NCBI GenBank assembly: GCA_963713855.1
Contig: OY970209.1
Span: forward strand, 928,001 to 992,000
Origin: an uncultured bacterium
GTDB lineage: Bacteria > Babelota > Babeliae > Babelales > Babelaceae
Direction of reading: 5' to 3'
Length of the DNA stretch: 64,000 nt
A program made the translations under genes and the position numbers. The notes below the pieces were generated by a model that had not been told where the DNA came from, searched no databases, and saw only the letters and a program-made list of their open reading frames with translations. Positions within the stretch are counted from its first letter, which is position 1. Every line of letters starts with the position of its first letter. Below, one piece after another: positions 1-64,000 of this stretch.

Positions 1-4
1 ATTA

Positions 5-2506
5 TTGGGCTTCTTGGGATGGTCAGGACTGAATGCAAGTACGTACTATTTTCAGTATGAAGCTTATTGCATGTATACGGCATGGCTAGGAATATTGGTC
101 CAGTACTTTTTTATAGTGCTCTTTTTTAAAAATCTCCTTGAAAGGCCTCAACTTGAAAGCGCGGTATCAACTATCCAGCGCATATTTATAGCTTTTTCGT
201 TTGCTGCTTTTATTTCTGATCTGTTTAATAGTAACATGCGATTTTCGGTGTTTTTTTGTGCTCAAGCCTATGGGTTATTTGTCCTATTAGCTATGTTATA
301 CGATATGCAGGACACGTTGCATACTGCCGCTTTACCCCGCATTTTAATAAAACAGGGCACTTTATTCATAAAGTCGGTATTTAAACCGTATTTTATCTGT
401 GCCGTTAACGTATTATTGATAATCCTAGTCAAAGACTGGCAAGAAAGCATATATGTCTTGCAGGGACTAGTGCTTATCAGCGTGCCGGTATTGCTTATAG
501 GTATTTTTTGGTTTTGTCATACTTTACTCAAACTGCGCTTTCTTAATAGAAGTGCAGACATTCGCCTTGCGAGCAATGCTTCTTATATAGACCTCTTTTC
601 CCACGGTGTACAAGAGTTATTGAAAGCTAAAAGTATACCTCAACTTAAAAATAGTCTTATCGCACTTTTTAAAAAAGCTTTTGATATACCAAGTGAGCGC
701 ATAGTAATTCACCTTTTTGCTTCGGAAAAAGAAGAAGAAATGAGCTATGAATACCAATTTGGCAAGGATGCTCTTGCTCCTTTTGTTTTAGAGTCACTAC
801 GTGCTAATGATGTTATTCACTCAAAAGCGCCAAATAGCCTGGCGTCGCTTTTGGCCGACGTAAAGGTGCTCATAAGAGAAGACCTTGAATTTACTTCTTT
901 TTATGAGCCGGACGGGCTGGAATGTGCGATCCACTTTTTAGATATGCTCGAAGCAGATATATTTATGCCACTCTATAGCCGTACTACTCTTTTTGGCTAT
1001 ATCCGTTTTGTTCGTGAGGCGCGGCCTGATAGAGTTTTTACCGGTACGGAAAAGCGCCTTATTATAGCCTGGGGTGCTTATTTAGATCACATTGTGCACC
1101 TCATACGATATGTAACTTTTGAAAAAGTAGTTTCACGTCAAAAAGAACTTATTGAGTATGCCTATGAACAATATCAACAGCTTGAGCACTATAGTGAAAG
1201 CTTCGAGCATCTTGATAAAGATAGTAGAGGTATGCGTGGGATGCTTATGTACAAAAATCGCCGCTTAATCGGCGATGAAAAAGCGACCGCTCTTTTAGGC
1301 GATGAAGTATTTAAAAACCCTATTCATCCAATTGCCAAACTGTTAAGGCAATGCGGTCAATCTGTTGAGCGGCTGAAAATGAGTCAACAAATAGCGCTAG
1401 CTGATGCACAGGGTAAAAAATTAATTGCTTATGGAGCGTATAGTGAGCACTTTGATGGAGTACTTTTTTTTGTTGGGTTTCCGGACGGACTAGAGTTTTT
1501 AAGCCAGACTTTTAAGCACACTCATCCCCTCGATCGGCCTTATGGTCTATACCTGCAAACAACAAAAGATGGCAGCTTACTAAATGATCTTCTACCACCT
1601 CAAAGTAAAACATTCTCTCTCTTTAAGGTTTCTTTTTTAAAATCTGCACTAAGCAAAAAAGTCATATTGCTCGATGTTCCGGCAAAGGATCTTCTTCCTT
1701 CTGTCGAAGTGATTCATACTATTAGTATGCGTTCTCAGTTGCATGTTTTACGCATGAAAGAGCACGAAAAGGAACAGGAAGTCGCTTCAACGTTGTTTGG
1801 CTTTCAGAACAAGCTCCAAGATGTCCCGCTGCTACAAAAGCTTAATGATGTAGGGACTCTTTTTATAGAAAATGTTCATCTTCTAGAGCTCAAAACACAA
1901 GAGCGCTTAGCAGAATTTATAAGCTGTGGTTTTTTCCGCCCTTTAAAAAGCGACGTAAAGATTGAAAGCAATGTACGCCTTATTGTTTCAAGCCCACATC
2001 ATTTACAGCTTTTAGCGCAAGAGGGACGATTTTCGCTGCCTCTTGCAAAAATGCTCAACGCTCATCGCTTATATTTTCCATGCGTGGCGCATGTGCCTAC
2101 TGATGAGCTTCATGAAGCTATTAAAGACTACGGTTATCAAATGCTTTATGAAAAGAACATCACGCAACCATTAAATGCGGATGCGGATGTCTGTGATTCT
2201 ATACTTGGGCTGTATCCAGTTAGTCTACAAGAATTAAAGAGTGCAATATACGATGCACTCTTTGTTAAAAAGCTTCCAAAATTAACGGTATCAGAAGACA
2301 AAGCAACGTATGAAGAAGTTGAGCGTGCGCTACGCCTTGGCAAAAACGCACTCAAAGATATGCGTGTTATGGCTATCTTATGGAAACGATTTGGTAGTTA
2401 TGCACACATTGCAACTTTGCTGGGTGTTCATCGGTCGTCCGTGCTCAAACGCTGCAGAGAGTATGGCCTTGTAAGTCAGGGTACTAGAAACCCAGATGCA
2501 CATTAA
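5..2506 (+). CDS. Membrane-anchored, degenerate sigma-54-activator-like (bEBP-like) transcriptional regulator with C-terminal HTH; probably 5'-truncated by window edge
   Basis: Several N-terminal TM segments, GAF-like middle, bEBP-like motifs (STLFG, GTLFIENVHLL, TQERLAEFI, NVRLIVSS, GRFSLPL), Fis-like HTH (IATLLGVHRSSVLKRC). Confidence 0.7.
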   Translation: MGFLGWSGLNASTYYFQYEAYCMYTAWLGILVQYFFIVLFFKNLLERPQLESAVSTIQRIFIAFSFAAFISDLFNSNMRFSVFFCAQAYGLFVLLAMLYDMQDTLHTAALPRILIKQGTLFIKSVFKPYFICAVNVLLIILVKDWQESIYVLQGLVLISVPVLLIGIFWFCHTLLKLRFLNRSADIRLASNASYIDLFSHGVQELLKAKSIPQLKNSLIALFKKAFDIPSERIVIHLFASEKEEEMSYEYQFGKDALAPFVLESLRANDVIHSKAPNSLASLLADVKVLIREDLEFTSFYEPDGLECAIHFLDMLEADIFMPLYSRTTLFGYIRFVREARPDRVFTGTEKRLIIAWGAYLDHIVHLIRYVTFEKVVSRQKELIEYAYEQYQQLEHYSESFEHLDKDSRGMRGMLMYKNRRLIGDEKATALLGDEVFKNPIHPIAKLLRQCGQSVERLKMSQQIALADAQGKKLIAYGAYSEHFDGVLFFVGFPDGLEFLSQTFKHTHPLDRPYGLYLQTTKDGSLLNDLLPPQSKTFSLFKVSFLKSALSKKVILLDVPAKDLLPSVEVIHTISMRSQLHVLRMKEHEKEQEVASTLFGFQNKLQDVPLLQKLNDVGTLFIENVHLLELKTQERLAEFISCGFFRPLKSDVKIESNVRLIVSSPHHLQLLAQEGRFSLPLAKMLNAHRLYFPCVAHVPTDELHEAIKDYGYQMLYEKNITQPLNADADVCDSILGLYPVSLQELKSAIYDALFVKKLPKLTVSEDKATYEEVERALRLGKNALKDMRVMAILWKRFGSYAHIATLLGVHRSSVLKRCREYGLVSQGTRNPDAH

Positions 2507-2530
2507 TGACGCCCTTATGAACTAAAACGG

Positions 2531-3571
2531 CTATAACTCTTCCCGCTGGCGTGACTTTTCATGATTTACTACGGTCGCAAGTAGGCTAACCATTTTCGCT
2601 TCCTGTTCTTTTTGCATTCGTTCAGCCCCAAGTAGCTTTACTGCAACAAATGCCATCTCAAACTCCACTACTGTTTTAATAAAAACCAGTAAGGCAAGGC
2701 CATGTCGTTGAGACATCAATCTGTCACGCAGTTCACTGGTTGTTTTACTCAATTCTTCATAGAGAGACATGAGGCTCTCACTCATTTCGGTTAGTTGAGA
2801 AAATTGTGTCCTTACCTCCTCAGGTAAAGTGGTTGTTTTACCTAATTTATGAAGAGATACAAGGCTTCGACTTATTTCGCTTATAGGGGAAACTTGTGTC
2901 TTTACCACAGGTAAAGTGGTGATATTGTACAAAAGAAAATCGGTCAAACGAGCGAACGCGCCATGTTTTTCGTTTTGATTTTCTGTGTATTCATTAAGCG
3001 ATTTGGTAAGGTTTTCGAGCTTAGTTTGCAGCTTTAAAACTTCTTCAGCGAGTGCAGGTAGTTTTTTGTAATTGTTTTCAGGCAAATGTGTGTCAAAACC
3101 GTCTAGCCATGTTTCAACGTCAGCCGTAAACTGAGCGGTTTCGCTTTCGACCGCTTTTTTAAAGACCTCATTGCAGTCAAATTCGTCGACGTCGTACTCC
3201 ATTTTAAATGAATCCTTGAAAAGCCCTAGCCACTCGAGAGCTTCTTGACAATTGAGCGTCTTTTCAATCGAATCTCGAGCGCGATCCCTGAGTTCACTGA
3301 CCTCGTCGATGAGGGAGTTACCCTTCGCATCCGCAGGATTATCAGTAGATTTATCCATTGACGCAACAACCTGCTTTATTAGATATTGAGCGTAACTCGC
3401 CATAGCGTCTTTGAATTCTTCGGAAAGCTGTTCACGCCTTTCCGGCGTGCATTGCTGTACTTGTTTGAGCAGGTTGTAACAGTGTCTTGCCGATCCGCAC
3501 TCAGGCTTTTGATCTTGAGCTTTTATACCGCTTATCACAAGCAGTAAAAGCAGAAAGCATTGTTTTTTCAT
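2531..3571 (-). CDS. Hypothetical secreted helical protein
   Basis: 346-aa ORF with signal peptide (MKKQCFLLLLLVISGIKA) and GGGGA RBS. Confidence 0.7.
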   Translation of the reverse strand: MKKQCFLLLLLVISGIKAQDQKPECGSARHCYNLLKQVQQCTPERREQLSEEFKDAMASYAQYLIKQVVASMDKSTDNPADAKGNSLIDEVSELRDRARDSIEKTLNCQEALEWLGLFKDSFKMEYDVDEFDCNEVFKKAVESETAQFTADVETWLDGFDTHLPENNYKKLPALAEEVLKLQTKLENLTKSLNEYTENQNEKHGAFARLTDFLLYNITTLPVVKTQVSPISEISRSLVSLHKLGKTTTLPEEVRTQFSQLTEMSESLMSLYEELSKTTSELRDRLMSQRHGLALLVFIKTVVEFEMAFVAVKLLGAERMQKEQEAKMVSLLATVVNHEKSRQREEL

Positions 3572-3825
3572 TGATTCCCCGCATTAATAACCGTACTAAA
3601 ATATATAAGATGAAGTTTAAAAAGTCAAACTAATTAAAAATTGTCTATTGAGAATCGTAATTTTATGTTATTCATTACAACTATTGTGAATCTAGCAAGT
3701 TTCGAATGGCAACCATCTCATAGTTCAACTTTAAACACCTTGTTTATTAAACGCTTCCATTTACTTGCAAGGCTGTTCTAACTTGTAGGAGAATTTTAAA
3801 TTATTACGACATGGAAAGGAATCAT

Positions 3826-4869
3826 ATGAAGTTTATTAGTATACGATTCTTGTTAATGGGATCTGCCATTTTAAGCTTTAGTTATGCCCTTGCACAACCC
3901 ACGTTAGACCCTGCAATTCAATCTTTCGTTGATTTTTTAGATGCCAAAGACGGTAAGCCTCTGTATCAGCTAACGCCGGTAAGTGCGAGAAAAGTATTAG
4001 ACGACCTACAAAATATACCGATCGCAAAAGAGGCAGCAGATATTGAAGACCGCACTATTCCCGTAGGCCCGCGTGGGAGTACAAAGATTCGGATAGTAAG
4101 GCCTCGGGGGAGTAAAAATGATTTGCCCGTGGTTATCTATTTGCACGGGGGCGGCTGGGTACTTGGAAATGCCAACACTCACGATCGCTTAATCCGTGAA
4201 ATTGCTAAGGGAACGCAAGCTGCTGTGGTATTTGTTGAATACACGCCAGCGCCCGAGGGTACCTATCCAACAGCACATGAGGAGGGCTACTCGGCAGCAA
4301 AATGGGTGGCCGAAAATGGTGCAAAGCTTAAATTAGATACCTCTCGTATTGCTATCGCAGGCGACAGTGTTGGGGGACAATTAGCAACTGCCATTGCGAT
4401 GATGGCAAATGAGCGAGGAGGACCAAGATTTATCTTCCAGGCTTTACTCTATCCTGTCACCGACGCAGATTTTAATACCGGTTCTTACAGGGCTTTTGCA
4501 AAAGGACCCTGGTTAACAAAACGAGCAATGGAATGGTTCTGGGATAATTATGTTCCAATAAAGGGTATGCGTAACGATCCTCTTTTATCTCCTTTACGAG
4601 CTCCTTTAAAGAAGCTTAAGGAGCTGCCACCAGCATTAGTGATCGTTGATGAAAATGACGTGTTACGTGACGAAGGTGAGGCCTATGCTCGTAAGCTTAT
4701 GAAGGCAGGGGTACCAGTGGTGTCAGCTCGTTATAATGGTTTAATGCACGATTTTGCGATGCTTAATATGATAACCGAAGCTCCAGGTGTGCGTGCGGCG
4801 ATTAAGCAGGTGAATTGTTTGCTTAAACAAGCATTTGAAGCCGCAAAGGACTCTGATAAATCGAAATGA
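3826..4869 (+). CDS. Alpha/beta hydrolase, HSL-family esterase/lipase, with signal peptide
   Basis: HGGG oxyanion motif, GDSVGG nucleophile, D-x-L-R-D-E-G and HDF motifs. ATG 3826 follows an AAGGA RBS. Confidence 0.9.
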   Translation: MKFISIRFLLMGSAILSFSYALAQPTLDPAIQSFVDFLDAKDGKPLYQLTPVSARKVLDDLQNIPIAKEAADIEDRTIPVGPRGSTKIRIVRPRGSKNDLPVVIYLHGGGWVLGNANTHDRLIREIAKGTQAAVVFVEYTPAPEGTYPTAHEEGYSAAKWVAENGAKLKLDTSRIAIAGDSVGGQLATAIAMMANERGGPRFIFQALLYPVTDADFNTGSYRAFAKGPWLTKRAMEWFWDNYVPIKGMRNDPLLSPLRAPLKKLKELPPALVIVDENDVLRDEGEAYARKLMKAGVPVVSARYNGLMHDFAMLNMITEAPGVRAAIKQVNCLLKQAFEAAKDSDKSK

Positions 4870-4942
4870 CGCTTAATTGATCTTCGAATGTACCAATTAC
4901 TCAAGGATTGTCATCTTGAAACATGTTTGCCTGTTATTTAGC

Positions 4943-4980
4943 AAATAAATAAGTATACTTAAGAGTATACTTATTTATTT
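4943..4980. promoter_or_regulatory. Perfect 17-bp inverted repeat, likely autoregulatory operator of the downstream antitoxin-like gene
   Basis: AAATAAATAAGTATACT-taag-AGTATACTTATTTATTT, ending 9 nt before ATG 4990. Confidence 0.7.
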
Positions 4981-4989
4981 GGGAATCTG

Positions 4990-5224
4990 ATGGTTAAAAC
5001 AATTAGAGTTAGCACCATCACAGCTCAACGTTTAGATATACTTTCCAAAGTCCTTGGCCAGTCAAAACGATCTATTGTCGAAAAGGCTATCAATACCTTT
5101 ATTAGAGATCAATTTTATAAAAAAACCAATGAAGAATATGCTGCTTTGAAGAAAGATAAAAATAAATGGAAAGAGTTTGTACAAGAACAAAAGGAATGGG
5201 GATACGACCCTAGAGGATGGGTAA
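4990..5224 (+). CDS. Ribbon-helix-helix antitoxin-like protein (MazE/CopG-type); apparent +1 frameshift at G-run 5198-5201
   Basis: N-terminal RHH pattern (TIRVS...LDILSK...IVEKAI). Removing one G gives the C-terminus EWDTTLEDG*, typical of MazF-associated antitoxins. Confidence 0.65.
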
Positions 5225-5287
5225 ACTGTTACTTTTGATCGAGTGTAAGATACATAGCTATGTTAACAGATTATGATCGAGGGAAAT

Positions 5288-5815
5288 ATGTATAAAATAG
5301 CTTTCATGATGTTATTATTTTTTGTCGATAGTTATTGCTTGCCTTCCTATTATGATAAGTATCTTGACCGGCTTATGAAAGCCGAGAATGAAGATCTTCT
5401 TGCGGAAATGTCTGGAGAAATTGCTCCCGGAGTGAAAGAAGACAGACAAATCATGCGCCATATCAAGATCTTAAAAGATAGTATAAACGATTTTAAAAAA
5501 AGCATTGCTGTTGGCCTGTATGCCCTTCGAGTTTCAGGAGTTGCTAGCGTGAAATTAGGGCGCGAACAAGTAATCATGAATGATTTTATTGCTGATAGCC
5601 ATGATTTGCTTAAAGATTTTGCAGCTGCATCAAGCAAAATTGTAGAGGAAGTTTCATTGTTAGAAGCTAAAACGGTACTCGAGCGCAATGAATCATTTTA
5701 TATACTGGATATGGCGGAGCTGATGGTTGAAATAGAATCTGAGATAAGAAACTTAGCGGAAACTGTGCGCTCGATACTTAAACTTATCAATAAAGATCTG
5801 GGCAAAGAGTTATAG
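5288..5815 (+). CDS. Hypothetical secreted protein
   Basis: Signal peptide MYKIAFMMLLFFVDSYC, helical body, GAGGGA RBS. Confidence 0.6.
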   Translation: MYKIAFMMLLFFVDSYCLPSYYDKYLDRLMKAENEDLLAEMSGEIAPGVKEDRQIMRHIKILKDSINDFKKSIAVGLYALRVSGVASVKLGREQVIMNDFIADSHDLLKDFAAASSKIVEEVSLLEAKTVLERNESFYILDMAELMVEIESEIRNLAETVRSILKLINKDLGKEL

Positions 5816-5978
5816 TGAAAAATCCATTTTGATTCCTGCTCTATATATATTTTAAGATCATCAGACTCAGGTTTTAAGCTTACGCTCTCACGTCAATTAC
5901 AGTTGCTTGTATTCTTTTTTCTAAAACAGGGCTTTTGTGGTAGACTGGCACTATACCTTTTTCTAAATGGCGGCGTAG

Positions 5979-7658
5979 ATGACGAAAGCATGGATCAATT
6001 TAGCGCGTTCAAGGCGTTCAAGGACGTTTGATGAGATTATCGGACAGGATCTTGCTGTAAGGCTTGTCAAAAACAGTCTTTACAAGCAACAGCTTTTTCC
6101 AGTGTATCTTTTGGCCGGACAACGTGGTTGTGGTAAAACAACGCTTGGGCGTGTTTTTGCTGCTGCCATTAATTGTCAGCAAAGGGAAGATTTTACCCTA
6201 AAACCGCTTCAAACAATTATACCTTGCCTTAAGTGTTCTTCATGTACGGCGATGCAAGAAAATAATCATCCAGATTTTTTTGAAATTGATGCGGCATCGC
6301 ATACGGGCGTAGATCATATTCGAGCTTTAATGGAAGGCGCTTCATTTTTGCCCTGTCTGGGTGGTAAAAAAATCTATCTTATTGATGAGGCACATATGCT
6401 CAGTAAAGCGGCATTTAACGCTTTACTAAAAATGTTAGAAGAACCACCTCCTTCAGTTATTTTTATGTTGGCAACAACCGATCCACATAAAGTACTTGAT
6501 ACTGTTCGCTCTCGCTGTTTTCAGCTTTTTTTAGATCCTATAGAACCATCTCTCCTTAAAGAGCACTTGGCACATGTGTGTGCATCAGAAAATATCGAAT
6601 ACGAAGAGTCAGCGCTCAATGCTATTGCCTACGAGTCTGAAGGATCAGTAAGAGATGCGCTTAACTGCTTAGAGCGTGTACGTCTTGCTTATGAGGCTAT
6701 CACGTATACTGCTGTAAGTGAGCTTTTGGGGGATGCACCGTATGATATGCTTATTACTCTTTTTGGCCACGCATTTCTAGGCACTCCAAAGGAACTTCTT
6801 TCTTCTTTACATGAGCTTTATAAAAAACAATGTAGTCCCATGAGAACCTGGAAAAAAGGCATTGATATTATACGCGGGCTTGCAACTATTAGCTGCGGGC
6901 TTCTTGATGAGACTTTAAAGCCGTATGAGCATCAACTTAACGCACTAGCGCGCGCCCTTACCATTGATCACATAGTTGAGGCTTTGGAACTATGGTACCA
7001 GGCGGAGCCCCTTTTTCTAAAAAGTCAGGCACAGCATACACTTATAGAGATGGTCTTCTTGCAAATTCAGAAAAAAAGAACCGTATCTGCTAAATCGAAT
7101 GAGCCCTTAGATGCAGTAAAACCGACTCAAAGCACACCAGTGCCAAGTCTTTATAGAGAAAGTGTGCCTTTAAAGGTTGAAAATGCTTCTTGGTCTTCAT
7201 TTATAAAAAGCATCGAAGCCAAAGACGATCCACTTATAGGTTCTATTTTTAAACAAGCGCTTTTTAAAGAGTACGATCATCCGATAGTTACACTTTCGTT
7301 TAGCCAAGACCTTACTTTTTTTAAGGAGCTTTTAGAACAGGCGAGAAATGTCTGGAAACCGTTACTGGAAAGTAACTTTGCTCAGGACGTAGATGTAGTT
7401 CTTGAGTTTACAGAGCCTATTGAAGGTACTTTGCCAAAAAAACCTCCGACTGAAGTTTTGCAAAAAAGTGCTCCTGTCAGACAAACTCCTTCGCCACAGG
7501 CTTATGCACCAAAATCAGGATCTGTATCTTATACACGCCCTAAAGGCATGGTAGAACCATCTTTGGGAAAATCGATTGATATTAGAAATACAGCACAGTG
7601 GAGTAAAGCGCATATGATATTAAAAGTTTTTCCCGGTACAGTAAGAGAGGAAGCATGA
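5979..7658 (+). CDS. dnaX: DNA polymerase III subunit gamma/tau
   Basis: GQRGCGKTT Walker A, Zn-Cys cluster, EIDAAS, IDEAHML, SRC motif. Confidence 0.97.
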   Translation: MTKAWINLARSRRSRTFDEIIGQDLAVRLVKNSLYKQQLFPVYLLAGQRGCGKTTLGRVFAAAINCQQREDFTLKPLQTIIPCLKCSSCTAMQENNHPDFFEIDAASHTGVDHIRALMEGASFLPCLGGKKIYLIDEAHMLSKAAFNALLKMLEEPPPSVIFMLATTDPHKVLDTVRSRCFQLFLDPIEPSLLKEHLAHVCASENIEYEESALNAIAYESEGSVRDALNCLERVRLAYEAITYTAVSELLGDAPYDMLITLFGHAFLGTPKELLSSLHELYKKQCSPMRTWKKGIDIIRGLATISCGLLDETLKPYEHQLNALARALTIDHIVEALELWYQAEPLFLKSQAQHTLIEMVFLQIQKKRTVSAKSNEPLDAVKPTQSTPVPSLYRESVPLKVENASWSSFIKSIEAKDDPLIGSIFKQALFKEYDHPIVTLSFSQDLTFFKELLEQARNVWKPLLESNFAQDVDVVLEFTEPIEGTLPKKPPTEVLQKSAPVRQTPSPQAYAPKSGSVSYTRPKGMVEPSLGKSIDIRNTAQWSKAHMILKVFPGTVREEA

Positions 7659-8986
7659 GTAAAGAGCCTTCTGTTGTATTGGTCGGCCGGACGAATGTCG
7701 GCAAATCTACTCTCTTTAATAGGCTTTCAAGCTCCGTTAAAAGTTTAACGCTTGATCTACCTGGCGTAACGCGAGATTTAGTAAAAGATCATGTTGAATG
7801 GCAGGGGAAAAAGTTTGAGCTTGTTGATACTGGCGGTATTAGCTTGCGTAAAACAAATGATGAGCTAGTGGAAAAAGTGCGCCAGCAGGTTCTCAAGATC
7901 ATTGAGGACGCCCAGATCATTTTGTATGTGGTAGATGGCTCTGTGGGTATAACGCAGGAAGATCGTGAAATCGCTAATTTTCTACATTCGCTACCCGCAA
8001 AGATCTTTGTCGTCTTTAATAAAAGCGATTGCATTCAGACGCAAGACCACTTTTATGAGGCTACAGGCCTTGGCTTTAAGGACATTTTTTTGGTATCAGC
8101 GGCACATGCCCGGGGAATCGATGAGCTTTTACATGCCATAAGTGATCATTTACCTTCAAGACTTTTAAAAGAAGAAACAAAGTCAAAGTACCGAATTATG
8201 CTTCTCGGAAGGCCAAATGTCGGAAAATCCTCTCTCATGAACTGTCTTCTTAATTTTGAGCGCTCTATCGTTTCAAATCAGCCGGGTACAACGCGTGAGC
8301 CTATTACAGAGTCGATAGCTTTTTATAAGGAATCACTTGCTCTTACCGATACGCCGGGTATACGTCGTAAGCGCGCTATTGATACTCAGCTTGAAACAAT
8401 GATGATAAAAAGTGCTTTTCAATCGCTCAAAAGCACCGACATAGTTGCACTTATTATTGATGCGACGGAAAAAGGTCTTGTAGATCAGGACCTTAAGCTT
8501 GCTTACTATGCATTTCAAGAAGAATACAAAGCACTCGTGTTGATTGTTAATAAGTATGATCTAGTTACTGAAAGTGACCAAGAAAGCCTTAATGAGAGCT
8601 TTGAGGCGTATAAGCATCTTGTCAAAAAGGTTCCTCTGCTTCGCATCTCATGTAAGACGGGTAAAAATATAGGTAAGCTCTTACCCACTTTCGAGGAAGT
8701 CTGGCAAAGGTACTCTCGAGAGTTTTCTGAAGTTGAACTTACGACCTTATTTTTAGCAGCATTACGTGATCGGCCTTTAGTGCAGACAAAGCAATTTCTA
8801 AAAATACGTCGAGTGTATCAGGTTAAAAAAGCGCCGCCTACGATCGTTCTTGAGGTTTATAACACCACACTCTGGCGGCCCTCGCATCTCAACTTTTTTG
8901 AAAATCTTATGCGTAAGGAGTATGACCTTGAAGGTGTTCCGCTACGTTTTATAATTAGAGGAAAACAGCCAAAGCGTCAGGAATAA
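7655..8986 (+). CDS. der: Ribosome biogenesis GTPase Der
   Basis: Two G domains (GRTNVGKS/DTGG, GRPNVGKS/DTPG) and a KH-like C-terminus (GVPLRF). Confidence 0.97.
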   Translation: MSKEPSVVLVGRTNVGKSTLFNRLSSSVKSLTLDLPGVTRDLVKDHVEWQGKKFELVDTGGISLRKTNDELVEKVRQQVLKIIEDAQIILYVVDGSVGITQEDREIANFLHSLPAKIFVVFNKSDCIQTQDHFYEATGLGFKDIFLVSAAHARGIDELLHAISDHLPSRLLKEETKSKYRIMLLGRPNVGKSSLMNCLLNFERSIVSNQPGTTREPITESIAFYKESLALTDTPGIRRKRAIDTQLETMMIKSAFQSLKSTDIVALIIDATEKGLVDQDLKLAYYAFQEEYKALVLIVNKYDLVTESDQESLNESFEAYKHLVKKVPLLRISCKTGKNIGKLLPTFEEVWQRYSREFSEVELTTLFLAALRDRPLVQTKQFLKIRRVYQVKKAPPTIVLEVYNTTLWRPSHLNFFENLMRKEYDLEGVPLRFIIRGKQPKRQE

Positions 8987-9078
8987 CCTTCATCAACCTC
9001 GTGACACCTGAAGACACCCTGTGAAGCGCTGATCCTCTTAAGCCAGACGTGACATTCAAAACATGCTCACCAAGTTTC

Positions 9079-9630
9079 TTAATTAATGTATACGTTTGTA
9101 AGCCCTGTATATTGTTGGTAGGCCGGAGCACCAGCCGCAAAAGTTAGGTGGACCATAACTAATAAGTGATACTGAACTTCCTTCATTGGAATTAGCAATT
9201 TCTTCAGTGATGGTAATTTGATGTTGCCAATTAGTTCCGTCTCGTCCATAAAGCTCAGTTGCGCCGACCGTGAAAGCCCAGGTGGAATTAGGTGCTCCCG
9301 CTGCAAGAGCACTTCCATCGGCTGATAACGATATTGAGTTCCCGATCTGACATAGATGTGCGTTTGGCCTATCGATGTGCCATTAGCACCTGGCGCACCA
9401 ACAGCAAGTGTATTGCCATTAGCAGATAATGAAACAGAGCTTCCTTCGTTTGAGTTAGCTATTTGCATTGATAGGCTTGCTTTCGGATACCAAGTATTTG
9501 CATGCTTTGTATAAATCTTTGTTGCACCTTGAGAGTTAAAATTTGGAGCTCCAACTGCAAGTGTTCCACCATCTGCAGATAGTGCGACTGAGACGCCTTC
9601 GTACGAATTTATAGAGCCAGCCACTCTGTG
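9079..9630 (-). pseudogene. Remnant of FG-GAP/WD-like beta-propeller repeat protein
   Basis: Repeats EGxSVxLSAxGxTLAVGAP continue in a second frame (SISLSADGSALAAGAP...NEGSSVSL). No credible start; internal deletion and frameshifts. Confidence 0.7.
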
Positions 9631-10001
9631 CTTGCAGATACCATTACGCAAGTTTTTTTTCTTGTGGTTTAGCGGGTTGAAGTTGCAATGTATTTGACCG
9701 GCAAACAAGCACAAGATTCAGGCTTCATCTACATTTGGTAATAACGCATCTCAGTGCTTTGTCAATTGCCCAACTAGTGTCTCACGCATTAAAAAAATTA
9801 TTCTCGTCAAACTACCAATCTACGCATCTTTTAAACCAGTGCTTAAATTTGCTTGAGTTTGTCGGTATCTAGCTCATAGACAAGGGGAAATTTGCCATGA
9901 CTTAAGCCTCCAGTTACATGCTCGGTTGTTTACTTAGTGAGCGTTTTTGTGTAAAACTAAAGCACAGGTAATTTTACGCTTTTTTACGGGGGATTGCAGC
10001 T

Positions 10002-10343
10002 ATGAACGAGCCTAAAATACAAATTACTTTTAGACATATGGAGCCGTCTCCTGTTATTGAGAAAAATGCTTACAAGCACCTTGAAAAACTCAATAAATTT
10101 CTTGCCTCCGAGCGCACGCCAATTTTTATTGAGCTTGTGTTAGAGGCCCAGCGTGTACATCATCACCATCGCGTCGAGTTACGCGTTAAAACACCACACT
10201 ATGACATCAATGTCCATCGTGAAGGCCCTGAGCTATATCTCATCATGGATGAGGTTATTGATATTGCAGAGCAGGATCTGAGAAAAGCTAAAGAAAAGCG
10301 CCTTTCAACTAATCATAGTGGCCCATTTGTGCGACCGGGTTAA
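10002..10343 (+). CDS. hpf: Ribosome hibernation factor (HPF/RaiA family)
   Basis: IQITFRHMEPS...HLEKL...ELYLIMDEVID...QDLRKAKEK pattern. Confidence 0.85.
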   Translation: MNEPKIQITFRHMEPSPVIEKNAYKHLEKLNKFLASERTPIFIELVLEAQRVHHHHRVELRVKTPHYDINVHREGPELYLIMDEVIDIAEQDLRKAKEKRLSTNHSGPFVRPG

Positions 10344-11716
10344 TGCAAAGGCACGAGACTTTCTATCTCATTTTGTAGCTCTTCGGGTTTATAGGAGGCT
10401 ATTTCGCTTGTCCATTTTTTATGTACTTTTTGAGTAGCAGGATCAAAGAGTATAAGCGAAGGAAAGCCCTGGATTCCAAATTGTTTCATTAGGCTTTTTG
10501 TATCTGCATCACTTTGATCACTAGCATCAACCGTCACAAAAATGACTTTTGGCAGGTTAAGGTGCCTAAGTACATTTGTTTCTACGCTTTTACAGACTGT
10601 GCACCAGCTTGCTGTAAAATCTATCAGTAATGGCTGCTGCAACGTTGTTGCTTTTTTTAAGGCTTCGCTATAGTTGATAAACCACTGGCTTAAAGTTCTC
10701 TCTTGGCCTTCTTGGTTAAAGGCGTAGGTACCAAAAGCTATCCCTAAGCCTCCCAAGAGTAAGAACATAGAAAGTTTATAAGCACACATGCCCTTTTTGG
10801 GCTCATCTTTTAATAAAGAAAAGTAATAGGCGCTAAGACCAAGGCATAAAGCTGTTCCTACTAGGAGTACCATTGTAATAGGCAGTATAAAGCTTAAGTA
10901 ATATAAGCAGGTTGCTAAAAGGGTTAGCCCAAAGAACTTTTTGACTTCGATCATCCAGCTACCAGCACGCGGTAAAAATCGTAGACTTTGTGAGAACGAG
11001 CTTATAAGAAGGAGAGGAACGCTTGAACCTAAACCGAAAAGGAATAGGAGCAAAAACCCCTGCGCTTGGCTTTCAAGTTGTGCAACAATGCTCAAGAGTA
11101 ATGCAAGGCCAGGCGATAAACACGGTGATGCCATTGTGCCGGTGGCTATACCAAAAAGAAACGAAGTCGTTAAGCCACCTTTTTTGGTGTTTTGGAGCGA
11201 CGAGCTTGAAAAAAACTGTGGTATATAGAGGGGATAAAAATCAAAGAGCGAAAAAGCCATGTACCCGAGGAGAACAACGATCGTTATAATGAACCACGGA
11301 TTATTAAAAAGTGCTCCATGGTAGGCAGTTCCCGAGGCTACTAAAAGTCCAAGGAGCGCAAATGTTGTTGCAAGCCCCGTAGTGTATGCAAAAGCATGGA
11401 TGGTATGCTGGAGCCATGACTGACCACCTCGTGCTTGCAAAATGCCTACCGTAATGGGAATCATCGGATAAATGCAGGGCGTTAAGCTCATCAAAATGCC
11501 AAGCAAAAAAGCGATTAAAAAGCGAAGCCAAACAGAGTCGGCTTTTTTCAGTAAATCGCTAAAATAACTGGATGTTTTTTTAATAGCACTCTGAACGGCT
11601 TGGAACGTACTTGTCGCGCTAACGCTTGTATGGGGTTGAGGCATCGGTTCAATTGATCCACCGCCCATAAAGCTAAAGAGCATGCCCATAAAGATTAAAA
11701 AATGTGCTTGAGCCAT
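10340..11716 (-). CDS. dsbD: DsbD/CcdA-type transmembrane disulfide reductase fused to thioredoxin
   Basis: SLTPCIYPMIP, ASPCLSP, LPRAGSWM; C-terminal DFTASWCTVC and GFPS. Confidence 0.88.
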   Translation of the reverse strand: MAQAHFLIFMGMLFSFMGGGSIEPMPQPHTSVSATSTFQAVQSAIKKTSSYFSDLLKKADSVWLRFLIAFLLGILMSLTPCIYPMIPITVGILQARGGQSWLQHTIHAFAYTTGLATTFALLGLLVASGTAYHGALFNNPWFIITIVVLLGYMAFSLFDFYPLYIPQFFSSSSLQNTKKGGLTTSFLFGIATGTMASPCLSPGLALLLSIVAQLESQAQGFLLLFLFGLGSSVPLLLISSFSQSLRFLPRAGSWMIEVKKFFGLTLLATCLYYLSFILPITMVLLVGTALCLGLSAYYFSLLKDEPKKGMCAYKLSMFLLLGGLGIAFGTYAFNQEGQERTLSQWFINYSEALKKATTLQQPLLIDFTASWCTVCKSVETNVLRHLNLPKVIFVTVDASDQSDADTKSLMKQFGIQGFPSLILFDPATQKVHKKWTSEIASYKPEELQNEIESLVPLH

Positions 11717-11813
11717 GATTGTGGGCCTTTATATACTATCTATTGAAAAACTGAGAACTTTTGTTAACCTAAGTATACAGTAAAAGAAAACACTCGCCAG
11801 AGTGGATGATTTT

Positions 11814-11889
11814 GGGGCTGTAGCTCAGTTGGTAGAGCGCATGGATGGCATTCATGAGGTCACCGGTTCGATCCCGGTCAGCTCCACCA
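11814..11889 (+). tRNA. tRNA-Ala (GGC)
   Basis: GGGGCTG acceptor with G3:U70, anticodon loop AT-GGC-AT, GTTCGATC, CCA end. Confidence 0.97.
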
Positions 11890-11987
11890 GATTAAATCCC
11901 AAAGTCCGTCTTAATGCGACTTCGAATTGAAGGCTTTCTTTTTAAATGTATACTTGTTGCTTGATACCCCCGCAAGCGAGGCTTTTT

Positions 11988-12671
11988 ATGGCAGCCACTC
12001 ATTTACATTACCTGCATGATATGGGTCAACTATCTTGCAAGGCACATGTTGTTCATGTTACAAAGGACGATGAAATGTACTCTGTAGTCCTTAATGAAAC
12101 TGTTTTTTATCCGCAGGGAGGTGGTCAGCCCTCTGATCTGGGGACCATGCAAAGTGATCGAGCACTTTTTAACGTACTTCATGTATCTATTGAAGATGGA
12201 GTTGTGTACCATAAAGGAACATTTAAGGAGGCTCCTTTTACTAAAGGGGATAAGGTTGAGCTCAATGTAGATGCTTCATTACGTGCACTTCACAGTAGAA
12301 TTCACACGGCTGGGCATGTGATTGATTACGCTCTTTCCAATCTTGGTTATTCACTGATTTCTGGAAAAGGGTACCACTTTCCACAAGGGCCTTATGTTGA
12401 ATATCGGGGTACACTCGAGCAATCGGAGCGCGACGCGCTCGTCCCTCGCTTAGAACAAGCGGCAAATAGCTTGGTTAAAGCGGAATTAAAAACGTCTATC
12501 AAGTTTATCGATAATGACTTAAAAAGAAGGTCATTAGTTATTGATAACTTTCCTCCCTTCTTATGTGGCGGAACTCACGTACTTACTACTAAAGACATAG
12601 GCCACATTCTCATTCGCAAAATCAAAAATGACAAAGGTAATATTCGCGTAAGCTACGCAATTACGGAGTAA
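11988..12671 (+). CDS. alaX: Free-standing alanyl-tRNA editing protein (AlaX)
   Basis: TVFYPQGGGQPSD, HTAGH and CGGTH zinc motifs. Confidence 0.9.
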   Translation: MAATHLHYLHDMGQLSCKAHVVHVTKDDEMYSVVLNETVFYPQGGGQPSDLGTMQSDRALFNVLHVSIEDGVVYHKGTFKEAPFTKGDKVELNVDASLRALHSRIHTAGHVIDYALSNLGYSLISGKGYHFPQGPYVEYRGTLEQSERDALVPRLEQAANSLVKAELKTSIKFIDNDLKRRSLVIDNFPPFLCGGTHVLTTKDIGHILIRKIKNDKGNIRVSYAITE

Positions 12672-12799
12672 TTACCCAGTAATACGAGCCGAAGAAAGCA
12701 ACGTCCATATGAGATCGAAGCGTTTCTTCGAAAGCTCTGAGCGGACAAAGCCTACCATCTGCTTGCGATAGGATCAAACTTATTTACTATGTCGCGCGC

Positions 12800-15016
12800 C
12801 TAGAGCTCCATTTTGACGAGAGAGCCAATGCTGTAGAGCAGGTGAATAATGAACCCATGAACTGTTGCGGCGGCTGAAACTACTTTTTCTCCGTTAGTCG
12901 ATTCTTCTGTATTGCCAGGCGACTTAAGCAAAGTGCTTAACTTACTAATCGCAGTCGAGTAAATGTGTCTTTCTCTGGCATTTTCGGTTTGCTCTAGTAA
13001 TCTCTGAAGTTTGAAGTACACATTTTCTACGATTTCAGGCGATATCTGTAATAAAGTTGTAATATCAAGGTTGTTTATAGATTTAGCTTGCAAAAGAGAA
13101 TTTTTCTCATTAGTGATTAAAGCTACTAATTCATTATTTCGGCCTTCTATTGTATCGTGCTCAACGGTTGCAAAAGCAAAGAGCTTGTCTCCACTCGTTG
13201 AATTGTTAGCAGCAGCGATGCGATCTTTTAGTCCGGCTCTGGCTGCAAAGATAACATCTGAGGGTAACAATTGTGTTATGACAAAAAAGAGCTGCTCATC
13301 AAAAACAGTTTTTTCGCTAACGCTTAATGGCCGTGATAATAGCTCTGGCAATAGCGAGTTCTGCATATCGTTATTTGCAAAAGCCATGGTAAGCAATAAA
13401 AAGAATTTTTGTTCATCCGTAAAATGATATTCTTGAGCTGATTGAGCTTGAACCCTATCAATTGCTTGCGAGACAAGTGCATAATTGGCCGAGTTCATGG
13501 GCAAAATACTCAGAGCGTGCAAAATAGTATGACGCAAAATTAATGGATCGCGCTCTTCCCTCAATAATTGGACTACAAAGTGTTGAGCATGTCTGATGCT
13601 GCCTACGTTTGGCGATTCAATACCCTCCGCGCTTTCTCTCACATGTTTAAAAGCCGAGACGGTGACTGCAGTTATCAATTTTTTTCTCTTCTCTTGAACG
13701 TCTTCATTGGCAAAAGCCTGAGTAAGATCGGGTATTATTTCATGTGCCCCAAAAGATGCCAGAGTATCCATTAGATAAGAAAATGTCTGCATATCGCCCT
13801 GTTGGGCTGTTTTCAATAAATAATTCAGCTTTTCTTGCCGAAGAACACGCACGTTTCTCAGGTAGTCGTGTAGGTGCTCATCGGATAAGTTATTTTGATC
13901 CAAAGTACCCGAAGTTTCAGGAGGAAGAACGTTTATGTCTGGTAAAACATCGTTTCGCTGATAAACAAAGGTGTTAAAGACAGTCAACGGAGTAGGCAAC
14001 TTTGGAAAGCCCAAACCGCCATCTAAAATAACATCTCTTTGAAAAGCTTTTTCATAACAATATATGACGAAAGTATCACAACGAAACCGCCCTCTGATCA
14101 TTGCTTTCTCTGTTGAAAATCCGTTACGTGATTCATCATACACGGCTCGGGAAGCATAACCTCCCTCTTGATACGCAAAATCTAACGTGTATTCCGGATC
14201 AAACTTTAATTGATTGAGGCCAGCTTGTAATGCAGCCGCAGCTTTGGACTTATGAACGAAAATCTTCCCCTACAGATTAGTCAAAGCTCTCAGTCCATAC
14301 CGTTCTCCCCAATAGGGACTCTCAAATTCAAAAGAGCGCATGGTGTTAACGTTGATTACTTTACTATTGTTTAACGCCTCTAAAACAAAATTTCCGTATT
14401 GGTAGGTATTAAGATCGAAATCGAGCGCCAATCCGACGTGCCCCAGCCACCCGGTCGCTGCTCCTTCGTTTAAATCTCGGCCTACCACATCCGCCAAGCA
14501 GACCGGAGGCTCATTGGTGCAGCAACGTCTGCTGCTGCCCTGCTCACAGTGGCCGACCCTTGTTCCAGCAGGACAGCCATAGAGTGGAAAGATACCATGA
14601 GAAACAAGTTCAACTCCGTACGTCCCCCTTTTGCACCAAGAAGCCCATGTTTCAGCCTTCACAGCTCCTGGTTGCTTCATTACATCCGCATAGTCGAAAG
14701 GGTTAAAAAAGCCTACTGGAGGCATTCCCCCGTATCCGTTGAAGACAGGCTTCTCCCATTGGCAATTTTGCCCAGGGGGTAATTCATTAAATAGCTGCGT
14801 TACTAAGTCATTTTTATCTTTTGCTTTGTACTTAAACTCATAGTGTTCGGTATGGCAGCTGTCAATCTTTGTTGGCGGTAACGCATGAGTGGGGGGTGTC
14901 GAATACCATTCCTCCAAAAACACGGGTAGCACCCTCTCGCCAGCTAGTCGAGAAAATGGACACAAAAGTAGAATGGACAGCTTTAAAAAAATGAATGACC
15001 TTCTCCGATAATTCAT
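12800..15016 (-). pseudogene. Secreted protein with permuted NlpC/P60 (YiiX/YebB-like) domain, split by a single in-frame TAG at 14270-14272
   Basis: ORFs 14270..15082 and 12800..14143 are in the same frame with 42 open codons between them. Motifs DVVGRDL, GHVGL, FRCDTFV; signal peptide after ATG 15016 (GGAGG RBS). Confidence 0.65.
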
Positions 15017-15258
15017 AGAACACCTCCACAGAAACTCGATGAAGTCCCACCAAGACACGCAAGCGCAGCGTAACACTCTCACAGCGGAAAGTCAAAAAAC
15101 AAAATTATTAGGCAAAGTTTTCAGGGTTTCAACACACGCAAGCAAACTCTTTTATTGACGTAATACCTTGATTTTGTGCGCGGCGTCTGATCTTCAGGCC
15201 ATGCCCTCACCTTGGGCATGTTAAGAGAGAATATCATAGGATGATTGAGCACTTATGA

Positions 15259-15414
15259 TTGTGCGTTTTAGCCAGCCTAACCTTTCTCGAGCGAAATAAT
15301 GTTGTTATAGAAACCGATTTTGATAGTCTCGTGAATTTGGCTGTAGAGGTAGCATCTTCGAATATAACTAAAGATCAAATTGCCCGATTTCTAGAGCAGA
15401 CCTCAGTCAAATGA
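15259..15414 (+). pseudogene. C-terminal remnant of a Doc/Fic (death-on-curing) toxin
   Basis: Translates to VLASLTFLERNNVVIETDFDSLVNLAVEVASSNITKDQIARFLEQTSVK*. The catalytic HxFxDGNKR part is missing. Confidence 0.6.
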
Positions 15415-15568
15415 TTCATAGTTATTAAGCTGCTAAGATAAATAGGCTTGCCTAACTAACAGAGATGATGCTTTAATAGAGTATGCGAGCTTGATTAAAT
15501 TTTTATGAGCTTTAGCTTTATTATCAAAAAAGGACTTACATGTTTTTTTCATTGACATATGTACACTG

Positions 15569-16471
15569 ATGAAAAGTATTCGATACGTCTTTCTTATTCT
15601 CACGATTATTTTTCATTCTTCGTGTCAAGCAACAACTGAAGTCTATGACTACGAGCTCTATCCTCATACTGTATATGTTGCGGATCCCACCGGTTTTCCT
15701 AACGAGTTTGTTTTAGCGCCAACGGTTTCACAATTCTGTCAGCAAAGCGATACTCGTTTTGAAGAACGCCTTTGGGGCGGTGTGATAGGGACTTTGCGGC
15801 TTGTGCGAGAGCCCTGGTGGATCGAGTGCATAACTGCGTACGCTACTGAGCGATTGCGCTTTAAAGATACCGGTATACATGGAAAGCTATCGCGCACCGG
15901 ATTTGACGACTTTCTTATAGATTGTGGGGGAAATTTTTTTCTTGATGAGGAAGGTAAGGTGCAGCTTAGTCTTCACTTTCTTACAGGTATCCCTCTTTTT
16001 AAGAGGGTCATTCGCGAGGAAGTTGAGCAGCCACTTGTTGGAACCCGAACATTCAATATAGGGCCAGCCGTAGATTTTACCTACGAGTTTATACGATCAG
16101 AGAAAGTGGAGCTTTTTGCAGCGGTTATAGCGCGCGTTCTTCATAGATTTTCACGAAAATATACGCCAATTTTTCCGCCCGAGGCACGCTTTTCACCGGG
16201 CAATGTAACGGATCTCGTATTTCTTATGCACTACCGTAACGGTAGCCACAACGTTGAAGCCGGATACAATCCAACATTTATAACCAATCAATCTTTAGAT
16301 TTTCCGCTTTTTAAGCAGAAAATTCCTTCGGTTAATCTATCCTCATTCTACGCACTCTATACCTATTACATCCAAAACCCAGCTATGTCAGTTCAGGCGG
16401 GATTTAATTACACTTTTAATCGGGCTATAAAACAGCCTACATGGTTTTTTTTGATCACGTGGTATTTTTGA
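15569..16471 (+). CDS. Hypothetical exported protein, possible outer-membrane beta-barrel
   Basis: Signal peptide, aromatic-rich alternating strands, C-terminal ...FLITWYF. Confidence 0.6.
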   Translation: MKSIRYVFLILTIIFHSSCQATTEVYDYELYPHTVYVADPTGFPNEFVLAPTVSQFCQQSDTRFEERLWGGVIGTLRLVREPWWIECITAYATERLRFKDTGIHGKLSRTGFDDFLIDCGGNFFLDEEGKVQLSLHFLTGIPLFKRVIREEVEQPLVGTRTFNIGPAVDFTYEFIRSEKVELFAAVIARVLHRFSRKYTPIFPPEARFSPGNVTDLVFLMHYRNGSHNVEAGYNPTFITNQSLDFPLFKQKIPSVNLSSFYALYTYYIQNPAMSVQAGFNYTFNRAIKQPTWFFLITWYF

Positions 16472-16476
16472 GCGGC

Positions 16477-17193
16477 TTACGATACGTGGTGCTTTAACAA
16501 TTGCCAGTGCTTTTCAGCACTTTCAAGATTAAATCGTTCTTCTGCTTCACAGATTGTATAATAGAGGCCAACAAAAGGTAGGCTTTTGTTAAGCGCAGTT
16601 TCGATTTCATGAAGATGTGCTATGGTATCATCAATGGCAAGCACCTTTGAAGGAGAATAATTAATCGCTTTGAGAAAATGGAGCAGCACCTGACCTTTAC
16701 TGTGTGAGCCACAAAAAATGACACCCTTTTCGTAAGCATAAGCTAAAGAGTCTTTTCCCGTAAAAGGTGCCGCATGGGCTTTTGAGGGCTTGAATATGAC
16801 ATCAATCGCTGCAAGTTGCTCTAACGTACGCTTTGCAATGAGCGGCGAACGCGCGGTGAGCGCAAAAGTGGGAACTTGTGCACTGTGAAGCTGCTTTATA
16901 AGTTGCGGAGTTGTCTCCTCAACTGGCTTTAGTACAATATGCGGCTGTAAGCACCTAAAGTAATGAACTACCTCTCGCTCAGCGTCAGCAAATGTTTTAC
17001 CCTCTTTCATTTTTTGACTAATCATATGGTTACACCACTGTTGGCTAGTCAAACCACTTTGAGGCTCAGCTATGGTATTGTCAATATCAAAAAAGACTAT
17101 CGGTTTAGGAGAATCAATATGATTGAGAATATCTGAAATGCTCCGGCTTTCTATAATGCGCGTGTTACTTGTATCAAATAATGGTAGGGGCAT
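16477..17193 (-). CDS. DUF2608-like HAD-superfamily protein
   Basis: FFDIDNT, ALTAR, GVIFC..SKG, AIDD motifs. Confidence 0.8.
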   Translation of the reverse strand: MPLPLFDTSNTRIIESRSISDILNHIDSPKPIVFFDIDNTIAEPQSGLTSQQWCNHMISQKMKEGKTFADAEREVVHYFRCLQPHIVLKPVEETTPQLIKQLHSAQVPTFALTARSPLIAKRTLEQLAAIDVIFKPSKAHAAPFTGKDSLAYAYEKGVIFCGSHSKGQVLLHFLKAINYSPSKVLAIDDTIAHLHEIETALNKSLPFVGLYYTICEAEERFNLESAEKHWQLLKHHVS

Positions 17194-17356
17194 TCATGTA
17201 TCCTTGATGAAATTTTTAAGGAGAGATTAAGCTTAGTCGAATTAACTTCAAGCTACAAGTATTAAACCCAAGATTCTCGGTAATTATTAGTGACACATGT
17301 GCTAAATATATTTTATAAAGTGTCTGCTAATTCTGCTGATTCATTACCGTTGAAAT

Positions 17357-20300
17357 TCACGGCTCCGTTTGGATGGCGGTAGAGGTATTGTAAACTAAGA
17401 AACCTGTTAGGCTCGCGATGATTGTAAGAGCACCAAGACCCAAAGGGATACCTACGGTAGTTCCTACTATGAGTCCAACAGGAAGACCATTGCCATCGCC
17501 ATTTGCTTGTGAACCGAAGAGTGTGGCAACGGTGACATCGTTTGAAGCGTAATTAGCAGTTGCGATATCGATGGACGTTGTGCTTGGCGAAAAAGTTATC
17601 GCAACGCATTTAGCAGAGTTATTAGGCAAGGCATAAGAAACGCCTTCATTAAGCGATCCGTCAGCTACGCTAAAGATGGTAAAGCTATTTGAATTGCTAT
17701 TCGCTGTTGCGATATACAAACCATTTGACGCTGCAGTTATTGATTGGGGGTTAAGGCTGCCTGCAGGTAGCGGAATAGATGTGCCGCCGCTTAAAGTACC
17801 TGCTTGGTACTGAAAACCGCTAACATCATTCGAGCCACCATTAGCGGTAAACAATAACGCGCTATTAGCATTGAGTGGTATGAAAATAAGCGACTGAGGT
17901 CCTGTAGACCCTGAGGGCAACGGGGTTAAAGCGCCCGAGCTTAAGCTGCCGGCGTTAAATTTAAAAAGGGCGATATTGTTTGAATCGTAATTAGCAGTTG
18001 CAAGATAAGAGCCATCGGGTGTAAAAGCTACTGCTGAAGGATTTTGGGCACCAGCAGGCAATGGATAAACAGCGCCATTGCTCAGTATTCCCGCGTTAAA
18101 ATCGAAAAGACCGATGTTATGTGAGCCTCGATTTGTAACAGCAAGATAAAAATTGTCGGGCGAGAGCTGTAACGCAGATGGATTGCTTGAATTAGCCGGC
18201 AATATATACGAAAGAGCATTCGTCAACTGACCAGCAGTTACTTGAAATACCGTTACATCGTTTGATTTGTCATTGGCGGTGAGCACGTATGAGCTATCAG
18301 CAGAAAAGATAACCGATGTTGGAAGTGAGGGATTTATCAAATTATACGGCAATGGGTATGATTTTTTTGCTCCTAAAGTATTATTGCCTTGATTGACATC
18401 GAAGAGAGTGACGTCGCTTGAGATATAATTCGCTGTTGCTAGATATGCATTATTGGGCGAAAGTGCAACCCCGACGGGCCCGCGCGATCTTTTGATATAA
18501 GGTGGTAATGGATAGACTGTTGTAGAGCCAAGCACTCCGTTTGTCACTGTAAAAACGCAGAGATCAGATGAACCACTATCTGCAGTTATCAGGTATGAAC
18601 CATTTGGCGAAAACGCAAGTGCGGAAGGGAAGGTTGAAGCAGTAGGTAATGGAGAGGATGTTCCATTAGTCAGTACCCCTCCTGCTTGCACGTTAAATAT
18701 GGTGACACTGTTTGGATCGGAATTTGCAGAAGCTACATAAAGACTGTCGGGTGAAAAGGCTATCCTTTGTGAATTTGTTGAAAAAGAGAAAGATACTGGA
18801 TAATTCGTGCCTCCACTAAGTCCTCCTGCACCGACATTAAACATCGTTATAAAAGAATTAGAAAGGTCGGAAGTCGCAACAGCGAGATATAACCCGTTCG
18901 GGGAAAATGCTACTGAATTAGTAGAACATTGATTAGTGCATGAAGGAATAGCGTATTTTGTGCCTCCAGTGAGTGCGCCACCACTTACATTAAATAAAGT
19001 TACGCTAAAGCTAATCCCGTTTGCTGTTGCAAGATGCAATCCGTCGGCTGAAAAAGCCAATGACAGCGGAAATAGGGAGCCTGGTATAGCGTAGCTCGTT
19101 GCTCCATTAAGTTGACCGCCTTCTTCAACCCCAAATAAGGTGATATCGTTCGATTCATAATTAAGAGTGGCCAAGTACGGACTAGTAGGAGAAAAGGCTA
19201 CTGTCCCTGGATAGGTTGAACCAGAAGGAAGTGAATAAGAAATTCCATTGTTCAGTACATTTGTGCCCATGTTGAGACCAAATATAGTTATACTATTTGC
19301 AAGGCCGTTAGCAGTAGCGAGATATGTGCTATTTGAGGAAAAAGCTACAGCGAAGGGCTCCACAAAATTAGAAAGAACTTCATAGGAAGTTTGGCCATTG
19401 AGTAGACCACCCGTTCCTACGTTAAAAACAGTAACATTATTTGCGTTCGTGTCAGTAGCAGCAAGATATAATCCATTTGGAGAAAATGCAACCGAGCTTC
19501 CCCCGGGTGGGTAAGAAGCACCATTCATGAGTACTCCGCCTGTTTCTACGTTAAAAACTGTTGTATAGCGCGAGCTTGCAATAGCTAAATATGCGCCGGA
19601 TGGCGAAAACGCTAGTTGTAACGGGTTGATAGTGTTAAAAGGAAGGGGGTAAGAAGTACCGGCATTGAGTGTTCCGCCAGCTTCTATACTAAATATGGTA
19701 ATATCTGACGAAGTATAATTGGCGCTTGCTAAATATGAGCCATCTGGTGAAAATGCAACTGAGTAACAGGTTGAAGACCCTGCTGGTAATGCGTAAGGCG
19801 TACCATTACTTAATGCTCCTGCTGTTTCTACGTTATAGAGAACTACGGAATTAGCGCTGGCTACAGCAAGAGAATAACCATTTGGTGAAAATGCCACTGA
19901 AGTAGGTGTAATAAATCCCGAAGGTAGTGCATACGAAGTACCGTTACTAAGAGCGCCTTCAGCTACGCTAAATATGGTTATGTCAGACGATCCATTGGCC
20001 AAAGCAAGGTACAATCCATTTGGTGAAAATGCTAAAGCAAAGGTATCGGAAGAGCCTGGCGGTAGAGAATAAGATGTTCTTGTTGTCAAAGTTCCGTCAG
20101 TTAACGCATCAAAAATGGTCACGTAATTAGGATATCCACTAACTGCAAGATATGAGCCATCCGGCGAATAGGCAAGAACATAGCAGATTCCTGTATACTG
20201 TGGCCCAGTCGGCGGGGGTAGAGCGTAAGAAGCATTAAAGGTCAATGCACCTGTTACTCCCACGCTAAATATTGTTATGTCATTTGTATTTTCGTTAGCC

Positions 20301-20599
20301 GTAGCAAAATATGCACCATTAGGCGAAAATACTCCTGCGCACGGCATAGTCTGTCCCAGAGGGAGTAAAGAGGAAGAACCGTTGTATAGGCTTCCGTTTC
20401 CTGACACACTAAACACCGAGACGTCATTTGCATTTGCCGAAGCCACATAGGCACCATTTGGAGAGATAGCTAGTGATCGAGGCCACATTGAAGCACCAGG
20501 CAATGAATAGCTTACTTCAGTGATTGCTTTTATTTGTACACAGAAAAGAAAGACGAGACTTAGAAGTGTGTTTCTTGCAATACGCCATTCAAATAACAT
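17357..20599 (-). CDS. Large beta-propeller repeat surface protein (21 WD40/lactonase-like blades) with C-terminal TM anchor
   Basis: Repeats of about 47 aa (SYxLP...AFSPxGxYLATAN..S.DITIF), signal peptide, C-terminal hydrophobic helix. Confidence 0.85.
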   Translation of the reverse strand: MLFEWRIARNTLLSLVFLFCVQIKAITEVSYSLPGASMWPRSLAISPNGAYVASANANDVSVFSVSGNGSLYNGSSSLLPLGQTMPCAGVFSPNGAYFATANENTNDITIFSVGVTGALTFNASYALPPPTGPQYTGICYVLAYSPDGSYLAVSGYPNYVTIFDALTDGTLTTRTSYSLPPGSSDTFALAFSPNGLYLALANGSSDITIFSVAEGALSNGTSYALPSGFITPTSVAFSPNGYSLAVASANSVVLYNVETAGALSNGTPYALPAGSSTCYSVAFSPDGSYLASANYTSSDITIFSIEAGGTLNAGTSYPLPFNTINPLQLAFSPSGAYLAIASSRYTTVFNVETGGVLMNGASYPPGGSSVAFSPNGLYLAATDTNANNVTVFNVGTGGLLNGQTSYEVLSNFVEPFAVAFSSNSTYLATANGLANSITIFGLNMGTNVLNNGISYSLPSGSTYPGTVAFSPTSPYLATLNYESNDITLFGVEEGGQLNGATSYAIPGSLFPLSLAFSADGLHLATANGISFSVTLFNVSGGALTGGTKYAIPSCTNQCSTNSVAFSPNGLYLAVATSDLSNSFITMFNVGAGGLSGGTNYPVSFSFSTNSQRIAFSPDSLYVASANSDPNSVTIFNVQAGGVLTNGTSSPLPTASTFPSALAFSPNGSYLITADSGSSDLCVFTVTNGVLGSTTVYPLPPYIKRSRGPVGVALSPNNAYLATANYISSDVTLFDVNQGNNTLGAKKSYPLPYNLINPSLPTSVIFSADSSYVLTANDKSNDVTVFQVTAGQLTNALSYILPANSSNPSALQLSPDNFYLAVTNRGSHNIGLFDFNAGILSNGAVYPLPAGAQNPSAVAFTPDGSYLATANYDSNNIALFKFNAGSLSSGALTPLPSGSTGPQSLIFIPLNANSALLFTANGGSNDVSGFQYQAGTLSGGTSIPLPAGSLNPQSITAASNGLYIATANSNSNSFTIFSVADGSLNEGVSYALPNNSAKCVAITFSPSTTSIDIATANYASNDVTVATLFGSQANGDGNGLPVGLIVGTTVGIPLGLGALTIIASLTGFLVYNTSTAIQTEP

Positions 20600-20932
20600 C
20601 GATTTCCTTAGAAATTGTTGCCAGCTGTTCGGAAGATAACTTCTACGTAGGTCTTAGCAAGATTGCTTTTATTTGTAAAACTATACAGTGCGTGCTCGTG
20701 CATATTAACACAGGTCTTATCCATGTCAAGCTTTATTCCCTCAGTTGGCCATTGGATATTAACGTAAATATAAGCACCAGTAAAAATCATGCGATTAACG
20801 CCTTCGGCAGCTTGTTTCAATCCAAGTATTAGAGTCGTACATAAAAGTGTCGGCGGACGAAAACACGAGGTATTAAGAAACCGAGTAGATGCCTATTACC
20901 AAGAACCTAAGAAAGTGTCCGAAGCGGCTGTC

Positions 20933-21748
20933 TCAAGTTGATTCAGCTAGTGGAACTATCTCAATGTTGCCGTTGGTCACGTCAATCGTAATAGGGGCGC
21001 CTTTTGCTGAACCAAATGTTCCTTGTGCTTCACGCGCCATGAGCCTTCTTGATTGGGAAGTAAGCACTGTTGTTCGTGGCTCGAGTGTTACAGGAATAAG
21101 GCTTGTCAGGTTGCCTCTTAGAGTACGTGCATTTAATGAGCCTTGTACTTTTTTAGGCAATGTTAGTTTTACATTGCCTTTTCCTACTTCGATAAAAAGA
21201 TGGGCTGATGCTGGTAACTTCGTTTGCTCTATTATGACAGATCCTCTACTGGCTCGTGCATGAACCTGTTTTCGTGCCTCTTGTATGGTAATTGTTCCAG
21301 TCTGGGACGTAATCTCTAAAGGACAATCAAGCGCTTTTACGGTGATTGGTCCCTGTGCGCTTGAAACGAGGATCTTTGTTACCTGTGGTGGAACGCTTAT
21401 TTCATAATGCACGGTAACCCAAGACCCTGAATCCTTGTTAACCGTCTTGACGGTAACTTGTGTTCCTTCCAACTTACTCTCCACTGTTGTCTGGGGAAGT
21501 TCTTCAGGGATTCCTATTTTAGTCGCTGAAATGAGTAGTTTGTCTCGCTTTGTTGGTATGAGCTTTATCGAACCCGTTTGCGCTTCGATTTTGAGTGTCG
21601 TTTGCGGTAAAAGTGTATAATTTTGATCGACTAGTTCCTGCTCTTTAAAAGGTGGCCAAAGCTTTTTTATTGATGACCAGGCGCCATGAAGAGAAAGTGG
21701 CTGCGTAAGAAGTAGGAACGTACAAATAAAAATGTGTTGTTTTAGCAT
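20933..21748 (-). CDS. DUF4097-like beta-strand repeat (adhesin-like) protein
   Basis: Repeated xxxGxI/V strands (AQTGSI, SAQGPI, SQTGTI, VTNGNI), signal peptide, GGGGG RBS before ATG 21748. Confidence 0.75.
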   Translation of the reverse strand: MLKQHIFICTFLLLTQPLSLHGAWSSIKKLWPPFKEQELVDQNYTLLPQTTLKIEAQTGSIKLIPTKRDKLLISATKIGIPEELPQTTVESKLEGTQVTVKTVNKDSGSWVTVHYEISVPPQVTKILVSSAQGPITVKALDCPLEITSQTGTITIQEARKQVHARASRGSVIIEQTKLPASAHLFIEVGKGNVKLTLPKKVQGSLNARTLRGNLTSLIPVTLEPRTTVLTSQSRRLMAREAQGTFGSAKGAPITIDVTNGNIEIVPLAEST

Positions 21749-22008
21749 GATTCCCCCTTTTTTTGGTTCGCTTACTCGAAGTATAGCACAAATACTCGGG
21801 CCTTCGAGTAGAATATCTTTAATATCTTGTATTATACACCGTAAAAAGAGCAAAATGTTTCACATTTTTATTACGACTGTATTTGTTTGATGTTCTAGTG
21901 TTGCACATATTTTTTATGGTAAATGTCTGCTCAAATATTTCGCGTATCCACATTGATCAAAAATGCAAAGTACGCTATAGTATAAGGGCTTCTTGAAGAT
22001 GAAAGGAA

Positions 22009-22413
22009 ATGAGCATGTTTAAAAAAGTAACGTTTGCACTGCTGTGCTGTTTTATGGTTGTATCGGCTAATACGCTCAAAGGTTATGATGAGGAAGAAGG
22101 CGTAGTTGGAGAGTTAGGAGATTTTCTTAGTGATTTTTGGCGCAACTTGAAGAAAGATGCACGTGACGTCTTTGGTTATGGAAAAGAAAAATTTAAAGAT
22201 GGAAGCAAAGTGCTTCTTGGGCGACGCCGACATAATACTCTTGCTGACTATATTGAGTACCTAAAGGACCAGGCTAAAAAAGCAGGAACATCCGTAGCTG
22301 ATTTCGTACAAAAAAACCTAAAAGAACTTAAAAAAGAATTGAATGACGAAGAATATGATGAAGTCATTCAAACCTGCTCCAAACCTGAAAAATCTGAAAA
22401 TGATGAATTATAA
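22009..22413 (+). CDS. Hypothetical secreted protein
   Basis: Signal peptide, charged helical body, AAGGA RBS. Confidence 0.65.
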   Translation: MSMFKKVTFALLCCFMVVSANTLKGYDEEEGVVGELGDFLSDFWRNLKKDARDVFGYGKEKFKDGSKVLLGRRRHNTLADYIEYLKDQAKKAGTSVADFVQKNLKELKKELNDEEYDEVIQTCSKPEKSENDEL

Positions 22414-22422
22414 GGCAAGCTG

Positions 22423-23838
22423 TTGCAAACTTTTACTGCGGATTTTTTAAAAGAGACTCTTTTTCCCCACGCAGACGAACGTAAAAAAATTGACCACGTG
22501 CTCAACGATGTCACAAAAGCGCATGGTCGAATCTACGTAGTTGGCGGTGCCGTCCGGGATCTTTTTATCGGTAGGACGACGAAAGATGTTGACCTTGAAG
22601 TTCATGGCTTGCCGCTAGAAGCACTCGAAAATATCTTGCGATCTTTCGGCGTTGTAAATACGATTGGAAAGTTCTTCGGTGTGTTGCGATGGGAGTACAG
22701 TCGGATAGAATGGGCAGTCCCACGGAAAGATGAGTCTGGTAGAAAACCGAATGTCACGCTTAATCCAACACTTGATATCACTACTGCACTAAAGCGGCGG
22801 GATCTAACCGTGAATGCAATGGCTCTGGACCTTGCTACGGGGGAATTTATAGATCCTTTTGGCGGGTATAAAGATCTTAAAGAGAAAACAGCTCGAACAC
22901 CCGATGCTTACTTTTTCACGCAAGACCCGCTACGGTTTTACCGTGTTATGCAATTTATCGCCCGTTTTAACTTAACTCCCGATGACGAACTTAATCGCGT
23001 CTGCGCTACTATGTCGATTAAGGATATTTCTCAGGAGCGAATTGAGGCCGAGTTTGATAAATTATTTCTTCTTTCAGATGAACCTTCGCGTGGTATTCGG
23101 TGGATAGAGTCTTTGGGTCGGTTATCCGAAGTGTTGCCTGAGCTTGGGGCAACCGTAGGCATTTTGCAAGAAAAGTCGTGGCATCCTGAGGGCGATGTAT
23201 TTGAGCACACAATGCAAGTAATAGATGCTGCTGCTACGTACCTTCTTCCTGACGATTTTCAAAAAGTCACACTGCTTTCTGCAGCATTATGCCATGACCT
23301 TGGAAAGGCTGTCTCAACACGCGTTTTGGATGGCCGAATACGAAGCATAGGTCATGAAATAACTGGTGTTCCTTTGGCAAAGTCCCTTTTAAAGCGCATT
23401 ACGGGTAACAAAAAGCGAATAGCAGTTGTAACAAAACTTGTGCGGTATCACATGGACCCTGGTTCATTTATAAAAGGTAATGCTTCTTTGGCGGCTTATA
23501 AGCGGCTTTCTATAAAACTCTTTCCAGAAACAAATTGCGCATTTCTTGCTCTTTTGGCTCAATCAGATCGGCGCGGACGAAATCCATTACGCGGCGTGCC
23601 ACTAGAAGATCAAGCTTCAGAAATCACACAATTTGAAGAAATGGCATCAAAAGCAGGTGTTTTGTTTGCCCCCGTGCCACCTATTTTACAGGGTGCAGAC
23701 CTTATGAATTTCATAGAGCCTGGTCCGTCTTTAGGTGCTGCACTTAAAAAAGCCTATGAGCTACAAATTAATGAAGATATCGAAGATAAAGAAGTTCTCA
23801 AGAAGAGAATTTTGAAAGAACTCCGCATCAAAACGTAA
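22423..23838 (+). CDS. cca: CCA-adding tRNA nucleotidyltransferase with HD domain
   Basis: VGGAVRD, DVD, RRDLTVNA, DPLRFYR, ERI, HPEGDVFEH, LCHDLGK. Confidence 0.92.
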   Translation: MQTFTADFLKETLFPHADERKKIDHVLNDVTKAHGRIYVVGGAVRDLFIGRTTKDVDLEVHGLPLEALENILRSFGVVNTIGKFFGVLRWEYSRIEWAVPRKDESGRKPNVTLNPTLDITTALKRRDLTVNAMALDLATGEFIDPFGGYKDLKEKTARTPDAYFFTQDPLRFYRVMQFIARFNLTPDDELNRVCATMSIKDISQERIEAEFDKLFLLSDEPSRGIRWIESLGRLSEVLPELGATVGILQEKSWHPEGDVFEHTMQVIDAAATYLLPDDFQKVTLLSAALCHDLGKAVSTRVLDGRIRSIGHEITGVPLAKSLLKRITGNKKRIAVVTKLVRYHMDPGSFIKGNASLAAYKRLSIKLFPETNCAFLALLAQSDRRGRNPLRGVPLEDQASEITQFEEMASKAGVLFAPVPPILQGADLMNFIEPGPSLGAALKKAYELQINEDIEDKEVLKKRILKELRIKT

Positions 23839-23921
23839 CTCCTTATCAATAGATTGGCAGCCGAGTTATGACAAGTGGTAAAACTCAAGCTGCCTTAACG
23901 GTATAAGTCACTCTCAATGTC

Positions 23922-24836
23922 TTATTGCGGTGCTCTCGATTGTCTTGCAGCGTAAACTTTTTCTAAAGCTCTTTGAAAGCGAGTAAGTTTTTCTTGCATA
24001 GTTTCCAAGTTTACAATCTGATCCCTCAGAGCGTTATAAAAGCCTCGGGATCTAGAAACTCGATTAATAACCTGAAGAGCGGTTTTCAATCTTGTTAATG
24101 CGACATCGAAGGCCGTTCTCGCACTATCTAAAAGATCAAGCGGTAGTTGGGCTAAACGTGATTCACTTAAAGCCGAAATTATGTTGGAGAATGCTCCAAC
24201 GATCGCTCCTGCTTTTGATGCTTCCGTTTGGACACTTTCTTGGGCCGCTGTCGCCGTAATTTCCGCGGGGTTAGAAACTTTTTCAACCGCCTGCTCCGAC
24301 CCAACGAGCATATCAGCCATTGCCTGCGCCGTTTTACTTGTAAGAAGACCTATATCTTCATCTCTTCCATTAGTAATTATAGCGTCCGTAACAGCCTTTA
24401 AGCGTGCCTCATCCATACTTCCTATAACCGTTGGCGTAATTGTTTCAACAAACTCTGAAGGGTGTTCTTCGGCAAAAATTCTTAAATCCCGGGTCATGAC
24501 GGAAACATCTCTTTTGCCTGTTCTTAAATAAAGAGCCAATGGACTATCAACCGGTATAGTTGGAGGAGTAGTTGCTTCTGCAGCCCCTTCTGGTAAGGTC
24601 ACTACTGGACCTTCAGTAGACGGCTGCTCCTCTGATGGCAAACCCGTTGATTCAGGTGTCTCGGGTTGAGCTTCAGTTGGCGGTGTTGTAGGACCCGTAA
24701 CCTCTGGACCTCTCTCGCGCCCTCCTGCAGGTTCTCCCGTTTCTTCAGGATTGAGAAATTCGCCTTCTGGAGCGTACGCCAGAGGACTTAGTAGAAAAAG
24801 CATACATGCGAATAATCTATAGCTTACCCTTATCAT
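23922..24836 (-). CDS. Pro/Glu-rich secreted hypothetical protein
   Basis: Signal peptide followed by a low-complexity P/E/T/G segment and a helical C-terminus. Confidence 0.7.
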   Translation of the reverse strand: MIRVSYRLFACMLFLLSPLAYAPEGEFLNPEETGEPAGGRERGPEVTGPTTPPTEAQPETPESTGLPSEEQPSTEGPVVTLPEGAAEATTPPTIPVDSPLALYLRTGKRDVSVMTRDLRIFAEEHPSEFVETITPTVIGSMDEARLKAVTDAIITNGRDEDIGLLTSKTAQAMADMLVGSEQAVEKVSNPAEITATAAQESVQTEASKAGAIVGAFSNIISALSESRLAQLPLDLLDSARTAFDVALTRLKTALQVINRVSRSRGFYNALRDQIVNLETMQEKLTRFQRALEKVYAARQSRAPQ

Positions 24837-24993
24837 CTTTAAACCTTTCTTCAATAATCAATTAGTAGTATATATGTATATTACTAATATTTAATTAAAT
24901 AATTCAATAAAAAGCTGAATTGTCACAAAATGAATATAAAAACCTTAAGGGGTTTGCGTCAAAGTGGCAAGGTAGCGGATACTACACAAGAAG

Positions 24994-25021
24994 CGGCTCC
25001 TAGAAAAACTTCTAGGAGCCG
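24994..25021 (-). terminator. Intrinsic terminator hairpin
   Basis: CGGCTCCTAGAA-aaac-TTCTAGGAGCCG, just past the stop of the ankyrin gene. Confidence 0.65.
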
Positions 25022-25035
25022 AAAAAGTGAATGAT

Positions 25036-25701
25036 TTAATTTTCCAATGTAGATACTGCACCGTTATCGATGAGCAATTTTTTAATACTTGCAAGCCCTG
25101 GATGTATTCGTAGCAGGTCCAATGGAGTTTGACCAAGGCTGTCGCAAGCATTAACATCAGCCTTGAGCGAAACGAGGAGAAAAACGAGAGAATATATTTC
25201 TTCTACGTTTTCTAGTAAATCATTTTCTTCCAGTGATCTAGTCATTCCTAAAACCGTGTGTAGAGGAGTATAACCGGCAATAAACTCTTTTGAGTTTATA
25301 TCCAATTTGTGCTCTACAAGCCATTTTATGCTAGTTTTGTTTCCGCTTGCCGTGGCAAGATGGAGAAGAGTAATGCCATCGCTGTCAATCGCGTTGATAT
25401 CTGCCCCGTTCTTATAATAGAGATCAAGGATTTCCGTTCCTGCATGTAAAGCAGCGTGATGGATTGGTTTAAAGCCTTCTTCGTCGGTTTCATGCAAAAA
25501 TGCACCGCTTTTAAGTGCTTCTTTTGCGAGCACGATATTGTCTTCTACTGCAGCTTTTGAAAAGGGGTTATTGGGTGTAACGTTTTCGATTGATTCTTTG
25601 CCGAATGATAGGGATAATAAGTTATTGGTTCTTTTGCAAGATGAATTACTTATTAATGCTAAGAAGGTTACTAGTGTACCAAGTTTTAAAGCAGTTTTCA
25701 T
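25036..25701 (-). CDS. Ankyrin repeat protein with signal peptide (possible lipoprotein)
   Basis: GFKPIHHAA, GITLLHLA, GYTPLH, GQTPLDL repeats. Confidence 0.9.
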   Translation of the reverse strand: MKTALKLGTLVTFLALISNSSCKRTNNLLSLSFGKESIENVTPNNPFSKAAVEDNIVLAKEALKSGAFLHETDEEGFKPIHHAALHAGTEILDLYYKNGADINAIDSDGITLLHLATASGNKTSIKWLVEHKLDINSKEFIAGYTPLHTVLGMTRSLEENDLLENVEEIYSLVFLLVSLKADVNACDSLGQTPLDLLRIHPGLASIKKLLIDNGAVSTLEN

Positions 25702-25909
25702 GACGTATTCCTCATTTTATTTTGGTTACTGAATCATGATGTGACATTATTTGATACTATATGTCACTTTCCAGATTAATCGAATTTCACATTTTGTACA
25801 GTTTTGCTGGATTTGATGCTTGCCTCTTTTTTTGATATTGGCGTTTTTATACTTTGCTTTAGAGTCTAAAATAAGGTATCATGTACACACATTTTATTTA
25901 AGGTGGCTT

Positions 25910-26626
25910 ATGTTACTAGCTTTAAAGCACACGGTACTTTTTAAGCTTCTTTCACACGCTGATGGATTAAGTCAGTGTTTATTTTGGGGATTGATTGCAC
26001 TCTCAATAGCGTGCTGGTCAGTCTGGTTTTACAAATTTTTTACCGTGCGTAGAACAATTAAACATGTACAACACATACTTGTAGCTCTTGAACATGCTAC
26101 AACGCTTGAAGAGCTTGTAAGCTTTGCAACAACGGTGCACAAAACTGTTCCCGGAAGACTTATTACTGCTGGGTTTGGGGGTCTTAGAAGGTCGTCAAAA
26201 TTGGGATTATTGCATGATGAGCATGAACTCATTTCCTCCTCTCTTGAACACGCTGTTAATACACTCGTTGAAGAACAGGAAAGTTATCTAGGCCTTCTTC
26301 GTTTGGGTAGCGAAACGGGACCGCTTATAGGGCTTTTTGGAACTGTATGGGGACTAATACATGCCTTTAATCGCATTAGCGAAAAACAGACCGCTGATAT
26401 ACCGACGGTAGCACCTGGTATCGCTGAAGCGCTTGTTATTACGCTTATTGGTCTTTTTGTTGCTATACCAGCTCTTGTTATGTATTCTACACTTTCGCAT
26501 CAATTGAACATTCTTGAGAAGAAATTGTGGGCGCTTTCTGACAAAGTGCTTACGTTATTTAGTGTAAAAGTCACGCAGGCTACGAATATTGCATATGAAA
26601 CAACGGCGCCTCAATCTGAAGCGTAG
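25910..26626 (+). CDS. tolQ: TolQ/ExbB proton channel
   Basis: PLIGLFGTVWGLI, VAPGIAEAL, GLFVAIPA. Confidence 0.9.
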   Translation: MLLALKHTVLFKLLSHADGLSQCLFWGLIALSIACWSVWFYKFFTVRRTIKHVQHILVALEHATTLEELVSFATTVHKTVPGRLITAGFGGLRRSSKLGLLHDEHELISSSLEHAVNTLVEEQESYLGLLRLGSETGPLIGLFGTVWGLIHAFNRISEKQTADIPTVAPGIAEALVITLIGLFVAIPALVMYSTLSHQLNILEKKLWALSDKVLTLFSVKVTQATNIAYETTAPQSEA

Positions 26627-26978
26627 AGAGCTTCCTACAATAACTCTTACTCCGTTAATAGACACGGTTCTCGTGCTACTCATAATTTTTATGGTTACAA
26701 GCCCTACAAAGGCACCTATCGAAGTTGCTAAAGCGGAGCTAAAACCGGATACTTCTATAAAAGCGGTTGTTGTAATAATTGATGCTCAAGGAAGGATAAG
26801 CATCGATGGCAGTTTTGTCAAAGACACCGAGTTTTTAAAGCAGCTCGAAAAGCGCTTAAAAGGATTACCTTTCAAAGTCGTTCGACTTCACGCACAGCAA
26901 GGTGCATCTGGTGCGCTTGTGCACAAAGTACTTGATACAGCAAGAGGTATACATGGTGTTAAGCTTGCCTTTTGGTAA
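26595..26978 (+). CDS. tolR: TolR/ExbD
   Basis: ITLTPLIDTVLVLLIIFMVT. Confidence 0.9.
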   Translation: MKQRRLNLKRRELPTITLTPLIDTVLVLLIIFMVTSPTKAPIEVAKAELKPDTSIKAVVVIIDAQGRISIDGSFVKDTEFLKQLEKRLKGLPFKVVRLHAQQGASGALVHKVLDTARGIHGVKLAFW

Positions 26979-27876
26979 AAAACTTGAAGTGCCGGGTACT
27001 GTCATAGCTTTTCTATGCTCGCTTGCATTACATCTTCTGCTTGTTATAGCTCTTTTGTGGTCGCCATTTCGTTCTTCAACTTTTAAGCTTACTGGATTTT
27101 ATGGTCAACAAATCAAAAACAACAAATCGGTAAGTAGTTCCGTTAAAGTTGATAACCGTATTCCCAAGGAACTTCTTGAAGCACTTAAAACTGAAGTGGT
27201 TGTGAAGACGCCGATAAAAAAGACCGAAGTGCCAAAGCCGAACATTGCTCATGAGACCGCCTTACTTTTAAAAAAGGCCGAGGCTTTAAAAGCTATAAAA
27301 GCCAAAAAAGCGCAAAAAATAAACGAAAAGACGAAAGTCCTGAAAGCTGAAGCTCCTGCAGTAGAAAAGCCTTTGCAGCAGGCAGTTTCTGCAGAGTTAA
27401 AAGAAGAAAAGGTTGCAAAGGTTATTGAAACTGCTGTGGTAAAACCCGTTGAAAATAAAGTTATCGCAATGAAAGATAAAGAAGCTACGATTGAGAAAAA
27501 GAAGGAGAGCTCAGTACTTTCAAAAACACAGGAACAGATCCAGGAGCTTTTTAGTGAGCAGGGACACTTTAGTATCGAAGTTAGTGGTCAAGTAAAACCT
27601 GTCGAAAGCCCTGATAATGAAATGCAAGCTCTCAAGTTTGCTCAAGAGGTAAATCGCCTTATAAATGAACAGTGGGACCCTATGGCAGGATGGGAAGATG
27701 CAGGCCCCGTCGTTATTAAAGTATCTTTACAAAAAGCGGTCGATGTGTATCGTGAGCCAGAACTAGTACTTGAGTCAAAATCGATTGCTAAAAATCAGCA
27801 TGCCCTTAATATAGTCCGTGCCTTGGTGCGATCGGGTGCTATGCATGGGTGTGTTTTTAATTTAACGTTTAAATAA
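26953..27876 (+). CDS. TolA/TonB-like energy transducer
   Basis: TM helix with SLALH motif, K/E/A-rich linker, C-terminal domain (INEQW); directly follows tolQR. Confidence 0.75.
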   Translation: MVLSLPFGKKLEVPGTVIAFLCSLALHLLLVIALLWSPFRSSTFKLTGFYGQQIKNNKSVSSSVKVDNRIPKELLEALKTEVVVKTPIKKTEVPKPNIAHETALLLKKAEALKAIKAKKAQKINEKTKVLKAEAPAVEKPLQQAVSAELKEEKVAKVIETAVVKPVENKVIAMKDKEATIEKKKESSVLSKTQEQIQELFSEQGHFSIEVSGQVKPVESPDNEMQALKFAQEVNRLINEQWDPMAGWEDAGPVVIKVSLQKAVDVYREPELVLESKSIAKNQHALNIVRALVRSGAMHGCVFNLTFK

Positions 27877-27968
27877 TAGCAGTCGCATGTTGTGGGCTTA
27901 AAATAATGAAGGGATAGTAGCGCAGAGCCGGCATTTCAGCCAGCTCTGATTGTCTAATGGAAAGTATC

Positions 27969-28496
27969 TTAAAGTTCTTCTCTGAACTTTTTACCAGTAC
28001 CCTGTTCTTGTGCTAGATCTGATTCAAGTGCATTAAAACGGCTTTGTACTTCTTTAAATGTATCATAGGCTTGATACATTTTTTCGATTTTTGTCCCGAT
28101 CTTATCAATGATAGCTACAGCGTACTCTTTTCCTAGCTCCTTCATCGTTTGGGCCAAGTTTTTTACAAAATATACAATTTTGCTGACCGGTTTTTTTTGT
28201 GAAGGTAGGGTGGCTATAAATGTGTCAATTTCAGGGATAAATTGAGAAAGACTTCTATATAGTGCTAGTTCATCTCTGATTTCTTGTAGTTTTTCATATA
28301 AAGCATTCTCTGCGCTTTTAAGTTGCTCGTAAGCAGTGTTTAAAGCTTGTTCTTCTAAAAAGATAGCAATTTTGAGTCTTTCAATTTGCGTTAGAAAATG
28401 GGATTTGATATGGAGTTGCGATCTACTATCCATATTTGAAAAAGTGACTATCGATAATAGGGACAAGGTTATCATTTTATAGAGAACTCTCTTCAT
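27969..28496 (-). CDS. Hypothetical secreted coiled-coil protein
   Basis: Signal peptide, heptad-rich body, AAGGGA RBS. Confidence 0.65.
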   Translation of the reverse strand: MKRVLYKMITLSLLSIVTFSNMDSRSQLHIKSHFLTQIERLKIAIFLEEQALNTAYEQLKSAENALYEKLQEIRDELALYRSLSQFIPEIDTFIATLPSQKKPVSKIVYFVKNLAQTMKELGKEYAVAIIDKIGTKIEKMYQAYDTFKEVQSRFNALESDLAQEQGTGKKFREEL

Positions 28497-28685
28497 GGAT
28501 TTTCCCTTTCATTAAGCACTACCTTCTGATTTAATTTTATCATATTTAATTAAAATTGTAATAATAACTCAAATAAATAATAGTTTGAGTGCTGTTGTAT
28601 TCTTTAGGCGTGAACGCCTTGGGCAGAAGATGATTTTTTTGATAAACTCTCTTAAACATAATTAAATTGAGAAGAAAGTTTACCC

Positions 28686-29969
28686 ATGCTCAAGAGATAT
28701 TCTATAACCTTCAGTCTTCTTTTTTCTTCTTTTTTGGCCGGTACTCAAAATGATATCGTGTCTATTACAATAGATAATACCCAGAGCGCAAAACAAACCC
28801 AAAAGCGGATGCCTCTCTTTATAGGAGGAATTCACTTAGAGGAAGGTTTGGTCGACGTATTGCCTTTACTTAAAGCTGATTTGGAACTTAGTAAGCAATT
28901 TGCCGTTAAGACACAGATACTTGAAAAGCCTCCCTTGAAGAAAAATATTCAAGAACTCTATGCTCAAGGGTACCTTTTGGCTCTCTTTATTAATAAGTCT
29001 CCTTCAAAGGACGCTTTTGAGTGGCGCTTATATAACACTTCATCCGGCAGCTTAGAAAAAGGTAGGACAGTTCCGATGAGCGGGAAGGGTCCTGAAGTTT
29101 CGGCGCACTCGCTTTGCCATGATGTTTGGAAAGAACTAATGGGAAGCCCGGGCCCCTTTACGAGCCGCTTATGTTACATGAAGCGATTGCCAATGCCTGG
29201 TAAATCCTTTTTAACAAACCTTTGTGTGACTGATGTACATGGTAAGAAAGTGCAAACCCTTTTTTCCACCGAGAGAATCAGCGTAGCTCCCCGTTGGAGT
29301 TCACATACAATGGGTCAGCACATCCTTTACTCAGAATTTACGCCTTCAAACGTGCGTGTTGTATCGGTGGATATGGAAGGAAAAAAGCGAGTTATTTTAG
29401 ATTTTGAAGGAACCTTAGCAGGTGTATCCTTTCACCCCACTACCCTAGATATGGTGTACGGCCGATCCGGTGGGATATGGCAATGCTCGTATGATCCCAC
29501 CACAGCTAAGTCTAAGCATATCCTTCTTGTGCGGGAGAACGAGGCTTGTGCCTGCCCGACCGCTTTGTCGAATGGGGACGTTATCTATTGCTGCCAGGGT
29601 AAAATCAAACGCTATGTTAAAGCAACTGGTAAACGTAATCTTCTTGTGGATCAAGGCTATACAGTAGGCCCAGCTTTCCACGAAAAAAGCGGCCAATTAG
29701 TGTATTCGAAGCGAGTAAAAGGAGTGATACAGCTTTTTCTCTGCTCTATCCCTGCCGATAAGCATACCCAGATTACCTTTGAAGCTGGCGATAAGACTGA
29801 TGCCTGTTGGTCAGACTGTGGTACTTGGCTTGCTTTTAATGTTGAGGCTCAGGGTAAAAGTCGTATAGGGCTACTCCATGTCAAAACGGGTACCTTTTAT
29901 TACGTAACTCGAGCAGACTCGGATTGCTGTTGTCCCGCATGGTCACCGCTTTTTGCGCATGATAGCTAG
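28686..29969 (+). CDS. tolB: TolB-like beta-propeller protein
   Basis: TolB N-domain (ADLELS..F, AH...D...ELMG.PG.F.SR) plus PD40-like repeats ending CPAWSP. Confidence 0.8.
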   Translation: MLKRYSITFSLLFSSFLAGTQNDIVSITIDNTQSAKQTQKRMPLFIGGIHLEEGLVDVLPLLKADLELSKQFAVKTQILEKPPLKKNIQELYAQGYLLALFINKSPSKDAFEWRLYNTSSGSLEKGRTVPMSGKGPEVSAHSLCHDVWKELMGSPGPFTSRLCYMKRLPMPGKSFLTNLCVTDVHGKKVQTLFSTERISVAPRWSSHTMGQHILYSEFTPSNVRVVSVDMEGKKRVILDFEGTLAGVSFHPTTLDMVYGRSGGIWQCSYDPTTAKSKHILLVRENEACACPTALSNGDVIYCCQGKIKRYVKATGKRNLLVDQGYTVGPAFHEKSGQLVYSKRVKGVIQLFLCSIPADKHTQITFEAGDKTDACWSDCGTWLAFNVEAQGKSRIGLLHVKTGTFYYVTRADSDCCCPAWSPLFAHDS

Positions 29970-30080
29970 ATTCGTCTAAAGGATGAGTCGACAAACTGGA
30001 TGGTTATCGGTATACTAATGGATAATAACCACACAATAATAAAGCTTTTTAGATAAAAGGCAGTTTGTAGGTACTTAGTT

Positions 30081-32731
30081 ATGAAAAACAAAACACATTT
30101 TAAATCGATGCGAAGTGGGCCTCGTCATTTCTTTTTTTTGATTAGTGCGACTGTCTTAGGGTTAATTCTCTTGACTAACCTGATAGACCATTCCCGCTTG
30201 ACGCAGCCGATGCCCTATTCTGCTTTTTGGAAGAATGTTGAGCTTGGCCACGTAAAGTCAGTGCGTATAATAGGTCAAAAAATACATGGTGCGCTAAAAG
30301 ATAATAAAACTCAGTTTGAGACTGTAGCACCTGAAAACAACCCGCAGTTATGGGCTCTTCTTAAAGAGCACGGTGTTGAGGTAACATTCTCTGAGCCGCA
30401 CGCCTTGGCAGCCGGCTGGCATTGGGTTGCTCTTATGGGCTTATTGGTTATGGCAATCTTCGTATGGCTCCTTTTAAGGCAATCTCGAGGATCCGGTTCT
30501 TCTAGTAGTACTATCTTTAGTATGGGTAAAAGCCGGGCAAAGATGATTTCGCCTACACAGGTAAAAATTAATTTCTCTTGCGTTGCTGGTGCCGAGGAAG
30601 CAAAGCAAGCTCTTGGTGATGTTATCGATTTTTTAAAACATCCTGAAAAATTTAAGCGCTTGGGGGCTAGACTCCCTCGAGGCATTTTGCTTGTTGGTGA
30701 GCCTGGAAATGGAAAAACGCTTCTTGCAAAAGCTGTTGCAGGTGAAGCAAATTGTCCATTTTTTATTGTAAATGGGTCAGATTTTGTAGAGGTATTTGTG
30801 GGCGTTGGTGCTGCTCGCATACGGGACCTTTTTGCACAAGCTCGAAAGCAAGCGCCATGCATCGTCTTTATTGATGAATTTGATGCTATTAGCAGGCAAC
30901 GCGGCACTGGCCTTGGTGGAAATAATGATGAGCGCGAACAGACTCTTAACCAGCTTTTGACCGAGCTTGATGGTTTTGAAAGTCAAAATGTACCCGTTGT
31001 AGTAATTGCAGCAACTAATTTATCTGACGTTCTTGATAAAGCCGTTTTGCGGCCAGGAAGGTTTGATCAACGTATTGATATCCCATTTCCTGATACAAAG
31101 GCAAGAGAAGATATTTTGCGTATTCATGCGCGCGATAAGCGTATTTCTTCTGATATAGATTTTAAGAACATTGCTCTTGATACTGCTGGCTTTAGTGGGG
31201 CTGATCTTGCAAATCTTATTAACCAAGCGGCCCTTATAGGCTCGAAAAAGGGACATGATGTCGTTACGTTAACTGACATACAAGAAGCGAGAATTCGCCT
31301 TTTTAAGTCGCAAGAAACGCACGCTAATGTGGGAGCAAGTCAGAAGGGAGCTGCTAATGCGCGCCTTTTTATGCCCTCTCAGATTAAAACAACGTTTAAA
31401 GACGTTGCTGGTATAAAAGAGGCAAAGGAAGAGGTTGAAGATATAATACATTTTCTTGCGTCAGCCAGAGAAATTTAAACGCTTGGGTGCACGAATACCT
31501 CGTGGTGTTCTTCTGGTTGGAGACCCGGGAAATGGAAAAACGCTTCTTGCAAAAGCTATAGCTGGTGAAGCTCAATGTCCGTTTTTTAGTGTGAGTGGTT
31601 CCGACTTTATTGAAATGTTTGTCGGCGTCGGTGCTTCACGCGTGCGGGACCTTTTTACGCAGGTACGAAGGCACTCACCAAGTATTGTGTTTATTGATGA
31701 GATCGATTCTATTGGTGCTAGCAGAACGGGAAGTGGCCATGGTGGCGATCAGGAGCATAGTAGGACACTTAATCAGCTTCTAGCTGAGATGGATGGTTTT
31801 AATACGACGGGCAACGATACCATTGTTATTGGTGCAACAAACAGAGCAGATATTCTTGATAGTGCTTTATTAAGGCCGGGAAGGTTTGACCGTCAGGTTA
31901 CGGTACCTTATCCAGATTTGGCATCTCGCGAAGAGATCTTGCAAGTGCATGCTCGTGGCGTGATTATTGACGAAGGTGTCAACTTGAGGACTATAGCACG
32001 TGGTACTCCGGGCTTTTCTGGTGCTGATTTAGCTAACCTTATCAATGAAGCGGCGCTTTTTGCATCAAAGCAGGGGCATGAACGTGTGTTGCCGAAGGAC
32101 TTTGACGAGGCGCGAGATAAAATTATTATGGGTAAGGAGATGCGATCAATTGGCTTATCTCCAAAAGAGCTTAAAATAACAGCCTTTCATGAGGCAGGGC
32201 ACGCTTTAGTGCGGCTTTTAATGCCCGACGTAACCGATCCGCTTTATAAAGTGACAATTATACCTCGAGGCGCCTCTTTAGGATCGACTCATTATTTGCC
32301 TGAGCGCGAGAAATACACTTCAACTAAAGAAGAAATGCTTGCCTCGATAATGTCCGCGTTAGGTGGTCGTATTGCAGAGGAAATAGTATTTAATACGCTC
32401 TCTACCGGTGCATCAAGCGATTTTAAGGTTGCTACGGATATCGCTCGTAAAATGGTTTGCAGCTACGGCATGACTGATAATCTCGGTGTTATGTTATATG
32501 AGGCGCCATCGTATAGTAACCGCCAGAGCTATTCTCAAGAGACTGCGCATAAGATTGATGAGGAAATTCGTTCAATTCTTAAGGCATGTTATGATAAAGC
32601 AAAGGAGCTTCTTTTGGCCCATCGAGAAAAACTGGACAAGACTAGCCCAGCTTCTTCTGGAAAAAGAGACTTTGCATGCTGACGAAATTTATGCTTCGCT
32701 TGAGATTGTAAGAACAGAAAAAGTCTCTTAG
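30081..32731 (+). CDS. ftsH: ATP-dependent zinc metalloprotease FtsH with two tandem AAA+ domains (about 882 aa after correcting two apparent +1 frameshifts near 31452 and 32639)
   Basis: Two TM helices with periplasmic domain; AAA1 ([20 protein letters not shown]); AAA2 ([20 protein letters not shown]); HEAGH protease motif; LLEKETL tail in a third frame. Confidence 0.88.
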
Positions 32732-32833
32732 AGCCTGAATTGCTTGTTTTTGTTATTTATGCTATAGTGTAAAGATATGTTTATAGTCCAATTGCTTACC
32801 TTCAACTGTATTTAGAACAAAGGGTATATTGAT

Positions 32834-33034
32834 ATGTCACGCATCTGCTGTGTCTGTGGCAAAGGGCCTCAGGTAGGTAATATTGTGAGCCACGCCAATA
32901 ATAAAACGAAAAGATGGGTTTACCCCAATGTCCATCGTATGCGCTTTACGCTGTCTGAGCACGATAGCCGAGTAAAGAGTGGCAATGTGTGCTCTAAGTG
33001 TATGAAAGCAAAAAAAGTTATTAAATTCGTTTAA
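32834..33034 (+). CDS. rpmB: 50S ribosomal protein L28 (Zn-binding form)
   Basis: [25 protein letters not shown]...VCSKC. Confidence 0.95.
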
Positions 33035-33048
33035 GGTTTTAGGATTCT

Positions 33049-33336
33049 ATGGCCAATACTAAGTCAGCACAAAAAAATGCCCGTAAGAATGAAATACGTC
33101 GCCTACAGAACAGTGCGCGTCGTTCAGCGCTTAAAACTGCAATACGAAAAGTTTATGCATCTTTTGAGGTAAGTAAGGATGGTGAGCAAGCTCAAGAATT
33201 GTTAAAAGTGGTAGCTGCTCAGCTCGCTCGTGCAAAAAGCAAGAAACTTATCCATAAGAATACCGCTGCTCGCAAATTGTCTCGTTTGACAAAACAAGTG
33301 GCTGCTCAAAATGGGCAATCACCTAAACCGGCATAA
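33049..33336 (+). CDS. rpsT: 30S ribosomal protein S20
   Basis: MANTKSA...IHKNTAARKLSRL. Confidence 0.97.
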   Translation: MANTKSAQKNARKNEIRRLQNSARRSALKTAIRKVYASFEVSKDGEQAQELLKVVAAQLARAKSKKLIHKNTAARKLSRLTKQVAAQNGQSPKPA

Positions 33337-33373
33337 TTTTTGTATATTGATTTATACGAGTTTATGAGCAAAT

Positions 33374-33406
33374 AAAAAAAAGGGGATGTAAAAACATCCC
33401 CTTTTT
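33374..33406. terminator. Bidirectional intrinsic terminator
   Basis: A-tract, AGGGGATGT-aaaa-ACATCCCCT, T-tract, between convergent genes. Confidence 0.85.
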
Positions 33407-33430
33407 GCATGTTAAACGCCCTGTGAGAAA

Positions 33431-33688
33431 CTACTCACCACATTCAGCATTATCTTCTCTGATTGTGTCTGGTGGGCAAACCCAGTGGCAAGTTGTTTCG
33501 CAAACTTTGCGAGCTGGGCATTCTTTTCTTACCATCTTATAGCAGTTTGGTCTTGGCTCTGTGCAAACTTCAGTTGTTGAACAACGTGGACGACATCCGC
33601 CGCAGTTGCCGAATCCGAAGATACCACCAAAAGCGTTGCTTGCAACGACAGATGATAATACTAGAGCTAAAGCTATAACCTTCTTCAT
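33431..33688 (-). CDS. Small cysteine-rich secreted protein (10 Cys)
   Basis: Signal peptide MKKVIALALVLSSVVASNAFG, AAGGAG RBS, downstream terminator. Confidence 0.8.
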   Translation of the reverse strand: MKKVIALALVLSSVVASNAFGGIFGFGNCGGCRPRCSTTEVCTEPRPNCYKMVRKECPARKVCETTCHWVCPPDTIREDNAECGE

Positions 33689-34002
33689 AGCAATCTCCTT
33701 TTATAGGTTATCCGTTTTTACTTCTCGTAGGCCTACGACTGTTATTATGACAAACTTAAAATTTATAAGGCAACTGTTTTGTAAAAAATTTATAAAACAT
33801 TATAAAAAAGAGTGGATTTTCGCTATGTTTTAACGCTGTCAGACTTTAAAGTTTTCACATTGTATAAATAATAATAAAAATAGAAAATTTTTGACTTCAT
33901 TAAAAAAGCTTGTAAATAAGGCACTTTTTTACCTTTATTGGCTCAAAACGGCCCTGGACAAGTGGAACAAATTGTTTTATGATCATTTCATGCTTTTAAA
34001 AC

Positions 34003-34078
34003 GGGCCCATAGCTCAGCGGTCAGAGCAATCGGCTCATAACCGAAAGGTCCCAGGTTCGAACCCTGGTGGGCCCACCA
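34003..34078 (+). tRNA. tRNA-Ile2 (CAT, lysidine-type)
   Basis: GGGCCCA acceptor, CT-CAT-AA loop, GTTCGAAC, CCA end. Acceptor stem is typical of Ile2 rather than Met. Confidence 0.9.
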
Positions 34079-34100
34079 AGTGAGAGATCGGAAAAATAGT

Positions 34101-34802
34101 ATGTCCCAAGATCCTTTCACGAACTTTATTAACTTTATTGAGTGCGACCATTCTCTTGCGAGGAATCGTCTCGAGGTGGAATTTTTTAAAAAAGAAGTAA
34201 CCCGGCTTCTGGTGGAGGAAGAAAACGAACAGCGTCGCCTTGATGGCCTTAAGGAGCGTGTTCAAACACTCCACAATGAAATAAGGGCTTATGAAGCTGA
34301 AGCCCAAGTCAAAAGAGCGCGCCAAAAAGATATACAAAAACGACTTCTCGAAATTACAAATGCACGCGAGTACACAGCCTTACATCACGAACTTGAAGAA
34401 CTTGAACGTTCAAAAGCGCGAATGGAAGATAAGTGGCTTGAAAGTTCTGAAAGTCATGAAGCTGCAAAGGATACTTATAACAAAGAGCAGCAAAAATGGG
34501 AGGGCTGGCAAAAAGAGCAAAAAGCTTCGATTGATGCTAAAAAAGCCTCTCTAGAAGCTCTTGAAAGTCAGCGCGTACGTATGGAAGAGCAATGTGCGGC
34601 TTTGCATGCTAAAGTCACGCCGGAATTTCTTGAAGAGTATACAGCAATGAAGCGGCTTGTTGATGATCCTGTTGTTCCTGTTAACAATCTTTTTTGTAGC
34701 GCCTGTAATCAACAAATTACTACGCACGATATGTCGCTTTTAAGAAAACACGTCTTATTGGCTTGCAAAGAATGCTATCGTAAATTGTATCTTCCCCTGT
34801 AG
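34101..34802 (+). CDS. Coiled-coil C4 zinc-ribbon protein (DUF164/CT398-like)
   Basis: Long coiled coil with NAREYTAL; C-terminal CSAC...CKEC. Confidence 0.85.
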   Translation: MSQDPFTNFINFIECDHSLARNRLEVEFFKKEVTRLLVEEENEQRRLDGLKERVQTLHNEIRAYEAEAQVKRARQKDIQKRLLEITNAREYTALHHELEELERSKARMEDKWLESSESHEAAKDTYNKEQQKWEGWQKEQKASIDAKKASLEALESQRVRMEEQCAALHAKVTPEFLEEYTAMKRLVDDPVVPVNNLFCSACNQQITTHDMSLLRKHVLLACKECYRKLYLPL

Positions 34803-34810
34803 GAGTAAGT

Positions 34811-35263
34811 ATGAGTACCTGGGAAGTCTATATCGATGGCGCATCACGTAATAACCCCGGGCTAGCCGGTGCTGGTATATATGTGCTCAAGAATGGGGAG
34901 CCTTTTTTAAAAAAATGTTCTTTTTTAGGTGTTAAAACAAATAATCAAGCCGAGTATTATGCCCTTCTTCTTGGTCTTTTTTACGTTCATCTTCTGATAG
35001 CTTCTGGCGATCAGGTGTCAATTTTTTCTGACTCCCAGCTTATGGTTAGGCAATTAAAAGGTGAATATCGCGTCAAAGATTCTGATTTAAGGCCTCTTTA
35101 TATGTGTGCAGCTACGTTTTTAGCCACCATTATCTGGAAGATTGAGCACATAGTCCGTGCGAAGAATGCGATGGCTGATAGGCTGGCAAATGAAGGCATT
35201 GATAAAAAGCTACCATTGCCTCGAGGCTTTGGGGTTTTTTGTAAACAATATTATAATCAATGA
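34811..35263 (+). CDS. rnhA: Ribonuclease HI family protein
   Basis: YIDGASRNNPG, TNNQAEY, SDSQL, N..ADRLAN. Confidence 0.92.
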   Translation: MSTWEVYIDGASRNNPGLAGAGIYVLKNGEPFLKKCSFLGVKTNNQAEYYALLLGLFYVHLLIASGDQVSIFSDSQLMVRQLKGEYRVKDSDLRPLYMCAATFLATIIWKIEHIVRAKNAMADRLANEGIDKKLPLPRGFGVFCKQYYNQ

Positions 35264-36513
35264 ATATGAAAATAGTTTGCCTTGGCTTAACCCTTCTTAC
35301 GTCTATTTCAACACTGTGCAGGGTACCAGTCCGCGGTCAGGCAATCAAAATAACACAGGCATCTTCATCTGCAGCTACTGCAAAACCGACAAAAACTGTT
35401 CTTATAAAAGCACCTGATAATCAAATGTTTGTGCGCGTCCTTTTGGATGAAAGAGCAGCGACTGATGGGCCTTTGTGGGTGCTTTCAACGACGGGACACT
35501 TTTTAACCGCCGATGGGCATACCCCTTATAAGTATCAAGAACTTTTAAGCTCCGCTATAACGCTTTCAATGAACAACGGTGCCTTAACTGTTAATGGAAT
35601 TAAAACACCGAGTCATAAGGCGTACATAGTTTCAACTGCTAACGCTATACATCATGGGATGTATACGTATAACGGCACTTTTATGCTCGTAAAAAAAGGC
35701 CGCAAGGTTCAACTTATTAATGTTATTGAACTCGAAGACTACGTTGCCTCAGGACTACGGTGGGAAATGTTACCGGGTTGGCATTCTGCAGCTTTGCAAG
35801 CCGGAGCTATTGCTTATCGCACATATGTTATTAAAAGTATTCTTACAGGGCGGAAGAAAGCGCACGCAGAAGAATACGATATTCGCTGCACCCCGATCCA
35901 TCAAACGTATAAAGGAACGCATAACTGCCCAACTATTCACAACGCTGTAAAAAAAACCCACGGAACGATTTTAACTTACAAAAAAGAGCCGATTGATGCT
36001 TTATACGATGCTTGCTGTGGTGGAAGCATACCTGCCCGGAGGGAAGGAATTGACTTTAAAAAGGCTCCCTACTTAGCCCGCGCTTATGCATGCACTTATT
36101 GTAAAAAATCTAAGTTGTACACCTGGCGATTAACATACTCACTAAATGAACTAAGGGAAGCCTTGACGCCACTGGTGACGAGAAAGGGGCCTTTGCAAGA
36201 CATACGTATTAGCGATAAAGATAAGGCCGGAGCAGCTCGCGAGCTTAAGGTCAAGATTAAAAACCAGTGGAGCACTCTCAATGCACAAAAAATCCCTCTG
36301 GTTTTTAAAAATGCCAAAAGTAGCACTTTCACGCTGAAAAGACGCGGAACACAGGTGAGCCTCGAAGGATTTGGATATGGGCACCAATACGGCTTTTGCC
36401 AGTGGGGTGCCCAGGGAATGGCAGAAAGAAATTGGGACTGCAAAGGAATCTTGAGATTCTATTATCCAGGCACTACAGTGACCAAATATACACATCATGA
36501 GTATAAGGCTTAG
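35260..36513 (+). CDS. SpoIID/LytB-domain peptidoglycan lytic protein
   Basis: LEDYV..EM, ALQA.AIA.RTY, HQTYKG, CGG, GYGH..G.CQWGA, IL.FYYPG. Confidence 0.9.
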   Translation: MNMKIVCLGLTLLTSISTLCRVPVRGQAIKITQASSSAATAKPTKTVLIKAPDNQMFVRVLLDERAATDGPLWVLSTTGHFLTADGHTPYKYQELLSSAITLSMNNGALTVNGIKTPSHKAYIVSTANAIHHGMYTYNGTFMLVKKGRKVQLINVIELEDYVASGLRWEMLPGWHSAALQAGAIAYRTYVIKSILTGRKKAHAEEYDIRCTPIHQTYKGTHNCPTIHNAVKKTHGTILTYKKEPIDALYDACCGGSIPARREGIDFKKAPYLARAYACTYCKKSKLYTWRLTYSLNELREALTPLVTRKGPLQDIRISDKDKAGAARELKVKIKNQWSTLNAQKIPLVFKNAKSSTFTLKRRGTQVSLEGFGYGHQYGFCQWGAQGMAERNWDCKGILRFYYPGTTVTKYTHHEYKA

Positions 36514-36607
36514 CATTGTTAAGCCATTTCATTGATTTCTTTAATTTCATTATTCTATATTAGTATTAAAGTGCATGGACGCTTTCGGCTTATATAAGGA
36601 GTTTATT

Positions 36608-36988
36608 ATGAAAAAATTAATTTTCGGGGCTTTATTCGTAGCTAGCGGTTTTGCTATCGTTCAATCAAATGCAGAAATGCCTGGTGGTCAGGGTTATACT
36701 GATATAACCTCCGAGGTTAAGTTTAGTCCGGGGTTTGTCGGCATTCATTCTTTCAGCGATAATCCAATGTCTGGTGGTTACATTACAGTGCTTGGTGAAA
36801 AAATAGCTGATTATGCAATTCAAGAAAGAAGTACCTTAGGTATAATGAATAAGATTCATGTTGGTACGTGGGGAACTCGCGACCTCGTTGTAGATAGTAA
36901 AGATTTCCAAGATGGCTTGGCTAAAGTCTCTCACGTTGTCATGGGATCGGGTCCAGTCATGACCCATCATGGCATGGCAACAGAATAA
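36608..36988 (+). CDS. Hypothetical secreted protein
   Basis: AAGGAG RBS, signal peptide, followed by a terminator. Confidence 0.7.
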   Translation: MKKLIFGALFVASGFAIVQSNAEMPGGQGYTDITSEVKFSPGFVGIHSFSDNPMSGGYITVLGEKIADYAIQERSTLGIMNKIHVGTWGTRDLVVDSKDFQDGLAKVSHVVMGSGPVMTHHGMATE

Positions 36989-36990
36989 CA

Positions 36991-37030
36991 TAAAGAAGCT
37001 GGCTTGGTTTTGTCCGAGTCAGCTTCTTTA
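36991..37030 (+). terminator. Intrinsic terminator
   Basis: TAAAGAAGCTGGCTTGG...CCGAGTCAGCTTCTTTA hairpin. Confidence 0.7.
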
Positions 37031-37217
37031 TTCATTAAATTGGTCCGCAAATTTTCTCAAAACAGTTTATAAATACGCATTGTTTTTTTCTTTTTTTCCT
37101 TCTATAGCTTTTTTTTACATAATTTTTTTATGATTGTTCTTAAGTCTTGTATTTTCGAAGTGTTTAACTATACTTCTACCAGATGAAAAAACACAGTTAT
37201 AAAAAAAAGGTTTTTGC

Positions 37218-37709
37218 ATGCCTGGTTATAAGGGTCATATTGCAGGAGCCATGTTTACGTGGATGGTGGCTCTGTTTTTGCTTCTTTTCGTGCGTTTTGT
37301 AACTGGGTTACAGGCGCTAGAGTGGGGAGCTGCAGCCTTGGCAGGTGGCCTTTTTCCAGATCTTGATATTAAAAGTGTGGGTCAAAAGTGGCTTTTTCGA
37401 ATTCTTTTTATTGCTGGCATAGCGCTTATTTTTTGCGAGCATTATAAACTCGTTGCCTTGATGCTCTTGTGCTCGTGCATTCCGATGCTCGTAAAGCATC
37501 GCGGTCTTATGCATTCCCTGTATTTTATAACGTGTGTATCTTTAGGAACGGGCATATTATTAAGCTATCGTTTTCCCGTTTATCGAGAGGTTATTTTTTT
37601 TGACATGCTTTTTTTCTGGCTAGGTGCTTTATCTCATCTTGCGCTTGACGGTCATGGAATGTTTGCGCCTTACAAAAACTTTGGTAAGAAATTTAAGCAC
37701 CTTCATTGA
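37218..37709 (+). CDS. Membrane-bound metal-dependent hydrolase (YdjM-like)
   Basis: GH, FPDLD, HRGLMHS, SHLALD motifs. Confidence 0.85.
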   Translation: MPGYKGHIAGAMFTWMVALFLLLFVRFVTGLQALEWGAAALAGGLFPDLDIKSVGQKWLFRILFIAGIALIFCEHYKLVALMLLCSCIPMLVKHRGLMHSLYFITCVSLGTGILLSYRFPVYREVIFFDMLFFWLGALSHLALDGHGMFAPYKNFGKKFKHLH

Positions 37710-37871
37710 GGCTTTATAAAAAGTACGAAACTACGGCTATTGAGCCAGTTCTAGAGCCTTTTTGACTGTTTTACGTTTAACAAATCGCGGCGTATAAGTC
37801 TTTGGCTTGAACATTTTCGGTTACCATCTCTTGCTAAAACTCTTGATTTTGTAATTCCTTACGGCTAGGAT

Positions 37872-38132
37872 ATGACGAGCATTATCTTTACCAGTTTAAG
37901 GAGGTTTTTTGCAATGGTAATCATGGACATGCCCATACTTTCAATACTAGCTTTTAGCGCAATCGTCGGTTTAGTGGTTTTCCTGTTTGATCTTATAGTA
38001 CCTGGCCTCACGGGGCGCCAACGGGCAGCCATGACACTAATGGACCTTATTTTTTTCATCCTCTTCTTGGCCATTGTCATTTTCTTACTCCGTGCGGTAG
38101 GTTTCTGGCCAACGCTGATTGCTGGCATTTAA
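37872..38132 (+). CDS. Small hypothetical membrane protein
   Basis: Two hydrophobic helices; AGGA RBS. Confidence 0.6.
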   Translation: MTSIIFTSLRRFFAMVIMDMPILSILAFSAIVGLVVFLFDLIVPGLTGRQRAAMTLMDLIFFILFLAIVIFLLRAVGFWPTLIAGI

Positions 38133-38161
38133 GAGCTTTGGCTTAAAGCAGGGGGCATTAT

Positions 38162-38983
38162 CTATGTCCCCTGCTTTTGTAGCCCAAAAATTCGCTGTGC
38201 GTTCTGACTTGTCTTACTACTTACCTCATCAAACGAGATCTTTAAAAGTTCGCTTATATACTGTGCGATTGTGTAGATTTGATCGGGACTGTTTGTCTTT
38301 CCTCGTATGACTTGCGGCGGAAGAAAAGGAGCGTCTGTTTCAAGCACGATGTGCTCAATTCCGACAGCTTCCACAACCGATCTTAAAAGAGTGTTCTTAG
38401 GGTACGTTACTGGTCCCCCTATACCTAAAACAAAACCGAGAGCCTTAGCCCGTGTTGCAAATGCTAGGTCTTCCGAAAAGCAATGTATCGTACCGAGTAA
38501 TGGTTCTCCTTTAAAAGCTTCTAAGCATTCTAAGGTTTCTTCATAAGCATCGCGGGTGTGCACAACTATGGCTTTGTTATATTCTAAGGCGAGCTCTATT
38601 TGGGCCTTAAAGGCTGACTTTTGCATGTTAATATCATAGCCGGGATAATGTTTGTCGATACCGCACTCGCCTACGCCAACAATGAGCCCATTACGATCTT
38701 TTTCAAGCATTCTTTTAAGTTCTTTAATATCATCTTGCCAAAAAGCTGTCGCATCGTTTGGATGGATGCCAACTGTGGCAAACACAGGTGAAAAAGTGCT
38801 TGCAAGGTCAACCGATTGGTAGCTACTCTTAACATCTGTTCCAATACATATGACGGATGTCACGCCAGCGGTGCGAGCTTTTTCCAAGATCTCCTGTGCT
38901 TTCTGGCATTCTTCTTGATTAAATTCTATACTTTCAGTTATTTTAATCATCATGTTGATATGACAATGGGTATCTATTAACAT
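38162..38983 (-). CDS. tatD: TatD family DNase
   Basis: DTHCH, GIHP, GECGID, HTRDA, HCF, LETDAPFL. Confidence 0.95.
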   Translation of the reverse strand: MLIDTHCHINMMIKITESIEFNQEECQKAQEILEKARTAGVTSVICIGTDVKSSYQSVDLASTFSPVFATVGIHPNDATAFWQDDIKELKRMLEKDRNGLIVGVGECGIDKHYPGYDINMQKSAFKAQIELALEYNKAIVVHTRDAYEETLECLEAFKGEPLLGTIHCFSEDLAFATRAKALGFVLGIGGPVTYPKNTLLRSVVEAVGIEHIVLETDAPFLPPQVIRGKTNSPDQIYTIAQYISELLKISFDEVSSKTSQNAQRIFGLQKQGT

Positions 38984-39114
38984 CAAAATCCTTTTGCAGA
39001 GCGAAGAATGATGGGTTTTATTTGACAAACTAATAAATGGAATTAGTATATCTTACTAACAGTGCGGCGTTTATTACTCTAACCAATACTACTCTAACAT
39101 CAAGGAGTTAGTTT

Positions 39115-39399
39115 ATGAATAAAACTGAGCTTATTAACTCACTCAGTGAAGAAACCACCTACAGTAAGCGCGACATCGCGCGAGTGCTTGACGCTCTTGT
39201 GCGCATTATGGTGCGGGAGCTCAAAAAAGGCAACCGGCTACAATGGTCGGGCTTAGGCACCTTCAGTGTAGCTCTAAGACCAGCTCGGTTGGGAATCAAT
39301 CCAGTTACTAAGCAGAGAATCAATCTCCCTGCGAGTAAAGTACCTAAATTTAGGCCAGGCAAACAACTTAAGGAGTTGATACGAACAACAGCACGCTAA
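39115..39399 (+). CDS. hup: HU family DNA-binding protein
   Basis: MNKTELI...GLGTF...R.G.NP.T...PKFRPGK.LK. Confidence 0.95.
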   Translation: MNKTELINSLSEETTYSKRDIARVLDALVRIMVRELKKGNRLQWSGLGTFSVALRPARLGINPVTKQRINLPASKVPKFRPGKQLKELIRTTAR

Positions 39400-39440
39400 T
39401 AGCGTAAGAATTTAGTAAATCTTTGATTGCTTTTGCCCTT

Positions 39441-39468
39441 GAAAAAGCCGCCCTAAAGCGGCTTTTTC
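39441..39468 (+). terminator. Intrinsic terminator
   Basis: GAAAAAGCCGC-cctaaa-GCGGCTTTTTC. Confidence 0.8.
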
Positions 39469-39730
39469 TCTTTTAAAGTTCCCTTATTATCATCTTTTAA
39501 CTTTCACGCAGCCTAAAAGCACCTTAAAGTCCGACATTTTTGAAAAATTTCTCTGGTGCATATAGCTGTAAGAAAACAGCCATTTTCACATTCCGAATAC
39601 GGCAGTTAAGCTCACAGCGCCAATGATACTTGTCTGCTAATGGACCTGGAAAGTGGGTAAATGAGAAAGCCGCAGGTTAGTTGCCTGAGGCTTTTTTACT
39701 ATGCTTTTGCTAGAGCATTATAGTTAAGTT

Positions 39731-40094
39731 TTAGAGATTTGCGGATACGCCTGCAGTCACATTACCGTAACGTATGCTAAGAGCTACCAAAGAGTTCCCG
39801 CAAGCATTTAGATTTAGACTGAAATTTTCAAGACTTCCTTTTCCGTTTCTATCATGCAATTGGCCATCGATGCTAGTAAAGCAACAAGGGAGAGATGTTT
39901 GGCTAGCGGATAAGTTGTTTTTTCGTGGAACCTGGTTGAATAAGGCTTGAAGGTGTGCTACCGCACAAGGAAGTATGAGCTTGTGTCGTGATGGGATAGT
40001 CAGTACCATTCAATATCCAAATGTCGGTACATAAGCATAAGCTAGAGAAAGTGAGCATTCCTAGAAAAGTTATAAGAGTGCGTTGAAAAAACAT
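39731..40094 (-). CDS. Small secreted Cys-containing protein, apparent +1 frameshift at T6 run 39918-39923; paralog of 40114..40491
   Basis: Joining ORFs 39903..40094 and 39731..40009 gives a 120-aa protein colinear with its neighbour (N.T.YP, QPG.T, CCFT...GQL, GNV). Confidence 0.7.
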
Positions 40095-40113
40095 TTCTTT
40101 ATCCTTTCATAGT

Positions 40114-40491
40114 TTACTCGTGTGCACGTGTATAGGTGGTAATTACGTTACCATTACTATCTAAGCCAAGATTTATGGATGAGTTATCACACGTAGTTGG
40201 CAGCCCGGCAGGATTTTTGGGCAGACCTACATTGAAAGGTTTAAGGATCTTACCAGTTGGATCCAGTAACTGGCCGCCGACGCCTGTAAAGCAACAAAGT
40301 ATACCCGTACCTGCGTTCAATTTTTGCGTCATTCCCGGTTGAAGGTTGAATGTAGCATTGCTACACCAATAGGGAGTATAGACGGTAGCCGTCATGGGAT
40401 AGGTAGTGTAATTAGCTAACTGGATATACGTACCTAAACAAAAATTTGTTAGAGTGAGCACAGCTAGTAAAGCTATTCGGTAAAAAATCAT
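40114..40491 (-). CDS. Small secreted Cys-containing protein
   Basis: Signal peptide, GAGGGG RBS, motifs NYTTYP, LQPG, CCFT. Confidence 0.75.
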   Translation of the reverse strand: MIFYRIALLAVLTLTNFCLGTYIQLANYTTYPMTATVYTPYWCSNATFNLQPGMTQKLNAGTGILCCFTGVGGQLLDPTGKILKPFNVGLPKNPAGLPTTCDNSSINLGLDSNGNVITTYTRAHE

Positions 40492-41192
40492 TTTTCATCC
40501 CCCTCATTAATTAATAAGCTAATTTTGGGTTGTATACTTATGATAAACAAATAAAGTAAAAACGTGCAATAATTTCTGGATCATGTAGTAAGAAAGAGGA
40601 TATTTTAAAATTTTATTATGCCTGGAAGAGCAAGGAGACTCCTATATATTTATAATAAATAAATTTTATACAAATATGCAATAATTATTGTTCAGCGATG
40701 AAAGAATGGGCTTATGAGTCATTTAAAATATTGCAACAGTCACCAAACGCTTGTCAAAGATGCTGGGCGAAAGACAATCCCGAGACAGGCTCGCCTTAAC
40801 TAAGGTTTACCTGAAGAAGGTCAACTTGGTAAAGCTCGGTTTTGTATACAGGAGAGCATCGATCAAGAGAATCAAAGTGGTTAAAACTTATTGAGAGATA
40901 TTAGGACTATCGAGTAGCAGTCATCAAAGCGGTTTAAAACCGTCTCAAAGAAGTATACCGCAGAAAAGCTTATTATTGAGTTCCAGAAAAGTTTTACAAG
41001 GGATTTCTGGGCGTAAGGGCGCTAGTGCCCATAAGTTGATTGATATCTTGTTAGAAATTCATTATTTTTAGGTTTCTATAAAGAATCCTAATTTTACTTA
41101 TGACAAAACATGATTTATAGTGTTGATTGTGCAGCAATGCGTTGTGGAGGGCTTGTTCCTTGGGCTTGTAAACGTTAGTAAAGGTTTAAATA

Positions 41193-42749
41193 GTGCTTAT
41201 AAAAAAATCGAGTGTATTTTTATTTTTAGTTATGGCTCAGCACACTTATCCAATGGAATATTCAAGCGAGGCTGGAAATAACTTATTTAGGGCTATTAGG
41301 CAGCTTGAAATTTCACAATTTCGCACTATCGTAGAGCAAGGTGCGGATATCAATGAAGTCAACGTTGATGGATATACCCCATTAACCTTTGCTTTACGTA
41401 TTAATCTGCCACTTGAGGGTATTAGGACGCTTCTTGAAGTTGGCGCTGATCCGTGCCTTACAGACCGAGTTGGCTCTATGCCGCTGGTATTAGCCATTGA
41501 GCTGCGAAATACGCCTGCTTTACAGCACATGCTAAACTTTGTTCCTGACATTAATATGCGAGTTAACGGAGGGAGAGATTCTTTATCAACCTACGCAGCT
41601 TCTTACGGAAATTATGAAGCTGTCGAAGCTTTATTCAACGGAGGTATATCTGAATCACTTACCAATGAAGAGAAAAAAGATGTTTTTCTGATAGAAAAAA
41701 ATGAACTCGGAGAGGTTCAGGTTGAAGACGGACTTAAGGGCAATCATGACTATTACTATAAAATTAAGATGTTAAGTTATGAGGCGCGTTTCAGGGCCAA
41801 TGAGGGTCCTCTTGAGGAACTCGTTCGAGATTTGATTGAAGTTCAAAACTCGAAACTTCCCGCGGATGAATTTGAGTCAGCGTATACCGAATCAATAAAC
41901 AGAATAAGAGAAGGTGTAGAGGCAGGAATGGGGTTAAATATTCAGTTTTGTGACCTTTTACATATTATTTATTATCACCTCCATCCAACACCTGAGGTGC
42001 AGTCTTTGCTTAGATTGTTATACGTGTCCGGTTTAAGACGAACTGATTGGCAAGAAGAAGATACGATGTATCCTATTCCTTATTTTGATCATAAAATATA
42101 TATGGACTTAATTCGACACGGCTTTTATTTTGAGAGTGAAAAGATTCGCAAGGCGCTGTCTGCCCGATTAAGTGATCGTTTAGTCCGCGATATCGTTTGG
42201 ACATCTTGTGAAGGTTATTTCTCAAAGCAAATTGTTGAAGACCTTAAAAAAGAAAAAGATTCTTTTTCTAAGGAAAGACTATATGTTATTTTTATGCTCG
42301 CAATCGGACGGCATCAGACTTTTCCGGATCTGGCTTTGGAGATGTTAAAAATTTTTGGGGAGCGGCTACCTATAGTCAAAGGGTTTATGCATGCAATATC
42401 AACTAATAATTTTAGTTTTGTCAGATCTCTTGCAACCATGTACGGTCATATGTTTACTCCTCATCAACTTCAGCAAGCGTTAAATCGAGCTGTCATAAGA
42501 GGCAGCGTTCAGATCGTTCAGTACTTGCTTTTAAAGATAAAAGAAAGCGTTAATATAGACATGGCTATTGAACTGGCTCACACAAGATTGACAAATTCGG
42601 CTCTTGGCAGCGAAATAAGAAACCGTTACCAAAAGATATATGATGCGCTGGTAGCTTGGCAACTTTCTGCTGCACCATCAACTCAATTACCGAATCCTCC
42701 TGATTTTTCTATGACTAGGGAGCCTCATCATTCGGTCAATCCTAATTGA
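41193..42749 (+). CDS. Ankyrin repeat protein with signal peptide
   Basis: GADIN...GYTPLTFA, GADP...GSMPLVLA; degenerate ankyrin-like repeats at C-terminus. Confidence 0.85.
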   Translation: MLIKKSSVFLFLVMAQHTYPMEYSSEAGNNLFRAIRQLEISQFRTIVEQGADINEVNVDGYTPLTFALRINLPLEGIRTLLEVGADPCLTDRVGSMPLVLAIELRNTPALQHMLNFVPDINMRVNGGRDSLSTYAASYGNYEAVEALFNGGISESLTNEEKKDVFLIEKNELGEVQVEDGLKGNHDYYYKIKMLSYEARFRANEGPLEELVRDLIEVQNSKLPADEFESAYTESINRIREGVEAGMGLNIQFCDLLHIIYYHLHPTPEVQSLLRLLYVSGLRRTDWQEEDTMYPIPYFDHKIYMDLIRHGFYFESEKIRKALSARLSDRLVRDIVWTSCEGYFSKQIVEDLKKEKDSFSKERLYVIFMLAIGRHQTFPDLALEMLKIFGERLPIVKGFMHAISTNNFSFVRSLATMYGHMFTPHQLQQALNRAVIRGSVQIVQYLLLKIKESVNIDMAIELAHTRLTNSALGSEIRNRYQKIYDALVAWQLSAAPSTQLPNPPDFSMTREPHHSVNPN

Positions 42750-42888
42750 GTAGTAGAACCTTCTCATGAACTAGGTTGCTTGTATTTTCTCGTTAGATAA
42801 CGTTGCTTGTAAAAGAAAACGATATATGCAATCCTAAGAATTTGAGCTATTTTCTGCATAAGCAAATATCATTCAGGAGCTTATCTAT

Positions 42889-44127
42889 ATGATAGATTTG
42901 AATTTGTTAAGAGAACATCCGGAGCAAGTAATAAACGCGGTTAAAAGAAAAGATCCGTATTTTGCCATCGATGATTTAATTCAGCTTGACCAGCGACTGA
43001 GAAACCTAAAGACACAAGTAGACACTTTACGTGCTGAAAAGAACGAATTGGCTCGTAGTGCTCAAAAAGGCGTGACGCAAGAAATCCGCGAACGGTCCAA
43101 GGCGCTTGAGCCTTTATTAAAGGACACTGAGCTTGAGTTTAAAGTTGTGCAGAAGGAATTTGAAGCGTTGTATCTTTTTTGTCCCAATTTGCCTGCTGAA
43201 GATGTACCCAAAGGCAATAAGGAGTCTAATCAAGTGGTACGAGTGTGGGGTGAGCGTCCAACGTTTACTTTTGCTCCTAAAAATCACGTCGAGCTTGGAG
43301 AGCGCATGGGCTGGTTTGACTTTGGGGCAGCCGCTCGGATGACCGGCTCTAACTTCGTTTTGTATAAAAACGACGGTGTTAACCTTATGTATGCCCTTGC
43401 GTTATTTATGTATATGAACAATAGAAAACACGGGTTTGACCCTGTTCTTCCTCCCTATCTTGTTAACGAATCGGCTTTAATAGGGGCGAGTAACTTTCCC
43501 CGTTTTAGGGAAGACGTGTACGAAATTGCTCGAGAAAAACTATATTTAACCCCGACTTCTGAAGTAAATCTTGCAAACGTATATCGCGATCATATATTCT
43601 CAGTTACAGAGCTACCTAAAAGAATGACATCTTGGACGAGTTGCTTTAGACGGGAAGCTGGAGGATACGGCGCTACCGAGCGCGGTCTCATTCGCATCCA
43701 CCAATTTGAAAAGGTTGAGCTCTATACGCTCTGTAAGCCAGAGGAATCTGAACAAGAGCAAGAGCGCATGCTGCGAACAGCTGAAGAACTTCTGCAAAAG
43801 CTAGGTTTACACTACAGAGTAAGCTTGCTTGCTGCGCAAGATTGTTCTTTTGCTTCGGCAAAAACGTATGATCTAGAAGTTTGGATGCCAGGGCAGGGTG
43901 AATACAAAGAGGTGTCGTCTATAAGTAACTGTACCGATTTTCAGGCTCGTCGCTGTGGTATACGCTTTAAGCGAGACCCGCAGGGAAAGTCTGCGTTGGT
44001 ACATACGCTCAATGGTTCTTCTTTAGCGTTGCCGCGCGTGTTTGTCGCGCTTATGGAAACGTATCAAAAAGAGGATGGAACCCTGAAATTGCCGGAATTT
44101 TTACATGAGGTGGCATTTTCTTGGTGA
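42889..44127 (+). CDS. serS: Serine--tRNA ligase
   Basis: PTSEV, FRREAG, RIHQFEKVE, EVSSISNC, HTLNGS. Confidence 0.98.
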   Translation: MIDLNLLREHPEQVINAVKRKDPYFAIDDLIQLDQRLRNLKTQVDTLRAEKNELARSAQKGVTQEIRERSKALEPLLKDTELEFKVVQKEFEALYLFCPNLPAEDVPKGNKESNQVVRVWGERPTFTFAPKNHVELGERMGWFDFGAAARMTGSNFVLYKNDGVNLMYALALFMYMNNRKHGFDPVLPPYLVNESALIGASNFPRFREDVYEIAREKLYLTPTSEVNLANVYRDHIFSVTELPKRMTSWTSCFRREAGGYGATERGLIRIHQFEKVELYTLCKPEESEQEQERMLRTAEELLQKLGLHYRVSLLAAQDCSFASAKTYDLEVWMPGQGEYKEVSSISNCTDFQARRCGIRFKRDPQGKSALVHTLNGSSLALPRVFVALMETYQKEDGTLKLPEFLHEVAFSW

Positions 44128-44316
44128 GCATCCCCCTCTTGACACGTCTGGTAAACTTAAAATATATAGGGTTTTAGGTTTTTCGGGTCTACGCAAACCC
44201 GAAGGTGTCTAAAATCATATATAAGTACGCAAAAGCCATGTGATCCAATACTATCAAGGCTCAAGGAAAGGAAGGATGGTTGGAATAATGTGTGCATTTT
44301 TAAGGAGACCACATTC

Positions 44317-44778
44317 ATGGCTAAACATGTGGGCATTAAATTGCCAGACGACTTACTTCCTCTGTTAAAAGCAGAGAAAACAATAGCAGTTCTAGCTACC
44401 TTTTCCGAAAAGGGGCTACCCCATGCCACACCCTTGCAGTGGGTGTACCCAAAAGGCCTTGAAAGTATACTAATTACTATTCATAAGGACCATGAAGGCT
44501 ATCACAATATGGTATGGCAGAAAAAAGTCATGCTCAACTTCTTGGATGAGAATGATGTAGCATACAGTATACTCGGAAGAGCTGGTGTAGTAAGAGCACC
44601 TTCAAATGTTCATCCTCTTATGAATGTTGTACGGCTTGATATTATCGATATTAAGAGCGATAAATCACCAATCGTACGCGTTAATAAAGGGGTTTCTTGG
44701 GCTTATACATCACCTGAAGCCGAAGAACTAGGTAATGCACTCATGGGTGAGCTTAAGGAATTAGCCACTAGCCTTTAA
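44317..44778 (+). CDS. Pyridoxamine 5'-phosphate oxidase-like (split barrel) protein
   Basis: VLAT...G.PH.TP pattern; AAGGAG RBS. Confidence 0.7.
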   Translation: MAKHVGIKLPDDLLPLLKAEKTIAVLATFSEKGLPHATPLQWVYPKGLESILITIHKDHEGYHNMVWQKKVMLNFLDENDVAYSILGRAGVVRAPSNVHPLMNVVRLDIIDIKSDKSPIVRVNKGVSWAYTSPEAEELGNALMGELKELATSL

Positions 44779-44799
44779 ATAGTGCTGAAGGTGAAAGAT

Positions 44800-45768
44800 A
44801 TGATTGTAAGAAAGAGAACGAAGCTCTGTGTTGCATGTGCGTTACACGCATCGTGTATCGCGATGCAGCCGGCAAAACCAGCATTGCCTTTGCAGGCAGA
44901 AAAGTGGCTTCCTGCGCCCGCGTTACCACAGGAAGCGTTCTTTGATGAAACACGGGGCAATTTTTACTATAAGCGCGAGTACTATAGAAAAGCACGAGAA
45001 GCTTATGACACGCTTCGTCAAAAAGTTGATCAGCTTGGGGGGGTTAAAAATGCTTTTTTTAAGAGGCGATCTTATATCGATAAAGAGGTTGCAGATTTCA
45101 ATGCAAGCCTTGGCTTTGAGGAAGGACGCATAGATGAAGTATTACAAGAGCTTTCTCAAGGCATTACCCATGAACGTCAGGAAATGATCGAACTCACTGA
45201 AGAAGAGCGAGAACTTGAGCGCCAAGTTAAAGAAAAAAAGCAAACACTTGACCAGCTTAAGTTGGATTTATCGGTATTGGGCAATCTGGATGGTGCTCTC
45301 GATGAAAGCATTGGCAAAGTGCTTCAAACTATGAGCCAAGCACGCTCGTATCAAGAAAAAGGATGGCAAAGCTATAAAGCGATCGGAGCTGAGCTTAATG
45401 ATCGTAAAGCTGAGCAGCTTTACCTTTCTATTCAAACCGATATTACTAATGTTGAAGGGCTCATCAAATACCTAAAAGGTACTTTAGATCCGTACATTTC
45501 TCAAAAAGTTCAAGAGATTGATGGCTTCATGAGCAAGATTCGTGCGGGTGTTAACCAGCTTAAGGACCAGGGTATAACGCTGTCTAAAGAGCTTGCCGAA
45601 CAAGAAGCTTTAGATAAAAAACGCAAAGAAGAAGAGCTCAAAAAAGAGCTTGAAGCACAAGCTCAAGCAAAAAAAAGAGCTCAATCAACGTGGTGGCAAC
45701 GCTTTAAAGGCTTTGTAGGGGGATTATGGGCTACGATTTTTGGCGGTAAGACTGTTAAAAAGACGTAG
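44800..45768 (+). CDS. Hypothetical secreted coiled-coil protein
   Basis: Signal-like N-terminus, long heptad repeats, amphipathic WW tail. Confidence 0.7.
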   Translation: MIVRKRTKLCVACALHASCIAMQPAKPALPLQAEKWLPAPALPQEAFFDETRGNFYYKREYYRKAREAYDTLRQKVDQLGGVKNAFFKRRSYIDKEVADFNASLGFEEGRIDEVLQELSQGITHERQEMIELTEEERELERQVKEKKQTLDQLKLDLSVLGNLDGALDESIGKVLQTMSQARSYQEKGWQSYKAIGAELNDRKAEQLYLSIQTDITNVEGLIKYLKGTLDPYISQKVQEIDGFMSKIRAGVNQLKDQGITLSKELAEQEALDKKRKEEELKKELEAQAQAKKRAQSTWWQRFKGFVGGLWATIFGGKTVKKT

Positions 45769-45786
45769 TTAAGTTTTTATATTATG

Positions 45787-45811
45787 GAGGGATAGTTTAC
45801 GACTATCCCTC
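45787..45811. terminator. Intrinsic terminator between convergent genes
   Basis: GAGGGATAGT-ttacg-ACTATCCCTC. Confidence 0.75.
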
Positions 45812-45823
45812 TTTCTACGAAAA

Positions 45824-46443
45824 TTATCTAGTAAGGCTAGCAAACCAGGAGTTTCTTGCATTTTGATTGCGTTCATCTATACGTTGCTGAATCATTTGGC
45901 AAAGTTGTTCTACTTGAACATCTAATGGCACACAAAGACCAAAGAAACAAAACGCCTTACAAGCATCTATAGGATACAAGTCGTTTTCATGATTGGGCGT
46001 TAGCTTCATAATGATATCTCTCAGTGCGACAAAATCTTCACGGTTTTTTTGTCTTGAGAGCATAAATAGTTAAGCGCCCAAGCAAATCTTACTTTGGGAT
46101 TTAGTCTGAATTCATCATAACAATTGCTCCACGCTCTTTCATAGGCATTTTCTAAAAGCTCTTTATGATTGTATTGAATTGCGAGTTCAATAACTTTCCT
46201 GATAGCGTAATCTCTGCTAAATCTCTGCTGAAGCTCATCGAAACTACTAATGTCACAGGCCACTGCTCTGATCTCATCAAAGTCTCTCTTCTCTTTAAGA
46301 AGGTTTTCTAATATGTTTATCTTTTCTTCTGGCGTAATGAGATGCGAGCATTCGCTTTGCATGTGCTTTTTGCAATCCACATTTCCTTGTACACTAAGAA
46401 CGAATCCCATAATCAGCAATCCGAGGTGATGGACATTCTTCAT
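45824..46443 (-). CDS. Hypothetical secreted protein, apparent -1 frameshift near T7 run 46044-46050
   Basis: Two overlapping ORFs (46021..46443, 45824..46063) join with one extra base; AAGGAG RBS and signal peptide. Confidence 0.55.
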
Positions 46444-46545
46444 ATGCTCTCCTTTAACGGTGAAAATCCTACTGTAGTATATTTGGATATGGCAAATTGT
46501 CTATTAAGGCTACAACGGGTAATTATTTTTTGTAACAAAATCTAG

Positions 46546-46903
46546 GTAGTGTCCCTGAATAGTAAGGCAAAGAAAAATAGGCGCCTACGCGGCGCGGGCG
46601 GCAGGACCCTCCACTAATCGCCCTCTGCGATGGCTGTTGCGGACCAATCATGCCTTACTTGGCATGGTATGGTTCCTGCACCTGTTGCTTGTTTTGAGTG
46701 TTCCATATACTTATGCTGTATGAGATAGACCGGTAAACCCGGTCTATCTCATAGGCACATATACCAGAAAGGGAAGCCTTTCTGGTATATTAACCTACAT
46801 ATAAAGTTTAAGCGGGGTTGGGGAAAGGGCATAAAGCCTGGGTCAAGGGTGTCTACCCTTGCGCTCGCCGCGTAGGCGTAAGCTTGCCTGATTTTTATTT
46901 GTA
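46546..46903. mobile_element. Non-coding, highly structured element (MITE-like or structured RNA) flanked by 12-bp direct repeat
   Basis: AACAAAATCTAG at 46534-46545 and 46904-46915; 13-bp inverted repeat 46582-46594/46866-46878; internal 15-bp and 14-bp perfect hairpins. Confidence 0.55.
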
Positions 46904-47037
46904 AACAAAATCTAGCTTTGCAGCTTTGGCGATCTTTGCATGGTTTTAGGATAGCTTAATGCCCTAAAAATGATTTGCTAAGGCTCTTTTTCTATGATAT
47001 TTTAGTAAGTATATTTACCTACATATATATGTAAAAA

Positions 47038-47124
47038 GCGGAAGTGGTGGAATTGGCAGACACGCAGCTTTGAGGGGGCTGTGGAGGAAACTCCGTGGGG
47101 GTTCGAGTCCCTTCTTCCGCACCA
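47038..47124 (+). tRNA. tRNA-Leu (GAG)
   Basis: GCGGAAG acceptor, TT-GAG-GG loop, long variable arm, CCA end. Confidence 0.97.
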
Positions 47125-47140
47125 AGTTAAAAGGAACAAA

Positions 47141-48697
47141 ATGGCAGTGGCAGTAAGGCGTTTTTTGTTTTCAAGTCTGGCATTGTGGATAGCTGTTACC
47201 CTTGTGGGTGCCTACTTTCTCTTGCATGTAAGAAAATTTATCAATCTCGGCGTCGACCTTGTTGGTGGCACATACATTACGCTAAAAGTTCAGACCGAAA
47301 AAGCGGTCGAATCTGAGCTTGCCCACAAGGCCCAGTCGCTTGTGTCGATTCTTAAGTCTAATAATCAGCCTGCTCCTGACTCGGTTACCGTTACCCTTCA
47401 TGAAGCTTCTCTTAATTTCCCAAATGAAGATACAGCCCGCAAGGCTGAAAACTTCCTCATATCACAAGAGCTTGGCGGCCGTTTTGCTCGTGAATCTACC
47501 GCTTTAAAGGTTAGGCTTACAAAAGAGGAAAAGCTAGCAATTGAAAGGGAGGCCGTTGAAGGCAATATGCGCATTCTCGAAAGACGGCTTAATCCTTATG
47601 GGGCCGAGGAAGTTTCGATTATAAAACAGGGTGAGCGAAATATCATTATAGAGCTTCCTAATGTTCATGATACACAACAAGCTAAAGCTATGATTGGTAA
47701 GACTGCTTTGCTTGAAATTAAGCTTGTAGAGGATGTAGGAAGAAGTCCTGAAGACCTTTTAAAGCGGCATGGTGGTAAAATTCCCGAGGACATGGTGATC
47801 GCAAAAGGGCAAGAGCGGGGAGGCGATGGTCTTTACTATTACCTAGTGCCCAAGTATACCGATCTAACTGGTAGGCTTTTGAAAGATGCTGTCGCTGATG
47901 TTGGTGGTGAATTAGGAACGACTCCTACGGTGAAAATCCGCTTTAATGCCGAGGGCGCTGATAAATTTTATGATATAACAAGTAAGAATATAGGTCGTTC
48001 GGCCGCTATTCTTTTGGATAATGTGGTTATTACCGCTCCTCGCATAAATAGCGCAATTCGAGAATCGGGCGAAATTTCAGGTTCCATGACTATGCACGAT
48101 GCCCAAAACCTTGCGACACTTCTTAATGCAGGTGCATTTACGGCTCCCGTCAGCTTTGAGCAAGAGCTTCATATAGGTCCTTCTTTGGGTTACGAATCGA
48201 TCAGGAGCGGACTTATGGCTTGTGCTATCGGTCTTGGCGCTTTACTTATTTTTGCAGTTGCAATATATAAGATGTCCGGACTTCTGGCTTTTATCGTTTT
48301 ACTCTATAATATCCTTCTTATTTTATTTGGCTTTTACTGGCTGAAGGCTACTTTGACTTTGCCTGGTATAGCAGGTATGATTTTAACAGTTGGTATGGCA
48401 ATAGATGCCTCTATTCTCATTTATGAGCGCATTAAAGAAGAACTCGCAGCTGGCCTTCCCTTTAGAAAGGCCGTTGACGAAGGTTTTTCTGGAGCATTAG
48501 CTGTTATTTTAGATGCTAACATAACCCATTTCATAGTTGCTGTTGTGCTCTATAAATTTGGTGCGGGGCCTATAAGGGGATTTGCCATTGCAATGATCGT
48601 AGGCATCGTGTCAACCTTAATAACGGGGATACTTCTTCTAAAGTCCCTATTTAAGCTTCTGCTTGATGGCTTAGGTTTTAAGCGCATAAGTATTTAA
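47141..48697 (+). CDS. secD: Protein translocase subunit SecD
   Basis: LGVDLVGG, IGKTALLE, IGPSLG, TLTLPGIAGMIL.VGMAIDA, DANIT, GPIRGFA. Confidence 0.96.
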   Translation: MAVAVRRFLFSSLALWIAVTLVGAYFLLHVRKFINLGVDLVGGTYITLKVQTEKAVESELAHKAQSLVSILKSNNQPAPDSVTVTLHEASLNFPNEDTARKAENFLISQELGGRFARESTALKVRLTKEEKLAIEREAVEGNMRILERRLNPYGAEEVSIIKQGERNIIIELPNVHDTQQAKAMIGKTALLEIKLVEDVGRSPEDLLKRHGGKIPEDMVIAKGQERGGDGLYYYLVPKYTDLTGRLLKDAVADVGGELGTTPTVKIRFNAEGADKFYDITSKNIGRSAAILLDNVVITAPRINSAIRESGEISGSMTMHDAQNLATLLNAGAFTAPVSFEQELHIGPSLGYESIRSGLMACAIGLGALLIFAVAIYKMSGLLAFIVLLYNILLILFGFYWLKATLTLPGIAGMILTVGMAIDASILIYERIKEELAAGLPFRKAVDEGFSGALAVILDANITHFIVAVVLYKFGAGPIRGFAIAMIVGIVSTLITGILLLKSLFKLLLDGLGFKRISI

Positions 48698-48705
48698 AGG
48701 TTCGT

Positions 48706-48782
48706 GGCGACGTAGCTCAGCTGGTTAGAGCGGCGGAATCATAATCCGTAGGTCCGGGGTTCAAGTCCCTGCGTCGCCACCA
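48706..48782 (+). tRNA. tRNA-Met (CAT, elongator)
   Basis: Fully paired GGCGACG acceptor, AT-CAT-AA loop, GTTCAAGT, CCA end. Confidence 0.93.
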
Positions 48783-48921
48783 CTTTTTTCGCTCCTCCTT
48801 CTCTCACAAACCATCCTCCCCACTCACACTATAGCCTTTCTCGGTCCGCCACCTGTGAAAATGATATCTTGAAACCACTTGATTTAATTTGCTAATATGT
48901 AATTAATTAAAGGAGTAATAC

Positions 48922-49128
48922 ATGAAGTTTCATATTTTGTTTGCTTTAACAGTATTTGCTTTTTCCGCCCGCCAGCTTCAAGCTTTCTCAACTGGCGGCT
49001 GCCATGGTTTAGATCGGGGTGATGCTTGTACTATTTTTGTGCGTCATAGAGGTGGCGTGGCTGCAAGGCCAGGTACGTGTACAGAGCAGGGAGAAAACCT
49101 TGTCTGTGTTCAAGACCCGAACTATTAA
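48922..49128 (+). CDS. Small secreted 4-Cys peptide
   Basis: AAGGAG RBS, signal peptide, C-x3-DRGDAC...GTC...LVC. Confidence 0.75.
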   Translation: MKFHILFALTVFAFSARQLQAFSTGGCHGLDRGDACTIFVRHRGGVAARPGTCTEQGENLVCVQDPNY

Positions 49129-49260
49129 TAGCTCAGATCTATTTCTTTCAGATTAGGTGAGCATCTTTTTCGGCTTAAGTGTCCTTTTAGGCATTTTTTT
49201 ATGAATCTCTTGTTTACCCCAGTGCTTTCTTGTTACTATTAAGCAATAGAGGAGAAAAAG

Positions 49261-50268
49261 ATGCTTAGAAGCAATCTATTTTTTTTAGCAATAAGTTTAA
49301 TTTTTACTAATGCGCTTATGTGCCCAGAATTTGAGCCACAGGGTGAAGAACCTGGTAAGCCAGAGGAAACTGGTCGAGGAACTGCGCCAAGTGAGACTAT
49401 GCCACCAGTACAAGGTGCCCCTGAGCCTCCAGTAGAAGAAGGCGCGCCAACAACAGTGGGTGGGTTACCAGAAGAGCAACCGGTTGTTCTTCCTACAGGT
49501 AAGGAAGGAGCATCACCCGTAGCACCTTTAGAGGTAGAATATAGGCCAGAACAAATTGCACAGGCTGTTTTTAATCTTAGTACTATGACTCCAGCAGAAA
49601 CTGATGCGACTTTTGCATCGATAGAAAAGGGGACAGTCGAGCCAAAAACGCTTCTTCAGGCGATTACGAATCTTATAAATCCGATAAGAGATAGTATAAC
49701 TGCTTTTGGAGAAGGTCTTGCGAGTAAAGCGAGAGTAATTGTCTCCAGAATTGCAGAACTGGTTGGTATTTTTGAGCAGAAGGTGATTGAGTCACCTGAC
49801 ACTGCTCAACCAGAGTTGCTCGGCGAGACGTCAAAGCTTATTGATTTGTTAGAGACGGGACCGTCTGTTAATGATTTTCGTCAGGCAAGGGATAGTGTAA
49901 ATGGTCTTGCGAGGGTGATACAAAGTGCAAATCGGCTTTCAGAGCTTGGCGGTGAATTTGGTTTTACTTTTAAAAATGGTATTACGCTCAAAAGTTTAAC
50001 TGAGCTAATTCAAGTTAGGGGACCTCAAGCACTTGAAAGACTCGAAAAGATTTACGAAAATAACATTGGAGCTCGGCGCGCGGATATTTCGCCGCAAGAA
50101 GCTTTGACCGATCCTATACTGAAAAGTCTACAAGAAAGGCTTGAATTGACTCGCGAGTCATACAGAAAATTTGATGTTGCCCTGAGAGAGGCGCGATTTC
50201 TAGTCATTTCCGAAACAGCTCGCTTAAAGGCTATGCATTTCATGTACCTCAATCGAAATGAGATATAA
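49261..50268 (+). CDS. Pro/Glu-rich secreted hypothetical protein (paralog A)
   Basis: Signal peptide; extensive similarity to the next gene. Confidence 0.8.
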   Translation: MLRSNLFFLAISLIFTNALMCPEFEPQGEEPGKPEETGRGTAPSETMPPVQGAPEPPVEEGAPTTVGGLPEEQPVVLPTGKEGASPVAPLEVEYRPEQIAQAVFNLSTMTPAETDATFASIEKGTVEPKTLLQAITNLINPIRDSITAFGEGLASKARVIVSRIAELVGIFEQKVIESPDTAQPELLGETSKLIDLLETGPSVNDFRQARDSVNGLARVIQSANRLSELGGEFGFTFKNGITLKSLTELIQVRGPQALERLEKIYENNIGARRADISPQEALTDPILKSLQERLELTRESYRKFDVALREARFLVISETARLKAMHFMYLNRNEI

Positions 50269-50292
50269 TGGGCTTTAAAAATGGAGAAAAAA

Positions 50293-51246
50293 ATGTGTAA
50301 AAACATACTATATATTTTGGCCATAAGTTTATGTTTTACCAACGTTCTTGTGTGCCCGGAATTAGGCGAAGAGTCTGAAGGAAGGCCTGAAGAAGCTGGC
50401 GGAGAAATTTCGCCAAGTGAGCCATTACCGCCTGTTCAGGGTGCGCCGGAGGCTCCTGTTGAAGAGGGTGCTCCAATAACGACTGGTGGTGTGGTTGGGG
50501 AACAGCCCGTCGCTCTACCGACCGGTGATGAGCAAGGACCAGTGTCTTCTGTGCCTTTAGAGGTATTTGAGCCAGAGCAGGCTGTTTTAAATCTTGGTAC
50601 TGTGACACCGGATGAGGCAGCGGCGACCTTTGCATCGATAGAAAAGAGTACTATTGAGCCTAAAACATTTCTACAAGTGATTAAGAACCTGCCAGCTATC
50701 CTAAAGCAAGGCTTAGATTTTGTTTCTCAGGGTCTTACGAGTAAGGCAAGCGAGATATTTTCAAGAATTTCGAAACTAATCTCGATTTTCTCAGAAAAAG
50801 TGTTAGACGATACTGATCTTGCTCAATCTGAGGTAATTGAAGCGGTTTCAGAAGTTACCAGTCCATACGATAGGCCTCCAACTGAGGCTGAGGATGCCAT
50901 CCTTGCTTTAGAAAAACTTCAGAGTCGGATGCGACGTATTAATCAGCTTTCAGAGCTTGGCCGACAATTTAACATCAGCTTTGAAAATGGTATGACGGCC
51001 CTTATTTTAGATGATGTGATTAATAACCAAGGGCCTGCTCAGCTTCAAAAGATCGTAAAAACTTTCGAAGATGAAATTGAAGCTAGACGCGCGGCTATCT
51101 CGCCTCAAGAAGCCCTGACTGACCCGGAGCTTAAAAGCCTGGAAGAGAAAATTGAGCAGACTCGTCGGTCATATAAACAATTCGATAATCGCATGAGAGC
51201 AATGAGATCCGTCATTACCGGAGGCAAGGTGAGATTTGCTACTTAA
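50293..51246 (+). CDS. Pro/Glu-rich secreted hypothetical protein (paralog B)
   Basis: Shares PPVQGAPE.PVEEGAP, ATFASIEK, LSELG, ISPQEALTDP.LKSL with paralog A. Confidence 0.8.
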   Translation: MCKNILYILAISLCFTNVLVCPELGEESEGRPEEAGGEISPSEPLPPVQGAPEAPVEEGAPITTGGVVGEQPVALPTGDEQGPVSSVPLEVFEPEQAVLNLGTVTPDEAAATFASIEKSTIEPKTFLQVIKNLPAILKQGLDFVSQGLTSKASEIFSRISKLISIFSEKVLDDTDLAQSEVIEAVSEVTSPYDRPPTEAEDAILALEKLQSRMRRINQLSELGRQFNISFENGMTALILDDVINNQGPAQLQKIVKTFEDEIEARRAAISPQEALTDPELKSLEEKIEQTRRSYKQFDNRMRAMRSVITGGKVRFAT

Positions 51247-51270
51247 GGGTGTCCGTCTGTAGACGCCCTT
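51245..51270. terminator. Hairpin between convergent genes
   Basis: AAGGGTGTC...GACGCCCTT. Confidence 0.55.
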
Positions 51271-51275
51271 CTCGT

Positions 51276-52754
51276 TTAAAAAGTACTTTTTCCATGCTCA
51301 CCCGAAGCTTTTTTGAATGGACAATCGATGTGTCCATCAAGCAGATGGGCAAAATCATGCTGTATAGATTCTAAGCACTCCTTAGAATTTCCCTCAAAGC
51401 GCATACTGAGCATTTCTTCAGTGTTAGAAGGTCTTACAAGCGCCCAACCCTGGGCAAAGTTTACACGTATACCATCCATAAGAAGCACTTCAGTATCCGG
51501 TTTTTCGGCTAGATTTTCTTTAAGCATCTTTAATACCGCATCTCGTTTTTCGTAAGGACAGTGTAAACGGTAAGTAGGCGAAGTCGCTCGTGTTGGAAAT
51601 ACCATTAAAAGTTCTTCAAGCGGTTTATGTGTCTCTTCGAGAAGTTCGATAAGTCGCAAAGCTGCATAAATACCATCATCGTACCCAAAATACCTGTCTT
51701 TAAACATAAAATGACAGCTAATCTCGCCGGCTAACAGCGCGTTATGTTTCTTCATAGCAGCTTTAATATGGGCATGACCCGTGCGCGACATTATCGGATT
51801 TCCGCCCCATTGAGTAATAAGGTCGATAAGTCCTGTGGAGGCTGCAACATCAAAAACGATTGAAGCGCCTGGATTTTTTTCGATGAGTGGTTTACTAAAA
51901 AGAGCTAAGAGCCTATCGCCCGCAATTAGAGTACCGCTCTTAGTGACAGGAGCCATCCTATCGCAATCTCCATCAAAAGCTATACCTAAAGCAGCGTTTC
52001 GAGTTGCAACTTCAGCTTTGAGGTCTTTCACGTACGCATCGACAGTTGGATCAGCGATATGATGCGGGTACGTGCCATCGACGTCTCCATAAAGAAGCCC
52101 CATATGTTTCCAGTCCATTTTTTCGATAAGCTGCGGAAGCACAGTTCCGGCTGCACCATTGCCGCAGTCAAAAATGACAGAGAGCTTACTTCCCTTTAAA
52201 TGGGAAAACTTGGAAGCAAGCCAATCAACATAGCTTGTTATTGCGTCAATTTCCACATATGAACCACCGGCTTTTAACTCTTTAAAAGCTCTTGAGGTGT
52301 ATATATTTTGAATCGTCTTAATTGATGGCCCAAACACGCATTCTGTACCCTGCATTATTTTAACGCCGTTATACTCTGCAGGGTTATGTGAGGCTGTAAT
52401 CATGAGGCCTGCATCGAGATTCATAGTGTTGAGCACAAAGTAGAGTACTGGCGTGGTACACGTTCCAATAAACGTGACGTCAAAACCCTGATCAATCAAA
52501 GCTTTACTTAAGGATTCTTTAAGGGCTTTAGAATGGGTACGTCCATCCATGCCAAGCGCAATTCTTTGTACCGGTTTTTCTTGAGTGCTAAAATAGGTGC
52601 CAATTGCACGGCCTAGCTCATAAAAGTCATCCGGATTAAAGTCGATACCGACCTTGCCTCTTAAGTCGTATTCTTTAAAAACGTGATCGTGTATACCACT
52701 TTCCAAGGTAAGGCCAAAAGAGCAGCCCAAAAGCAGCAGGCAGAGATGAATCAT
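51276..52754 (-). CDS. Phosphomannomutase/phosphoglucomutase with N-terminal signal-like extension
   Basis: FKEYDLRG, TASHNP, FDGDCDR, GEISCH, RPSNTE. Confidence 0.95.
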   Translation of the reverse strand: MIHLCLLLLGCSFGLTLESGIHDHVFKEYDLRGKVGIDFNPDDFYELGRAIGTYFSTQEKPVQRIALGMDGRTHSKALKESLSKALIDQGFDVTFIGTCTTPVLYFVLNTMNLDAGLMITASHNPAEYNGVKIMQGTECVFGPSIKTIQNIYTSRAFKELKAGGSYVEIDAITSYVDWLASKFSHLKGSKLSVIFDCGNGAAGTVLPQLIEKMDWKHMGLLYGDVDGTYPHHIADPTVDAYVKDLKAEVATRNAALGIAFDGDCDRMAPVTKSGTLIAGDRLLALFSKPLIEKNPGASIVFDVAASTGLIDLITQWGGNPIMSRTGHAHIKAAMKKHNALLAGEISCHFMFKDRYFGYDDGIYAALRLIELLEETHKPLEELLMVFPTRATSPTYRLHCPYEKRDAVLKMLKENLAEKPDTEVLLMDGIRVNFAQGWALVRPSNTEEMLSMRFEGNSKECLESIQHDFAHLLDGHIDCPFKKASGEHGKSTF

Positions 52755-52788
52755 TAAAGCCCCTTTTTTGAATTAAGATTACCCTACT

Positions 52789-53001
52789 CTACCAACAGGC
52801 TGTCGAAAAAGGAAGCAGTGACGGATTTACTTTTTGAAGGAAGAAAAGAACGATAAGAATGAAAAAACTAAGCACTACGATGCTTCGAAGCGGTCTTTTG
52901 TCTGTCTGATAGAGAGCACCGAATAAGCTTTTAAAAAAGAGAATAGCGCACCCAATGCCTAAAAAAAGAACAGCGTAAAATGCTATCGGGCCCCAGTTCA
53001 T
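52789..53001 (-). CDS. Small hypothetical membrane protein
   Basis: Two hydrophobic helices. Confidence 0.55.
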   Translation of the reverse strand: MNWGPIAFYAVLFLGIGCAILFFKSLFGALYQTDKRPLRSIVVLSFFILIVLFFLQKVNPSLLPFSTACW

Positions 53002-53130
53002 ATATTCTCTTTCTTTTTTATTGTATCTACCATATCAGAAACTTTTTTGTAAGGTCAATCATGGGACTCAACTAAATTCGTTTTTCATGCTACAATGCTC
53101 TTATAGTCCTTCTACAAAGTGTTTTTCTGT

Positions 53131-54879
53131 ATGCTGTTTAAAGATGTTAGTGAAAGTTTTGATTGTATTGCAAAGACGTCATCTCGTCTAGAGATTACTC
53201 AGATTCTTGCAGTACTGTTGCGCAATGCACAACCTTTGGAAGCACGCATTATAAGTTATCTTGCACTGGGGCTTTTGCGTCCGCCCTATCAAAGCACTCA
53301 ATTTGGTATTGCTGCAAAAGGGATGCTTAAGATTTTAGCGACCGTTTTAGAAAAACCTTTAGAAGAGGTAGCAAAGCTTGCCCATGAGCTTGGCGATCTT
53401 GGTCTTGTGGTAGCTGGCGGTTCTTGGCACCACACTCGTGACTTATCAGTTACCGAGGTCTACGACCGACTGGCAGTCATTGAAACCACCACTGGAGCTG
53501 GGTCGCAGGAGGAAAAGTTACAGTTATTAAGCGCCCTTTTAAAAGAGGTAAGTCCAACGTCCGCAAGCCTTATTGTACGAATTATTCTAGGCACATTGCG
53601 ATTAGGTTTTTCCGATATGACGCTCATTGACTCTTTTTCGTGGATGATAGAGGGAGATAAATCTTTAAGAAAGCCTATTGAGCACGCGTATAACGTATGT
53701 GCTGATATTGGACTTATTGCCGAAAGATTACGTGAAGAAGGTAAATCGGCCCTTGGCGAAATCGGCATTGTTGTAGGTATTCCCATCCGACCAGCCTTAG
53801 CAGAGCGCTTACCAAATGCTCAGGCTATTATGGATAAACTGGGACCCAGCGTCGCACAACCAAAGCTGGATGGATTTCGGCTTCAGATACATGCAAAACG
53901 TAAAGAAGATAAGATGTACTTGTCGTTTTTTTCAAGAAACTTAATCGACATGTCCTTCATGTTTCCGGATCTCGTTAAAGCTTTTGAGCAATATCCTCTT
54001 GAATGCTTTATAGTTGAGGGGGAAGCAGTCGTCTATAACCCTTCAACGCAACGCTATCTTCCTTTTCAGGAAACGGTCAAACGAAAGCGCAAGCACGACA
54101 TTGAAACCGCAGTTGAGCACATGCCACTTCGCCTTTTTCTCTTTGATATACTTTACTGTAACGGAGAGTCGATGCTTGATAAACCTCACGAAGTGCGCAG
54201 GCAGACGATTATAAAGCTCTTTGCTCAACCTGATCACCCTGACAACGTGGCTGTTATTGAAGAACATGTTGTTGCTAGCACGAATGAGCTTTTAGACTAC
54301 TTTAATAGTAACGTTAAAGCTGGTTATGAAGGCATTATTGTAAAAAGACCTGATGCTGTATATCAGCCAGGTAAGCGCAATTTTAACTGGATAAAGCTCA
54401 AAAAAGGCCAAGAAGGCATAGTTGAAGATACGCTCGATACAGTCATTCTCGGATATTATTACGGTCGTGGTAAACGTTCTTCATTTGGTATAGGCGCTTT
54501 TCTTGTTGGTGTGTATAATCCAGAAGGCGACCGCTTTGAAACAATCGCAAAAGTGGGAACCGGACTTAAAGATGCGGACTGGATAGAGCTTAAAAAAAGG
54601 TGTGATGCTTTGGCTGTCAACCAAAAGCCAGCAAACGTTGATTGTGCGCCTGACCTTTATGCTGACATATGGGTAACACCTCAAATTGTCTGTATCGTAA
54701 AAGCTGATGAGATCACCCAGTCTCCGCTTCACACTGCTTCAAAGACTGCCCATGCTCAGGGTCTTGCACTTCGATTCCCACGGTTTATGGGCTATCGCTT
54801 TGATAAATCTGCGCTAGAGGCAACAACGGTGCATGAAGTAAAACGAATGTGGAATGACCAGTTTAGCCGAGGCGGCTAA
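53131..54879 (+). CDS. ATP-dependent DNA ligase (archaeal/eukaryotic LIG1-like architecture)
   Basis: N-terminal DNA-binding domain (LRLG), KLDG motif I, EGE, FDILY, EGIIVK, WIKLK, LRFPRF. Confidence 0.95.
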   Translation: MLFKDVSESFDCIAKTSSRLEITQILAVLLRNAQPLEARIISYLALGLLRPPYQSTQFGIAAKGMLKILATVLEKPLEEVAKLAHELGDLGLVVAGGSWHHTRDLSVTEVYDRLAVIETTTGAGSQEEKLQLLSALLKEVSPTSASLIVRIILGTLRLGFSDMTLIDSFSWMIEGDKSLRKPIEHAYNVCADIGLIAERLREEGKSALGEIGIVVGIPIRPALAERLPNAQAIMDKLGPSVAQPKLDGFRLQIHAKRKEDKMYLSFFSRNLIDMSFMFPDLVKAFEQYPLECFIVEGEAVVYNPSTQRYLPFQETVKRKRKHDIETAVEHMPLRLFLFDILYCNGESMLDKPHEVRRQTIIKLFAQPDHPDNVAVIEEHVVASTNELLDYFNSNVKAGYEGIIVKRPDAVYQPGKRNFNWIKLKKGQEGIVEDTLDTVILGYYYGRGKRSSFGIGAFLVGVYNPEGDRFETIAKVGTGLKDADWIELKKRCDALAVNQKPANVDCAPDLYADIWVTPQIVCIVKADEITQSPLHTASKTAHAQGLALRFPRFMGYRFDKSALEATTVHEVKRMWNDQFSRGG

Positions 54880-55647
54880 GACCTTTTTTAAGGCTTCTAT
54901 TAAACATGTACGTAAAAAAAAGAATACTTAAAGCCAAGTAAAAGAGTGTTAATAAAGCTCCTTTAAAAAGCAGATGCATGGGTAGTATGCCCGTAGTCAT
55001 TTGAATACGCATGCTTTCAAAAACGTATGCCATGGGAAAGAACTTAGCAACATTTTGAAGCCAGATGGGCAGCGCTTCAAGAGGGTAAAATACGGTACTG
55101 ATTGGTGCAAAAGACCACACTATTTGCCAAGCTAAAGATTCTAATCGGTGTCCTGCATAAATAATAAAGCCTGCACCCAAAAAACCGGTAGAACAGCCAA
55201 TAAGCGCAAATAGCACCCAGAAACCTGGAAGCGTCCAACCAAGATCAAATGGATTGACCTTAAAAAGGGCAAGCACTAAAAATGTGCTAAAGCTGAATGT
55301 TATCGTAGCTTTGATAAATCCGCTCAGCATAAGAGCGAGTACCCACTCGTATATTTTAATGGGCGAAGCAAAAAGATTAAGGAGGCTGTGGCCCCAAAGC
55401 TCTTCAAGCAAAGAGCTTGTTATTTCGACGCTTGTCCTTAAAATGATTTCCCAAAACACTAGTGCTGTCAAAATGAGACTCTGTGCGGAAGATGGTTGTA
55501 CCCATGTTCCAACAAGCCCCCATATGACAATGTCAATGAAGGGCCAGTAGAAGTTTCTGAAATACGAGTAATGTTACGCCGCTCGGCATAAAGGCTTCGA
55601 ATAAGAATTGCTTTAATCCTATACCAGCTTAATCCAGTTGCAAGCAT
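54863..55647 (-). CDS. ABC-2 type transporter permease; apparent -1 frameshift near 55552
   Basis: N-terminal ORF from ATG 55647 joins FYWPFIDIVIWG...EELW...NLF.SP...FYP...LP with one added base. Confidence 0.8.
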
Positions 55648-55648
55648 G

Positions 55649-56617
55649 CTATTTACTCCTTCCCTTTTTAGCTTGTTTTGTCAGAGAAAGGAAATAATCA
55701 TTGAGTGTTGGCTTTTGTATAGCAATTTCTGAATAATTAACTCCAGCCCGTGCAAGCCCAGTCAGAAGCGATGCAATTTTATTTTCATCCACCGTTATTT
55801 CAAGAAAACGCTCAACCGTTCTATGGGCCAGCTTATGCTCATTAAGGTAGGCTATGGCTTTAGAAAGATCGTCACCTACAACAAGTTGAACGTAGCTAGT
55901 TGATACTCGGGCAGCGAGTTTTTCTGGCTTATCGCTCGCTATGATTGTTCCTTGTTGTAAAACAAGAACACGATTACAAACATAAGCGACTTCATCCATA
56001 TTATGCGAAGTAAAAAGAACTGTTAATCCCTGCTCTCTTTGCTGTTTTAAAATGAATTGACGAACCTCGTGGGCAACGTCCGGATCTAAAGATGCTGTAG
56101 GTTCATCAAGCAATGCTATTTTAGGATAAGTCATAAACGCCTTAGTAAGCATGACGCGTGTTTTTTGACCTGCTGACAAGGCTCCCGCCTCTCTATCTTT
56201 TACGTGCCATAAATCAAAGATGGTAAGAAACTTTTTAATCCGTTCAAATAAGGAATGCGACGGGATACCATAAAGCTTTCCATGAACATAAAGGTTCTCA
56301 TAGACGGTTAATCGTGCAGGAAGGCTGACGTAAGTGCTTGCAAAAGCGACATGGTTCAAAATTTCTGATCTATACCTAAAAAAATCTTTTCCAAAATATT
56401 CTATTGATCCACTGGTGGGGGTAAGCGTGCTTAAAAGCATTTGTATGGTCGTTGTTTTGCCAGCACCATTTGGTCCCAAGAGCCCTAATATTTCACCCTC
56501 GCGCACTTTGAACGATATGTTGTTTACCGCAACAAAAGGCGCAGTTTCGCGAGAAAGAAACCATCCGGATGGATAATAAATTTTAGTGAGTCCGAAGACA
56601 CTTAGAACGGTATTCAT
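55649..56617 (-). CDS. ABC transporter ATP-binding protein
   Basis: GPNGAGKTT, LSAGQ, LLDEPT, SH motifs. Confidence 0.95.
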   Translation of the reverse strand: MNTVLSVFGLTKIYYPSGWFLSRETAPFVAVNNISFKVREGEILGLLGPNGAGKTTTIQMLLSTLTPTSGSIEYFGKDFFRYRSEILNHVAFASTYVSLPARLTVYENLYVHGKLYGIPSHSLFERIKKFLTIFDLWHVKDREAGALSAGQKTRVMLTKAFMTYPKIALLDEPTASLDPDVAHEVRQFILKQQREQGLTVLFTSHNMDEVAYVCNRVLVLQQGTIIASDKPEKLAARVSTSYVQLVVGDDLSKAIAYLNEHKLAHRTVERFLEITVDENKIASLLTGLARAGVNYSEIAIQKPTLNDYFLSLTKQAKKGRSK

Positions 56618-57164
56618 AATGGAATAGGCTCTAGCAAGTGAATTTAGAAAGGTAGTTTTGTATAGTATAGCATAAATGGCTTTATAGTGCAAATAAACAT
56701 GGTTAGAAAAATACTTAACGTTTACTGGAGCATGTTTTCATTAATTTTAAGGGACATATATTGATTGGCAGGTATGCTTTGCTCAATTCTAATTTATTAA
56801 CTTGATTGAGTGCTACCTAAAGAATTTTTAACAGAAGATTTGTTGAAGAAAATTCTGCTGATTGTTAAAAATTTGGTCAGTGACTCAGTAAACCGGTTAA
56901 AGGACAACAAGTAGGCCTATGATCAAGCTGAGGCACTAATTGCCCGCGCTTGTCAAAATCGATGGTCTTCCTAAAATGAAACTTTAAAAAATGGTGTTAA
57001 TGCTGCCGAGTTGGAACCGATTTCTTTCTCGATTTTGCATTTAAAGTGTTTCGAGAGAGGCTTCTTTGCCACCAAAGTTAACGCTGCTGTTGGATGGGTG
57101 TGTAGTTCTGCTTGCGAGGCCATTAAAATGCTTTATGACAAAAGTCCGAGGGTTGGATATGTTG

Positions 57165-58511
57165 TTAGCTCGATACTATTTTTAGAGCCTCTTTCAGATT
57201 TTGATGTTGCGTGACTTTTGCGATGGCGTAAAGAGGATAGGAGTGAATTTTTTCGTGTTGAGAGTAATTGAGTGTTGAGAATCTTATACCATAACTAGAA
57301 TTAGGGTGGCTTTCTAAAAATAGGTTTATGCTTTTAAGTGTTCTTCCCATTCCACTTTTAACTTCGACCGGCACTATATTTTGGTCGAGCTGTATCAAAT
57401 AGTCAACTTCAGCTTGGCTGGATCGCGTTTTTCGATTCCAGAAAAATAGGTTATGCTTTCGGCTCGGGTGTGCATAAGCGATTATTTCTTGGCCTACGAA
57501 TGCTTCTATTAAAGAACCTTTATTTGCAAATTCATTGAGCGGATTTAAAAACCAACCGCTAATGTCAAAATCGAGTATTGACTGTGCGAGCCCCACATCT
57601 AGAAAAATAACTTTATAGTCTGAAGGATCTATTTGGGCTCCAAGAGGAATGCCATGACCTGCGCTGTGAAATATTTTGTGAGCGATACCAGCAATACTGA
57701 GTAGGTTAAGCGCTGGTGCCAGTTCTCGTTTTCTATATTCTCCCTCTATCGCGCTAAATCTAAACTTTGTTCCAAGCTGGATAGGTATTTGGTCGAAAAT
57801 TAATTCGACGTATTTTATTTGCAATTTCCGCGCATATTTCTCAAAGTCTTGGCGATAGGTATCGATTAGTGACGAATGAATCTTAGCGCATTGTAAAGGA
57901 TCTCTGATTTCTTGCCAACATTTTAGCACAGCGGGCATTCCACCAAACGCAAGGTATTCGCCTAAAAGATGAAGTAGTTTCTTGTGAATAACCTCGCTCA
58001 TAGTTTTATGAACATCGTGCATGATAACTTCTTCGATCAATAAATGCTCTTTGATAGCTGCCAAAAACTCAATGAAAGACAAGGGATACATATAGAGCGA
58101 ATCCACACGACCCACGGGAATGCCAACTTTTTCAATGGCAAAATCCATAAGCGAGCCGGCGGCAATAACATGTAACTCTGGCATCATTTCATAAAAATAA
58201 CGTAAGGAAAGTAATGCTTTTGGGGATGCTTGAACTTCGTCTAAAAACAACAGGGTCTTTCCGGGTGTAATAGGTTTTCGTGTAATTAAAGAAAGTTCAC
58301 GAATAATCCGTTCAGGATCCAGATCTTTCTCAAATACACCATGTACTTCTGGCAAAAATTCAAGGTTGACTTCAACAAATTCCAGAAACGTTGAACCTAA
58401 TTGCCGCGCAGCATGCGTTTTTCCTACCTGCCGTGCACCCCTAAGCAATAAAGGTTTTCTATAAGTATCACTTTTCCATTGAGTTAGGTAATAATCTATA
58501 AGACGCTTCAA
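57165..58511 (-). CDS. AAA_14 ATPase with C-terminal DUF4143 (PD-(D/E)XK-like) domain
   Basis: GARQVGKT, FLDEVQ, AGS, PLSF.EF, GGMP, DVGL, EVDY, PVEVKS; TTG start. Confidence 0.9.
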   Translation of the reverse strand: MKRLIDYYLTQWKSDTYRKPLLLRGARQVGKTHAARQLGSTFLEFVEVNLEFLPEVHGVFEKDLDPERIIRELSLITRKPITPGKTLLFLDEVQASPKALLSLRYFYEMMPELHVIAAGSLMDFAIEKVGIPVGRVDSLYMYPLSFIEFLAAIKEHLLIEEVIMHDVHKTMSEVIHKKLLHLLGEYLAFGGMPAVLKCWQEIRDPLQCAKIHSSLIDTYRQDFEKYARKLQIKYVELIFDQIPIQLGTKFRFSAIEGEYRKRELAPALNLLSIAGIAHKIFHSAGHGIPLGAQIDPSDYKVIFLDVGLAQSILDFDISGWFLNPLNEFANKGSLIEAFVGQEIIAYAHPSRKHNLFFWNRKTRSSQAEVDYLIQLDQNIVPVEVKSGMGRTLKSINLFLESHPNSSYGIRFSTLNYSQHEKIHSYPLYAIAKVTQHQNLKEALKIVSS

Positions 58512-58522
58512 GTGAGCTCCTA

Positions 58523-58607
58523 TTTTGGTCGAAAATCAAAGATATAATCGCACATTTTTGGCTGAAAATCAAGGTTAAATTAGTAGGTTTTTGGTCAAAA
58601 ATCAAGG
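58523..58607. repeat. Three ~19-bp direct repeats with exact 33-bp period upstream of the minus-strand AAA-DUF4143 gene
   Basis: TTTTGGtcgAAAATCAAaG (58523), TTTTGGctgAAAATCAAgG (58556), TTTTGGtcaAAAATCAAgG (58589). Confidence 0.85.
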
Positions 58608-58655
58608 TTACCGTGAGAAGTTGAGATGCCATTGTTACGTATAACGTTATTTCTT

Positions 58656-58726
58656 GCAAAATGACATTTGAAATGTCATAATGAGACGCAAAATGACATT
58701 CGTATTGTCAAATTGAGGCGAAAATG
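58656..58726. repeat. Two tandem ~32-bp units each containing a TGACA-N7-TGTCA palindrome, upstream of the plus-strand AAA-DUF4143 gene
   Basis: GCAAAATGACAtttgaaaTGTCA (58656), GCAAAATGACAttcgtatTGTCA (58688); a third AAAATG contains the start codon. Confidence 0.8.
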
Positions 58727-59899
58727 GCTACAAAATATATAGAGCGCATGTTTAAAGAACCTGATAGAAGCTATTTTCTTTTTGGTCCTCGAGGCACTGG
58801 TAAATCGACCATGGTTGAACATCGTCATCCGGGAGCACTATTTATTGATTTGCGTATCCCTCAAGAACGCTTACGCTTTCTTTCAAATCCGGACCTTTTT
58901 ACTGGCCTTGTGTCCGCCCAGCCGAGTGGCCAGACAATAGTGGTTGATGAAATTCAAAAGGCGCCTGAACTATTATCTCTTGTTCATTTGTTGATTGAAA
59001 AAAAACGGCAATGGAAATTTATCCTTACGGGCTCGAGTGCACGGAAACTGAAAAGGCAGGGCATTGACCTTTTAGGTGGGCGAGCATTAAATAAGGTACT
59101 TAATCCCTTCATTGCAGCCGAACTTCAAGAACGATTTAACTTGGAAAGTGCTTTACGGTACGGGCTTTTGCCCTTGTCTTTTGAGCAAAAAGACCATGCA
59201 GAAATTCTCGAAGCTTATATAGCCCTATACATGGAAGAAGAGATACAGGCTGAAGGACTCATAAGAAATAGCGAGCCATTTGCTCGTTTTTTAAGCGTAA
59301 TGAGCTTTTCGCATGCTTCACTTCTTAATGTAACAAATATCTCGAGGGAATGCGGAGTCAAGCGGACAACAGTAAGCAGTTGGATTTCAATTTTGGAAGA
59401 TCTTCTTATTGGTTTTCAACTTTCCGTTTTTACCGAACGCGCAAAGCGTGAGTTGAGCGCACATCCCAAGTTTTATTTTTTTGATGCAGGAGTATATCGT
59501 TCTCTTCGTCCACATTCTCTTAAAGACACAAATGATGAATTAGATGGAGCAGCTTTAGAGGGCCTTGTGGCACAGCATCTTATGGCTTGGAATGATTATT
59601 CATCTCAGAAACATGCAATACATTTCTGGCGAACTCGCTCAGGAGTCGAAGTTGATTTTGTGGTCCTTGGTCCACTAGGATTTTGGGCAATAGAGGTCAA
59701 AAATTCTGATACCATACGTGTTTCAGATATTCGTCATCTTGAGTCTTTTAAAGAAGATTACCCTCAAGCGCGTGCATTAGTGCTTTATCGGGGCCATGAA
59801 CGCCTTCTGATTAAAAATGTTTTGTGCCTGCCCTGCACGGATTTTTTAAAACAGCTTGTTCCGGATACTGCTCTTGATACTGTTTTTAAAAGCCTTTAA
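58724..59899 (+). CDS. AAA_14 ATPase with C-terminal DUF4143 domain
   Basis: GPRGTGKST, VDEIQK, LTGSSARKL, PKFYFFDAG, FWRT..G.EVDF, IEVK. Confidence 0.92.
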   Translation: MATKYIERMFKEPDRSYFLFGPRGTGKSTMVEHRHPGALFIDLRIPQERLRFLSNPDLFTGLVSAQPSGQTIVVDEIQKAPELLSLVHLLIEKKRQWKFILTGSSARKLKRQGIDLLGGRALNKVLNPFIAAELQERFNLESALRYGLLPLSFEQKDHAEILEAYIALYMEEEIQAEGLIRNSEPFARFLSVMSFSHASLLNVTNISRECGVKRTTVSSWISILEDLLIGFQLSVFTERAKRELSAHPKFYFFDAGVYRSLRPHSLKDTNDELDGAALEGLVAQHLMAWNDYSSQKHAIHFWRTRSGVEVDFVVLGPLGFWAIEVKNSDTIRVSDIRHLESFKEDYPQARALVLYRGHERLLIKNVLCLPCTDFLKQLVPDTALDTVFKSL

Positions 59900-60036
59900 C
59901 GAGTAAAAAAATCTTAAGCTCACCGATGAATGCAAGTATAACTCACAGTCTGTCTTAGAGGTAAAATCGCAATAATTGACAAATTAGCAATATTAGTGTA
60001 CGCTTAGAAATTAGTTATTATTCATAGGGATGCGCT

Positions 60037-60237
60037 ATGCATAAAAAATTATTTCGATCTGCAGTCAATAGAAAATTGTGTGGTATTTGTGGTGGTCTAG
60101 CCGAGTATTTCGACGTAGATCCTACGCTTATTCGCTTTGCCTTTGTTGGCCTTTTTTTCATATTTCCGCCGCTCATTTTTCTATACCTTGTGGGTTGTTT
60201 TATAATTCCTCTTTCAGATTACCACCATCTACCATGA
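60037..60237 (+). CDS. PspC domain protein
   Basis: KKLFRS...GICGGLAEYFDVDPTLIR. Confidence 0.92.
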   Translation: MHKKLFRSAVNRKLCGICGGLAEYFDVDPTLIRFAFVGLFFIFPPLIFLYLVGCFIIPLSDYHHLP

Positions 60238-60342
60238 GTTTTGGCTGATAGAACGTATACACGTTATCTCTTGGGTTTGCAATTTTGATTAATTTTCGTT
60301 ATAGCGGTAGATACTATTTTATTTAAAACAACCAGTGGATTT

Positions 60343-61721
60343 ATGAAATCATTTTATCTTCTTTTTGCTGCAAGTGTTCTAGTTATAGCAGCGCCAATTA
60401 CTTCTTTAGAGCAGAACAAGCTTCTTTTTCCGAAGGGTTTTTTATGGGGCGTAGCTTTTTCTGAATATCAGGTATCTGGGTCTTTTTTGTGTAAAGAAAG
60501 TAACTGGGCTCAATGGGAAGACCATCAAGCTAAGGTTTTAGGCAAATATCCGCGCTCTGGTAAAGCTGCTGATTTTTGGCAGCATTATGAGGAAGACGTT
60601 ATTCGAATGAAAAAAGAGCTTGGCATTAACTCCCTAAGATTTTCTGTTGACTGGAGTCTGGTAGAGCCGCGAGAGGGATATTTTGATGAAAATGCTTTGA
60701 ATCGTTACGTAAAGCTGTGTGATTTACTAAAGCGTGAGGGCATAGAGCCGATGATTACTCTTCATCATTTTACACATCCTTCTTGGTTTGAAAGAAAGGG
60801 CGGGTTTGAGCGCTCAGAGAATATTTCATATTTTGTTCGTTTTTGTACAAAAGTGTTTCAAGTATTAGGTAAGAACGTATATCTATGGTGCACTATTAAT
60901 GAGCCGACCATTTACGCCTTTCAAGGATATATACGCGGTGTTTTTCCGCCCGGTAAAAAAGGATTTTTTTCAGTCGTTCCAACAAGGAAGGCTGTTGAGG
61001 TTCTTAAAAACCTTCTTAAAGCTCACGTTGACGTATACAGCGCACTCAAAAAACTGCCCTATGGTACTGAGGCTCAAATAGGCCTTGTGCATCAATATTT
61101 AAAGTTTGAGCCCTACAGCCCGTTTAATATCTTTGAAAATATGCCCGGCTGGTTTTTAAATGCTTTTTTAAATGATGCTGTCTTAAAGTTTTGTAAGACG
61201 GGCAGATTCAAGTACAATTTCAACATACCATTTCTTGCTAACATTCACTCATATTATAAAGCACCAAAAGGGAAATTTTTAGACTTTATAGGCCTTAATT
61301 ACTATTCCCGCGTGCTTGTTGTCTACGTTCGGGCCACGAACAGTCATCTTATTATCCGGGCGAATATATGACTGACATGCCTTACGCTTCTTATCCAGAA
61401 GGCTTTTATAAGGCGCTTAAAGATATGAATACCTTAAAGGTGCCTATCTATGTTACTGAAAACGGTATTTCGGACGCAAAAGATGATCGTCGAGAGCATT
61501 TTATTAAGGAGCATTTAAGTGCTCTGCATAAGGCATTAAAAGAAGGGTGCGATATACGTGGTTATTATTATTGGACATTTGTGGATAACTACGAATGGGA
61601 TATGGGCTATACGCAAAAGTTCGGTCTCTACAAACTTGACCACGCTACCCAAAAGCGCACTCTGAGAACTGGTTCACGCATCTACGCAGAAACTGCTCTT
61701 AATAATAGCCTTTTGGTGTAA
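60343..61721 (+). CDS. Glycoside hydrolase family 1 (beta-glucosidase) with signal peptide; apparent -1 frameshift near 61320
   Basis: FPKGFLWG, TINEP acid/base, GLNYY, YVTENG nucleophile, DNYEW; the two ORFs join with one added T. Confidence 0.9.
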
Positions 61722-61778
61722 CTGTCTCTATACTGTTTGAGATATAGAAACTGTTTCTTTTAGGTTTTTGAGGGAGTT

Positions 61779-62435
61779 ATGAAAAGGCAATGTTTTTTTC
61801 TGATAGCGCTTTTGTGTATTTGCTTTTCTAACCATGCCATTTTTTTGGATCTAAAGCAGGAGTGTAAGAAATCTTTGCTGGAAGTTCTAAATAGCGGGAA
61901 CGGTCGTTCATTCTTGAAAAGCTTTGAATCTAAGCTTGGCAGTAATTGGTTAGAACATATTCCCTTTTTCGACATATTTTCGACCCCACCGGAGATCTTT
62001 TATGTAGGTGATATGACCGAGTCGCACATCGCTCAAGAGTGTGAACCTCTTGGCCATTTGAAATGTATACGTAGTGCGGTTTTTGAGCAGCACAAAAAGT
62101 CTTTTGGTTGGGGATGTGATAGCGAAGGAAAGCCTTTTATAACTGTGATGTATAACGTTTCATTACTCAGTGGTAAAACCCATTCGGTGGGCGTGATTCA
62201 ACACTTTATACAAGCTAGTAAAGAAGATCCAACTTTATGGATTTCAAAAACGTATGATACGGGGGGCAAATTTATTGCGCACGATAGCCCCGCCTGTACT
62301 GAGACATTAGATAATGAAGAGCTTGTTCATCGAGAGGATTTTCAAGCTCTTGCAAAGCTTATCTTGGAAGGTAGCGTGGTAGTTCAAAATAAAAAATCTG
62401 GCTTTTTGAAGCTCACTTTGTGGCGCGTTTGGTAG
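61779..62435 (+). CDS. Hypothetical secreted protein
   Basis: GGGAG RBS, signal peptide. Confidence 0.65.
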   Translation: MKRQCFFLIALLCICFSNHAIFLDLKQECKKSLLEVLNSGNGRSFLKSFESKLGSNWLEHIPFFDIFSTPPEIFYVGDMTESHIAQECEPLGHLKCIRSAVFEQHKKSFGWGCDSEGKPFITVMYNVSLLSGKTHSVGVIQHFIQASKEDPTLWISKTYDTGGKFIAHDSPACTETLDNEELVHREDFQALAKLILEGSVVVQNKKSGFLKLTLWRVW

Positions 62436-62443
62436 GTGTTTTT

Positions 62444-63031
62444 ATGGTTAAGGTAAATTGGTTTTTCTTAGTATGTTTAACTTTCAATACTCTTTTGATA
62501 GCGGATACCTGCCCTCTTGATACCTGTATCTTACAAAAAAAGGAGTTACAGGCGGACATTGATGCTCTTGTATCAAAGCTCGAGCACCATGGTGCTTCTG
62601 GGAAATTGCAGGGAGTTATTCAATCGATACGACGCTCTAATCAGCCTCACAAGTCTTTGCAGGCTAAGGTCGCTCAACTTTTCGAGGAGATAGCTCACAC
62701 AAGCGGGTGTCAAAAGGAATATCTGGCCATTGTAGAAAATTATTTACGCCAAATCGAGAACGAATCTTGGGGGGCTCTTTACCCTTTCAGCTTAGTGGAG
62801 GTGTCGTTGCTTGTTGCCGGGGTAGTTGTTACAAGTTCTATGTCGTCTGAGCGCGCCACCTCCATTTGGCTTAGTCTTATGCTTTTTGGGTTTTTTGTTG
62901 GTGTTGGAATGCTTTACTATCAGCATGTTGCTGCAACAAAATTGAAAAACCTTGAGGCTATTCGCAGTTTCTTTAAGGAACACCACGATTGCGCCATTTC
63001 CTATGAAGATACTTTAGAAAATGATTTTTAA
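62444..63031 (+). CDS. Hypothetical membrane protein
   Basis: Signal peptide plus two C-terminal TM helices. Confidence 0.65.
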   Translation: MVKVNWFFLVCLTFNTLLIADTCPLDTCILQKKELQADIDALVSKLEHHGASGKLQGVIQSIRRSNQPHKSLQAKVAQLFEEIAHTSGCQKEYLAIVENYLRQIENESWGALYPFSLVEVSLLVAGVVVTSSMSSERATSIWLSLMLFGFFVGVGMLYYQHVAATKLKNLEAIRSFFKEHHDCAISYEDTLENDF

Positions 63032-63039
63032 TGTAGTGT

Positions 63040-63064
63040 GAAGGAGGCACCCAGCGCCTCCTTC
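63040..63064. terminator. Intrinsic terminator between convergent genes
   Basis: GAAGGAGGC-acccagc-GCCTCCTTC followed by a T-rich tract. Confidence 0.75.
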
Positions 63065-63092
63065 TTGTTTTCTTTAAAAATCGTTTGAAACG

Positions 63093-63512
63093 TTACTGTA
63101 AGCTGTGTTCAATTTTTTGACAATCGATATTGCCGTTGTTTTTTATGCGGCGTCCCAAAAGAGTTACAAGGTCCGCTGAGGACATCGTTTCGATTTTATG
63201 CCTCATGCTTCTAGGTAATTCACGAAGATGTGGTCTAAATGTTTCAATGATTTTTAGAATATCTTTTGTTTGTCTCATTTCATTGAGTGCGCGAGCATAA
63301 TGGCCATAGCTTGGATTTCTTATGGCTTTTAGTGTTGCTGCAAAAGATATTAAGCAACACTCAGCACTATCTTTATTGCGAAGATTGGCAAAATGTTCAA
63401 AGCGTTTTGCTATTCTTTGTCTTGCTTCAGTCTCTGTAATCTGACGAACGTTTGCAGAGAGTACGCTAGTTTGAATGCTTATTAATGCGATTAATAATAA
63501 CTTAAGTTTCAT
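63093..63512 (-). CDS. Hypothetical secreted protein
   Basis: Signal peptide MKLKLLLIALISIQTSVLS, AAGGA RBS. Confidence 0.7.
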   Translation of the reverse strand: MKLKLLLIALISIQTSVLSANVRQITETEARQRIAKRFEHFANLRNKDSAECCLISFAATLKAIRNPSYGHYARALNEMRQTKDILKIIETFRPHLRELPRSMRHKIETMSSADLVTLLGRRIKNNGNIDCQKIEHSLQ

Positions 63513-63689
63513 GATATTTCCTTATAGTTATGTTAATTCAAAAAACGCGTTAGATGCAGAGCATCCAATTACCACCCTACTCTTTTGTTAAATATTGTCA
63601 ATTTAACAAAATTACATTTGGATGGGCAAAATTTATTGGAGTGTTGGCGTAGCCAAGGCTTATTTGATCGATGTTTCTATCGAGTCTTG

Positions 63690-63718
63690 TAAATTCTGAC
63701 ATTAACTGTCAGAATTTA
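63690..63718. promoter_or_regulatory. Perfect 12-bp inverted repeat (operator-like) abutting the start of an AAA-DUF4143 remnant
   Basis: TAAATTCTGACA-ttaac-TGTCAGAATTTA. Confidence 0.7.
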
Positions 63719-63720
63719 TG

Positions 63721-63920
63721 ATGTTTAAGCGAAAGATAGAGCCTTTTTTATAAAAAGCTCTCTTAAGAAGCCCTATTGTTTTATTGAATGGTGCAAGGCA
63801 CGTTGGAAAAACTACTTTGGTGCTTCTTTAAAGGGATTTGTTATATATAACAAAAATCAGGCTATTCCCTTTGGTGACAATTTGTATGCACTTCTCTTCA
63901 ATGCTTTATGGGAAACCTGA
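63721..63920 (+). pseudogene. Internally deleted AAA-DUF4143 gene remnant
   Basis: MFKRKIEPFL*KALLRSPIVLLNGARHVGKTTLV (N-terminus, Walker A) fused to FVIY...AIPFGDNLYALLFNALWET* (family C-terminus). Confidence 0.75.
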
Positions 63921-64000
63921 AATAAACACTCTTTTTTCTCAAACGATAGACGTAAGTAACTAGGGATAGACCAAGACCATCGACCAAACACCTGTATCTT

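Follow-up and report, generated by a model that had tools for sequence, protein, structure and literature searches.

AAA+ proteases have been described with one or two ATPase modules per chain; passages of a review (PMC7226402) place two modules in Cdc48 and ClpA/B/C, to which that form is confined in what has been described, FtsH always being single. FtsH is a membrane-anchored enzyme that draws in damaged proteins and degrades them. Its canonical form, for which we took as reference TIGR01241, MEROPS M41 and the structures PDB 7vhp, 7tdo, 2ce7 and 3kds, as well as AFG3L2 (6nyy) and YME1 (6az0), combines two membrane helices, an FtsH_ext domain, a classic AAA module and an HExxH M41 protease in one chain. 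According to excerpts of PMC12067869, FtsH protease domains form a stable hexamer, and every solved one is hexameric. Here, we describe an ftsH gene from an uncultured member of the Babelota, located in a window of 64,000 nucleotides (i.e., the whole stretch of DNA that was analysed, to which positions refer unless another contig is named). The gene has the N-terminal helices around a periplasmic domain, the M41 domain and the TIGR01241 match of its family, and it has the AAA+ module twice, whereas ftsH of other bacteria was single-module at 80 of 80 sampled loci (the top scorers among 594 in 1/64 of the collection, a background sample with no named Babelota).

A search of the full-text literature, with subscription journals outside its coverage, returned no description of tandem AAA modules in FtsH; the architecture may stand, uncommented, in domain databases. 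The Babela genome paper reports an expansion of ATP-dependent zinc proteases and leaves FtsH unnamed in the main text, and its additional files may list architectures (PMC4378268); in PMC4776705, no passage on proteases was found. As far as searched, an FtsH with two complete ATPase modules is undescribed, and we regard it as a non-canonical member of the FtsH family.

Architecture and reading frame of the window gene

The gene occupies positions 30081..32731 of the forward strand, as do all features given here, and comprises ~882 codons (computed after discounting two extra bases). It is annotated as three frames, namely, ORF1 (30081-31478; 465 aa), ORF2 (31456-32682; 408 aa), and a third frame (32642..32731, including the stop) that holds the C-terminal protease helices and agrees with the ends of intact orthologues. 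Two transmembrane helices, recognised in the sequence, lie at 30129..30185 (a hydrophobic stretch; helix 16-41 in the model of an orthologue) and 30417..30476 (helix 112-138 in that model), and the FtsH_ext periplasmic domain (PF06480; aa 18-105) spans 30132..30395, with 31.1 bits against a cut-off of 25.5. The membrane-proximal AAA+ module 1 (30537..31304) has its Walker A motif at 30696-30719, pore loop at 30795-30803, Walker B motif at 30870-30884 and arginine-finger motif at 31050-31067. A linker of 18 aa (31305..31358), which varies among homologues and is of low confidence in the orthologue model, leads to the protease-proximal AAA+ module 2 (31359..32133), in which the same four motifs lie at 31519-31542, 31618-31626, 31693-31707 and 31873-31890, respectively. 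The Peptidase M41 domain (32155..32640) carries HEAGH at 32188-32202 and the conserved Asp at 32419-32421. All of these motifs were read from the sequence, their labels (Walker A and B, pore loop, sensor, arginine fingers) being established knowledge. The catalytic motifs are all intact in both modules: module 1 combines a canonical pore-loop 2 with a diverged exit helix, and the Arg that follows sensor 1 is replaced there by Leu, and module 2 combines a diverged pore-loop 2 with a small domain and a protease exit that are both canonical.

The first-pass annotation had described one chain with two full AAA+ modules and a single M41 protease; the motifs that it named in both modules, as well as HEAGH, are all in place in the window sequence, and the Pfam domains and the intact orthologues agree with its domain order. 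More specifically, ORF1 matches FtsH_ext, AAA and AAA_lid_3, and ORF2 matches AAA, AAA_lid_3 and Peptidase_M41 (PF01434, 187.5 bits). The intact orthologue (L003) from a genome of the same genus (G001) is a single frame of 884 aa that scores 1158.7 against TIGR01241 (cut-off 600), with the window's ORF2 and ORF1 reaching 606.1 and 506.2 alone. A tblastn search with both ORFs against the whole 1.52-Mb genome of the window (G000; E 1e-4) returned this locus only, making it the sole ftsH of that genome. The gene is a housekeeping ftsH with a whole AAA+ module duplicated inside it.

Compared with the intact genes of G001 and of a further relative (G008), the window gene has just two gaps whose length is not divisible by three, both of them a single extra base (near 31451..31455 and near 32639..32641). 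As a frame control, 400 kb of G001 (20 stretches of its 1.6-Mb genome) gave 207 ORFs of at least 200 aa, 120 of them with an orthologue in G000. Frame changes were found in 6 of these 120 orthologues in G000 versus 1 of 155 in the reciprocal comparison, and the six include rpoB, rpoC and ftsH itself. The frameshifted rpoB and rpoC lie at 648685-657061 of contig G000:C1, and frame changes run at ~0.05 per kb of conserved coding sequence, so that other split genes in this assembly deserve doubt. On both sides of the first break, ftsH has a dN of 0.14-0.26 versus a dS of 1.6 or saturated. Because rpoB and rpoC are broken alike in the same assembly and purifying selection extends past the first break, the two ftsH frameshifts are most likely assembly indels, as the first-pass annotation had supposed. 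Programmed frameshifting was also considered and is not needed, given the intact relatives and the background indels.

Distribution, divergence and history of the modules

Sixteen of 40 relatives carry the gene as one uninterrupted frame (882-925 aa) in which AAA is matched twice, and all 14 of these that were fetched have two Walker A motifs and one HExGH each. A 191-aa query across the junction, calibrated on 30 loci (two-module genes at least 192 bits, single-module genes at most 148 bits), was found unbroken (i.e., over its full length and free of stops) in 49 of the 260 other phylum genomes and in 8 of 21 families, and fragmented assemblies may hide more. The tandem architecture proposed as a search target across the Dependentiae is thus present there, and two-module FtsH is common to about a fifth of the phylum. 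By family, the junction was detected in 19/40 (f1), 2/4 (f2), 6/8 (f4), 9/10 (f10), 1/8 (f13), 5/5 (f15), 2/2 (f17) and 5/80 (f21) genomes, all five two-module cases of f21 having one strong FtsH match each; the query found no unbroken junction in the 13 other families or, overall, in 211 of the 260 genomes. Among the best 120 junction matches in a protein collection, 115 have two Walker A motifs and one HExGH, and five have three. The 7 of these 115 with a taxon name are all assigned to Babeliales, Babeliaceae, Dependentiae or TM6, on which our placement of the host in the Babelota is based, and the homologous proteins carry a plain FtsH label in databases.

Single- and two-module ftsH share the same tolB-ftsH-rpmB locus, and thus the duplication arose inside a housekeeping gene. 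In the window, the conserved neighbours are a tolB-like gene upstream (28686..29969; TIGR02800, below cut-off) and rpmB, encoding L28, downstream (32834..33034; profile match and locus comparison). At least one of tolB and L28 was present in the fetched flank at 29 of 33 double and 49 of 53 single loci; this count excludes the window locus itself, one repeat locus and six loci of secondary paralogues. The adjacency of tolB to ftsH is kept across the phylum. Positions 25820-29969, directly upstream of ftsH, hold tolQ-like and tolB-like genes, both below the NCBIfam cut-off, and the two genes between them resemble tolR and tolA by position. A scan for promoters and terminators stayed at chance level. 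Secondary FtsH-like paralogues with short, unrelated N-termini were seen at six loci (L065 in G113, L081 in G040, L083 in G019, L080 in G035, L082 and L084); L065 is a second double, L081 is sister to the module 2 and protease of its own lineage (SH-aLRT 100), and the paralogue of G035 lies directly behind ftsH. Furthermore, contig C7 of G008 encodes a second, canonical FtsH of 651 aa (L078) that falls outside the Babelota rows of the module tree and may be bin contamination (7%).

The two modules of the window gene are 70% identical in DNA (496 columns) and 61% identical in protein (222 codons), with a pS of 0.67, and are therefore no assembly echo, in line with the old duplication that had been proposed. 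We aligned 115 module pairs and 53 single Babelota FtsH proteins separately, module by module. The Walker A Lys/Thr, the Walker B Asp-Glu, the aromatic-Val-Gly of the pore, DGF, the sensor Asn and both arginine fingers are conserved at 100% in both modules (n = 115). The Arg after the sensor Asn, present in 98% of singles and 99% of module 2 copies, is lost in module 1 (Met in 54%, Ile in 34%). Module 1 has also lost a number of residues of the small domain as well as the Arg-Asp...Gly motif at the protease exit, and keeps the canonical pore-loop 2. Module 2 retains the Arg after the sensor, the small-domain residues and the protease exit, carries Tyr instead of the pore Phe in 88%, and has lost the pore-loop-2 consensus. 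Core similarity to the single-FtsH consensus is 0.88 for module 1 versus 0.75 for module 2. The two Walker A motifs are spaced by 269-279 aa (mode 275), the D1-D2 offset of p97 being 273 as taken from coordinates, and the Babelota linker is variable, with a top residue mostly below 50%. In the protease, 54 of the 55 positions conserved in at least 90% of the 53 singles stay conserved in at least 75% of 113 doubles, and HEAGH with its downstream Asp is conserved at 100% in 113 homologues. The kept positions include T786, M798 and G803 (L003 numbering), which match, by motif and spacing only, T654, M666 and G671 of AFG3L2, named as protease-ring interface residues in the part seen of 10.1101/551085.

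In a quick tree built from 145 modules, the 35 module-2 rows all fall into one group (SH-aLRT 86), which also takes in five rows from single or odd paralogues as well as an odd module 1, and 34 module-1 rows group with 47 singles (SH-aLRT 90); the modules of G000 sit with those of G001 and G008 (SH-aLRT 99 and 96). In the protease tree, doubles and singles interleave, the doubles not forming one clade, with 12 changes, three of them forced by strong branches. In AU tests, a better tree was obtained when 17 module-2 rows were held together (p-AU 0.78), and a duplication private to G000, G001 and G008 was not rejected (p-AU 0.29). A single origin of the two-module form in the Babelota is favoured, and one old duplication followed by repeated reversion fits best. 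Given the 211 genomes lacking the junction and the interleaving on the protease tree, the second module is dispensable or easily lost. Identical runs of at least 23 bases between modules occur within one gene in 11 of 34 cases versus 23 of 326 pairs taken across genes; this hints at occasional gene conversion, with shared codon use as a confounder. The window modules share the longest run among the 34 double genes, 30 bases across Walker A (near 30696 and near 31519), possibly through recent gene conversion.

A mostly actinobacterial family of two-, three- and four-module FtsH is separate in origin from the Babelota form; actinobacterial modules are set apart on the module tree (SH-aLRT 100). 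Among the 120 proteins listed in a junction search with the three-module protein P0091, 70 have three modules and HExGH, 44 have two, two have four (P0132 and P0133), and four are without HExGH; those with names are from Actinomycetota, except for one from Chloroflexota. TIGR01241 matches P0132 in four stretches. The linker of this family is Arg-rich and highly conserved over 198 copies. In a set of 150 cluster representatives (50% identity), at least two modules together with M41 were present in 42, of which 32 carry two, nine carry three and one carries four, and a third four-module, one-protease protein is P0249. We also observed P0227 (1905 aa), with an FtsH N-terminus, four FtsH-type AAA and two ClpX-like stretches and no HExGH motif, and P0253 (1428 aa), with two complete AAA+M41 units in series.

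Candidate assemblies of the two-module chain

A homohexamer with ATP- and zinc-dependent proteolysis, as in the FtsH family, is predicted for the window protein. The interface residues are conserved, the kept T786, M798 and G803 positions fitting six protease domains. On balance, six chains probably form two stacked, working motor rings on one protease ring: the protease interface is kept, six chains bring twelve modules, which most simply make two rings, and the order along the chain would place module 1 beneath the membrane, with module 2 next to the protease. Thus, of the double ring proposed in the first-pass annotation, the stacked rings stand as the most likely assembly, and the geometry of the modules was not fixed by monomer models. 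A module period of 275 residues close to the 273 of p97, the kept protease interface and the complementary loss of motifs in the two modules are sequence features consistent with stacking. Six chains would then build a membrane anchor, a stack of two ATPase rings and a single protease ring, with substrate threaded through them in series and each module presumably hydrolysing ATP and oligomerising with its own kind. Ring 1, with its canonical pore loops beside the membrane, would engage and extract the substrate, and ring 2, with canonical protease contacts and mostly Tyr in its pore loop, would keep pulling and feed the zinc site, a split of labour much like that between D1 and D2 of ClpA. We would guess that the longer channel gives more grip on stable substrates. 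Against the stacked two-motor reading stand the four fifths of phylum genomes that manage with one module, as well as the dispute over whether FtsH is a weak unfoldase in the first place (passages of PMC9601784).

A first AlphaFold monomer model (14 sequences) had a pTM of 0.43 and was uninformative, with an rmsd to p97 of ~10 Å. A second one (114 sequences) reached a pLDDT of 86.8 and a pTM of 0.56, with an rmsd to p97 of 18-23 Å; its alignment was misregistered at the junction, where the aligner had slipped by one repeat and only 15% of rows matched the first sequence over approximately residues 240-480. The p97-like arrangement of modules is absent from both models, which constitute a weak test either way. 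Module 2 plus protease of the model matches AFG3L2 (6nyy) with a Z of 38.1 and an rmsd of 2.5 Å over 447 residues. The linker of p97 is conserved and ordered according to excerpts of PMC4730245, and since that of the Babelota protein is variable, tight ring-ring coupling is doubtful.

This variability, together with the low confidence of the linker in the model, is also what one would expect if six chains built the normal ring from module 2 and module 1 formed a tolerated, loosely coupled second ring that adds little force and mainly spaces the motor from the membrane or captures substrate. Module 1 would then be kept since the pore would be blocked by a module that had died, and recombination between the repeats would return lineages to one module. 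Both forms do occupy the same locus (29/33 doubles and 49/53 singles with tolB or L28), singles and doubles interleave on the protease tree, and within-gene identical runs are enriched (11/34 versus 23/326). The ancestral first half is kept by module 1 and the ancestral second half by module 2, from which we infer that a crossover would yield a canonical FtsH. Moreover, passages of PMC11570520 describe a division of labour in ClpA in which the D1 ring adds little grip. However, the catalytic residues have been fully retained in both modules over very long times, module 1 is the nearer to the single-FtsH consensus in its core (0.88 versus 0.75), whole families retain the double form (f10, f15 and f4), and an independent family, in which the linker is highly conserved, grew to as many as three and four modules. 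We consider the loosely tethered extra motor unlikely.

Somewhat less likely still is a single six-membered ATPase ring, or a continuous spiral, in which modules 1 and 2 alternate, for instance from three chains, with fewer anchors and protease sites per ring. All inter-subunit motifs are kept in both modules, the linker is long and flexible enough, the commonest module counts (two and three) divide six, and the models are not p97-like (18-23 Å), all of which would suit such a ring. In contrast, the protease-ring interface is as conserved as in single FtsH, also in the three- and four-module proteins, and all solved FtsH protease domains are hexameric in the excerpts cited above (PMC12067869). 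In addition, the four-module, one-protease relatives, few as they are (the three found being P0132, P0133 and P0249), count for stacking because four does not divide six. Finally, that the G000 gene is truly broken or split (as a pseudogene, as a gene for two separate proteins, or as a chimera assembled from two ftsH paralogues, the last two having been raised in the first-pass annotation) would account for its two frameshifts but is highly improbable, given that relatives have unbroken single frames (16/40 relatives and 49/260 genomes of the phylum) instead of two separate proteins, its two modules fall with the G001 and G008 ones on the module tree, rpoB and rpoC show the same type of break, the genome has this ftsH only, and purifying selection acts throughout the gene.

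If the rings are stacked, FtsH may repeatedly have grown a motor tower, with two active rings in the Babelota and two, three or four in the mostly actinobacterial family per membrane-anchored protease ring, a generalisation that we advance tentatively and with some doubt. To our knowledge, AAA+ unfoldases have no more than two stacked rings. If true, such a tower would offer a natural series measuring each added ring's contribution to grip and force.

Comparison with described systems

The Babelota are host-dependent bacteria and, apparently lacking ClpP, would be reliant on FtsH and Lon: in G000 (91% complete), ClpP and HslV gave no match and two Lon genes are present, and among 261 genomes of the phylum strong ClpP matches (PF00574) occur in 3, the other 48 being weak partial matches. 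ClpP is missing from single- and double-module lineages alike and thus does not explain the pattern; its loss as the driver of the second module was rejected. The only Band_7 match in G000 lies at 224912-225487 of contig G000:C1, HflK/HflC, the regulator of FtsH, requiring two proteins. Close relatives in which the same locus carries one module or two, together with another family of two to four, all with intact catalytic motifs, form a ready comparison for asking how much grip on substrate a second ring gains and whether the unfolding strength of FtsH limits its substrates.

Among described systems, the chloroplast Ycf2/Orf2971 proteins are likewise FtsH-derived and, in the parts seen of PMC9421593, have two predicted AAA domains in some green algae; unlike the window protein, they have lost M41, act as a protein-import motor, and have predicted AAA domains of 96 and 114 aa rather than full FtsH modules. 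ClpAP and ClpCP, if the rings stack, would be alike in that two serial motors with divided labour feed a peptidase (passages of PMC11570520). Nonetheless, D2 of ClpA is of a different clade, and ClpP, a serine protease, is a separate protein (passages of PMC7226402), whereas both window modules are FtsH-type, the zinc protease is fused to them, and the genome has no ClpP match. Consistently, no ClpA model matched L003 at 1e-10, both of its modules matching FtsH models, and an HCLR-clade D2 with a separate ClpP is not what this locus encodes. The parallel with ClpA/ClpB drawn in the first-pass annotation thus holds by function only, and because both window modules are FtsH-type, p97/Cdc48 is the closer architectural parallel. 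Cdc48, p97, VAT and NVL (type II AAA+, TIGR01243) share with the window protein two tandem classic-clade AAA modules at nearly the same period (275 versus 273), whereas the window protein, with a TIGR01243 score of 457.9 below the cut-off of 802.65, has an FtsH_ext N-terminus and no p97 N-domain, and unites membrane anchor and protease in one chain, its modules being recent FtsH copies joined by a variable linker.
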